A stretch of DNA of 63,713 bases, filler included, from Octopus bimaculoides (taxonomy: Eukaryota), in assembly GCF_001194135.2 (NCBI RefSeq). It is 5 parts of 5 records of this genome, joined end to end, with 100 filler letters (N's around TTAATTAATTAA, not from the genome) between each part and the next. Parts side by side here need not be neighbours in the genome. Positions count along the whole stretch, not along the records: positions 1 to 18,792 come from NC_069008.1; positions 18,893 to 33,493 come from NC_068984.1; 3 more parts are not named here. One strand, 5' to 3'. The position numbers and the translations under genes were made by a program. Position 1 is the stretch's first letter. The number at the start of each line of letters is the position of its first letter. A model generated the notes under the pieces. That model had not been told where the DNA came from and made no database searches. It saw only the letters and a program-made list of their open reading frames with translations. Below are positions 1-63,713 of this stretch, one piece after another.

Positions 1-731
<731 letters not shown>

Positions 732-732
732 G

Positions 733-1289
733 AATGAGAGAGAGGTGCATGCCGTCAGAGTGACACTGGGTAAAATATACGAAGCACAGTATACCCAACA
801 TGATTATCCGTCTGATAAGGGTACACCGGTCACATGCATCACAACCATATGCACACGACATGGTGATCTCATTCATATCAAGATAAACAGCGCATGACCT
901 CGCAGGTGGGGCCCAGTTAGAATTTTCTTCAGGTCGAGTAGCCCATCCCGCTCAAAAGGACCCTGAATAAGAGTTGTTTCAGGATGCTGAACAACGCATC
1001 CATGTTTCCAGAGGTGGATTATTCAAAACCCATAGAAATCTTTTGAACACATGGTTATGATGCTCCGCCGCTAATTCCGTTCGTGATCTGAGATTCACAT
1101 ATCGTCAGCCACCAAGGGACATGCTCAAATGGTTTAAGTTCAAACAACTGACAAGCAAATCTGTGTTACAAAACAGAATATTTGCTATAACCCATCTTTT
1201 ATACCAAGACTAAACAATGTACACGATAACACACCCAATCAGATAAGATCAGAAGCCATGAGAGCCACTGTATGGTACTGCACGAGAGC

Positions 1290-1292
<3 letters not shown>
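733..1292 (-). repeat. ~560-bp dispersed repeat, copy 2, head-to-tail with copy 1
   Basis: Same sequence as 107-663 with scattered substitutions; separated from it by (TTA)n. Confidence 0.75.
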
Positions 1293-1349
<57 letters not shown>

Positions 1350-1843
1350 CATTATTATTTTATTGTCTTTGCACAGCTTGTTACACTGGAGATGTACTAC
1401 GGTGTCAGCTGTTCACTGCCAGTGAAGTAAAGTAATACCTCTTATTTTCGAGCACCTTCCAGAGTATTCGATTGTTTCCAAGCAGTGCTGCTTTCTGCAA
1501 TTGGCCCACCCTTATTACAGCCCTATTTGTTCCATGTACTTCTCAAGATTTTTACTCACTTTTCCCAGGGCTCCGACAGTTATTGGTATTACTACCACCT
1601 TTTGCACCGACCACAACTGCTTTACTTCCCAAGCTAGCCTGTCATATCTATCGACTTTTCTTTCTTCCTTATCACATAACTTTTTGGCAGCTGGGCATGC
1701 TACATCTATGACCCAGCATCGTTTGCTTTCTTTCTCAATTAGCACTATGTCTAATTTCCTATTCTCTATCTTATGGTCGCACTGGATCAAAAAATCCCAT
1801 TTTTGCATTATCATTTTCGATGATGCCTTCAGGTTTATATTCG

Positions 1844-2770
1844 GGCATAACTACAGAGTTGTACCCCACAGACTTTGGAAGGTCATAACTTTCAGAAAAA
1901 TAAATATTTTTAAATGAAATTTTCTATGCATATAGTATTTATTATGTAGATTCCGAATATACAGAAATTTCCGGTGAAAGTGTTTTGGAATGGGGATGGG
2001 GGACAATTTTCGGAAATTCCAACAGAGTCCACTTAAATTCTTCTTAACTTCCAAGAAAATGAATATCTTTTCGTGAAATTTTCTACAAATATACCTTGAT
2101 GTATGNNNNNNNNNNNNNNNNNNNNNNNNNNNNNNNNNNNNNNNNNNNNNNNNNNNNNNNNNNNNNNNNNNNNNNNNNNNNNNNNNNNNNNNNNNNNNNN
2201 NNNNNNNNNNNNNNNNNNNNNNNNNNNNNNNNNNNNNNNNNNNNNNNNNNNNNNNNNNNNNNNNNNNNNNNNNNNNNNNNNNNNNNNNNNNNNNNNNNNN
2301 NNNNNNNNNNNNNNNNNNNNNNNNNNNNNNNNNNNNNNNNNNNNNNNNNNNNNNNNNNNNNNNNNNNNNNNNNNNNGTACATACGCACATAATAGAGAAA
2401 AATGAAACAATTATGGACGACTTGCTCCGAAACACCACCGAGTGGGGAACACTTCTCAGAAATAACCTGCAGTTGTTTCCTTCAAAATTCCTACATGCTC
2501 GAAATGTACATACATCAAGGGATATTTGTAGAAAATTTCACGAAAAAATATTCATTTTCCTGGAAGTTAAGAAGAATTTAAGTGGACTCTGTTGGAATTT
2601 CCGAAAATTGTCCTCCATCCCCATTCCAAAACACCTTCACCGGAAATTTCTGTATATTCGGAATCTACATAATAAATACTATATGCATAGAAAATTTTAT
2701 TAAAAAATATTCATTTTTCTGAAAGTTATGACCTTCCAAAATCTGGGGGGTACAACTCTGTAGTTATGCC
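1844..2770. mobile_element. Non-autonomous DNA transposon (long-TIR/foldback MITE) with 8-bp TSD TATATTCG
   Basis: TATATTCG at 1836-1843 and 2771-2778. Ends GGCATAACTACAGAGTTGTACCCC...GGGGTACAACTCTGTAGTTATGCC; inverted match extends about 260 bp. Removing it restores the LINE frame AKKWYEYKPEGIIENDNAK. Confidence 0.9.
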
Positions 2771-3197
2771 TATATTCGTACCACTTTTTTGCTCTGTCAA
2801 GTCTACATTTGGTGCAAAGTGTCCAATGGATAATCCTTACCATATTGTCATGACGTCTCTTATATTCCTTCTGGGCTAGTTGCGTAGGCGTACATTAACT
2901 GGTAATATACCATACGGTTTCACAATTTTGTCCACAATTCTGCACTTATCACTTTTGGATGTGTTGTCTATTCTGTATTTGATGTAATTTCTTCTTAATG
3001 CTTGCTCATGAGCAGCTCAGATTAAAGCCTCCGTTTCCGGTTTTCACTTTTAGACATCCATAGCTATCTTTTTTCTCTGTCTGTACGTCTTATCTTCAAC
3101 ATCCTTATGAAATTGTCCATGCATTCTTTTCTCTATTCACCTATTTTCAGTTTCATTTATTCTCATGTCCTTGTATCTTTGCAATCTTCCATCCTAC

Positions 3198-3629
3198 ATG
3201 AACGAATTGAAGCTATCAGCACCTGGGTGGGTTCACTCCTTAGATATAGAGCAGGGGTAATCGCATGGCTAGTAGACGAACTAAACGTCTTAGACAGAAA
3301 GACAAGGAAGTTGCTGACTAGATATTGGAGACTCCACCCAAAAAGTGACACAATAATAGCGGTTTTCAGGCATTTTTTTTACATACATGCTATGTTGTTT
3401 TCTTCTGCTCTAATGCTGTGATCACATCCAGCCATTCCTCTTCCCCTCTCTTTCCTTGGTGCATACAGTCTGTCTGTGTCACTTTTTGGGTGGAGTCTCC
3501 AATATCTAGTCAGCAACTTCCTTGTCTTTCTGTCTAAGACGTTTAGTTCGTCTACCGGCCATGCGATTACTCTTGCTCTATATCTAAGGAGTGAACCCAC
3601 CCAGGTGCTGATAGCTTCAATCCGTTCAT
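3198..3629. repeat. Local inverted duplication (155-bp arms 3198-3352 and 3475-3629, 122-bp spacer)
   Basis: Arms are near-identical reverse complements. The ORF track shows ERIEAISTWVGSLLRYRA on both strands. Confidence 0.9.
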
Positions 3630-5473
3630 TTAATTTCGACTTCAGCATCAATCTCAGTCTGCACAAATACTCCACCTTAAATTTTTCTGCCATTTCTTTC
3701 TCCATCAATTTATCCATTTCCAATATCCTCAAGTACTTATAGCCCAGTTCTTCTATCTTCATAACATCCCTCGGCGCTATCGCTCGCCCGTCCATACATT
3801 TGATTTTGCCTCTCTTCAAGACTAACACATCACACTTTTTCAGTCCGAACTTCATTCTGATATCAGCACTGAAAGTATACACCGTATCAACAAGGGAATT
3901 GACTTGGGATTTATCTTTATCCCAAAGTTTGAGGTCATCTATTAATAACAAGTGGTTGGCTTTTTGTTGGTGGCTCTTGAATACATTGCTTTGTTCAAAA
4001 TCAGTCTTAGTGGTATCATGCACACTACAATGATCCATATGCTGTACTCTTTGCGGAAGATTTTCACGAGCACTCACAATGTGAGTCATGCTTTCGACCC
4101 TATTCCCACACGTTCTGCAAGGTCCGAAGCACTTGTGTTGTATATAATCTTTTACACTGAGTTGGTAATCGATGCCTGGTCCTGGGCGACGATGGGTAGG
4201 CTTTCAGTATTCTTTTACACCACCACCATGATGCTTCCTGGTCTTTTAACTTGTTGGTTTCACGGTGGAACTGACCATATAATTCCATATGAATTAGGAT
4301 CTCTTCTCTGTCGTTGTCTGTTCTTGATCGGAATTCATGAGCACTCTCAAGTTCATTTTTGTTAAATCCTTCTGCACTAGCAGGTCTTGTTTGCTGTTTA
4401 CCAAATATTCTGCCATATTTCTTTTGTCACTGTTGATGCACTCATGCACGCTAATCGGTCCACGTCCACCTTTACCTCTCTTCATGTAGAGCTTGTGTAC
4501 ATTTCCCTTCGGGTAGAGGGCGCCATACATTGTCATTGCCTTTCGGGTAGTGTGATCGAGTTGGTTAATATCCGCTTGTGTCCATTTCAGGATGGGACAC
4601 TATAGCGAATATGTTGATAGCTGTCACAAGGTTCCTTGAGTTTATCTTTGTTCTTCATGTACTGTTTATTTTCCTTTTTCTTCTAACCATTCAATTTTCT
4701 GGTTACCACCTCATTACCGAATTCAATTGCCCCAGTTCTTTTCGTGTCTTTCACAGATTTATTCGTATTCTCTTTCTCCAACTTCGTTCTTTGTTTATAT
4801 TTGTTTTTATATATTCAGTTTTTCGCTTGTAGCTACGACATTAGCTGCAGTTATGATTAGCTGCAGCTATGATTAGCTGGTCTGTTTCACTGATGTATTC
4901 TGTTTTGATAAGCTTAAAAAGTAATTTACTTTGCCTGTGGCTTTCTTTACTTGTTTTCTGTCCGTATATCTTACATTTGGCGGTACGTCGTTGTTCCCAT
5001 CAGACATTTTAATTCGCAGTACTTCTAAAATCTCATCTTCATCATTCAAGTCTTAATTCGAATTCTGAGTTCAAACACTACTAAAGTAAAATTTGCCTTT
5101 CATCCTTTCCAAATCAATGAGAAAAGTAGCAATCCAGAGCGGTGAATTGGCGGAAGTGAAGGATTAACATTTAAACTTCTGACAATTTTCGTTCTGTGTT
5201 TAAATCCGCTGTTGGTTATTTGATTGGTAAATTTAATCCGTCGATCGGTTTATAACACTACCTGACAGCTTGGGAGTCATAAATAGACAGATCAAAGACA
5301 AGGAGTAAAATCCGTTTCTTTTCTGGAGACAAGAAGGCAGCCGTGAATATGTGTTTCTACCACTATATGCGTCATCAGCACAGCGTTGTGCTACCTTGAT
5401 TTCAGCGATATACATGACTTAGCGATACATAAGACAGAAAATATTTATGGTCCAGGGTAATTTACGAAATTAG

Positions 5474-5559
5474 AAATCTAAATGAACAAAGTAGGTCAGG
5501 GTGGTAAGTAGCAGGAATTATAAAGAATGTACCCTGATCTACTTTGTTCATTTACATTT
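5474..5559. other. Compact hairpin: 29-bp stem (1 mismatch, 1 G-T), 28-nt loop
   Basis: aaatctaaatgaacaaagtaggtcagggt (5474-5502) pairs with accctgatctactttgttcatttacattt (5531-5559). Confidence 0.8.
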
Positions 5560-5804
5560 GTCGTTGATTTATTGAAATTGTCATCACTTTTTCTCTTCCA
5601 GAAAAGATAAACAAATGAGCACATGTGAGCCTGTGCGAGAGCGCGTTTGGCTTTAATAGTATCATCTACCGATGACAAACATGATGATGATGATGATGAT
5701 GATGACGACAATGATGATGATGATGATGATGACTATGCTGACGACAATGACGACGATGATGGTAACGATGATAACATTTACAAGAAAAATAACACACCAC
5801 TTAC

Positions 5805-5962
5805 TTATATCAGATAACTCTGTGTTTCTTGGCTGAAATCCCAAGTTACGTAATCTCTGCGATGTGTTCAGAGTTTCGTAAATATTCTTCCACAGTTGTT
5901 CTTTACTAATTTCCGCCAAGGCGGTGGCATATACAGTAAATGTTACTGCAATTCTCTCTAAA
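5805..5962 (-). CDS. Ly6/uPAR-SEA-like gene, coding exon 6 (LERIAVTFTVYATALAEISKEQLWKNIYETLNTSQRLRNLGFQPRNTELSDI)
   Basis: Acceptor ttatatttcag, donor GTAAGT; 158 nt, phase 2 to phase 1, open, phase-matched to exon 5. Confidence 0.8.
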
Positions 5963-6891
5963 CTGAAATATAATTGTAAAACATTAGATTAATTATTTTC
6001 AACCTCGCTTGCCAGGTTCTTTTTTAATACATAAATCTGTAACTGGTTCAAAAGAAGATGATATTGCACTAATAGTTGAAACCGAAATGTCACTAACCCT
6101 CTTACTTCGTTTTCACTCACTTTCTCTGGTTCCTTGCCACTCTCATCTATCCCCGAGAGTTCCTCGTAGAATATGAGAGAGAACTGGAATCCAACAAGAC
6201 AACCCACCTTATCTTTACAAATGTATTTCTCACTTTCATACCGACAGTAACCCCTTCCCTATCTCCTGCGTCTTCAATACTCCCTCTCGAAATAGGGAAT
6301 ACTTCATTACACAGCCTACTACCATCATCTTACATCGGCAAATTGCCCACTCTCATCACCCTGCCTAAACTCTTCACTTCTTTCTATTCTCCTTCAGTTA
6401 TAGGGACACTTTAAGGCCTTTTAGTTTTTCACCTTGAAAAGTTGCTTCGTTATTGCTGGGGCCACAAGAACAGCACTAAGTTTAATCTGTATATTGAAAC
6501 CGCACTGAAACCACGTCAAAGAAACATTGTAGCATAAAACAGCCCTCCCGCTTGTCGGGTTTCTGAAACAATCCAATCTATGTTAGCGGATGGAGTGGTC
6601 GTTAAATGAGGATTATAATGCTGATTGTAATGGTGATAACGATGATAGTGATGATAATGATGACGTATGTAAGTTTATGCATATATCGTCATAAGCACAT
6701 AATTAACTCTGTATGTCTGTTAGCCCTTTGTATAAATTTGTATAAATTTGTATATCGTGGCCCAGAAGTACAGCATTGCTATATTTTTTGTAACAGTTAA
6801 TACATACGGTAAAAAACCCCCCAAAAACATTGGAATGTTTTCGGAAAAAATAAACAAAATTTGAATGAAAGCGTTAAATGGTTTTGCTTAC

Positions 6892-6944
6892 CCACAGTAT
6901 TCAACTTTGAATGCTCCTTTCATGTTTGAAAACTCATATTCCAT
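6892..6944 (-). CDS. Ly6/uPAR-SEA-like gene, coding exon 5 (MEYEFSNMKGAFKVEYC)
   Basis: Acceptor aactattgcag, donor GTAAGC; 53 nt, phase 0 to 2, exactly bridges exons 4 and 6. Confidence 0.78.
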
Positions 6945-7022
6945 CTGCAATAGTTGCATGTATATTTAGATAGATAGATAGATAGATAGATAGGTACATA
7001 CATACATACATACATACATACA

Positions 7023-7054
<32 letters not shown>

Positions 7055-7089
7055 CATATGTGTGTGTGCGTGAGTGTCAATGTGTGGGC

Positions 7090-10000
7090 GCGTGTGTGTG
7101 CATGTTATCTGCGACTATTCAGGTGGCTAAATGTTGAACCCATTCCAAGTGCTGAACGTAGCTACAATTGGATACAGGCAGCGTATTCGCCATTATGAAC
7201 ATAGATACATGGAAACAAACGGGAGACCTAGATTAAAACTTCGAAAATTGCCCGAGATGTTTCAGGAAAAAAATTGTATTCTAAGGGCCAATTGCTAAGT
7301 GACATTACATTTCGTTAAAAAAACCTTAAAAGCCAAAGATTTTGTGTTGAATAATACGACAAATTTATTCGGAACTGACTGGATGGAATTATTTAACTTA
7401 TGGACCTCCTTATAAATCTTTTTTTGTAAAAATGTAAATGGTTATTCTGCTAGTACAAACAAGTCGTTAGACGAAGTGAAAACAAATTAAAAAAAGATCT
7501 TTCCCGCGATTCTGTCTAATCAATTAGATTTGTGCACCGAAACGAAGGCGTGGATTCAAATAAAAGCAAACACAATACCGACATTTAACCAAAAGCGAAA
7601 TTTACCGTTCGCAGCGATAGAACTAATAAACTCAGATTTAGAGAAAGAAGAAAAAATTGGAGTTATCCAAAAAGTGGAATATAATCAATGGGCATCACTA
7701 TCTGTGTGTGTTGAGAAAAAGAATAATAAAATAAGAGTGTATGCTAATTTTTCCGCTGGTTTAAACGAATGTTTCAAAACGTTCCACTATCCGCTACTTA
7801 CTCCGGAGGATATTTTTGCGAAATTAAAATGGTAAGTTATTTTCTAAATTGGATTTCTCTAACGCGTATCTACAAATTAGAGTAGACGAGGAATTCTATA
7901 AATACCTAACAATTAACAAATATAAAGGACTGTATAAATACAATAGGTTACCATTTGGGTTAAAAGTCTCACCAGCGATTTTCCAACAGATTATGGATGT
8001 AATGCTAGCGGACTGTGAATTCGCAATTCCATATTTGGACAATATATTCATTAAATGCGAATCTAGTGACCAACACATAGAGCACGTAAAATTTGTTCGA
8101 AAACATTAGGGATTACGGCTTTACTTTGAGTGAAGAAAAGTGTGATTTTTTCTTACCGAAAATAAGATACTAAGGGCAAATCATTGATAGAAATGAACGT
8201 CGACCAGACCCGGAAAGGGCAGACGCAGTTAAAAATATGCTTCCGACAAATATTGCGACCTTAAAAGCTTTTGTGAGACTGGCAAAGTTTTACCAAAATT
8301 ATATTTAAAATATGCATAAGGTGAGGTTTCCACCGAATAAACTGCTAAAAAAGATGTGAAGTGAAATTGGTCGGAAAATTGTTAAAATGCGTTTGAAGGA
8401 ATTTAAAAAAACTATTGACACTTGCACATTTCGATCCTGCAGCGGAAATCGCTATAACTTCAGATGTCTCTAAGTACAGCATAGAAGTAGTAATGCTTCT
8501 ATAGATGGTAAAATGAAGGCGGTAGTTAATGCCTCACGTTCTCTGATATCAGCAGAAAAAAATACAGCTAAATCCCAAAGAGACTCTAACGATTACTTTT
8601 GCTATTAAAATATTTCAGATTTTTACACGGTAGAAATTTTTGACTACAGAATGATCATTGTCCTTTATTATCGATATATGGGTCGAAGACATACTGCTAA
8701 TAGGTTGCAACGCTGGGGTACGATATTACTAAACTATGATGTTAAGATTGAGTATATACCATCCAAGAAATTACGTCACGCTGATTGTTTATCAACGCTG
8801 ATTTTTAAAAAAATGCCGAACCATTTCGATTGCTGCTTTGCGAGCGAAAAATGAATTGAAACATATTTTGTGTAACAATATACATGAACTGCCAGTTACT
8901 TTACAAGACATAAAATTAAAATGGGAAAGTGATGAATTCATTAAAAATGAAAGAAATGCTAATGTCTAAATGAGATAAAAATATTCGCAACACAAATGCG
9001 AAGCATTTCTCAATGTATGACAATGTCTTTATGTATGCACAAAGAGTCGTAGTGCTAGCCACACTACAAAAGCGATTATTAAAGGAATTTCACAGGGATT
9101 TCGAGAATGAAATCGTTAACGAGAAGTTATGTATATTGGCCAACGATGTACCATGACGTTAAAGTATCAGTGAAAGCATGCAGAGGGTTCGCCTTTGCTG
9201 CAAAGGCAGCTACCGCTAAAAGACAACCGTAGCCAAAACAGATATTCCATGTCCAGACTGCATGTTGATTACGCAGATGAACTTAAGGGTGGATATTACC
9301 TTCTTGTGATGGACAGTTTTCCAAAGCGGCCGAAGTGCGTAAATGTAAAAAGCCGACATCTGCGGTTACAATAAGCTTTTTGCACGTACTGATTGCCAGA
9401 TATGCTATTCCTGATACCGCTCTGTCTGATAATGAAACTCAATGTATGTCAGACGAGTTTAGAGAATTATTGTAAAATGTTCCTCATCGAACTTCTCTCC
9501 ACTCTGCCTATCATCCTTGGTCAAGTGGAGCGTTTTGTTGACACTTTCAAGAAGACGTTGTAAAAGGCTAACAATGAAGTAATGGACGCTCTTTCACTTC
9601 AAAAATTTCGAAGTGTGTACCGAGAAACACTTAATCCGAATAACCCGTCTGGAATGTCACACGCAGAATTCAAGTTTGCTAGAAAGGTCAGATCCGTTTT
9701 TGATTATTTGATACAGAATGAAAATAAAATTTAAAAAACGAACAACAAAAATACTTCAAAATTCTTCAAGTGAGGTAACAAATTATTTTTTTAAACCTAT
9801 AGATATGGCAAAGAAAGTTAAATGGGAGGACAGTGTAATCATTAAACTAACAGAAAGAATGATATTCCTGGTAAAAAGGGAAAATATCGACCATAAAATT
9901 ATCATTAACCACCTTCAAAACGATTCACAGAAAAGGCTGTCACGAGAAATGAAATCCCCATGGAAGTATTATACGACATGTTTGAGGTACCAACGCCCAA

Positions 10001-10361
10001 ACAATTTGAAACTACACGTTCTAGCACCAGAAAACGGTAAAGAACGGAAACAGTGGAATTGAACCCTAAGAGATGAAAACTCTGGACTGATCTGAATTCT
10101 CAAAAGTGGAGAAGATAGGGGAGGCTATTCCTAAAAAGAGATGTTCTGGAAGGATTCCAACCAAGTGACTAAAGATGGGATGACTCATTGTTATAAAATA
10201 AAGAATTGTGAGTAATTGGCAGTTCGTATTGGTAAACAGTTCACTGTCAGTCGTTGACTGAGAGCGTTGAGTCTCGTGTAATAGAAATCGTATTGCGTCG
10301 TGTAAATATCGCTTTCCTCCTGCTTCATTAAATTATATATCCAGCACCAGGATACAAAACA
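7090..10361 (+). mobile_element. Decayed Ty3/Gypsy LTR retrotransposon (protease-RT-RNaseH-integrase); possible 3' LTR at about 10141-10361
   Basis: Protease LQLDTGS (DTG 7171-7179). RT ..YLQIRVDEE..YNRLPFGLKVSPAIFQQIMD..IPYLDN. RNaseH and integrase remnants with stops and frameshifts. Purine tract followed by a TG...CA segment. Confidence 0.92.
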
Positions 10362-11169
10362 TTTATACCCAAAACTGGACGAGGAATAAAAATGACTTCA
10401 TGGTCAATCAGTATATGAATTTTTATTGAAGACAACATGCCGAATGGAACAGTTTTTTATTGTCCTGAAAATCTCACATGCAATGAGCATACAAATTTCA
10501 TCTCGTAGTTGTTTAGTATTAGTAAATGGAGTTGAATCTCCGAGGTTCAACGAGTGGAACATAATTTATTAATCCTCATTCTTTTACGACAGTCTCTATA
10601 TGTTTGTGCCCGAGGATATTCTCACGTCTGTATACATGTCCGTATAGACTTACATTCAAAGAACTACATGAATATAAACAAATCAAATAATATATGCTTA
10701 TATATATATATATGTATATATATATATANNNNNNNNNNNNNNNNNNNNNNNNNNNNNNNNNNNNNNNNNNNNNNNNNNNNNNNNNNNNNNNNNNNNNNNN
10801 NNNNNNNNNNNNNNNNNNNNNNNNNNNNNNNNNNNNNNNNNNNNNNNNNNNNNNNNNNNNNNNNNNNNNNNNNNNNNNNNNNNNNNNNNNNNNNNNNNNN
10901 NNNNNNNNNNNNNNNNNNNNNNNNNNNNNNNNNNNNNNNNNNNNNNNNNNNNNNNNNNNNNNNNNNNNNNNNNNNNNNNNNNNNNNNNNNNNNNNNNNNN
11001 NNNNNNNNNNNNNNNNNNNNNNNNNNNNNNNNNNNNNNNNNNNNNNNNNNNNNNNNNNNNNNNNNNNNNNNNNNNNNNNNNNNNNNNNNNNNNNNNNNNN
11101 NNNNNNNNNNNNATATGCGCGCGTGTGTGTGTGTGTGTGTGTAGGCATATATATATATATATATATATA

Positions 11170-11730
11170 CCTAGATATGCTCAACCACCTCATTGAAACA
11201 ATGAAAAACCTACTAGTACCCTTCGATGTAATCAACCTGTAAACTAATATCCCCCACAACCTAGGAATAGAGGCAATCCAGTTGTGGCTAGAGAATCACT
11301 GCAAGGGATTCCCACACCGAATCAAAAAAGAATTCGTAATAGAAGGGCTAAAATTCGTCTTGGAGAATAAACTCTTCGTATTCAGAGACAACTTCTGTCG
11401 GCAGAAATCGGAGACTATGATGGGTATGAGAATGGCTCCCTGCTTTGTTAACCTAATCTTGGGGTACCTAGAAATCACTCTTTATCCTAAGGCACTTAAA
11501 AAATACGGAAACTCGTTCTCTCTTCACATAAAAACTGGAAGAGATATCTAGAGATATCTAGATGGCTGATTCATTCTTTGGCATGAAAGTGTAGAGAGAC
11601 TTTAAAAATTTCAAGCACTTCTAAATGAACTTAACATAAACATTCAATTTACGATGGAATATAGCCAACAACAACTTCTATTACTCCTCATCCTCATTAA
11701 GAAATCCAACATCAAAATAGAAACAGACGC
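11170..11730 (+). mobile_element. Penelope-like element RT remnant
   Basis: LVPFDVINL*TNIPHNLGIEAI..FVLENKLFVF..MGMRMAPCFVNLILGYLE..RYLD..IQFTMEYS matches the PLE RT pattern (FDVxSLYTNIP, MGxxxAP, RYxDD). Confidence 0.8.
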
Positions 11731-12355
11731 ACTTTATTTTACTTGGTTCTTTATTGTATCGCTGGTATTGGTTGAAAATTGGTGGGCAAATGGTAGTTGT
11801 TCGTCATTTTTATATAATGTGTATTATGAGTTAAGAGAAACATCAAAGAAATGATTGATTTGTAGACTTTGGTTTACTCTCACCTTTCCCTTCTCCTGTA
11901 AGCAAATACATATCTACATAGATATATAGAGGCATACATACCCACAGGCATAAGACTAATTCTCAGACAGACGCAAGACAGAACTTGAAAAGAGGATTAA
12001 TGTCATTGATGAGGTCATGAATAGCGACGAAAGAACTTTGGCAAAAAGCAGCCGAATGATTGTTTAACCAGCACATTAAAGATATGATTGAATAGTTAGT
12101 CGGTTAGGTATTGACTAATATTAAAGAAGTGATATTGAATCAGTGCGCGTGTTATTATTATCGGCGTAATAACACTCCCAAGACACAACAATACTAAATC
12201 ATGTCATCTACTAAATGTATTGAATTCATTATGTAATTGATGGATGTATATAATTAATATTGGTTTTTATGTTGTTATAATAAAAAAATTTACATGAAAT
12301 TGAAGGATTGCTCAAAACTTTGTGAAGAATAAATAGAGGAAAAATAGCTACTCAC

Positions 12356-12474
12356 AGCTCTAGATATGTTTTCAGCAGTGTTTCTGTAGTCATTAAATTT
12401 CCTGTTTTGATTGTCAGCGGTTGCAAACGCATCTTTTGTATAAATCACATAGAATACAAATGAATTGGTCCAGC
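12356..12474 (-). CDS. Ly6/uPAR-SEA-like gene, coding exon 4 (WTNSFVFYVIYTKDAFATADNQNRKFNDYRNTAENISRA)
   Basis: Strong acceptor tttctatgtccttccatag, donor GTGAGT; 119 nt, phase 1 to 0. Confidence 0.82.
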
Positions 12475-12544
12475 CTATGGAAGGACATAGAAATAGAACA
12501 GAAACATTGCGATTATAAATGAGACACACGTTACGGTTGCATTG

Positions 12545-12790
12545 AGTGTTATCTTTTATTATTTACTTGCTTCGGGGGATTGGACAACGGCCATACTGGG
12601 GTCCCGCTTTAAAGGATTTAGTCGAACAAATAATCCAAGTACTTAAATTTATAACATGTTAGTTATTCTATTGCGCTCTTGTGCCGAAACGCTAGGTTCC
12701 GGACACGTAAACAAATCAACGCCGGTTGTAAATTGGTAGTGGTGGTGGTGGGGTACACGCAGGAAACAGTCACATAGATACATAGCTACT
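12545..12790 (+). repeat. SINE-like dispersed repeat (family also at 25090-25400, 26270-26540 and 53200-53350)
   Basis: Shared motifs ggccat(a/g)ctgg..cgcctttaaagg..gtcgaacaaat..ccgaaacgctaggtt..gg. Orientation is tentative. Confidence 0.7.
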
Positions 12791-13064
12791 CACACACACA
12801 CACACACACACACATACACGCACACACACACATACACACACACACCACACCTTTGAAACGCTAACCTCTACACATTTTTTCTGTCTGTTTATTTTTCGTT
12901 TTCCCCATTTTTTTTCTTTCCATCCTGTCTGTCAAAGAGCATAGTCTCAAAACGTCAAAGGCTTTTCCATTCTTCCTGAATGTTAAACTAATATACCTGC
13001 TTGTTGTTTCTTCACCTGCCTTCGTCTTTCGCTTTCTGTGAATTTGGTCTAACTATATACATAC

Positions 13065-13097
<33 letters not shown>

Positions 13098-13838
13098 NNN
13101 NNNNNNNNNNNNNNNNNNNNNNNNNNNNNNNNNNNNNNNNNNNNNNNNNNNNNNNNNNNNNNNNNNNNNNNNNNNNNNNNNNNNNNNNNNNNNNNNNNNN
13201 NNNNNNNNNNNNNNNNNNNNNNNNNNNNNNNNNNNNNNNNNNNNNNNNNNNNNNNNNNNNNNNNNNNNNNNNNNNNNNNNNNNNNNNNNNNNNNNNNNNN
13301 NNNNNNNNNNNNNNNNNNNNNNNNNNNNNNNNNNNNNNNNNNNNNNNNNNNNNNNNNNNNNNNNNNNNNNNNNNNNNNNNNNNNNNNNNNNNNNNNNNNN
13401 NNNNNNNNNNNNNNNNNNNNNNNNNNNNNNNNNNNNNNNNNNNNNNNNNNNNNNNNNNNNNNNNNNNNNNNNNNNNNNNNNNNNNNNNNNNNNNNNNNNN
13501 NNNNNNNNNNNNNNAGAGAGACGTTTCAGGACAATCCAGAAAGAGGAAAAAAATCATAATAAAGGATGGGGAAAGGATAGATAGAGAGGGAGAGAGAAGG
13601 GTTTCTTTTCAATTTGATATGGTCAATTCACTGAAACTTTATTACAAAGTATTTTTCTTTATTCTTTCTCTTTTCTATCTTTTTTCTTTTTCCATTATAT
13701 ACCTATAAACACATTTTATCTTCATTTATCATCATCACTATTGATGGATGAATAGAAAACATTTATGTTACACTATTACTGTTGTTTCTATATGGGACTC
13801 TAATGTTAATAACGTGGTACTCATCTGTATAAATGATC

Positions 13839-13869
<31 letters not shown>

Positions 13870-14299
13870 NNNNNNNNNNAACTTACATATACTCGAGAAA
13901 GAATACTAGAACCATTTTACCACTGATTCGGAAAGAGATCTATGCTGACTTTATTTTCCTAATTTATGAATATTGTACGAATTTTTTATGTTTGTTCATG
14001 CAAAACATAGAATTACACAGAATATGGGACTTGGCTATACAGTGTAAAAGAATATACATTTTCATAGGATTTTGAACTTTGAAATCTTTTAAATCCAATG
14101 GAATTCTGGTCTAATAATCTACTGGTTAATATTTGAAGAGTGGTTTTCAAATGCTAATTCAAATTACAATTAATTGTAGTAGTTTTGTTAACATTTTGCT
14201 GTATGTTGTACATTATTTATTTAGAGGCATTTCACTTATTTTGTGTTTATAATAGAATTAGTTGAACTATCAAATGCGATTGTGCAAGGAACGGAGTCT

Positions 14300-14510
14300 G
14301 GCTGCTTCACTCTCATTGTAGGCATAAAAATTGACCTCGGTAAGGAAGCCCTGAATCCAATATGGACCATGATAGAGTATAGGCTATATTTGTATTTTTG
14401 AGATGATGTATGCGACTGGCGAGTGTTGTAGATTTACTATGTCCATCGTATCTAAAATAGCGAATGTCTTCGGACAAAAGTAGTTTAGCATTGTGATTCA
14501 AGAATGGCGT
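14300..14510 (-). mobile_element. Penelope-like GIY-YIG endonuclease 3' remnant
   Basis: STTLASRIHHLKNTNIAYTLSWSILDSGLPY resembles the conserved PLE endonuclease tail (TxLSxHIWxLK..IxWxI). Confidence 0.55.
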
Positions 14511-14740
14511 GTTGCGTAGAAGGAATTATACTAAGTATTAGGAAGGATGAAGCAAGGTATTCTATTTTAATCCGTTATAATCCACTTTCTTTGAACCTTG
14601 TGGTAAATTAGTATCTGAAGTGATACCACGTTTTGCGTGTTTATTCTTTCTTTGTAATACACACGCACACACAGACACTCACAGACACGCACACGCGCAC
14701 ACATCTATCTATCTATCTGCAATGGATAAATATCACTTAC

Positions 14741-14927
14741 CAACAAAATCATTCTTGTTACATAAGTTTCCGGTGCAACAAGCAACACAAGAGGTGCCAT
14801 TTGTCCTCCATTTGTTGCATGTAAATGTATTGTTTCTCTCAGCTTCAACGCATGTTCTGTATGTGCTGCAGGATCTTTCAAACTTCAGTGACACACCTTT
14901 CATTGATATCATATATCTGCACACGGG
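14741..14927 (-). CDS. Ly6/uPAR-SEA-like gene, coding exon 3 (PVCRYMISMKGVSLKFERSCSTYRTCVEAERNNTFTCNKWRTNGTSCVACCTGNLCNKNDFV)
   Basis: Acceptor tttattactacag, donor GTAAGT; 187 nt, phase 0 to 1. Contains the LU-domain signature CCxxxxCN. Confidence 0.92.
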
Positions 14928-15639
14928 CTGTAGTAATAAATATGAAAGCCATATACTACTACCACAACTTTTACTACAACTACTACTGCTAACATCAACA
15001 GCAGCAGCAACAACAACAACAACAGTGAGAACAGCAACAACATCAACAGCAGCAGCAGCAGCAGCAGTAGCAGCAACAGCATCGTATTGAAAGTTAACTA
15101 CGTTAGTAATCTACAAAATTTAGATATTTACCAATTATAAATGATGCATTATAACTTTTTACAATGTCCAACAACATTCAAATACCACACGTAAATACTG
15201 CCATCGGGTATGCAAACCGTATCAACAACAAAACCCAAAAAAATAATTAAAAAAGGCATTAGCCATCATTAAGAATGACAATCTAAATAAAGCGACCAGA
15301 CTTAATTCTCTATGTCTCGCATATATAACAGAAAATGCATCATTGGACACGAGTGGGGTATGTTTCTGTTCTGCATGCATATTTTATAGCAACACTCACA
15401 AAATGATAATACAATATACCCGTATTAAGTTCGGAGAGAAAATAGCCCAGATCTCGATGTATCACTGAACCTCAAGAAATGTCTTAACTTACTAAGACTA
15501 TTTCTCAAACGAAAATGTATCAGAGATTGAGTATGCCAATTAAAAGGAAGGCTACATAACGTAAACTCAAGTATCACAAAACACCAAACAACAATAAAAG
15601 CACTGAGAAGGTGCGATGCAAAGCGGTTCTGTGAAGATG

Positions 15640-17440
15640 CTGTTAAATTTGATCACTGAGAAGGAACAGCTGTGCATTGCAGCGATCTATCCTATGGAAA
15701 CAGGTCTAAACCTGGCCACTTACAGGATGAGTTCCATACATCGATGGTTGGCTGGTTCTAATTGATCAGGGCCTCAAGAAAGCCAGCTTTGTTTTCATCC
15801 TTTTCTATGGTACTTTATTTAAGGTTGCGTTTGTCATGGGTGGATGCTTAGGATCGCTCACGTTTGCACTTCCCTATCGAGATCACCCACTAGTTCCAAC
15901 CTTTTCGCTAATATCTTGGCCAAAATCTTAAACCATGTGTTTAACACAGTCATTGGAGAAAAATTGCGTCCCCTATGAAGGCGTCCATTCTCAGCAGCGT
16001 TACTAATCTTCAGCTCACAGCACTACGAGTTCTACTGTTCTGATATCAGTTGTGGTAAATATCTGTCAAGAGGTTGCTAAATAAATCTGTCATGAATTTG
16101 TAAAATCGGAAGGCAGATCATTGAAACCCAGTTACTTGCGTTTTGGACAAGTGCTCATGGCCTCCATTATTTCAGCTGTCATCGGCTACATATTTCGTCT
16201 GCAAAGAGCTGTGGTAGTCCGATGAGGTAGGTGCTGAAGTCCACTACCACCCTGAATATATCTGCTCAGAAACCAGCAGCTCACACCCTTCCCCATCTAA
16301 CAAAGACCAGGTCGTAGTTTTGCTGTCACGTTGTACCTCTTCTCCACAAGGTCATCGGACAACTTTTACTTTCGTGTTTAAGCGCAGTTGCCATTGCTCT
16401 GACAATATATCCGCTTTCTTTTTCATTGAAGAAATGATAAAGGGCCATTATCACTACTAGCACGTCCCCCGAAATGTTTTGCAACAATCACATCTCCTAG
16501 GCTGGTCATTAATTCCCCCTCCATTCCATTTCTCTCTATCATCGGCTCTGTGATAAACGCTGTCGATTCTGGTCTAATAACTTCTTTAATTAACTAATAA
16601 CTTCTAATAACTCCTTTAATGGCACACCATCAGCGCTTGCTGTTGATTACCCGCATCAACTGCATCCTAAGCAATTCACTAATCTGGCCCTTGTAAATCT
16701 TCGTGAGTTACTAGGCACGCGTTCAACTTCCAGTAACTTGGGCTCCTGTCGTTGGGTCCATTTTAAATCGATCGAGCAGATCGGTAATTTCTGGTCTGTG
16801 TAACCGACTGCTTTGAACTGTGGACATCCTACACTACCCTATCTATTGACCTAACAATCGAGATGTTCCATTCTGGTTGCCCCATGTCCACACAGGCATA
16901 TCAGGTAGGAAGATGTCAGACAGGTGGAAACTTCCGACCGGAATTTCGAGATTTTTATACCGCTTTCTTTGTATTTGTCTCACACAGTCCCATCGTACAT
17001 CTAAAATAGAGTTCCAAATCCCCCTAGTAAAGATCGAAAGTCCTTAGCAAAGCTTCAAAGTGTCAGGTGAAACCATTCCGCTGTCCATCTTGAGGAATAG
17101 GAAGTTACTAACCTGAAAACACTACATTCGTTGCATAAAGTTGGTGCTTTCAGATGTCACTGCAGCATCCAAAACCACAGTACTACTGCCTAGTTCTCGC
17201 AGTAGTGTGCGTAGTTCGATATCTATGGATTTCCATAATACCACTGACAAACTATCGCTCGAAAGCAAGCAGTCCGCGAGTAAAGATATTTCATAATTAA
17301 CGAAAATATTTGCGAGTGTATGCGCTTCAGAGATATTGGTTTCGCTAATGGCTTCTACATATAAACCTAGCGACCTGAGGTCATTCGGGAAGTGACCTTG
17401 TTTCTAAGCTGACTTCAGGCTATGTACATCCAACATTCTG
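15640..17440 (-). mobile_element. Decayed Tx1/L1-clade ORF2 (APE endonuclease plus RT)
   Basis: Minus frames read LDVHSLKSA*KQGHFPNDLRSLGLYVEAISET (APE N-terminus, about 17400-17330) and NFSPMTVLNTWFKILAKILAKRL (RT domain, about 15960-15900). Confidence 0.78.
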
Positions 17441-17798
17441 CTCTGAATAAAGTTACGTTTAACGAGGAAAGAATAGACAACACATCACTTATAAAGCCAT
17501 AGATTCGATTAGATGACACAAAGTGTCCTTGAATAAGGCACTTCACTTCATGATGCTATAGTCTACTCAACTGAAAATGAGTAGCAGCCTGGTATTAGGT
17601 ATCTCTCTCTCCATTCAGTTGTCACATCCTTGATGCTCCACTGACTCAATGATGAGAAAGCTGAGAGCGACATTTTTAGCGGAAGTATGGTACGAACTAT
17701 AAGCGAAAGTGTGGTACAAGATGCCGGATCATACAGACTTGTGAGTGACGTTATGGACATATTATAGCGCAAAGGAAGAAAGAAACATTTCAGTTTAC

Positions 17799-17890
17799 CT
17801 CTATGTTTGAACAGCTTGTCACTTCTGAATCATTGCACATCATCCCCGAACACGTTTGACACTGCAAGTTTCGTTGAAATAACGAGTAAT
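17799..17890 (-). CDS. Ly6/uPAR-SEA-like gene, coding exon 2 (YSLFQRNLQCQTCSGMMCNDSEVTSCSNIE)
   Basis: Acceptor tgttttcttatgttctgtag, donor GTAAAC; 92 nt, phase 1 to 0. LxCxxC is the canonical start of a LU domain. Confidence 0.9.
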
Positions 17891-18754
17891 CTACAGAACA
17901 TAAGAAAACAATAACAATTAGGAGCTAAATAGTGTAATGTATAACAATAAGAAGAAATATTTATTTTGCGATGTAACGTAAATGTATATGTGTTAGTTTT
18001 GGAATTAATGCATATTAGATATATACAATCTATTATTAATGAAAACTATAAATACATTTCATTTTCATCGGAAAATTTCTGTTATGTCACAAATTCAAGT
18101 AAAAAACAAGTTGTTGTTTTCCCTTTAAATTCTGCCCTCACAAAAGATGTGAAAATTATGGAACAACTCGACTGAAAAGTAGTAATTCTTAAGCGGTGAT
18201 TACGCCATGCTGTACAATTACCTCCCTAATAAAACATGAGAATGTAATCGAAATTATGTTGCAACGTACAAAAATATCATTGACCTAATGCGGTAGTCAA
18301 ATCCCGGTATATGTCATTAGGACAGAAAGGAAAGTACAACACAGTTTGATTATGCAATTAATAATAATAATTATTTTTGTTACGGAGAGTGGCGTAACAA
18401 AATATCTTAGAAACAAATTCTGATGGTTCCTTTTATATTCTACATTCATTTCTATGGTGACGACATATGTCCTAGTGGTTGGGGTGTTGCGATCGCGAGG
18501 TGGTGGTTTTAATTCTTAGACCGAGTGGTGCGGTGTTTTCTTTAGCAGAACACTTTATCTCGGGTTGCTCTGCGATCACTTCGACACCCTATTTTTGGTA
18601 CACCGTGTACCTCTCCAGGCAACGTCAATTTGACGGAGAAAGTGAGGTTGTGTACAGCACAAACGTGTGATCATTAGAAACAAATTATTCGGGCAGCTTT
18701 TCAATAAGAAACTGCACAACCATCTTTTTCGAGTTACGAGAGACTACCATCATT

Positions 18755-18792
<38 letters not shown>

Positions 18793-19000
18793 NNNNNNNN
18801 NNNNNNNNNNNNNNNNNNNNNNNNNNNNNNNNNNNNTTAATTAATTAANNNNNNNNNNNNNNNNNNNNNNNNNNNNNNNNNNNNNNNNNNNNATATATAT
18901 ATATATATGTATGTATGTATATATACTTATACATGCGCATTAATATATATAATATATTTATGTGTATGCATGTATATATATATATGTATTTATGTGTGTA

Positions 19001-19060
<60 letters not shown>

Positions 19061-19105
19061 TATATATGTATGTATACATATATGTCTGTGTATACATACA
19101 TATAT

Positions 19106-19137
<32 letters not shown>

Positions 19138-20049
19138 GTGTGTGTGCATGTATATATGTGCGTATGTCTATGTGTATAGATAACGCCCACGCAACTGTTT
19201 ATCGTACGATACGAAGAGCCAATAGTCTCCCCCTCCGCTCTCTCCCCCCACAAATACAGACACCAATGAAAAGCAAATTCTGACATGAATGGCGGACTAC
19301 ACCACACATATGCGTTACACACATTTTCCTTTCATGAATGAAGTGGAAATTATTTGGAGCGAAGGAAAACTACTCCCAGCTGTTAATGACGATCTGGGTA
19401 GATGGAGAGGGGGTGTGGGTGAGGGTAATAGTGATGATGATGGTGGCGGGATGATGGGTCAAAGAATGAATGATGTGGGTTGTTTGTGTGTGTGAAAGGT
19501 GGGTAATAAATCAATCGGTTTATTCAGTTATTTATTGTTATCATTATTATTATTATTATTATTATTATTCATTCATAATCATTATAACAATGATTATGAC
19601 GTTGATATAGATGCTTGGGGTGGGTGTTATAGGGGGCGGGGCGTTAGCTATTCACGAAGTGATGGCAGTGGTGGTGATGATGAAAAGTAGCGGAACGGAG
19701 GGGGAAGAGGAGGAGTAACAGATAGTGTTATGGAGCTATTCGTAAATAGGTTAGTATTAGTGATTGACTTAGTTCAGGTGAGGATGATGATGATAAGGTG
19801 GTGATGGTGGTGGTGGTGGTAGTAGTAGTAGTATGCGGTGTTAGGCAATTCAGGTCGTGGTGTAGTAGTGGAAGTGGAGGAACGGGGCGCATTCTTGGTA
19901 GTTGTGATAGCAGTAAAAAGCAATTGTATAGTATGAGTGAGGGGCTTTTTTTCCATCGTAATTTTTATATTTGGTGCCAGAGAAGGCTATATCTAATTAA
20001 TTAAAAAAATCTACTACTGTTACTACTACTTATAATAATAATAATAATG

Positions 20050-20462
20050 AGTTCAAATTTTGGCACAAGGCCAGCAATTTTGGAAGAGGGGGGGTAAGTC
20101 GATTACGCCGACCACCGTGCTCAACTGGTACTTATTTTATCGATCCCCGAAAGGATGATAGGAAAACACAGACCGTAAAGTCAAATGAAATGCCGCTGTT
20201 TTGCCTGGCGTGCTAACGATTCTGCCAGCAACAACAATAATAATCCCTTCTGCTATAGGCACAAGGCCCGAAATTTTTTGCGGGGGAGGGCTTAAGTCGA
20301 TTACATCGACCCTAGTGTTTCACTAGTACTTAATTTATCGACCCTGAAAGGATGAAAGGTAAAAGTCGAGCTCGGCAGATTTTGAACTCAGATCGTAACG
20401 ACGGGCGGAAATACCGCTAAGCATTTCGTCCAGAGTGCTAATGATTCTGCTAGCTCGCCGCT

Positions 20463-20512
<50 letters not shown>

Positions 20513-20902
20513 TAATATTCCTTTCTGCTGGAGGCACAGGGCCTCAAATTTGTGGGGAGGGTACTAGTCGATTACATCGACCCCAGTGTTTCCCTGCTAC
20601 TTAATTTATCGACCCCGAAAGGATGAAAGGCAGAGTCGACCTTGGCGGAATTTGAAGTCAGATCGTAGCGAGGGGTGAAATACCGCTAAACATTTCGTTC
20701 AGCGTGCTTAACGATTAGTAATTCTTCTGCTTCTTCTTCTAATATATTTCTTTATTGCCCACAGGGGGATAAACATAGAGGGGACAAACGAGGACAGACA
20801 AAGGGATTAAGTCGATTACATCGACTCCAGTGCGTAACTGGTACTTATTTAATCGACCTCGAAAGGGTGAAAGGCAAAGTCGACCTCGGCGGAATTTGAA
20901 CT

Positions 20903-20941
<39 letters not shown>

Positions 20942-21080
20942 CCTTTCTTCTATAGGCACAAGGGCTGAAATTTTGTGGGGAGGGGACTAGTTGACCACAA
21001 TGTTTCATTTGTATTTAATTTATCGACCCCGAAAGGATGAAAGGCAAAGTCAACCTCGACGGAATTTGAACTCAGAACGT
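20050..21080 (-). repeat. Five head-to-tail copies of a tRNA-derived SINE separated by (AAT)n
   Basis: Recurring ggcacaagg..aagtcgattacatcgacc..atcgaccccgaaaggatgaaaggcaaagtcgacctcggcggaatttgaactcag; B-box-like GAGTTCAAATTCC on the minus strand. Confidence 0.88.
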
Positions 21081-21387
21081 AAGCTGCAATGTGTGTGCAT
21101 GGAAAACTCGGAAATGAAAGCTTAATCTCTACAACACTGCATCAACCATCACTTTCCCTAAAACTCATACCTAACGCAGTCTCTTTCACCAAAGACCTCT
21201 CTTTCGGGCATTCCTCCCAAACTTATGAGATATGGAAAGAGAAAGTAAAATAGCAAAAGGAAGTAAGAGAGAGCATGGAAAGAGCTGGAATGGAAATAGG
21301 AAGGCTAAGTGTGGTGAGAGAATAAGAGAGGGAGGGAGGGAGAGTTTTAGTGAAGATTTTCTACCTAAATCACTCAAAATAAGTTAC

Positions 21388-21454
21388 CTTCATTCGTTAA
21401 TAGTAAAAATACCAGAACCAAAACAATATGAATACTCCAAAATGCAGTTTCCAT
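21388..21454 (-). CDS. Ly6/uPAR-SEA-like gene, coding exon 1: signal peptide METAFWSIHIVLVLVFLLLTNE
   Basis: ATG at 21454, hydrophobic h-region, donor GAAG|GTAACT in phase 1, joining exon 2 as GAT (Asp). Confidence 0.85.
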
Positions 21455-22816
21455 TCACAAAACGCATGTCTAGTCAATGGTAATTGTTTACAAAATGCAT
21501 TATCTATGCAACAGCTTATCACATCTAATTAATCCAAATGGTATAGACAGATTATATAGGATTAACAGCAAATTAAATTGTTCCTTTAGAACATTATGAA
21601 AAATGATTCGATTTAAGCTAAGCGACACATAACTGGTTTCTGGAAGTTAAAAAAAAAGATCTACTCTTCAACATTAGATGATGCAGTTGAAGGAGCACCA
21701 TATACACTTAACTCATTCTGTAGTATATGAGAAACTCTTACATTTTATAACATCATACTGTAAAACACTGAATAAGTATACGAAGCTATTTTCTACGTTC
21801 TCCAATATGAGAAAATACTTTCCTAGCGTAATGGCACCCCACCAACTGTATCCTGTAATACCAACAAGACACAAGATTTTTTCTTTTCTTTTTAAAAATT
21901 GTTTAAAGTCTTATCTGTAGAAAGACACATTTAAATAATAAATTATAATATCTATCTATCTATAGAGGTGGAACTACAAAACCTACTCCACATTTATCTG
22001 ACGAGTCATGCAATGGCGAAACTCCACGTTGTAATGTGAATATATAATATCTAGCTATTCATCTCTCTCCGTCTGTCGGTCTCTTTCACATATTTGTGTG
22101 TGTGTGTGTGTGTGTTTGTACTTCTTTCCTCAATCAACTGATGTATACAGTCAACCAAAAAGACAGTTTGAAAGGAACCTTTGCTTCAATTTTTAATCTT
22201 GTTTATTTTACTTCATGCACACACAAAACAAATGTGCATACATCCACACAATAGATTCAAAAGGCGTGTACACAGTATCGTCCCGTAGTTGAAAGAGTTG
22301 GAGCAGCTAGACACTAAATAAAACGTACTTTTCGTTCAATCCTCATCATAATAAACAGAAATGTATATCCTTGACAAAAAGCCATGTGGATATGACAGAA
22401 AATATAGAGGGCTCTTTATGATCTGAATTCAAATTGAACCTGGAACCATGTTGTTGTAAATAGGACTTCCTAACCATAAAGCCGTGCATGAATATAGCTT
22501 TTCTTGGCTTTCACAACCATCAAAGAAACATTTGTTTGAATCCTTACAGTTGTGAAAAAAGACAAATAAATGACATAACTTTTAACTTGACTAGGCAAAC
22601 ATGATAGAAAAAAATGTAGAAAACTATTAAAATTTAATCTCTATTTTTGAAATGATGCAAAATATAATTCTCCAGTCTTTATTCCGAAACACTCTATAAC
22701 ACAAGAGTCTCTAAAATGTGTTGAACACAAAATATACAAAATAAACGAAAGTTTTCGCCAGTGTACGAAAGCAGAATTCGTTAGTTTCAATTCATAATCC
22801 GTTATCTTCCACTCAC

Positions 22817-22830
22817 CTGATGACTTCCGG
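22817..22830 (-). promoter_or_regulatory. ETS-type motif CCGGAAGT directly before a strong donor CAG|GTGAGT; possible non-coding first exon of the Ly6-SEA gene
   Basis: Plus strand actcacctgatgacttccgg at 22811-22830. The link to the gene is inference. Confidence 0.3.
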
Positions 22831-25089
22831 TACACGTCTGCACACGCACGAACACATACACAGACACGTGTGTGTGGGGGGTGGGGGCAGTGTGTATGCA
22901 TGGTGGGAGACGTGGAGAAAGGAGAGGAGGGATAGAGTGAGTGAAAAACTAGGTGGAGGTGGCGGAGTAGAAAATGTGGGCAGCAAGCAACATGTCATTT
23001 GATCAACTTTATCGATATTGGAGGTGAGATTATTCTTTTTCTTGTTTTTGTGCTGCTTTTTATTTTTCATTTTATGAATGAACGGATGGTGGCGTTAGAG
23101 AGAGATAGAAAGTGAGAAAGAGAGAGAGAGGGGAAAATATAAGTAGGTGCATAATAATAGACGGTCTCGTGCCACCTTCCTCCTCCTTATAGCTCTTGAA
23201 CTCCACACACACACTGTTGTTGTTTTCGTTCATTGATGAAACGTTATTAATAAAAAGAGAAACAATGGCTGATAGCAACAATAACAACCCAATAAAATAG
23301 CTGTTTCAACAGCCGCGTTTGGTACGTAACACTGAAAGTGGCGGCAGCAGTGGTGGTGGTAGTATTGTCTTTTTTTTGTACTGATGGTGATGGTCGTGGT
23401 ATTTTTAGTGTAGGTGGTAGTAGTTAGTGATTTACGTAGTAGTAATGCTAATGATGATCATCGTTATGGTTATATTATTAGTAAATGGTGTCGTTTGTTT
23501 AGCCTCTCATCAAGCAGGCCGATGACCAAAAAAAAGCGTTAAGGTCTCGAACCTCTCGTACTCTATACAAACACTATACATATCTAATATAGGACCACAT
23601 TATGTAATGTGCGATGAAAGTTAGGCTGCTATTTCTAGCAGGTCGAACGACCAAATAGTAGTGCTTCTTATTTAACCCCAGGTCAACACTGATGGAACAC
23701 ACCAACGATGAAAGATATTCCAATCGCAAGCATCATGTCTTTTCTTCCCCCCCCCCTTATGTGCGGGGAACCCAGCCAACCACACAATCGATCCAGCGTG
23801 TTATTTTTAAGACGACAGGGGTGTGTAATTTGCGGGAGATTTAACTGCTTTTTTATACCAGGTTCAGTGACCAGGTAAGAGGCTCTGTCGTTATCTCGCA
23901 CGTACTAGACTTATGGTGCTGTTAGTGCGTGGGTGGTGGCGGCGGCGGCGGTAGTAGTGATTTTGTCGTTTGTATAATAGTACTTAATGATTGTGGTGGA
24001 GAATGGAATCAATGCTGTTATTGTGCCCTTGTCCCCCTCCTTCATTATTATTATTATTATTATTATTTCAGTGATATGAGAGACTGGACTTTGGCTACTA
24101 TTATTTCTAACAGGTCGAAAGACCACACTGCCTGTCTTGATTCGTTGTAGTAATGTTGGTATTGATAGTAGGGGAAGTAGTAGTAGTAGTAACAGTTGTC
24201 TAAGATATTTACGAAATATTAAACACAACACTTTTAACTTAGTATAGGTGCGCGTGCGCGTATTTTATATATATATATACACACACACATACATACAACA
24301 CGCATGTGTGAGTGAGACAGAAAACTATAAAATGTGTATGAAAAAGGAAGAGAGAGATGAGAAAGAGAATATTGGGAATACCTTTTCATGATTATATGTC
24401 TTTGACACATTTTAAAAATATTGATTTATTCCTCTGGTGGGTAGGAGTGTGTGTGGCGTGAATAGTAAATAGAATCGAACATATCACTCCCACCTCCCAT
24501 ATCTAAACAGAATTTCTTTATCGAACGCGGAGAGACAAAAGAGAAAATCACTCCTGGGCGAAGTTCGAACGAAAAACGCTATGTGACCGGTAGATTGCTG
24601 TACTGTGTTCGTCGGTGTCGCGTCCCCATTTCGTCACTACACCGCCTCCACACGTTTATAAAATATATAAAAAATATAGTTTGTTAGTGAGAAAGCTCAC
24701 TCGCACCATAGTAACAACAATCATTAAGCCAAGAGACTTTACGTGGTCACCCTATATGCTAGAAATAGCAGCCAAATCTCTCAAATCAAACTGCTACTGT
24801 TTAGTGTAAAATTTTCGTCAAAAATAAATTGGAAAATGGTAGTAGTTGTAAATCGTTAATAAAAATGACAGATTGGTTGGGGCTAACGAGCCTTTGATGA
24901 CAGATCCGGGTCTAAACGACGAGAAAACGATAAAGAAGAGCTTAGACAGAACAAGAGTCACCCAAACCTTAAATACATACCAACACATACATATGCCATG
25001 TCAGGTCAGCCAACGAGAAGAAATTGGAGACAAGCAACCAGTTTAACTAGTCATTTACTTATACATACATACATTAAACAAAAAAAAAA

Positions 25090-25400
25090 CTTTTACTTCG
25101 AGTCATTACACTGCGGCCATGTTGGAGCACCGCCTTTAAAGATTTTAGCGAATCGACCCAGTACTTTTTTTTTATAAGCCTGGTACTTGTTCTATCAGTC
25201 TATTTTTCCGAACCGCTAAGTTACGGAGAGATAATCACACTAACACTAGTTGTCAAGCAGTACTGGGGAACAGACACAAACGCAAAGACACACATACGAA
25301 CTTCTTTCAGCTTCCGTCTACCAAATCCACTCACAAGACTATAGTAGGACTAAACCAGGATCATGTGGCTGGGAAGCAAATTTCTTATCACACAGCCAGC
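25090..25400 (+). repeat. SINE-like repeat, CpG-retaining copy
   Basis: Same family as 12545-12790. Confidence 0.75.
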
Positions 25401-25509
25401 CAGTTATCCATCCAGACACACGTGGTATGCAGTTGGTCTTGAAACTTCACATAAAAAATGCAACTAATGTGTGGCTGAAAGGTAGCACATTCTTCTTTCA
25501 TCCAGGAAC

Positions 25510-26290
25510 ACCATCACACTACTTACTTCTAGATCTGAAATTCTCAGCAAATGTAAGCATATGGGCAAATTCCTTTTAGCGAACTGGAGGACACCAACCT
25601 CTCCACATTGAGTGGCACCCTCGCAGATTTTGGACCCCACTCTATCGAATTATTCTACAACTAGTTTAATGACTTCTGCTGTCGAAGGGGACATATCTCT
25701 AATTTCCTTTCTTTAACTGTTTCTTGCTGCTTCAAGTCTTCAGCCAGGTTGTCTCTGTATTTGAGCCATAGAGAAGCAGGATCACACAGTTCGTATATCT
25801 GTAGTAATACTGCAAAGTGTAGTACGATGGAATGTGTGGATACAGCAAGGTTTGAGCAAATGGATCAATTTGACAAAGCTTGAAGAATGTAGTGAGTGTG
25901 CTATCCCTTGGTTCCTCTGCCAACAGAGAAGCATTAGCATTGGCAAAGTTCACCCTTGGACCGTTTCCAGGTGCACTGCAAGCTGTTGAATGGCAAGGTG
26001 CTGTTGTTGAAGTGGAACGCCAAAGATGCGCTAGAAAGCCTCGTTGCTACTTATGTACCATCCCACCTGATTGTGCGTCACCTCATCCTGGCAGTATTCT
26101 AGTTGAAGTCCAAACATTGCAGCATCAGAACCCTTGTTCACATACTTACAAACGTACATTATGGACTTAAAGGAGTTGTGATGCTCAATGTTGATGTGGG
26201 CATTGAAAGTCTTTGACAAGAGTGGGCAGTAGGGAACAATCCATCTATTATCAAACTCGTACTGTTGATAGTTGCTGTGAAACCACCATC
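25510..26290 (-). mobile_element. Helitron Rep/helicase remnant
   Basis: KTFNAHINIEHHNSFKSIMYVCKYVNKGSD..DEV..YISSNEA..QLAVHLENG..STLTTFFKLCQIDPFAQTLLYPHIPSYYT is the characteristic linker between the Helitron Rep and PIF1 helicase domains. Confidence 0.88.
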
Positions 26291-26540
26291 TTCTGCTTTT
26301 CTCTGTCTGTATGATGTGTGTGTATGTGTATTTGTCTGTCTGTGTTTGTCCTCCCTACCATCACTTGACAACTGATGTTGGTGTGTTTACATCCTTGTAA
26401 CATAGCAGTTTGGCAAAATAGACCAATAAAATAAGTAGTAAGCTTACAAAGAATAAGTCCTGGAGTTGATTTGTTTGACTAAAGGCGGTGCACCAGCATG
26501 GCCACAGTCAGATGACTGAAACGACTAAAGGAATAAAAGA
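26270..26540 (-). repeat. SINE-like repeat, CpG-depleted copy
   Basis: Reverse orientation of the 25090-25400 family with CG to TG/CA changes. Confidence 0.7.
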
Positions 26541-26879
26541 ATATATGTAAATATATATATATAGACACACTCTCTCTATTCTCTATTTTTTCACTTCTCT
26601 CTAACGGTCTTTCTTCTCTCAGACCCTCAACCAATATTATAAATACATACTCCCTCTCTCTCTTTCTCTTCACTTCTCTCTGTCACACCGTCTTTCTTCT
26701 CTTAACCTCTCAGTCTTCCTAAATATATAGACACAAACATTCTCTCTTCCTCTCTTCTCTCAACCTCTCAATCTCTCTAAATATATAGACACACTTTCTT
26801 TCTCTATTTCTTCACTACCCTCCATCACACCGTTAAATTTTAAATAAATAAATAGATAGATAAATTAATAAAATACCCA

Positions 26880-28050
26880 TAAAAATGTCCAGAACCTGGA
26901 GGAGCATGGAATTTGCATTGATTTTGAGAGCCTGGCGCTGTGCTGAAGGAGATAACCCAAACAACATAATCACAGCTGCACTGAAGAGCAATAGTTACAC
27001 CAGAACATTAGCAGAGATACAACGAAAGAAGCAGGAGTTTACACGCTCCTACGCTCTCATATGATCCCATATCAGCACTCTTGATGCCATCTTTGATAAT
27101 GAACACAGCAAAGATGATAAGGATGGAGGCATGGATGCAGATGAAAGATGTCACCCCCACTTGGTAGACACTCAAGAAAACAAAAAAGATTCAAGCGAGA
27201 AACCTGCCCGGAAAGTAAACCCAAGTGCAAGTTGCCCTACCACCATCAAAACGAAAAATCATGGAGGTGAAAGAGCCAAGAAAGAACAACTAAAAGAAGC
27301 AAAAACTAAAACAAAAACAAAAGATGAAACAGCCAAAGAAAGAAGCAAACCTGACTACCCATATAACAAAACGGATAAAAAGAGACAGTACATACGAATG
27401 TGCAAATTTTACTTGAAAGGTGTTTGCTGGCATGGAGAGGAAGGTGCAAGCTGCCATTTTGCACACCAAAGACTCCGCCACATAAACATGAAACAGGGTG
27501 GAAACCACTTGCCAAAAGGAAAGGACTACGCATCATCTGCCCCAAAATGGATGTATGCAGATGTAGTGCATGCTACAAATCAGACCTATCAACATGTTGT
27601 TGAAAGGGCAGCTTCTGAACAACAATCTTTTTTGTGCATGGCACAAAAGATTGTACAGCAGCTAACTTGGCTACATCAATCTCACAGATAGGACTATCCC
27701 CAATACACAAGACCACCACAGCAAATAGACCTAAGGTGGGCACCACTTGCAACAACACACACATCGCATCGGTGCTCTTACTGAACATCAGGACTGTTAA
27801 CACTTAGTAACAAGACAAAAATCTCTTTCTTGAGAGACCCTGTTGCATGCAATCAAGCTTTATGCATAGCACTTATGGAAACACACCTGAAACCAGATAT
27901 AGCAAATGCATAAATACACATACCACAGTATGTTGTATTACGGACTGACAGGAAAGAAAAGAGTTATGGTGGAGTTGCTATGTACATCCGCAAAGACCTC
28001 ACATGCCAGGTCCTTTTGTCACACACAAATTCAGTATGTGACACACTAAT
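26880..28050 (+). mobile_element. 5' part of a CR1/L2/Jockey-group LINE: ORF1 with CCCH finger, then start of the APE endonuclease
   Basis: ORF 27131-27691 contains CKFYLKGVCWHGEEGASCHFAH. Downstream LLNIRTVNT..CIALMETHLKPDI..VLRTDRK..GGVAMYIRKDL is an APE N-terminus; truncated by microsatellite and gap. Confidence 0.8.
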
Positions 28051-28080
28051 GCATATATCATGTACATATATATATATGTG

Positions 28081-28137
<57 letters not shown>

Positions 28138-28909
28138 NNNNNNNNNNNNNNNNNNNNNNNNNNNNNNNNNNNNNNNNNNNNNNNNNNNNNNNNNNNNNNN
28201 NNNNNNNNNNNNNNNNNNNNNNNNNNNNNNNNNNNNNNNNNNNNNNNNNNNNNNNNNNNNNNNNNNNNNNNNNNNNNNNNNNNNNNNNNNNNNNNNNNNN
28301 NNNNNNNNNNNNNNNNNNNNNNNNNNNNNNNNNNNNNNNNNNNNNNNNNNNNNNNNNNNNNNNNNNNNNNNNNNNNNNNNNNNNNNNNNNNNNNNNNNNN
28401 NNNNNNNNNNNNNNNNNNNNNNNNNNNNNNNNNNNNNNNNNNNNNNNNNNNNNNNNNNNNNNNNNNNNNNNNNNNNATATATATATATATATATAATGTA
28501 TATATAATATGTATATAATATATATATACATATATATTTACATACAAACACATATACACAGATGTGTATGTGTTTATATATATATACATACATACACACA
28601 CACACATATATATATATATACATACATACATACACAAACACATCTATTATACACAGATGTATGTGTGTATTTAAATTTGAATATATGTGTGTATATTTGT
28701 GTGAATGAGTAAAGTAACACACCTGGGAATTGAACTTGCATTGTTCAGATTCCTTAGGAATGTTCTACTGATTGCTCTATGACCTTTGCAGTCCCATCAA
28801 TACCCCACACCCATAATCTCACCATGTTCTACTACCTATTCCCATGAACATCATTTAACATTGTCCATGTGTGTGTTGATATAGGGTGTATGCATGCACG
28901 TGTATTTGA

Positions 28910-28940
<31 letters not shown>

Positions 28941-29163
28941 NNNNNNNNNNNNNNNNNNNNNNNNNNNNNNNNNNNNNNNNNNNNNNNNNNNNNNNNNNNN
29001 NNNNNNNNNNNNNNNNNNNNNNNNNNNNNNNNNNNNNNNNNNNNNNNNNNNNNNNNNNNNNNNNNNNNNNNNNNNNNNNNNNNNNNNNNNNNNNNNNNNN
29101 NNNNNNNNNNNNNNNNNNNNNNNNNNNNNNNNNNNNNNNNNNNNNNNNNNNNNNNNNNNNNNN

Positions 29164-29224
<61 letters not shown>

Positions 29225-30189
29225 AAGAGAGAAACAACGTCTTACACAACGAGTTCCAGCAAGGGAATGTTTGACTCCCAAAGTGGTTGCTCAGCTTGCT
29301 AGAAATACAAGTTAAAGGCATATTGGATAATGTATTCACAGGACATGCACAGATATATACACACGCATACATAGATGTGCGCTGACCCATGGTTAAACTA
29401 TAGAGTTTCTTCAGCAGAATGGGTTCTAGAACAACTTGACTGGTTTCACCTGTATTTATTAGCTTCTCAGGGGTGTTTTACTCACAGACGTATATACACT
29501 TGTACACACACACACAGAAACTCTGCCAAATTAGATTGGAGCCTGGTGTTGCCATCCAGTTTCACCAGTCCTCAGTCAAATCGTCCAACCCATGCTAGCA
29601 TGGAAGGCGGACGTTAAACGATGATGATGATGATGATGATGACACACATTCAAATACATAGAAGTTCCTGTACTGTTGATTCTAGTTATTTTCCCAGTTG
29701 TTTTTTTCTCTCTCTCTCTCTTCCCCACCTTCTCCAGAGCAAGCTTGTTTCAAAAAATGTTACTACAGTACAGCCGTCCTTATGCCAAGATTGGTTTGTG
29801 TAGAAATTTTTGTTTCTTTAGAAATATCGCATAAAGAAGAAAAACTAACTGAAAATATGAAAGAAAGAAACAGTTTCAACAGTTGTTGGAGTTCAGGTGA
29901 ACTATATATACAAAATACATTGTATTACTTATTTCATTCTTTCTGCTTGCAAAATGTTTAAAAAAAACAAAAAAACTTTAAGGGTGGACAGGGCTCGAAC
30001 AGGGTGTATGGGATGCCAGAATATTTGTCAGATTGTCATAAGTTTTTGTTGTTGTTGAAATACAACAATTGTGTTTTGTGACCCTGAGTGAATAGGTTCC
30101 TCCTACATTTTGGTTAGTTCCAGATTCTAACTGAACAATGACAACAAAATGGGAATAATAATTTCAAATTTTGGCACAAGGCCAGCAAA

Positions 30190-32420
30190 GGAGGGGAGTG
30201 ACGGGTTTGTCAGCCCCCAAAAGAGAAAAAAAGTAAAACCAAGAGAACATTTACAAAGACCAGCAGCAGAAAGAGAGGATGTCCAAAAAAGGTAGGGAGC
30301 TGCCTAAACTCAAGCATATGCATATAGTAGAGACAGAACCAAGAGAGAGAGAGAGAAAGAATTTAAACAGGAGGCATTCTTAATCTACTATGTAAAGAGT
30401 ATAGAGGTAGAAAGGAGAATATCTAAGTGGAAGGGATTAGAGTAAAGCTGCCCAGGGAGAAATTTAAGGAAAATGAAAGGTGTGTTCTATTGAATGATGA
30501 AAGATATGATGTGTTCATGGATTCATATCATGAATGGGTGACTAAGATTGATGGGCTGGTGTTGTATGATGCCCTGCCACCCGTGGTGGAATATGAAGAG
30601 TTGAGAAATTTTAGACAGAAAATATATATGAACAATATAAAAAAAAAAAAAATTATGAAGATGTGAACATTTTGTTTTTTAAAAAAAGAGGAAAAAACTG
30701 TGCAAAATAATGTCTAAATGTAACCACTCAACTTCGGGGGTCGAATGAGCATTGTAACCCATTTTCTCATTTTCATAATTTCATTTGTTTCCTTTTATTT
30801 TTTCTTCCTTGCTCGATTTCTTTTTGCATTTTTATTTCCCCGATTATATGTTTTGTATTGCCTTTGTAATGTATAACCTCTACATTTAGCCCCTTGTGGG
30901 CAATAAAAAAATCGAAGACGTTGCTGTCTCAGAGTAACAACTTGTTTGTTTGAGCCTCGTCACTTCTGACCACGGTTGGATTGTTGATGGCTTTCTCTTT
31001 GAGACTGTTCATTGTTGAAATTGTTTTATATCATTGCTGAAAATTATTGTTGAAGCAACTCGCACGTAATTGATTTTTGCTGTTGTTTTTTTTTCAGTTT
31101 TTCTCCTGATTGTTGGGGTGAAAAGTTAGCTTTTCATTATGGAAAGCTATGCAAAAGCCACTGCAGTGGGAGCAGCTATGCCGTCGGAAGCAAATCAGAT
31201 GAAAATGAATATGGATGATATAATAAGAAGTGAACAATTTGTGCAAAGAGAGGGAGACAATAAAGCTGGTCCCTCCAGAGGAGACAGTCAATGATAAGAG
31301 CGATAGGACAGTGGTGTATTGCATGCAAGTGGTCACCACCAGTAAAATTGAAATACTATCAGAAGACGATGTGGAGGAATGCTTGGGACTCCTGATGAAA
31401 ACGGCAACTTTCGTAAGCCGGGGGAAAAAGTATGGAATGGTGGAGGTAAGGTTTGTCACCAAAGAAGAGGCAGCCTCACATTCCACCACTGCTTTATGCT
31501 CTGACAAGATGACACTGCTGTCCACATATAGGGGCAGGCACAGTGTTCGGATTGGAATTGAAAGAGTGCCACCGGAAATAAAGACAGAGTGGTTGGTGGC
31601 AGCTGTTGTGGTCCCGCATTGGAACCAGTGGGAAGAACGAGTATGTCAAAATGGTGGGGAAGTGGTGTCGAGATGTGACTTTTTGTCACTTTTGAAGACA
31701 TTGAGAGGATCCCCTACCAAATAGAGATTGTGTGAGAGAGTTCCTTCATAGTAATTGGTGAGGGTTGTCGACCCAATTGTTACAAATGTGGAGTAAGAGG
31801 CCATGTGAGGACACAGTGCCCCAAGCACAAGCCTTCTCAGAGTGAGAAGGCTGTGGAGAAAGACTAAGAAGAAACACAGATTTGTGTACCAACTGAAGCA
31901 ATGAAAGACAGAGATGGCAAAAGCGATAAGGAGTGCGCCAGAGATACAGAGGAAGTGAAGCCGAAGGAAGATGGAGCGAAAGCAACAAAGGAGGGGAGTG
32001 ATGGGTTTGTCAGCCCCAAAAGGAGGAAAAAAGCAAAGTTAAGAGAACTTTTGCTACCAATGTTGAAATTTATTGTTGAAACGATCTGCGAGTAATTGTT
32101 TTTTGCTGTTTTCTCCCCATTGTTGGGGTGAAAAGTTAGCTTTTCATTATGGAAGCTATGCAAAAGCCACTGCAGTGGGAGCAAAGGAGATAAAAATGAA
32201 TATGGATGAAATAATAAAAAGTGAACAATTTGTTCAAAGGGAAGCAGATGGCAATAAAGCTGGTCCCCCCCCCCCACACAGGAAACAGTCAATGATAAGA
32301 GCAATAGGACGGTGGTGTACTGCACTCAAGCGGTCACCACCAATAAAATAGAAATCCTATCAGAAGATGATGTGGAGGAATGTTTAGAATCCCTGATGAA
32401 AGCGGCAAAGATGTAATGCA
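30190..32420 (+). mobile_element. Tandem partial copies of a Tx1/L1-like ORF1 (gag-like, CCHC knuckle) element
   Basis: CYKCGVRGHVRTQC at about 31778-31819. 31090-31400 is repeated at 32090-32410; ggaggggagtga(c/t)gggtttgtcagcccc occurs at about 30190 and 31990; aataaaaaa tail at about 30902. Confidence 0.72.
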
Positions 32421-32539
32421 AAGTTGACTCCAGCTTATTTTGAACTGAGAATGTAAAAAGCCAAAAGAAATGCTGCTAAACATTTTGTTCGACACACAAT
32501 TCTGCCAATTCGCCACCTTCGTGATAATAAGGGTTCCAG

Positions 32540-32900
32540 TTTTTGGCACAAGGCCAGCAATTTTAAGGGAAGGTGAACTTGATTACATCGACCATAATGT
32601 TCAACTTGTACTTATTTTATCGAGTCGGAAAGTATTAAAATCAAAGTCTATCTCAGCGGAATTGTAACATAGAACTGAAAGAGCCAGAAAAAAATGCTCT
32701 AAACATATTGTTCGTCACGGTAACGATTCTGCTAGCTCGCCACCTTCTTTGTGATAATAATAATAATAATTTCTAACAAAGGGTACGAGCCCAGAAATTG
32801 GGAGGGATGTGATAATATCGATCTCAAGACTTGATAGGTAGTTTATTTTATCGATCAGGAAAGAGAATGTCGATTTCGGCGTGCTTTGAACTCAGAATGG
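32540..32900 (-). repeat. Two tRNA-derived SINE copies
   Basis: Same family as 20050-21080; CpGs largely retained. Confidence 0.75.
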
Positions 32901-33687
32901 AAAATTATTTAAATTCTGCTGAGTTCATTGTTTAAGATTTGTAGACACGTGTACGTGTATCACTGTGTGTAAAACATAAACACACACACACAGAGCTAAT
33001 GACGTTTCTTGCGATATGTGCTTAAATATAAAAATGAATGTAAATAACAAATCAAATTTTAAAAAATATATATATTTTTCTTTTTTGAAGAGACAGCTGG
33101 AAGGAAGGTACATAAGTACATGTTAAACACACATACCCTATTTTTAACATTGCATGCTCTGGCTTAAGTATTAGAGAGTTCCTCAATTCACTCAGTTACC
33201 TGAATACTGAAAATAACAGACATATAATTTAATGGTAGATTTCAAAGCTTTTATCTTAAGACATAAGAAATTTAGAAACGACAAAGACAATAAAGCACAC
33301 ATGGCAGAGATGTAAACGGAACCCTCTCCTGCTTAATTTTTGTTTTTTTAATGGAATCCCACGTTTTAGGCTTATAGAGATTCCGATTCTGAAAAAAAGA
33401 ATTTCAAAATCGCAACTTCAATATTTCAATTCTCCTCCTCCCCATTTCTTCATTTTTCACTTTTTCCGAAATACGTAGAAAAATACGGAGATANNNNNNN
33501 NNNNNNNNNNNNNNNNNNNNNNNNNNNNNNNNNNNNNTTAATTAATTAANNNNNNNNNNNNNNNNNNNNNNNNNNNNNNNNNNNNNNNNNNNNATATATA
33601 TATATATATATATATGGATGTATATAATGTTTGTATCTATATTTGTATGCTTAATTCTAATTGTTTGTATTTTTGTGTTTTTTTCAG

Positions 33688-34612
33688 AGACAAAGACAGC
33701 ATATCAGCGACATCACCCTCATTGGAAGCCCAAACTGAGACAGTGTCCACCAGGTGGCGCAACAACAGTGGCAGCAGCATTGGCGCTGAAATCAAATGCA
33801 ACCAGGTGGCCTCACCAATCCAGTGGTCCCCAGTATCTGGACGTAGTGGCAGTTTTTCTGGGGACGATGTGAAATGCAGCTACATGAAGCATCGGAAAGC
33901 AATGAGGTTGAGCATTGACGAGAAAATCCACGAACATCTGGACAGTCGTAGCACCGACCTGGACAAACCAAGCACCGAAAGTGTTTGCGGTGTTGGTGGC
34001 AGTGGTGGTGTTGGAGGTAGCAGTGATGGTAATGTTGTTGGTGTTGGCAGTGGTGCTGAGCTGAAGAAGTGTAATCGGTCCCAGGAGCATGCGATGAGCT
34101 TGCCACTCGTGAACGCCCAGTGCAAAGGGTCATCAAATGAGAACATGAATTGCTGTTCGTCTGTCACAGGCAAGAGTCTGCCAGGGCTGACGGAAGTTGA
34201 GAACGGGGTCGGCGTCGTCGGGGGCAACGGCTGCTATGGTGGCGTTGGGGTGCAGCACCCACTCTGCTCGCTGGCCGCTGCCAAGCCTCTGTCCCTGATG
34301 AATGCCCGCAGTAACCTGAACAGCTGCTGCGCAATGTCCGATGGGTCGGAGGTGTCCGTCCTCCTGGACGGGCGTCTTGTCGTCCCTGTCAGTGGAGCCT
34401 CTACCAGCCGGAACGGCAGTCGTCCAGCTGGATCCAGCGGCACCACTTCTCCTCCCCCTACTACTACTACTACTACTCCTCCTCCTACTACTACCACTAC
34501 TCCTACTGCTGCAGCTACTGAACAGGACTTTGACGGGCCTTCCCGCTGCCTGCGCAGACGCAGCTGCGAACTGGCCCTGGAGCATGGACGGCTTTCTCCG
34601 AAACTAGAATGA
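33688..34612 (+). CDS. Terminal coding exon (about 307 codons) of an unidentified gene; Ser/Gly/Cys-rich, probably disordered C-terminal tail ending RRRSCELALEHGRLSPKLE*
   Basis: Strong acceptor ttttgtgtttttttcag (ends 33687), phase 2. Long GC-rich open frame in AT-rich surroundings, TGA at 34610-34612. No recognisable domain; upstream exons not found (an unsized gap lies at 33494-33593). Confidence 0.75.
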
Positions 34613-35014
34613 CTGGTTGCAATAACTGGGGACATGTGGAGAATTGAGGCCCTTCTGGTGCACTTACAAACATGTGTACATACATACATACATACCTACA
34701 TATAAAAAATATATATATATGCACACACACACATGTTTGTATGATGATGATGATGATGTGTGTTGCATGTGTAATCATGCTCCCTCTTGTTTGTTCTCTC
34801 TCTCTCTCTCTCTCTCTCTGTTACTTTGTCTTGTCTGTCTGTCTCTCTCTTTTACATGTGTGTGTGTGTACACACACACACACACACACCAACACAAATC
34901 TATATTTACCAGTAACACACACACACACACACACACAAACCTGTACTTGGACATTCTCCGTATCCAGACCTCAACTCTCACTCTCACTCGCAACAAAAAA
35001 CAAAACAAATGAAC

Positions 35015-35020
35015 AATAAA
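35015..35020 (+). terminator. Candidate polyadenylation signal AATAAA for the 33688-34612 exon
   Basis: AATAAA about 400 nt after the stop. Confidence 0.3.
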
Positions 35021-35287
35021 AGAATGATGTTGCGAAAGTGGTGGTGGTGGTGGTGGGGGATTGAGGAAATGTGATGATGATGATGATGATGATGCTCAAA
35101 GGGACTGTCACCCGGTGATGGTCATCGCGGAAGGGCATCTTTTCAGCTGACACAACTCTTTGCTATCAGTAATTAATTACAGTTGATTGTTTTGTAGGGT
35201 GACAGAACACAACAACAAGAAGGGAAAAGAATAAAATGTGTGTGTGTATGTATATACATGTATGTGTGTGTGTATGTATGTATGTAT

Positions 35288-35350
<63 letters not shown>

Positions 35351-36159
35351 NNNNNNNNNNNNNNNNNNNNNNNNNNNNNNNNNNNNNNNNNNNNNNNNNN
35401 NNNNNNNNNNNNNNNNNNNNNNNNNNNNNNNNNNNNNNNNNNNNNNNNNNNNNNNNNNNNNNNNNNNNNNNNNNNNNNNNNNNNNNNNNNNNNNNNNNNN
35501 NNNNNNNNNNNNNNNNNNNNNNNNNNNNNNNNNNNNNNNNNNNNNNNNNNNNNNNNNNNNNNNNNNNNNNNNNNNNNNNNNNNNNNNNNNNNNNNNNNNN
35601 NNNNNNNNNNNNNNNNNNNNNNNNNNNNNNNNNNNNNNNNNNNNNNNNNNNNNNNNNNNNNNNNNNNNNNNNNNNNNNNNNNNNNNNNNNNNNNNNNNNN
35701 NNNNNNNNNNNNNNNNNNNNNNNNNNNNNNNNNNNNNNNNNNNNNNNNNNNNNNNNNNNNNNNNNNNNNNNNNNNNNNNNNNNNNNNNNNNNNNNNNNNN
35801 NNNNNNNNNNNNNNNNNNNNNNNNNNNNNNNNNNNNNNNNNNNNNNNNNCCAATCAAATCTTTTTCTCCTCTTAATGTTTCCTTTTTATTCTTTTAGTTG
35901 TTTTGTTTTCCTCCTGAAATATTCAGGTTTAACTTGATTCTTTTATCATTTGTGGTTCTAGTTGTTGTTGTTGTTCTATAGTCACCTGCCACTGGGCTCC
36001 TCTTTCATTTTTCTGCGGTGGGGGTCACTTAAATATTTTAATTCTTAACTAAAATAAAGTACCAGCTATACACTGAGCCAACCCAGTTGATTTTTATGCC
36101 TGTCTGCTTCTCCCACCAGACTATTTCTAGCCTTTTGTCAACATCACCTATTATTAAAA

Positions 36160-38490
36160 GATGGTGAGCTGGCAGAGTTGTCCTCATGCTAGATAAAATG
36201 CTGAGCAGCATTTATTCCAGCTCTCTGCATTCTGAGTTCAAATCCTGTCCAGGTTGACTCTGCCTTTCATCCTTTCGGGGTCAACAAGATAAGGCACCAG
36301 TTGGACACTGAGAGCAATATAATTGACTATTCCCCTCCTTGCCCCTTGAAATTGCAGGCCTTGTGCCTAAATTTGGAACCATTAATGGTGGCAAGCTCAC
36401 AGAATCATATAATGTGCCAGACAGAATATTTGGTGGCTCCTTATGTTGCGAGTTCAAGTCCCACAGAGGTCAACTGTAGCCTTCATTCTTTTGAGGTGAA
36501 TAAAGTAAAGTACCAGTCACATACTGGGGTTCCCTTAAGAATTGCCAGCCTTGTGCCAATATTAGAAGCTTTATTATTGGTAGAACATCGGACCAAATGT
36601 GTTGAGGTTATTTGGTGAGAAACTCCGGAGATTCTTAGTTGAAATCCTGTCAGAGATCAATAAAAGAAGGATCTGTCAAATCCTGATTTCATTTCAAATT
36701 GTGTGATTAAAATTAAAATTTTAAAATTCCATTAAAATTTGTGGCCACGGGATTTAATAAAAACCAGCAAGAATTTGTTCTCCTTACGTTTTTTGAGTTC
36801 AAACTCTGTCGGAGTCAGTTTTGCCATTCGTCCCTCCAGCATCAATGAAATAAAGTACCAATTTAGTACAAGGTCCAATGGTACCAACTACCCCTCCCCC
36901 TCCATCCTCAAAATTGCTGGCCTTGTCTTGAAATTAGAAACGGTTAGATGTGCATTGCATTGATCTGAGTGTTGGATAAAATACTTTGCCCTTTTTTTTT
37001 TCCTGCTGAGTTTCTCTGTCCTGAGTTCAAATCCTGCCTTCCATGCCTGTGCACTCGATAAAGCACTGGGATCAATAGTATTGACTAACCCCACCTTCCC
37101 CCTCAAAATTGCTGGCCTTGTGCCTCAATTAGAGACCGTTGGGGGCAAGGTGCAAATGGAGAGCAAGAATTTTTTGATATGCAAGACCCAAGTTTTGGTT
37201 TCAAATTCCAGTTGGAATTGCTCCAAGACCTTTTGGCAGGTGTAAGGAGCACAACTTTTTTCTTTTCTCTTGGCTATTTTGTAGATTTGCAATAATAATA
37301 ATAATAATAGTTTGATATGGTCACATGACCACAAAATTTGGTGGGATGGAGGAAGCGGTGTGGTTAGTGTAATAAATCTGATATTTTATTGACCCCAGGA
37401 TGATAGAAGTCAAGTTGACTTCACTGCAGTCTGAACTCACTACCTAGATGGTTTCACCGAAATACCACCAGACAGTTTGTCCAATGCTTAACTGGTTCTC
37501 TATTATTTTGTCACTTCTCTTTTTCATATAATTTGTTAATGTGGTGTAATAATAATAATAATAATAATTTCTGATTTAGGCACAAGGTCAGCAATTTTGA
37601 AAGGAAGGAAGTTTGTTGATGCCGTTGACCCAGTAGTCAACTGGTATTTTATTTTATTGACCCCCCCCCCCNNNNNNNNNNAAAAAAAAAAGCAGTAGAG
37701 CCAGAGTTGATCTTGACAGGATTCGAACTTGGAATGCAGCACTGGAAGAAATTCCTCAAAAGCATTTTTGTGATACTCTGAGTCTGCCAGTCCACTACTT
37801 AATAATAACAACAACAACAATAATAATAATAATAATAATAATGATGATCTGTTCTACTCAAAGCACAAGACTTGAATGTTTTGGGGGAAGGGGTAAGTTG
37901 ATTATATTGACCCCATTACTTGATTGGTACTCTGTAACAGTGGTTGGCTGTAGGAAGGACATCAAACTGTAAAAACCCTGCCAAAGGTGAGACAAGAGCT
38001 TGGTGTAGTCTTCTGACTTTCCAACCCATGCCAGCATTGAAAGCGGATGTTAAATAAGGATGAAATTCTGTGTATTTGAACAGAACTATATTAAGAAGGG
38101 AGTTAGGGGTTTGACCCAAATTTCTGCTGGTTGGTTGGTTTATATGTCTGTAGGGAATAAGCATGGAAGGTTATGAGTTTAAGGGAGTAGAGGGTGTAGG
38201 AAAATAGTTTGCTACAGGGGTGTATAAGCTTGTATATTTAAGGGCTTCAACTAAGGGACTGGTAAGAGCCTGTACAACAACTTGGTGCCAGTGAAGAAAT
38301 ACCTCAAAGTAGTTTGGTTCCATTCTGCTATAGTTTTGTCGATCTTCCTTCGATTGGTTTCTTGTTTTCTCTTAACCCCAAGAAGATAAAAGGCAAAGTT
38401 AATCCCAATGTGATTTGAGCTCAGAACATAAAGGTCGTAAGAAACACCACAAGGTATTGTTGTTTTGATTCTGTAACAATTCGACCAATC
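36160..38490. repeat. Dense cluster of CpG-decayed tRNA-derived SINE copies in both orientations
   Basis: Plus copies at about 36160-36370, 36420-36570, 36750-36930 and 36960-37130; minus copies at about 37320-37500, 37570-37800, 37850-37930 and 38360-38490. Confidence 0.8.
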
Positions 38491-38881
38491 AAATGCTTTA
38501 ATGCTTAGGTATGTATGTAACCTCTCCCCCCTCCTGGTAATTTTCTAGATCCACACCACCGCACCCTCATCTTGCTCCACTTCCAAAGCGGTGTTTCACA
38601 TTTTGACATCATCCAGACCAATTTTTCTTCCTCGCCCCACTCCCCTTATTCTCCTTACCCGCAGGCTGACCTCTCCTACCCCCCCCCCATCCCCACCATC
38701 TCTNNNNNNNNNNCTCTCCTACCCCCCCCCCATCCCCACCATCTCTGACAGGTCATCTGTTTGTTCAGGTGGACCTAATCATTAGATGGAAAATACTCAA
38801 TCTCCACAAATGTGGCACCTGGGCCTTCTTCAGTCAGTGTGGTACACAACACCTGTAAAACCACGCAACCAACTATGCAGC

Positions 38882-38912
<31 letters not shown>

Positions 38913-39616
38913 ATAATAATAATAATAATAATAATGATGTGTGTATACATAATGCTTATCTAAAGATGTTCATTTTGACATACTGAATGTATGTGTCTAT
39001 AAATGCCACACTCATTCATTTACTGTGATATTCAAAGGAAGCCCATCATAGTCGTGTAAGTTTGAAGGGTTTAATAATCTAGATTTTTCCTTTTTCTATT
39101 GTTTCCCCCCACCCCCCGCTGTTTGTTTTTCTTGTCCGTCTAATTTGTTGGTCAATCGTTTTTCTCACGTTACACTGTGATAATGATGGTGGTGATGATG
39201 ATGATGAAGAAAGAAGAGAAAGTGAGTGAGTGGCAGACGGAGAGCTGGGGGTGCCTCTTGTACTGTAACAGAATGAATATTATTTTCAAAGCTGCTTTAA
39301 TCTCCCATCGTTTCCTAAATCCTGTTTATCCATCACCATTCTTGTCTGTCTCTATGGTTGTCTGTTCAATGTGGATCACAGCTCATATCCCCCCCCCCCT
39401 AAAATTACTTCTTTGTGTTCCTGCAAGAAAATTCTTGGCTTTTGCTTTTACCATATGAAGCTTAACCGGGGCACAAGTTTGGCAATGGCCATGTGGTTCA
39501 GTTCAGTCTGCAAGTGCATCATGCTGGGTTCAATCGTACTGACTGTGTGGCACCTTGGACAAGTATCTTCTGCCACATCCGTATGTAATGGTGGTGTGTG
39601 TGTGTGTATGTATGCA

Positions 39617-39652
<36 letters not shown>

Positions 39653-39933
39653 GATGGTATCTTGATTGAAGAACCATACTAATTGATTTAGATCTGTCTA
39701 TCTCTAAGCCATAGGATGTTGCACAAGCACTCAGCTCACTGCTTCTCATAGCAGAAACAGCTGTAAGCTAATGACAGTGATTATGTAACACCTGTCCGTT
39801 TGACATCATTAACTGATATACATACACATTTATATATATACATAATCACATTTGTGTGTGCGTATGTGCAGTGTATGTTTATACATGTTATTCTTATGCA
39901 TGTCTCTGTCAATCATTCTGTATAATCCACGTC

Positions 39934-39985
<52 letters not shown>

Positions 39986-40154
39986 ATATATATGTATATG
40001 TATATATGTAATTCTCACATACCTGAATACCTATATAATATCTCGGTGTGAAGTTGGCTCAAGTGAATGACAAAAAGCGTGTCTGTGTTCGTATCTGCTG
40101 CCACCATCCAGTTTCCGTTATGGAGGCAGCTTCAACAGTCATCGTTGTTATTGT

Positions 40155-40192
<38 letters not shown>

Positions 40193-41650
40193 ATCTCACT
40201 ACTGCTGCTACTACGACTGCCGCACCAGCTTCATTCTGCTGCTGCAAACTTTTAACTTGTGCAGATTTTCGCATATTTGCTCTCTCTTTCTCCGTCGGCG
40301 CTTGCACTGATGGCGCCAGCTGCTGACAAATACTTTCGACTTCATAAGCTTTGAGTAAACTATTGGCAGCAGACCTGACCTAAATTCTTGACAGATTCTT
40401 CCACAAACTCTGTGGCAATTAACAAGTCTTTCCCCACCTCCCCCTCCCCCTCCTNNNNNNNNNNNNNNNNNNNNNNNNNNNNNNNNNNNNNNNNNNNNNN
40501 NNNNNNNNNNNNNNNNNNNTTCTTGTGCTGCATTTCTTCTTATTTGAATTTATTTTTCTCATGCAATTGATTGGCGAAACCAGTAGAGTGACAGCAGAAG
40601 AACAACAAAAAAAAAAATAAAAAGGGTTGGGTGAAACCTTTTTATCTTTCTGGGACATCGATCCCTGACCATTTCTCCTTCAAAATCTGGACCCCTTTGT
40701 CTCTAAGAATTTTCCAACTTTCCCTTTAGTTATATGAAAGGCTTTAATTGGTTGGCAGAATCAACAGAACAGCAACAGACCAATTCCATTCTTAATGTTC
40801 TGAGTTTAAATTCTTTCAAGGTTGGCTTTGCAATTTTGTTCTGGTGTCGACAAAACATGCACCAGCCAAGTACTACTACACAAACCCCACTCCTGCCACA
40901 CATCAACTCTGTTTCCATACCTTTTTTTTTTCTTGTTTAACCCCCAGATGACCCCCCAGTTGTGCAGGTGCTTTTGATTCTTGTTTTTTCTTTTTCTGTT
41001 TGAGGGAGACATGGTTGCTATTTTTATCAGGTCTCATGACCACATAGAGATTCTCCCATTTCGGTTCATCATATTTTCAAGGTGCTGATTTAACAAGAGT
41101 TCATAGTTCCAGGCTAATTACCACACAGTAATTAATTCTGTCTAATTAACCTCTCTTGCTTTCTCCCTTTTCCTTAACTCTCTCTCTCTTTCTACATACA
41201 TACTTAGTTTGTACATAAATACTTGCATACATACATACATACATNNNNNNNNNNATATATATTGTTGAAAACACTCCAGTTGTAACTCTGGCACTTTTGT
41301 GTTATACACAAAACCTGAAGGCCAGGGTTAGGGTTAGGGTAACTGCAGTTGCAGTGTTTTTAGATTAAAAATATACTTTAAATAACATAACTGAGTACAC
41401 TTTTGCTCTCATTTCTAACTCTAAACATGCTATATATATTATATATATATATTTATATACATACACACACACACAATGTATATACACTGTTGATAGGCCA
41501 GTGACTGCAGTATTTGTCCTAAGATAACATCTCTTCTGGACATAATGTGTTGCAAACAATATCTCCTGCAGTAACTTGCTTATCAGCAATAAATATACAT
41601 CACGTATGATACACAGACAGCATGTTTATATTTAAAGCGTTGCTTCCAGT

Positions 41651-41690
<40 letters not shown>

Positions 41691-42489
41691 NNNNNNNNNN
41701 NNNNNNNNNNNNNNNNNNNNNNNNNNNNNNNNNNNNNNNNNNNNNNNNNNNNNNNNNNNNNNNNNNNNNNNNNNNNNNNNNNNNNNNNNNNNNNNNNNNN
41801 NNNNNNNNNNNNNNNNNNNNNNNNNNNNNNNNNNNNNNNNNNNNNNNNNNNNNNNNNNNNNNNNNNNNNNNNNNNNNNNNNNNNNNNNNNNNNNNNNNNN
41901 NNNNNNNNNNNNNNNNNNNNNNNNNNNNNNNNNNNNNNNNNNNNNNNNNNNNNNNNNNNNNNNNNNNNNNNNNNNNNNNNNNNNNNNNNNNNNNNNNNNN
42001 NNNNNNNNNNNNNNNNNNNNNNNNNNNNNNNNNNNNNNNNNNNNNNNNNNNNNNNNNNNNNNNNNNNNNNNNNNNNNNNNNNNNNNNNNNNNNNNNNNNN
42101 NNNNNNNNNNNNNNNNNNNNNNNNNNNNNNNNNNNNNNNNNNNNNNNNNNNNNNNNNNNNNNNNNNNNNNNNNNNNNNNNNNNNNNNNNNNNNNNNNNNN
42201 NNNNNNNNNNNNNNNNNNNNNNNNNNNNNNNNNNNNNNNNNNNNNNNNNNNNNNNNNNNNNNNNNNNNNNNNNNNNNNNNNNNNNNNNNNNNNNNNNNNN
42301 NNNNNNNNNNNNNNNNNNNNTGAACCTGTAACATGAACTTGGCTTGCCTGGAGCTTACTTCCTCTCTGTGGTGCTTACATGAATGAACGTGTAATGTTGG
42401 GGGGAATCTAACACAGACAGTGCAAAAGTAAATAGACACTATCATTTTTGGAAGATTTATTTCTCTTATTTTTTTTTAATATTTGGATA

Positions 42490-42830
42490 TTTATTGCTCA
42501 AAGAAGAGGTTTCTTTCTAATTGCTCTGCCAAAGTAGCCAAGTTGATGGAGGTACTTTACAGAAATACACTGACTCATTCGGTGTTGCTCTGCAGTCTCA
42601 GCTGCCTTACAACAGGGGATTATTTTCAACAATCTCTTCGACAGCCCAAAGACACCTGTCGAAAGACCCAGGTCTATCATGGCCAGATGCTGTTGATTCC
42701 CTCCCTTTCCAGGTGAATTGAACAATCACTCTGTGGGGCTGTGGCAAGAGGAATCCCTAGGTTTTTGTACAATTTTATGCTCGTCAATTCCAATGATGGG
42801 TTGACCTGCAAATATGCCTTCTTTAAAAAT
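42490..42830 (-). mobile_element. Possible Tc1-family transposase N-terminal remnant
   Basis: KRLLKII..VKYLHQLGYFGRAIRKKPLL resembles the Tc1 second HTH and GRxARKKPLL linker; in-frame stop upstream. Confidence 0.45.
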
Positions 42831-44239
42831 CAAATCACTCTTTGCACCATGGCTAATTGCAATAAACAATTAATATACTGAAATCTGGAATGAAAAATCA
42901 TACATCAACAAATTCAAAGCACCGGGGAAGTATCTACACAGGTAGAATGCTATAATGAAGGGAGTCTGTTATACTTGTGGTATTTGTGTATGTGTGTAGA
43001 GACAGAGAGAGAGAGAAAGTTGATGTACATCATAAAAAAAAACGATGCTTTTCAAAGGGTTTTTCTTTTTCAAATCTGTTTTGTTATTTCTGAAACCTAA
43101 TTTCCTGTTCTTGGATTTTAGAGAATTAAATGCTGAATTCCGTAGCTGACCAAAGTTCTGGTCTTCTCACACAAATGGTATTGATTGTATTTATTTATAA
43201 AATTCTACATTGTGTGTGCCTGTTTTTTATCACCCAGGAGATCACTTGATACCTACTTGTTTTAAATCCTCTCCCAACATGTCCCACCAGTCATGCCTCA
43301 TGAAGAAAATTATGTTTAATATTCTGAAGGCAGTTTATGACCTCGTTGCCTAGACAACACCACCAACAAAGAAGTGAAAAAGGGAAAATAAGTGAATCTT
43401 TTGAAAGTCGTACAGAGATTGTAAGAAGAGTAATACCGACCCAGTTGAATTGCTTTCTACGGTATCTTGATTAGGTGCTTTAATCCATGTTCTCGGTTCA
43501 AATCCTGCTGAGGTTCACTTTTGCTTTCATCCTCTTTTGGAAGAGTTTCATAATACAAGTACCAGTAATACACTTGTGTTCTGTAAGACAACTTGATCTT
43601 GTGCCTAGCTATATTGAAGCTATTCTCAATATTCCAATATTGACTCAGATTATGTTAACAAAGCTGAGGTGTGTATGTATATACATATATGTATGTGTGT
43701 GTGTGCGTGTGTATATATATGTGCTCATATTTATATAAGTGGGTGCTGTAAATATTGCCAATATGTATCTGAGTAAGTATGTGTGTGTGTATATATATAT
43801 ATATATGATGATGATGATGATGATATATATATATATAAATGTGTGTACATATGTCTATATGCATATATAAATCTGTGTGTATGNNNNNNNNNNNNNNNNN
43901 NNNNNNNNNNNNNNNNNNNNNNNNNNNTTAATTAATTAANNNNNNNNNNNNNNNNNNNNNNNNNNNNNNNNNNNNNNNNNNNNAATTCCATTATGCAGCT
44001 GAGGAGTACATTTTCATTGTATTTTCTGTGGTGTTCTCACTACATGAATAAATGGAGCTTGTACGAAACGTACGTACTGCTATAACCTATTGAATTTTTG
44101 TTGCTTAACTTCAAATTTTATTCACCAAATCTCTTGATTTTGTTTTTGATTTTTATCCTACCAAATTCTGGTGCCTCAAACATTTTAAGTAACACATTTA
44201 ATCTTTTGATTAAATCTACATTATATATATATATATATA

Positions 44240-44913
44240 CACAAGGGGTAGTCAAAGTTATCTGCACTTTCACCATAACATACCTTTATTATTGTTACAC
44301 TACCTTCTGCATATGCGTGCTTACATCTGGTAGTATTGTGGTCATGGAATCAAAGTTTGAGCTTGATTGTACCATTTTACTTTCTGGCTTTACAGTGTAA
44401 GCATGGCCACTCCACTAGCAAAGTGCACTGAAGAAGAAGAACAAAGAGCAGTGATCCGATTTCTGTGGTTGGAAGGTGTGTCAAGTGCTGAAATTCATCG
44501 GAAGCTTTTAGCACAATACGAGGACAGTGCACTACCATGTAGAAGTGTGTATGAGTGGATCGAGAAGTTTAAAAGTGGCCAGACAAGCATGTTGCATGAA
44601 AAGGGAGTAGGGCGCCCATCAACCTCCACCACTGATGAGAAGATTCAGCAAGCTTGAGAGATGGTAATGGTGAACTGGTTCACCATTATCATGTCTCAGA
44701 TCACTGCTCTTTGTTCTTCTTTGGTGCACATTGCTAGTGGAGTGACCATGCTTACACTGTAAAGTCAGAAGAAAAATAGTGTGATCAGGCTAAAACATCG
44801 ATCATGTGACCACAATAGTACCAACTATAAACACACATGTGCAGAAGGCAGTGTGACAATAATAAAGATATGTTATGGCGAAAGTGTGGATAATTTTTGA
44901 ATTCCCCTCACAC
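44240..44913. mobile_element. Mariner-derived foldback element (two 5' ends in inverted orientation)
   Basis: From ATG 44403: MATPLAKCTEEEEQRAVIRFLWLEGVSSAEIHRKL..VYEWIEKFKSG..GRPSTS (mariner paired-like HTH). About 44700-44913 is a diverged reverse complement of 44240-44470. Confidence 0.8.
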
Positions 44914-45355
44914 AAGGAGAGGACTCCCTTCAGACATGAATGAACACGGGATTACACATTTTATGATACATTTTATATATATATGTACACATACACACAT
45001 AATTGCATAATAAATACATATACTGAAACCCCCTTTGGTCATGAATGACCACGGGATTACATCTAGAAAGTTACCCTCTGAGGCACAAGTCCAGGCAAGG
45101 TTGTTTATAGAAAATCAGCAGTCACCCCTGCAGACCAGCCTCTCCTCTCCAAGCCACTGATGTTATCTAAGAGAAAGGCAAAGGCTGATACAGCTTGGCA
45201 CCAGCTGTGTCACATCCCATTTCTACAGCTGAGTGAACTGGAGCAACGTGAAATAAAATGTCTTGCTCAAAAACTCAATACACAGCTTGGTCCAGGAATT
45301 GAACTCACTACCTCATGATTGTGAGTCTAATGCTCTAACCACTGAGTCATGTGCC

Positions 45356-45407
<52 letters not shown>

Positions 45408-47889
45408 ATCCTCTCTATGGGGTGATTGGTGTTAGGAAGTGCATCCAGCCGTAAAAACCATGCCAAAACAGACACAGTAGCTTGGTGCAGTCTTCTGCCT
45501 GGCCAACTCCTCCAAACCGTCCAACCCAAATAAACACCCGCATTATATATTTGTTCTTCACTTGTTTATTGTTGGTATTTTATCTTATGTTCATTGCCTG
45601 GAAGTCTTTTGTCACACATCTGTGATTTCTTCAGCAACTGTTCCATCCACATGTATCCTCCTGTTCTGTTTAGTCCATTCTATGTTTCTATGATGTGTAT
45701 CTTTATCTGTGCATGTGTTTGTGTCTGTATCTGTGTATGTGTGTGTACACATGTCTATGTGTTTTGTATGTGTGTTTGTGAGTGTGTATGTGTGTTTGTG
45801 AGTTTTGTATGTGTGTTTGTGAGTGTGTTTGCCCTTCATATCGTCTTTTTTCCATTTGTTTACTTGTCTGTCTTTCCATTTATTTACTTATTTCATCATA
45901 AGCATATGCGTGTTTGTTTTTTGTGTATTATGCTGTTTGTATCTGTGTCTTTTTTTCCCTTCTCTCTTTAGTTGTTGTTTTGTTTGGTGGTGGTGGTGGT
46001 GGTGGAGTGTTATTGTTCCATTCATGTTTTCTGTTGAGGCTCAGTCTGTCTATTACTAAGTGTGTGACCTTTGTAATCTAAGTGTCATGTATGTGATAAA
46101 ACCTTAACCTCTATGTTATTAACCAGATCTCTATGTTCTATTTGAGCATGTTGGTAGAGCACTGACAAACTTTTCTCCTCTTTGAGCTCCTGCCAATGTT
46201 TGCCTATTCATTCCCCTATGCTAGATGCCATCTCTCCAATGTAAGTTGTTGTCTTGTTTCTGCACCATCCATCAGTACACCATAAGTTATAGACTACATT
46301 CTTAGTCTATAGCTTACTTTAAAAATTTTCCATACTGAAAAATCCATACCACCTCACATCACTCTTAGTCCATGAATTTATGGTCTTCTCCAAGACCTCT
46401 AAACAAGTTGTACTGTTTGTAATGCCCTTGATCTGGTTGTTAGGATTGACCCTTTTCTAGACATGCAACTCCAACCCATTACATTGCCAACATCCTGTTT
46501 AACCCTCTTGTTACAATATTTCTGCTGAAATATACTGTCTTTCTTCCAATTACTTTTGAAAATAATAATTTAATCAAATAATGTTGTCATTATTGAACAG
46601 CTATTTGAAACATAAATTAGCATGAAATTTTGATGGGAGGTTTTGATTGCCTCACTTTAACCAGGAACTTTATATCATAAAACCAAGGGCATTTTTAGGT
46701 CAGTTGGTATCAAAATGGTTAAACTCAGATTAATGCACCCTGGGTGAAATTCTTCTCCTGTATGACATTGGACATGCATATGGTTATCAGAGCCAAACAA
46801 ATTCTGACTCCTCTACAAACATGATTTCTGACCAGACATATGACATCCAGTTCACATGCTCCTCATGAAATTAAGTGCAGGTATGTCAGTTTCTCAGAGA
46901 AATGTACATTATTTTACATGTGTGCTATGGTGTCCTAAAACGTGACTTAAAAGACTACTTCAGGCAATATTATTAAGTCAGACATAGCTTAGGCCTATAA
47001 TCACCAAAGCCTAAGTTGTCAAATAGATATTGTTTGTGGTGTTACCAACAACCTGCATCATGTAGTATTTCTGTCAAACATCAGTCAAAATGTTAATAGT
47101 GGTCATTTTCCTGCTCTTATTTATGAATGAAGTTTTTTCATGGCTACCCTGACTGAAGGAGGTCAAATAACCCCCAGTTTCACTAAAGATGTCTACAACA
47201 TGGTCATGGTATTTACAGAATGTCCATCTTAAAAGAGTTATTAGTATACTAACCAAGAATAGTCAAATAACCACCAGTTTCATTGAAGATATCTGCAACA
47301 TGGTCAGTGGTATATACTGAGAGTCCAACTTATTGTAGCTATGACTTGAAAAGTTAATTCTAACTTATACAGCTAGATAATCCATGGTTATATCCCTAAT
47401 GAAAAACTTTCTTGTTTACCCAACACATCATATCTTCAGCAGATATAATGAACTAGCTATTACAATGGGTCTTACTCAAAGTACAACACTGAATTTTAAT
47501 TTTAAAATACCTTTTTCTAAAATATTCTTATATTAAATGACATTCACTTGTTTGGCTTTCTTAATACTGTCATTAATAACATTGCTGTAATTAACATTTT
47601 TGTTTCAACCATGTCATTTTAAATAGTAAAATGCTACCTTGTAATGATATATAGTTTGCATAGTAATTAAACATACAGAAATAATAAAACAGCAGTTTAG
47701 TCTTCATTTTAATATCTAAGTGATGCTGCAGTACATGTGCATATTTATATTCAAGCATATATGTGTGTTGCACAACTAATAGTTTCCCATACATGTGTAC
47801 ATTCATCAGGTGTCAAGCGCATTATACTCCCAAACCTTTAGTTTAAATAGAGGAACAGTCTAAAACTGGCATTATTAAAACTAAAGTTT

Positions 47890-48750
47890 TGAGAGTATAG
47901 AGCAGCTTTCGATTCCCAGACCGGGCGTTGTGAGTGTTTATTGAGCGAAAACACCTAAAGCTCCACGAGGCTCCAGCAGGGGATGGTGGTGAACCCTGCT
48001 GTACTCTTTCACCACAACTTTCTCTCACTCTTACTTCCTGTTTCTGTTGTGCCTGTAATTCAAAGGGCCAGCCTTGTCACACTCTGTCATGCTGAATCTC
48101 CCCGAGAACTACGTTAAGGGTACACATGTCTGTGGAGTGCTCAGCCACTTGCACGTTAATTTCACGAGCAGGCTGTTCCATTGATCAGATCAACTGGAAC
48201 CCTCGACGTCGTAAGCGATGGAGTCCCAACAACAACAACAGGAAACTATTAGTATTGCGGTAAGTATGTGTAGTTGAAACTTTTAGTAATATTGAACTCT
48301 CATTGGATGGAGTACTCTCCATATTGACTTTTATACAGTTAATTTCTCATATATATAAAGGTAATATTTATCTCCCACTTAATGTGGATATGGTATTAAA
48401 ATGCAGGATACTGCGCTATTTACCATGAGAGGACCTCTCAATTACTGGTTAGGGTAATTGACTGACAATTGTAAGGTCATAAGTTTGATTCCTAGCAGCA
48501 CATTGTGTCCTTGAGCAAGACACTTTATTTCACATTGCTTCAACCCACCCAGCTGGCAAAAATGAGTAATATCTGTATTTCAAAGGGACAGCATTGACAC
48601 AGTATGTGTCATGCTGAATCTGCCTGAGAACTACATTAAGGGTACACATGTCTGTGTAGCGCTCAGCCACTTGCATATAAATTTCATGAGCAGACTGTTT
48701 TGTTGATTGAATCAACTGAAACCCTCATCCTCGTAACCAACAGAGTGCCA
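47890..48750 (+). repeat. Two copies of a second tRNA-headed SINE (47890-48240, 48470-48750)
   Basis: ttcgattccc B-box-like head; body matches 60650-60930. Confidence 0.8.
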
Positions 48751-49193
48751 GTTATGTGTGTGTGTATGTGTGATTGTGTGTGCGTATGTTCACACACACA
48801 TACATGCATACACACATACATACATGCATACATACATACATATATACATACATACATACATACATACATACATACGTANNNNNNNNNNNNNNNNNNNNNN
48901 NNNNNNNNNNNNNNNNNNNNNNNNNNNNNNNNNNNNNNNNNNNNNNNNNNNNNNNNNNNNNNNNNNNNNNNNNNNNNNNNNNNNNNNNNNNNNNNNNNNN
49001 NNNNNNNNNNNNNNNNNNNNNNNNNNNNNNNNNNNNNNNNNNNNNNNNNNNNNNNNNNNNNNNNNNNNNNNNNNNNNNNNNNNNNNNNNNNNNNNNNNNN
49101 NNNNNNNNNNNNNNNNNNNNNNNNNNNNNNNNNNNNNNNNNNNNNNNNNNNNNNNNNNNNNNNNNNNNNNNNNNNNNNNNNNNNNNNNNNNNN

Positions 49194-49270
<77 letters not shown>

Positions 49271-49592
49271 TATATACACGTATATTAATTTAAAGGATTC
49301 TAAAAAAGTATTTCATAAAAATTGATCAGCCTTTAATCTAATCACATAAATAAAGGAAAAGAAGATGAAATGAAGATGAGAAAGAAAAAGGAAAGACAAA
49401 CTAACTGAAAGACATTAAAAAAAATGATATAAGATGAATCTACCATTAAAAAAAGAAAACTATAGATTTTTCAACAGTTCATATTGTTTTCAGCAGGTTG
49501 ATGCCTCAGTAATATTTCATCAATAACTGTTGTAACAATGAGAGATAAACCAAAGGCAACAGAGAAGAGAGAAAGGGAGAGAGAGAGAGAGA

Positions 49593-49643
<51 letters not shown>

Positions 49644-50082
49644 GACTATGAGCTTTGAAGTTAGTCAAGAAACGAAGAGTCAGTGATAAACAGATAGAAA
49701 TATCATGTTTAGACATATCTGCACATCTTTGGTGAGACAGGAAGACCTTTGTTTCTTACAAACACCAATAATTCATCTGTTTGTTTAAGGTTCACACACA
49801 CACACACATGTATACATACACACATACACAATCACACGGTTATATGAGCACAGAGAAATATATGTCTGTGCATGCGTATGTGCTTGTGCGCATGTGTGTG
49901 TCAATGCATAACAGATCTCATGTATACACAAACATAAACATAGGTGTGCACACAGAAACACACATACACACACATTCACTCATAATGTAAATAAATTTGA
50001 AGGTAAGTAGATGAAAGCGTTCACCAATGTGCATAAACAATTATATGTGTGTATATATATATATTATATATATGTGTATGTA

Positions 50083-50141
<59 letters not shown>

Positions 50142-50458
50142 NNNNNNNNNNNNNNNNNNNNNNNNNNNNNNNNNNNNNNNNNNNNNNNNNNNNNNNNNNN
50201 NNNNNNNNNNNNNNNNNNNNNNNNNNNNNNNNNNNNNNNNNNNNNNNNNNNNNNNNNNNNNNNNNNNNNNNNNNNNNNNNNNNNNNNNNNNNNNNNNNNN
50301 NNNNNNNNNNNNNNNNNNNNNNNNNNNNNNNNNNNNNNNNNNNNNNNNNNNNNNNNNNNNNNNNNNNNNNNNNNNNNNNNNNNNNNNNNNNNNNNNNNNN
50401 NNNNNNNNNNNNNNNNNNNNNNNNNNNNNNNNNNNNNNNNNNNNNNNNNNNNNNNNNN

Positions 50459-50527
<69 letters not shown>

Positions 50528-51479
50528 TTTTATGTATATGCATATATTTGTAAGTATGTATATGTATGTATAAGTATATATGTATGCATGATGAGCAAGA
50601 TTATCTGGATATGTTGTGTGTAGAAAACATGTGCCTAGGCTTTTGCTCTTAGTTACACTAAATTCTCAACATCATCATTTAATATCCAGCTTCCATGATG
50701 CCATGAGCTGGATGGTTTGCTGGGGTGTGACGAGTTGGAGGACAACATCATACTTTGATGTCTTCTTCCAATGTCTTCTTTGTTATGGGCTCTACTGCTG
50801 GATGTTCTTCCAAATACCAACTGCTTTACGGTGTGAAGTCTATGCATTTTTCATGACATCAGCACTGATGGAGATCGCCTTGTAACTAGCAAATGTAAGG
50901 ACCTAAAGTGGTCCCTATAAACTGATGGAGAACAGAAGAGAGTGAGTGATGATCCTCAGCAGAGGGATGAGGGATGTTAGGTAAAAGGAGAGTATGGCAG
51001 GGAATAGGAGAGAGGGAAGGGATTATCAACAGGGGTCACTAAAAAAATAGGATAGAGTTGAAAGATGATAGGTTTATATAAAGGAGTAGGTTCTAGGATT
51101 ATCCAACATTAGAAGGGACAATTATGGATAGGTGTGAGACATGAAAAGAGCAACAGAATGGAGTAAAGAGAAACTCAAAGTGACTTGTTGAAGGAAAGTG
51201 AAGTATAGGGTGTCATGGGGTATGTCAAAGAAGAAGACAAAATGGGGTGTTGAGGAGGGAGAGAAACTGTGGAGGGGGGTGAGAAAGAGGATACAAAGGG
51301 AGAAGAGCAGGAAAGGGATGGTGGAGTTTGCTATAGAGGTAGAAAGAAGAGGAAGGTCAGTAGGTATAGACTCTATATACTGTACCAATATAAGGACACA
51401 CAAAAAGTGTAGTGGAATCACCAGTAGACTAACAAAGAAAATAATCAGAGAGAGTATATGTCAGATGCACTGGAGCAGT

Positions 51480-52100
51480 TTTTAGGATGAAGAAACTGGA
51501 AATAAACTCTGCTAAATGTCCGGAAGGCTCACAAGAAATAACTGGTGGTGTTTGTTGCCTAGGAGAAATAATTAGCAGAGGAGGTTGTTACTCCAAAAGC
51601 ATAATGGCCAAGTTAAGAACAAGTTGGGAAAAGTTCAGTGAGTTCCTACTACTGTTAGCAGTAAAGGTATCTCTCCTCAGCATTTAGGCAGATTTTATGA
51701 TGCTGGTGTTAGTGAAAATGGGACTTAAATACAGAGTACTTGAGAAGACTGGAAAGAAATGAAGCTGGTATGCTCTGCTGAGTGTGCAATGTAAGTGTGC
51801 ATGAACAACAAAGTACAATTGTGTTGAGAGAAAAACTGGGTGCAAAAGTAATCGGATATAGTGTGCAAGAAATAAGACTGGACTTGTATGGACATGTGAT
51901 GCAAATAGATGAGAACAGCTGTATAAAGAAGTACCAGTCATCTTATATGGATGGAGCTTGCAAAAGAGGGAGATTCAGTAAGACATGAGATGAAGTGGTG
52001 AAGGCTGACATCAGAACCTTGAACCTCATGGAGGACATAAGAAAGGTCTGGGATCACTGGCAATATGAGTTCTTGAGAAGACCTGCCTACTCAGCAAAAC
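51480..52100 (+). mobile_element. RTE-clade LINE 3' remnant
   Basis: MAKLRTSWEKFSEFLLLL..MCNVSVHEQQSTIVLREKLG..RLDLYGHVMQIDENSCIKK is an RTE post-RT C-terminus. Confidence 0.75.
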
Positions 52101-52123
52101 TAAGTTCTGGAGATATTATCCGG

Positions 52124-52207
<84 letters not shown>

Positions 52208-53120
52208 ATGTTTGCACAACTGGGACTTTTGGCCAAATTCCTTCTCAAAACACCCCCACTATCTTTAATCTCTCTCACTCCAATTTTCCTTTAACATTAA
52301 TCTTTCTCACTACCCAGAACCATTTCACTTGATATCCATTCTTCATCTTTTATACTGTCCTCATCACCCAGATTTTACTTTCTTATGCCATCACAAGCCA
52401 CCATATTATCTCAACTCCTCTACTACCATATGTTTCTTACTGGTCCCCATGAAAACACATTTTTCAGTGATGATGAATTTCCCTCACTTGCTACTGATGA
52501 AGCCCAAAGAGGAAGAACTGCATATGTAGCAATGCCACCACTGCTGCTGAGTGATTTTCATTTGTTACAAATAGATTTTTGTGTTCTTCAATGCTGTACA
52601 TCTAAAAGAGTGATTATCCCAGGACAAATACCACTCTAAACTAAGCTTTCCATGATGTATCTGCATTAAGTATGATATACATATTCCTATTTTAAACTAA
52701 TATACTTCTGTTACAATTACAACATTAGTAATGTTGTAATTTTCAGTCAATATTTTCTTATACCAATGACAATGGATTTGCAAGCAGTTGTAACTAGGTG
52801 CTTGCTACTGACAAAGCCAAAAGATGCAGAAATGCACATCTAGCATTACCAGTACCACTGCTGGACCATTTTCTTTTGCTACTGATATATTCTTGTGTTA
52901 TTTAACACAGTACATCTATAAGATATATCTCAGGATGATACTGCAGTTAATTAGGCTTTCCATAATGTGTCTGCATTAAGTATAATACATGAATGCATGT
53001 GTATGTTTGTGTGAGAGAGAGAGAGTGTGTGTATGTTTGCATGTATGTGAGTGTGTATAGATGACAAACAGACAAGCAGACAGATAGACAGACAGACAGA
53101 CAGACAGATAGACAGGTGGG

Positions 53121-53201
<81 letters not shown>

Positions 53202-54026
53202 GGGTTTCCTTCAGTTTCCATTAATCAAATCAACTCACAAGGCTTTCATCAGCACAGGTCTGTAGTAGAAAACACTTGCCTAAAGTGCAACACAGTGGGA
53301 CTGAAGTCATGACCACATGACTGAGCAGCTAGCATCTTAAACACCCAGCCAGGCCTATGATTAAAGCCACAGGCCCTTCATTTACTGAATCTTGCTGGAA
53401 GAAAGCCAAAGTTGGCACTGGTAGGATTTGAACTCAAAAAATAAGAAAGTTTTACAAAATATGAAAAAATGTCTAATCCATTGCTCTATTGATTGGCAAC
53501 CCATTTCTCTGACCTGTCTTAGTAAACTATAAGAAAATAACAAAGATCTTTACCATTAAACCATATTACATAATATGAATTCATAAATAACATTCCAAGG
53601 ATGGCAAATAATCACAAACATGCAGATGGCATTTAAATCAGGAATAACCTCCTGAGAATGTCTGTAAACAGGAATAAATGGAACCAAACTCATATCTCTT
53701 GTTTACCATCAGAGATAATTGTTAGTCATTAGACCAATTTTCCTATTAGGCATTTGCAATTTCTCAGTACCTGCACACACACACACACACACACATACAC
53801 ACACACACACACACATACACACACACACATACACACACACAAACATGCATAAACTCCAACAAATGTATATATTATATATACATGTAGATACTTAGATAAA
53901 TAAATACATGCATGTATGAATGTTACATATATTACATGTGAAAGATAACTAATGGAATGCTCCTGTCACAACCTTTGTAAAATGTAAGCACAACAGACCA
54001 ACATAATGTTACTGATAAGTGAGGAC

Positions 54027-54085
<59 letters not shown>

Positions 54086-54639
54086 CGACGACGACGACGA
54101 CGATGACAACGACGATGACAACAACGACAACGATAACGGTGGGGGTGGTGAGGGTGGTAGTGGTGGTAGGGGGCAGGGATTGTGGTTTAAGGATAAACCT
54201 AACTAGTTATGTAATTTTAGAAATCATTTAAACTGCCCCTTTTTTTAAATAACCAATGCTTAAGAAAAAGCATACTTTACAAGCGCTCAGTAGCAACAAG
54301 GGAAAATACTTACTGTTATATTGGTGATAGCACAACCAGATTTAATCAAGGCTATAGACTCACATATCTTTGTTTAAATATGGAAAAAAAAGAAATCTTC
54401 ACTCCTTGAAGTAAATTTATGTAGAATCATAAAGCGAAGAATGTTATATGATATTAGATGATCTATAATAGGTAGCACCCTACCTCATAAGGGAGGGAAA
54501 CTAAAATGCAGTTTGTACCTTGAGGAAACACTGCATATCCTTACTTCCAAAACTAATATATTTAATGAAAATCATGTTTTGTTATGCTGTCCACATTTAT
54601 TTAGAACTTTCAAAACCTTCCTTATAAATATAATCATTA

Positions 54640-55130
54640 ATGTAACATAATGATATAATTAGGGGGATCTGTTTTCCCTTCATTCAAAATATTTAGTATT
54701 GCTAGTATAATTTGGTATATATAAATATATGTTTTTTGATTTTTTTAACTATTTTCCTTTTTAATTATTAATTATTTTTGATTATTTTAAAAATTATTTA
54801 AATCTTTTAATTTTAATTTCTTAAAATATTTTAAGTACTTTAATTATCTAATTATTTCAATTATTTTTTAAAATTATTTTCTTAATTATCTTTCAATTTT
54901 TAACTATATTGTGTAAATAAAATTTTTAATTTTTAATCTTTAATCTTTAATTTCTTAATTTTTTTAAATGTTTTAAATTTTTATAATGGAGTATAGACTT
55001 CTTAGGGTTAACTTACAAATGGATTAAATGACACATAGCAGTTAGAGAAAGTAGCCTCTGATTTAATTTAGTCTATTTTATTTAGAATTTTATTTTATAT
55101 TTTTAAAATTGCTATATCTGATCTATCTTG
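54640..55130. repeat. Near-pure A/T low-complexity tract
   Basis: Direct reading; ttaatt/attatt-like units. Confidence 0.8.
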
Positions 55131-56214
55131 TCTTAACATAATTATCCTTTAGGATACATAATATTTTAAAATGAAATGAAATATTCCTTAATGAATATCA
55201 TCTTTCCTAATATTTTACCTTTAGAATTCTCATTAATTCGGCCTGTCTTCCTCTGTTCATTGTATATATATTGAGAGGTATTACTGATAACATTAACATT
55301 TTCATGACCTGCTTAATTCTTCTACTAAAATAGGCTTATTTCAACATACACCACCACATCTTTGTAAAGAACTGGTCAGTAAAAGTATAAGTGAGGCAAG
55401 CACTAAGTATTGTTGTTAGTATTCATTTAGCTTTCTGGTTTGCTGGGATACATTACATATTAAATTCCAATTCTATCATGATCTGATAAGTAGGAATATG
55501 AAGTAGATCTATAAAGAAATATAAATATAAATATAAATGGAGCAATAAGCCAACCTAAATTTGCTTCTTATTCCCTAGAATGTTCAATTATATAAGCAGT
55601 AGGGATATAGCTTTGATAAGTATAGAATAATGTTGAATTCTTCTTTCTCTCTAACATTTTAATCAATCAAATATAGGATCAATTAAGTTGTGCATAACAA
55701 TGTTAACATTGCAGTATTTTGAGGTATGCTATTCTATTTGAAACATATGTAGCTGATAAATCATGAACCTCCATTTTTTTTTTTTTTATTGTACTCTGTG
55801 ACTATATACTGAATTTATACAGAATTCAAAGTGTGTTTGAACTTCAGATTTCCCAATTGGACAGGTAATAAAAAGAGAATTTACAACCTATGCTGATTAC
55901 CATGGCATTCATGGGACAATTTAGTTGCTTATAAAGTATTATATCAGTGTGCTTATAAAGTATTTGCCTTGATTCTTTAATCCTTTTTTCCTTCATATAT
56001 ATCTACTGAATGCTTTGGTCAGCCTTGGGCTATAGTAGAAGACATTTGCTCAAAGTTTTGTGCAGTAGGACTAAGGCTAGAACTAAGAAGTTGAGAAACA
56101 ACCTTCTTAACCCTACAACCACACTATAAAATATTGGATTCTTAGCAAATAGTTGTGTCTTGTAAATTAACATTAATAACAAATTATTTATACAGTATGT
56201 GTGTATGTGTGCAT

Positions 56215-56620
56215 AACAACCATGCTACACGGCAGTGAAACATTGGCTGTGACTGTTGAGGACATGCGTAAGCTTGAAAGAAATGAAGCTAGTATGCTTC
56301 ACTGGATGTGCAATGTTAGTGTACATGCATGACTGAGTGTAAACGTCTTGTGAGAAAGGTTAGGCATAAGAGACATCAGATGTGGTGTGCAAGAGAGACA
56401 ACTGCGTTGATATGGTCATGTGATGCAATTGGATGTGGACAGCTGTATGAAGAAGTGCTGATCTCTAACTATGGAAGGAGACTGTGGAAGAGGGAGACCC
56501 AGAAAGACATGGGATGAGGTGGTGAAGCATGATCTTCAAACATTGGGCCTCAATGAGGCAATGACTAGTGACTGAGACTTTTGGCGATATGCTGTGCTTG
56601 AGAAGACCCATTAAGCCAAG
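56215..56620 (+). mobile_element. RTE-clade LINE 3' remnant, same family as 51480-52100
   Basis: MLHGSETLAVTVEDMRKLERNEASMLHWMCNVSVH..RPRKTWDEVVKHDLQTLGL. Confidence 0.85.
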
Positions 56621-57450
56621 TGAAATCATAATTGTGGCCATTGTTGGTGTCATGTAACTGGCACCCATGCCCTAATGCTGGAGACATTATCTAGTCCTTG
56701 GCAAGACTATAAAGACTTCTTTACTCTGTGTTGTTTCCATTCATATGTTCACCAGCACCAGAAATGTTGTCTCATTTTAGCATATCTAAGATATATATAT
56801 AAACAAACTTTAGATCAGTTCACATATGTGTGGGATTTATTTCAACTTGCAAAAGCTACTTCATTGCAATTTAACTGAGGAGAAAAAAATCTCGCTTTAG
56901 GTTAGTATCTAGGAATTTGGAATGAACAATTTACATCAGACTCAAGATGATATATGTGATGTGAGATGTTAATATCAGTTATTGCCTTGAAAAGTGATAG
57001 TAACAATCTTATTGTGCCTGCAAATCAACACTAACTCTGGCTTTCTGTGCATTATTGGTGTCAAGTGGTTTAGATGAAATTTCACAGTCAAATTTAAATT
57101 GCACTATTTTAAAATGTTATTTTGTGGTGTGGCAATGTACAAAATAAGCAATGCAATGCCAACACAATAACCTTCTTTTTCCTTCTTTTGCCAGATATGC
57201 TTACAATAAAGATGTAGGGATTTCTCTTGTGACACTGTTTGAAATAGTTCTTACGATGGCATAGTTGGCTCTTAAATGATTTATCTGTTAAGCAGATGAA
57301 AAAGGAAGTACTGCTATCTTATTGCTCATTGTGGTGGTATGATACACAATTTAGTTACACACACACTGTTTATCCAAAGGATCCAACTCAGGGTTGCAAC
57401 AATTACAGTTATTTCTTTTTTTGGTTTGAATAGTGTACTTTATATTTGCA

Positions 57451-57498
<48 letters not shown>

Positions 57499-57611
57499 TA
57501 TATACATGCATACATACATGTGTGTGTGTATGTGTGTATTTGTGTGAGTGTGTGTTTGTGAGTGTGTGTTTGTGGGTATGTGTTTGTATGTATATATACA
57601 TACATATATAA

Positions 57612-57678
<67 letters not shown>

Positions 57679-58531
57679 CCCATCATGACCACAGCTTTAA
57701 AGTTACAGAGTTATATATATATACACATACATTTATATGTGTGTGTGTGTGTGTGTATGTGTGTTTGTATGCATGTATGTATCTATTTATACACACACAC
57801 ACACACACATATATATACATACATATACACACAACAAATGTTTAAACATTCTTACAACATATATTGAGTAGTCTTTTCCTCTTTCCTTTAAAACGCACCA
57901 ACATATATACACATATACACATACACAGTCACACACATAAATCTGTACATGCGCATACACACATACACACATACATACAAGCACATGCTCAAACGCATAC
58001 TCACATTCACACTTCCAAACTCACACACACACCCACATGATCGTGGGCAACACACACATACACAGAGAAAAAGTACATAAATATTTAAGAATCAGTTATG
58101 CACTAATAATGCAAAGTTTAAAAGAAACAATATCAGTCCCACACTACCATCTTCTCCATAGGAATTTACAACAATCACCCACTCTGTATTTCTTTCTCTC
58201 TCACTCTCTCACCCCCCCACCCCCATACACATGCACACACACACACACTAATACATATATACATGCTACAATATATATATATATAAACATGCATGTATGC
58301 ACACATGTACATACATGTATGCAAGCAAACACTTGCACTTATACAAGCTGACACAAAAACACAGTATCACTTGTGCATGCACTAACACAAAATCAAGCAT
58401 ATGCACGTACATATGCACATACACATGCAAGTAAGTTTTGCATGTAAATGTGCATGCATACATATATCTATGTGCGCATATATATATACATATATGTGTG
58501 TGTATGTGTACATCTATATATGTATGTATCC

Positions 58532-58573
<42 letters not shown>

Positions 58574-58799
58574 ATGTATATATATATACATACATATATA
58601 TATAATATATATAAGCTCATTATTATTATTTTATAGCTTTATAATTTTATGTAATACATATGTGTATGGATGTGTGCATGTATGTATGCATGTATCTACA
58701 TATATATATACCATCATCATCATCATCATTTAATGTCTGATGATGATGATGATAATGATATACATAGATATGTGCATACATACATGCACACATCCATAC

Positions 58800-58849
<50 letters not shown>

Positions 58850-59600
58850 TTATAGATATACTTTTACATAATATACATACATGATATTCTACACCACAGG
58901 AATATAATTATATACAAGCACACATAGTGTGTGTGTGTGTGTGTGTGTGCATGTGTGTGTGTTTNNNNNNNNNNNNNNNNNNNNNNNNNNNNNNNNNNNN
59001 NNNNNNNNNNNNNNNNNNNNNNNNNNNNNNNNNNNNNNNNNNNNNNNNNNNNNNNNNNNNNNNNNNNNNNNNNNNNNNNNNNNNNNNNNNNNNNNNNNNN
59101 NNNNNNNNNNNNNNNNNNNNNNNNNNNNNNNNNNNNNNNNNNNNNNNNNNNNNNNNNNNNNNNNNNNNNNNNNNNNNNNNNNNNNNNNNNNNNNNNNNNN
59201 NNNNNNNNNNNNNNNNNNNNNNNNNNNNNNNNNNNNNNNNNNNNNNNNNNNNNNNNNNNNNNNNNNNNNNNNNNNNNNNNNNNNNNNNNNNNNNNNNNNN
59301 NNNNNNNNNNNNNNNNNNNNNNNNNNNNNNNNNNNNNNNNNNNNNNNNNNNNNNNNNNNNNNNNNNNNNNNNNNNNNNNNNNNNNNNNNNNNNNNNNNNN
59401 NNNNNNNNNNNNNNNNNNNNNNNNNNNNNNNNNNNNNNNNNNNNNNNNNNNNNNNNGAGAATAGGCTTGAACTGTTAAAAATGTTTTCATTCTTCCCAAG
59501 TGTCAAACTAATACACCTACTTTTTGTTCTTTAACCTGTCTTCATCTTTTGTCCTCTGTAAATTTGAACTATATATACAATCATACATACATATATACGT

Positions 59601-59652
<52 letters not shown>

Positions 59653-59655
<3 letters not shown>

Positions 59656-59940
59656 ATGCATGGCTTAGTGGTTAGAGCGTTGCACTCATGGTTGCAAGAT
59701 TATGGGTTCGATTCCCAGACTGGGCATTGTGTTGTGTTCTTGAGCAAAACACTTCATTTTATGTTGCTCTGCAACCATCTCATCATCTGACATGTGGCAC
59801 ACGGTGCCGCTCTACAGGTAATGTCGATTTGATTTAGGGAGTGGACTTATGTATACACAAACATTTGATCACTATAAAGAAATCATCTGTGTAGCTGTTC
59901 AGCAAGAAATGGCCAAACCCTCATACATTGTCTAACGACA
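59653..59940 (+). repeat. tRNA-headed SINE
   Basis: A-box tggcttagtgg and B-box ggttcgattcc followed by a SINE body (gtgttcttgagcaaaacacttcatttt). Confidence 0.75.
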
Positions 59941-60649
59941 GGAGAGTCCATGATATATATGTATGTGCATTTGTGTGTGGGTGTGTGTACGTATGTATAT
60001 ATAGACACAAACAGACCATTTGAAAGCCTTGTCCTTACAACACACATGCACTATGTATCATATCCTGATGGTACATAAACACACATATGCACATGTGTGT
60101 AATGTGTGAGTGTGTGTGCATGTGTGTGTGTGTGTGTGTGCATGTGTGTGTGTGTGTGTGTGCGTGCGTGCGTGTGTGCGTGTGTGCGTGCATGCGTGTG
60201 TGTGTGTGATGAGGTGACAGAATTGTTAGAGTGTTAGACTTGTGATATTCTTTCCTGTATCAGAGTTTAAATCCCTCCAAAGTTGACTTTTACTTAGCCA
60301 TAGCAATGCTAATAACAAGTTGTTAGATCTCAGTAAACTTTTGCTTTAGAGTAAAGCATCAGTTGAGTACATAATATAATATGACTTAATGAATGACAAA
60401 CGAACTGAAGTGACTTAATCACTTTCATTAGCTTACAGCTGTTTCTGTTATAAGAAACGTGACATTTTATACTTTCATTTAAATGAAGTGTATGTTTATT
60501 GTGCAAAGCATTTAAATATACAGAATTGGTTATATATATATATATATATNNNNNNNNNNNNNNNNNNNNNNNNNNNNNNNNNNNNNNNNNNNNTTAATTA
60601 ATTAANNNNNNNNNNNNNNNNNNNNNNNNNNNNNNNNNNNNNNNNNNNN

Positions 60650-60930
60650 CTAAAGCTCCACGAGACTCCGGCAGGGGGTGGTGGCGAACCCTGCTGTACT
60701 CTTTCACCACAACTTTCTCTCACTCTTACTTCCTGCTTCTGTTGTGCCTTTAATTCAAAGGGTCAGCCTTGTCACACTGTGTCACGCTGAATATCCCCGA
60801 GAACTACGTTAAGGGTAAACGTGTCTGTGGAGTGCTCAGCCACTTGCACGTTAATTTCACGTGCAGGCTGTTCCGTTGATCGGATCAACTGGAACCATCG
60901 ACGTCGTAAGCGACGGAGTGCCAACAACAA
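60650..60930 (+). repeat. SINE copy (family of 47890-48240) with CpGs intact
   Basis: Direct alignment by eye. Confidence 0.8.
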
Positions 60931-61269
60931 CATGCATGTAAGTAGGTAAGTGTGTGTGTGTGTGTAATTCATATATAGGTATGTTTACGAATAAACCACC
61001 CAGGTAGGTATAACATGATTAGTACACCTTAATGCGGTAGTATTTGAAGAATATAGTAGTAGAGGGATTAGTCGAGGGATTAAATATAGTACTACTTAAC
61101 TGGTTCTCTTTTATATCGATCCCGGAACCACAAAGGAAATTTTCATTTCGGCGGGATTCGAATAGCAACAAAATATATGTTATTCCTGGGAATGATATAG
61201 AGAATATAATCAATGACCGCCGGGATAGTTATAGAGACATTGGCATATGTGCGGGCTTGTGCGTGTAAT

Positions 61270-61512
61270 GAGACCGCGTGTGTATATATGAGTATGTGTG
61301 TGTGTATATGAACATGTGTGTGCGTGTTATGAGTCTATGTATGTGTCTGTGAATGTGTGCGTACAAGTGTGTGTGAGTGTGTGTATATGTGCATGTTGTT
61401 AGTCCATATATGTGCGCGCACGTGTGTGTGTGAGTGTAAGAGTGAGTCAGTACGTTTCTATGAGTCTATGTGTGTGTGTACGTGTTACGAGTCTATTCTT
61501 GTGTGTGTCTGT

Positions 61513-61547
<35 letters not shown>

Positions 61548-62420
61548 TGTGTGTGCATGTTATGAGTCTATGTGTTTGTGTGTACGTTCTATGAGTCTAT
61601 GTATGTGTGTGTGTGTATGTGTGAGTAAGTGTGTGCATGTTAGAAGTCTAGATGTGTGTGTGTGTGAGTGTGAGAGTGAGTCTGTGTGTGTTATGAATCT
61701 ATGTAGGTGTTTGTATGTGTGTGAGTGTTATGAGTTTATGTGTGTGTTTGTATAGTCTTACGAGTCTATGTATGCGTGTGTGTACGTATTACGAGTCTAT
61801 TCGTGTGTGTGTGTGAGACAGAGAGAGTGGGTGTGTGCGTATTATGAATCTATGTGTTTGTGTGCGCATTATGTGTCTATACATGTGTGTGTGAGCGTGT
61901 GCATGTTATGAGATTATGTATGTGTGTGCGCGTGTTATGAGTCCATGTAAGTGCGTGTGTGCGTGAATGTGTGTTTGTGAGTGTGTGTGTGTGTGTGTGT
62001 GTCAGTTAGTGTGTATGTGTTATTACTCTGTGTGCGTACGTGTTATGAATCTATGGATGCGTGTGTGTGTGTGAGTGTGACTGTATGTATGTCATGAGTC
62101 TCTGTGTGTAGGTGTTTTGAGTCGATGCATGTGTGGTGCGTCTTATGAGTCGATGCATGTGTGTGTGCGTGTTATGAGTCTATGAATGGGTGAGTGTCTT
62201 CGTATTATATGCTTATGAATGTGTATGCGTGTTATGTGTGTGTGTGTGAATATGCATGTTAGGAATCTATGCATGTGTGTGTGTTATGAGTCTATGTATG
62301 TGTGTCTGAGTGTGTGCGTGTTATGAGTCTGTCTGTGCGTGTGCGCGTGAGTGTATGCGTGCGTTTGTGTGCGTATGATGAGTCTATGTATGTGCGCTAG
62401 CGCGTGTGTTATGAGTCTGT
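61270..62420. repeat. Degenerate minisatellite: core TTATGAGTCTATG embedded in (GT)n
   Basis: Core and variants recur roughly every 30-50 bp. Confidence 0.85.
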
Positions 62421-62689
62421 AGAAAGTGACAAGGCTACTCCCTTCAGAATTAAAGGTACATTTATTTCATTTTTGCTAAATGAAAGGAACAACGTGAAAT
62501 AAAGTGTCTTGCTGAAGGTCACAACGCACTGCCGGGGTTCAAACTCATAATCTTATGATCGTAACCGCTAAGCCACGCCTCTTTACAATATACATACATA
62601 CATGCATACATACATACATACATACAAACATACATACATACAAACATAAATACATTCATAGAAGTTATCCCACATGTGATTAGCTGCTG

Positions 62690-63300
62690 TCTTAAAATGT
62701 TGTCATGGTACTAACTCCCAATGCAGCACAATGTTATCGCTAAAACAGTTTACAATGCCATCCGCAAAAAAAGACTGTCCTGAAATAAACTTAGAAAATC
62801 CCTCTGTTATGAACTACATTCATAAACACCAAGTCAAAGGATACTAGCGGAATATTCCCACCAAAGCTTCTGTCAAATCTAAGCTTAATAGGCTGGATAT
62901 TGTTGTTTGGGACAGATGGGCAAAGGTATGTACCAACATAGAGGTTAGCTGCCCTCTAGATATAAATAACTCATTGAAAATCAAAGAAAAAGAGGATAAC
63001 TATGGACAACTCCTTCGAAACCTGCGGCTTCTATGTCCAGACAATGAATTCATATTAATACCAATAATAATTGGAGTACTAGGTTTTGTTAGTAAATGCT
63101 TAAAGGAGAATCTGGATAAACTGGGATTTTCAGAAAGAGAAATCGGCTGGCTAATTCGTAGATTACAAGTGCAATCTGTGGGTGGAACAGTAAATATATG
63201 CAAGACGTTTCTCAAGTTCAAAATGTGAATTTGTCTGTGTTAAATACATCCCTAAAATGGAGACTTGTATATTTGTTGGAAACTGGCTCCCCCCACAATG
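62690..63300 (+). mobile_element. 5'-truncated RLE-type (R4/NeSL-like) LINE 3' end
   Basis: ..HVISCC..HNVIAK..NRLDIVVWDR..IEVSCPLD..KEKEDNYGQLLRNL..IPIIIGVLG..ICKTFLKF*; flanked by (CATA)n. Confidence 0.85.
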
Positions 63301-63403
63301 GAAGATTTCTAATAATTAAAAAATAGAAGAGACATACATACATACGTAAACACATACTACAATATGTATGGTGTTTTGTAGATAAATTTATGCTCCGGAT
63401 GCT

Positions 63404-63713
63404 TTATTTGAATTTGTGTTCTGAGAGAGGGACTGCCAGGGATATATCAGGTAGTTCTTTCATAAATGAGTCCTTACCCCACAGCCAGTACGTTGTCATT
63501 ACTCCACGACCTCTTACTTCTCTTTTTCCTCTACATTCTAATTTATAACCGCCTAAAGAATCAAGAATTGCTGCAGTACTCTCGCTCACTTGAATGTGTA
63601 ATGCATAAGAACTAGACTGCATTCTGGAAGCTGTGTTGACTGTGTCTCCGAATAGACAAAATCTAGGCATCAGTTTCCCCACTACGCCACTTACTACCGG
63701 ACCAGAATGCATT
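63404..63713 (-). CDS. Guanylyl cyclase (class III cyclase) catalytic-domain C-terminal half and stop; gene continues beyond the window
   Basis: [52 protein letters not shown] matches the GC consensus G(L/I)[29 protein letters not shown]. The guanine-specifying Cys and catalytic NxxxR are present. Confidence 0.95.

Follow-up and report, generated by a model that had tools for sequence, protein, structure and literature searches.

Results

Exon structure and splicing

Six short segments on the minus strand of an Octopus bimaculoides sequence raise the question of whether a three-finger (Ly6/uPAR, or LU) domain followed by a SEA-like module forms a protein by itself, as a first-pass annotation proposed, or is one portion of something larger. 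The segments lie within a window of 63,713 nucleotides, filler included, which is the whole stretch of DNA that was analysed (Table 1). Their introns are all GT-AG, the phases run 1, 0, 1, 0, 2, 1 and the joined reading contains 225 codons and no stop. The five sequons N42, N85, N96, N151 and N205 are all present at the positions first given for them; the cysteine count of 12 rises to 13 on recounting, with 12 in the LU domain and one in the second module. A short piece is also present between N runs at 18837–18848.

Table 1. Coordinates in the window of the proposed exons and the protein features that they encode.
Feature	Coordinates	Strand	Content
Exon 1 as proposed	21454–21388	-	ATG, hydrophobic 22 codons, phase-1 donor
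Exon 2	17890–17799	-	Linker and LU start, 4 Cys; phase 1 in, phase 0 out; 100% to P0005
Exon 3	14927–14741	-	LU remainder, 8 Cys, CCx4CN end; phase 1 out
Exon 4	12474–12356	-	SEA-like strand 1 and helix 1
Exon 5	6944–6892	-	SEA-like helix 1 end and strand 2; absent from isoform A0A0L8GAF0
Exon 6	5962–5805	-	SEA-like strand 3, helix 2, domain end; phase-1 donor

Public contigs support four of the five predicted splice joints, at the predicted GT-AG sites. The joints between exons 2 and 3, exons 3 and 4, and exons 5 and 6 are present in contigs of both X1 and X2 (two datasets classed as RNA by guess only), and X1 record 1 shows that between exons 4 and 5 as contiguous pieces. The X2 contigs come from a second organism and contain the same junctions with few differences. 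The depth of the X1 contig is ~29–33, and raw RNA reads at ≥99% identity amount to 1 of 1284 in X12 and 5 of 1072 in X13. The proposed frame and phases hold and exons 2–6 are real, but the total of six exons and an end at exon 6 are not confirmed, as this exon is open-ended: it has no stop codon and finishes on a GTAAGT donor. X1 record 1 departs from the genome at 5805 and continues for 1,211 nt beyond exon 6, and X2 record 6 for 432 nt, neither extension being placed within 4000–18780; X1 also carries 339 nt upstream of the matched exons. The 1,211 nt downstream might also be HormR-GAIN coding sequence.

The 202 residues encoded by exons 2–6 are all identical to P0005 (LOC106878117/A0A0L8GAF6, Octopus bimaculoides), and the catalogued matches (P0005, P0014 and P0015) are all named O. 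bimaculoides. These catalogued models begin with leucine-rich repeats (LRR) and an LRR C-terminal cap in the place that had been given to exon 1, and no signal peptide is found in the models of LOC106878117. This front, together with the transcript running past exon 6, speaks against a stand-alone two-domain protein. The long models A0A0L8GAF6 and XP_014782718.1 share one 16-residue C-terminal tail after the SEA-like domain, the exon for which is not in the window. In A0A0L8GAF0 exon 5 is skipped with a frameshift, and residues 183–200 of P0015 match 5962–5909 in another frame; the existence of an isoform that skips exon 5 suggests that the models were built from transcripts.

Profile searches found neither GAIN/GPS nor class-B 7TM sequence in the window, and the three catalogued proteins contain none; the 5.8 kb downstream of exon 6 is, by the same means, devoid of HormR, GPS and 7TM exons. 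An LRR-cap exon was likewise not found in the 45.8 kb upstream within the window (best cap-profile E = 2.7), so the link to the cap, which is drawn from the catalogued models, needs an upstream intron of >45 kb. Two candidate ends for the protein were rejected. A hydrophobic tail produced by read-through of exon 6 into an (ATC)n microsatellite, considered as a membrane anchor, is encoded by the repeat, which X1 record 1 does not reach, its match to the genome stopping at 5805. A putative tail exon at 4556 consists of a 6-residue match to the tail in an apparent LINE, with no AG acceptor and no joint.

Predicted folds of the two modules

The folds of both modules are predictions. The LU domain contains 12 cysteines with the spacing 2,4,7,6,16,5,10,9,2,0,4, ends in CCx4CN, and its cysteines align with those of Lynx2. 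Its model is of moderate confidence (pLDDT about 59–79; a first modelling run left the LU unfolded), and Lynx2 is the top structural match both in Foldseek (6zss, E 0.003) and in VIA (Z 7.3, rmsd 3.1, 80 aligned), where the first 24 rows are all three-finger or TGF-beta-receptor folds. The modelling supports the original three-finger call. Among sequence profiles, Pfam UPAR_LY6_2 gives E 0.008 on exon 3 alone, at 16.8 bits versus a cut-off of 31.5; the Pfam LU profile (CL0117) has no match on the whole of P0005, and the Atlas LU matches, which are below 0.9, are leads only. The six-disulfide LU proteins Lynx2/LYPD1 and LYPD6 (PMC7582953) also have 12 cysteines, and the extra pairs would be expected in loops I and III, with a helix in loop III. 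Whereas those proteins are single GPI-anchored domains, the octopus LU is internal, and the classical single-domain Ly6 layout of signal peptide, LU and then a stop or GPI signal is replaced here by an LU that is spliced to exons 4–6 and preceded by an LRR cap. The likeness to Lynx2 carries no implication of acetylcholine-receptor or Wnt action for the octopus domain.

The second module, originally described as SEA/ferredoxin-like, is modelled in the order strand-helix-strand-strand-helix with pLDDT about 70–89. The model agrees with the ferredoxin-like alpha/beta sandwich of about 100–110 aa that characterises SEA domains. Its highest-ranking structural matches include SEA domains (2e7v, Z 8.3, rmsd 3.1, 89 aligned; 1ivz, Z 7.7), it also matches the zebrafish Gpr126 ectodomain 6v55 (Z 7.5, residues 328–507), and the non-SEA ferredoxin fold of MscS is tied with SEA against the same model at Z 8.6. 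The top Atlas matches are SEA clusters (0.91–0.92; 159 shared features). Foldseek returned no match at E≤0.001 for either the LU or the SEA-like model, and Pfam SEA has no match at cut-off in the LOC106878117 protein or in the relatives scanned. The place of the module before HormR in paralogs favours a SEA identity. In an alignment read by eye, the loop between strands 2 and 3 has neither GSVVV/GSIVA nor a furin motif, these being the cleavage sites of SEA domains given in PMC6954182; in this respect the octopus module differs from the cleavable SEA domains of human GPR126, MUC1 and GPR110/116.

The receptor family and its architecture

The cassette is matched by 33 of 201 candidates, 31 of those being named Octopus, and 76 of the 204 stored proteins, redundant isoforms included, bear LU or SEA. 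The complete order cap-LU-SEA-HormR-GPS-7TM is present in 16 of these 76 carriers, and complete relatives read LRR-LU-SEA-HormR-GAIN/GPS-7TM with no Pfam match to CUB or pentraxin. An LRR cap precedes the LU in 69 of the 72 LU carriers (66 by motif and 3 more by profile), and the other three look like prediction fragments. Pfam GPS plus 7tm_2 was found in 8/10 and 3/7 of the cassette-bearing relatives scanned, and 8 of the 12 GPS motifs of cassette paralogs contain the H-L-T cleavage motif. Pfam was used for the 7TM since our 'TM' profile is contaminated by LRR segments, such that its N-terminal labels are read as LRR. Because the representative search profile also included LRR columns, its 150 rows consist mainly of unrelated LRR proteins and set no limit on the range of the family; of the 377 candidates in a protein search from a divergent member, only 2 were Logan proteins. 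Fragments are evident among many of the family models, P0012 and P0022 both being pieces of P0023, for example; partial duplicates are common, and the family tree gives weak support for the position of LOC106878117. Phase-1 introns bound both the LU and the SEA, which would explain the in-frame duplication or loss of either in relatives.

These relatives belong to group 3 of the octopus adhesion-GPCR expansion described by Ritschard and colleagues in 2019 (PMC6408891), which goes by the name 'ADGRG6-like' in databases. Two of the four family accessions looked up were found there, and the cassette carriers A0A0L8FLR8 (P0194) and A0A0L8HDZ7 (P0201) are in group 3. LRR was reported in 5 of the 22 group members and a Death domain in one; a Death domain is also present in our relative P0056. 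The InterPro table of that study has no entries for SEA, Ly6, Ly-6, uPAR or snake, whereas the octopus cassette has both LU and SEA. The same study ties the expansion to arms, suckers and skin.

Each half of the cassette has counterparts in other receptors. An LU is found in the GPCR ectodomain of starfish LyAr2/LyAp2 (PMC9410279, PMC11595613), where it is Lynx2/LYPD6-like as in octopus, and the same placement is described for mollusc and arthropod LU adhesion GPCRs in a 2026 survey (PMC13719153). A figure legend of this survey lists LRR, GPS and 7TM, and its available text mentions neither octopus or other cephalopods nor a SEA domain; its figures or supplements may already depict a member of the octopus family. 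In vertebrate ADGRG6/GPR126 (PMC6954182, 6v55) a SEA domain that had escaped searches by sequence lies directly before HormR-GAIN-7TM, an order like that in octopus, whereas the CUB-pentraxin front of the vertebrate receptor is replaced by LRR-LU. An LU in invertebrate adhesion GPCRs and a SEA before HormR are each already published. An LU directly followed by a SEA in this family was not found described in our literature search (adhesion GPCRs, LU/Ly6, SEA, octopus/molluscs). The first-pass remark that the architecture was not recognised from any described family holds only for this pairing and within that search, and not for the gene, which is already catalogued and contains the two modules as an internal cassette of an adhesion-GPCR family.

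Discussion

On balance, and with modest conviction, we interpret exons 2–6 as the spliced middle exons of LOC106878117, the product of which is probably secreted, an LRR-LU-SEA ectodomain that arose from the octopus adhesion-GPCR expansion and likely lacks GAIN and 7TM. By analogy with the adhesion-GPCR model, the LRR and LU of complete relatives would attach to a partner on the cell surface or in the matrix, the SEA, as an uncleaved spacer, would relay force or a change of shape to HormR-GAIN, and activation of the 7TM would fall to the GPS tethered agonist. The LOC106878117 copy appears to retain the binding end, and its catalogued models end 16 residues beyond the SEA. With the binding end kept and a stop after the SEA, it would be expected to compete with its membrane paralogs in soluble form, or to serve as their ligand, and not to signal as a receptor itself. 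Soluble N-terminal forms are reported for 55.6% of the mouse adhesion-GPCR genes analysed (PMC6667449).

It is plausible, though less probable, that the exons are instead the front of a complete LRR-LU-SEA-HormR-GAIN-7TM receptor, the remainder of which lies beyond the window, the short tail then reflecting minor splicing or an artefact of annotation. The phase-1 end of exon 6 falls where complete paralogs enter HormR, the X1 contig has space for ~400 further codons, and both the 16 complete relatives and the frequent fragmentation of family models fit such a receptor. However, the same tail ends models in two annotation sets and is conserved in the paralog P0026 (63% over 19 aa after its last SEA), the downstream 5.8 kb has none of the expected exons, and LOC106878117, with models lacking GPS and 7TM, is absent from the Ritschard GPCR table, entry to which needs a 7TM match.

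A small secreted signal peptide-LU-SEA protein starting at 21454–21388, whether as the main form or via an internal promoter, is unlikely. Exon 1 does offer an open frame and a phase-matched donor 3.5 kb from exon 2, and is the most hydrophobic (3.89) of 37 loose candidates, mostly microsatellites, in 42,561 non-N upstream bases; the missing upstream LRR-cap exon and the many 5' start exons of mouse adhesion-GPCR genes (PMC6667449, available part) also favour it. Yet none of the three catalogued proteins of this gene's cluster contains or starts with its sequence, at least one other non-microsatellite candidate (27788) passes the same upstream-exon filter, nearly all LU carriers have the cap in front, and paralog reads in X12 and X13 pass from the exon-2 acceptor into sequence hand-read as the P0023 cap end. 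Exon 1 is probably not the main upstream exon of the gene. Within it, a 5-residue match to the LRR-cap exon in another frame might have marked a cap exon in decay, a reading that was rejected because the cap profile finds nothing there. Least probable of all, and very improbable in our view, is a transcribed, decaying partial duplicate of a receptor gene that makes no functional protein. Partial duplicates are frequent in the family, the X1 depth is low and matching reads in the two raw RNA runs are near zero, but 202 codons persist with no stop or frameshift, all 12 LU cysteines are retained, and the junctions recur in the second organism.

If LOC106878117 does encode a secreted ectodomain, a broader and decidedly speculative scheme can be drawn, which we consider doubtful as it stands. 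A single LRR-LU-SEA adhesion receptor may have given rise in octopus to a mix-and-match system of recognition, in which phase-1 exon cassettes were duplicated, skipped or cut short to give many membrane receptors together with true secreted ectodomains. Through the Lynx2-like LU, their binding unit, the latter would act as decoys or ligands that tune adhesion and touch signalling in skin, suckers and the arm nerve cord.

Taken separately, each domain pairing was known already, as were the gene and its family, and the gain is one of annotation and hypothesis and not a new protein class. An unannotated gap of 200 residues in the outer part of these receptors, an octopus-specific expansion, is now assigned, and the family acquires a testable structure, namely a GPR126-like SEA-HormR-GAIN base with an LRR and Lynx2-like three-finger tip. 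If the copies that lack a 7TM are real proteins, the family would have built-in soluble regulators.

Exons and gene identity

The six segments of the first-pass annotation all lie on the minus strand and join into 225 stop-free codons. GT-AG boundaries at all introns, the proposed phases (1,0,1,0,2,1) and all five N-glycosylation sequons were recovered, while the cysteines number 13 rather than 12. Exon 6 ends at its 3' end in a splice donor, without a stop codon.

Exon segments, with strand assigned by six-frame matching
Segment	Coordinates	Strand
Exon 1	21454-21388	minus
Exon 2	17890-17799	minus
Exon 3	14927-14741	minus
Exon 4	12474-12356	minus
Exon 5	6944-6892	minus
Exon 6	5962-5805	minus

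Region 4000-18780, which excludes exon 1, was aligned with contigs of two coded runs (X1 and X2, whose RNA status is a guessed label) and with two raw RNA runs. The predicted junctions between exons 2-3, 3-4 and 5-6 are present in contigs of both X1 and X2, and exons 6, 5 and 4 are contiguous pieces of X1 record 1 with 0 mismatches, which covers the exon 4-5 junction. This record extends 1,211 nt past exon 6, and X1 record 5 carries 339 nt ahead of exon 2. Most raw reads (1215/1284 and 978/1072) are only 90-95% alike and represent paralogs and repeats.

A search with exon 3 yielded 11 candidates, 9 of which matched; every matching protein is from Octopus. The best match, O. bimaculoides A0A0L8GAF6 (stored as P0005), is identical to exons 2-6 at 202/202 residues and clusters with XP_014782718.1/LOC106878117 and A0A0L8GAF0. 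All three catalogued proteins start with a leucine-rich-repeat (LRR) C-terminal cap, preceded in one by LRRs; the two long ones finish with a tail of 16 residues, and in the third, A0A0L8GAF0, exon 5 is skipped. The contig joints and this identity establish exons 2-6 as real, but the proposed gene boundaries fall, with the cap ahead and the tail past exon 6. Neither the cap exon nor the tail exon was found in the window, and the upstream intron would therefore exceed 45 kb. The proposed exon 1 ranks first in hydrophobicity among 37 loose upstream candidates, mostly microsatellites, and looks plausible as a start exon, but none of the three catalogued proteins begins with it. Five residues encoded within exon 1 in another frame (21443, minus) match the final part of the absent cap exon; a decayed copy of that exon was considered and rejected, as the cap profile has no match there and the likeness is probably chance. 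Extending the exon 6 frame past its donor, into an (ATC)n microsatellite (5804-5670, minus), yields a hydrophobic, TM-like tail, which is spurious.

Elsewhere, a Ser/Gly/Thr-rich stop-free frame of ~338 codons follows an N gap (33542-34612, plus); it has no Pfam match above cut-off and may represent an exon of a different gene nested within the long upstream intron. A 208-aa frame (27065-27691, plus) with a weak CCCH zinc finger match (E 0.008-0.013) resembles a LINE ORF1 remnant. Judged by its Mos1-type HTH_48 match (E 1.5e-8), 44367-44657 (plus) is a mariner transposase remnant, and the exon 5-4 intron holds by eye an apparent decayed LTR-retrotransposon pol region (about 7460-9700, plus).

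Predicted folds of the two modules

The SEA-like module was modelled on the family protein P0014, and the Ly6/uPAR (LU) module on a second model built with 50 sequences. In the P0014 model the second module (pLDDT about 70-89) is predicted to follow the strand-helix-strand-strand-helix order guessed from sequence. It matches SEA domains (2e7v, Z 8.3; 1ivz, Z 7.7) and residues 328-507 of the zebrafish Gpr126 ectodomain (Z 7.5), matches that are tied with other ferredoxin folds (e.g. MscS, Z 8.6). Foldseek with this model returned no match at E<=0.001; in the Atlas, SEA clusters rank first (0.92). A cleavage motif sought in the module is absent. The LU model (pLDDT about 59-79) has Lynx2 as its top structural match, with aligned cysteines; Lynx2 and Lypd6 each contain six disulfide bonds (PMC7582953). 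Both modules fall below the Pfam cut-off. With Lynx2 and SEA among the model matches, the two initial domain assignments appear right.

A possibly shuffled receptor family

The LU-SEA cassette query recovered 33 proteins among 201 candidates, 31 of them named Octopus and many annotated ADGRG6-like. LU or SEA is present in 76/204 stored proteins, later matches included, a count of isoforms and cluster mates rather than genes. The cap precedes LU in 69/72, and 16 family proteins have the full order cap-LU-SEA-HormR-GPS-7TM. A Pfam scan confirmed GPS and 7tm_2 in 8/10 and 3/7 proteins of two sets, and H-L-T is retained in 8/12 GPS motifs. Divergent complete members, P0165 (34% identity, 254 aa) and P0208, occur among Logan records. 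At its C-terminus the complete member P0056 bears a Death domain (Pfam E 3.3e-6), a feature that PMC6408891 describes for one of its sequences.

LU is repeated in P0024, P0025 and P0149 and missing from P0175 and P0085; SEA is repeated in P0026 and P0060 and missing from P0013 and P0023. In the present gene phase-1 introns bound both modules, so such repeats and losses would be possible in frame, and part of the variants may be annotation errors. Several of the 7TM-less relatives (P0028, P0030-P0032, P0047, P0053, P0060, P0175) seem to end in the last exon of complete receptors, and look as if they skip over GAIN-7TM to it.

Secreted product or receptor

Adhesion GPCRs are modelled as force sensors with a tethered agonist (PMC6667449, PMC6954182), and GPR126 carries SEA ahead of HormR-GAIN (PMC6954182). 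Under the adhesion-GPCR model, LRR and LU of the complete paralogs would bind a partner, and binding would be relayed via SEA-HormR-GAIN to the 7TM. Catalogued models of the present gene end just past SEA in a tail common to the paralog P0026, which favours a secreted product; from these gene models, a competitor or ligand is the somewhat better bet. The strong rival, rated at about one chance in three, is a full receptor like the complete paralogs, with its remaining exons beyond the window.

The short signal peptide-LU-SEA protein first proposed, starting at the hydrophobic exon 1, is improbable: exon 6 ends in a donor and the catalogued proteins begin with the cap. A pseudogene is slightly less probable still; the frame is open and the junctions recur in the X2 contigs.

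Relation to known receptors

The suggestion of an undescribed family does not hold: the gene is catalogued and the family is a known octopus adhesion-GPCR expansion. Group 3 of Ritschard 2019 (PMC6408891), enriched in axial nerve cord, suckers and skin and with LRR in 5/22, includes two cassette-bearing relatives, for one of which skin (0.71) and sucker (0.17) account for most of the expression. The domain table of that article has no SEA or Ly6 entry. Adhesion GPCRs with LU domains are on record in starfish (PMC9410279, PMC11595613) and in molluscs and arthropods (PMC13719153); figures or supplements of the latter may already show the octopus LRR-LU-SEA family. A literature search, outside most subscription journals, found no description of LU combined with SEA in adhesion GPCRs. 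New here are an explicit LRR-LU-SEA layout of the ectodomain in the octopus receptor expansion and a hint that some of its members are secreted.
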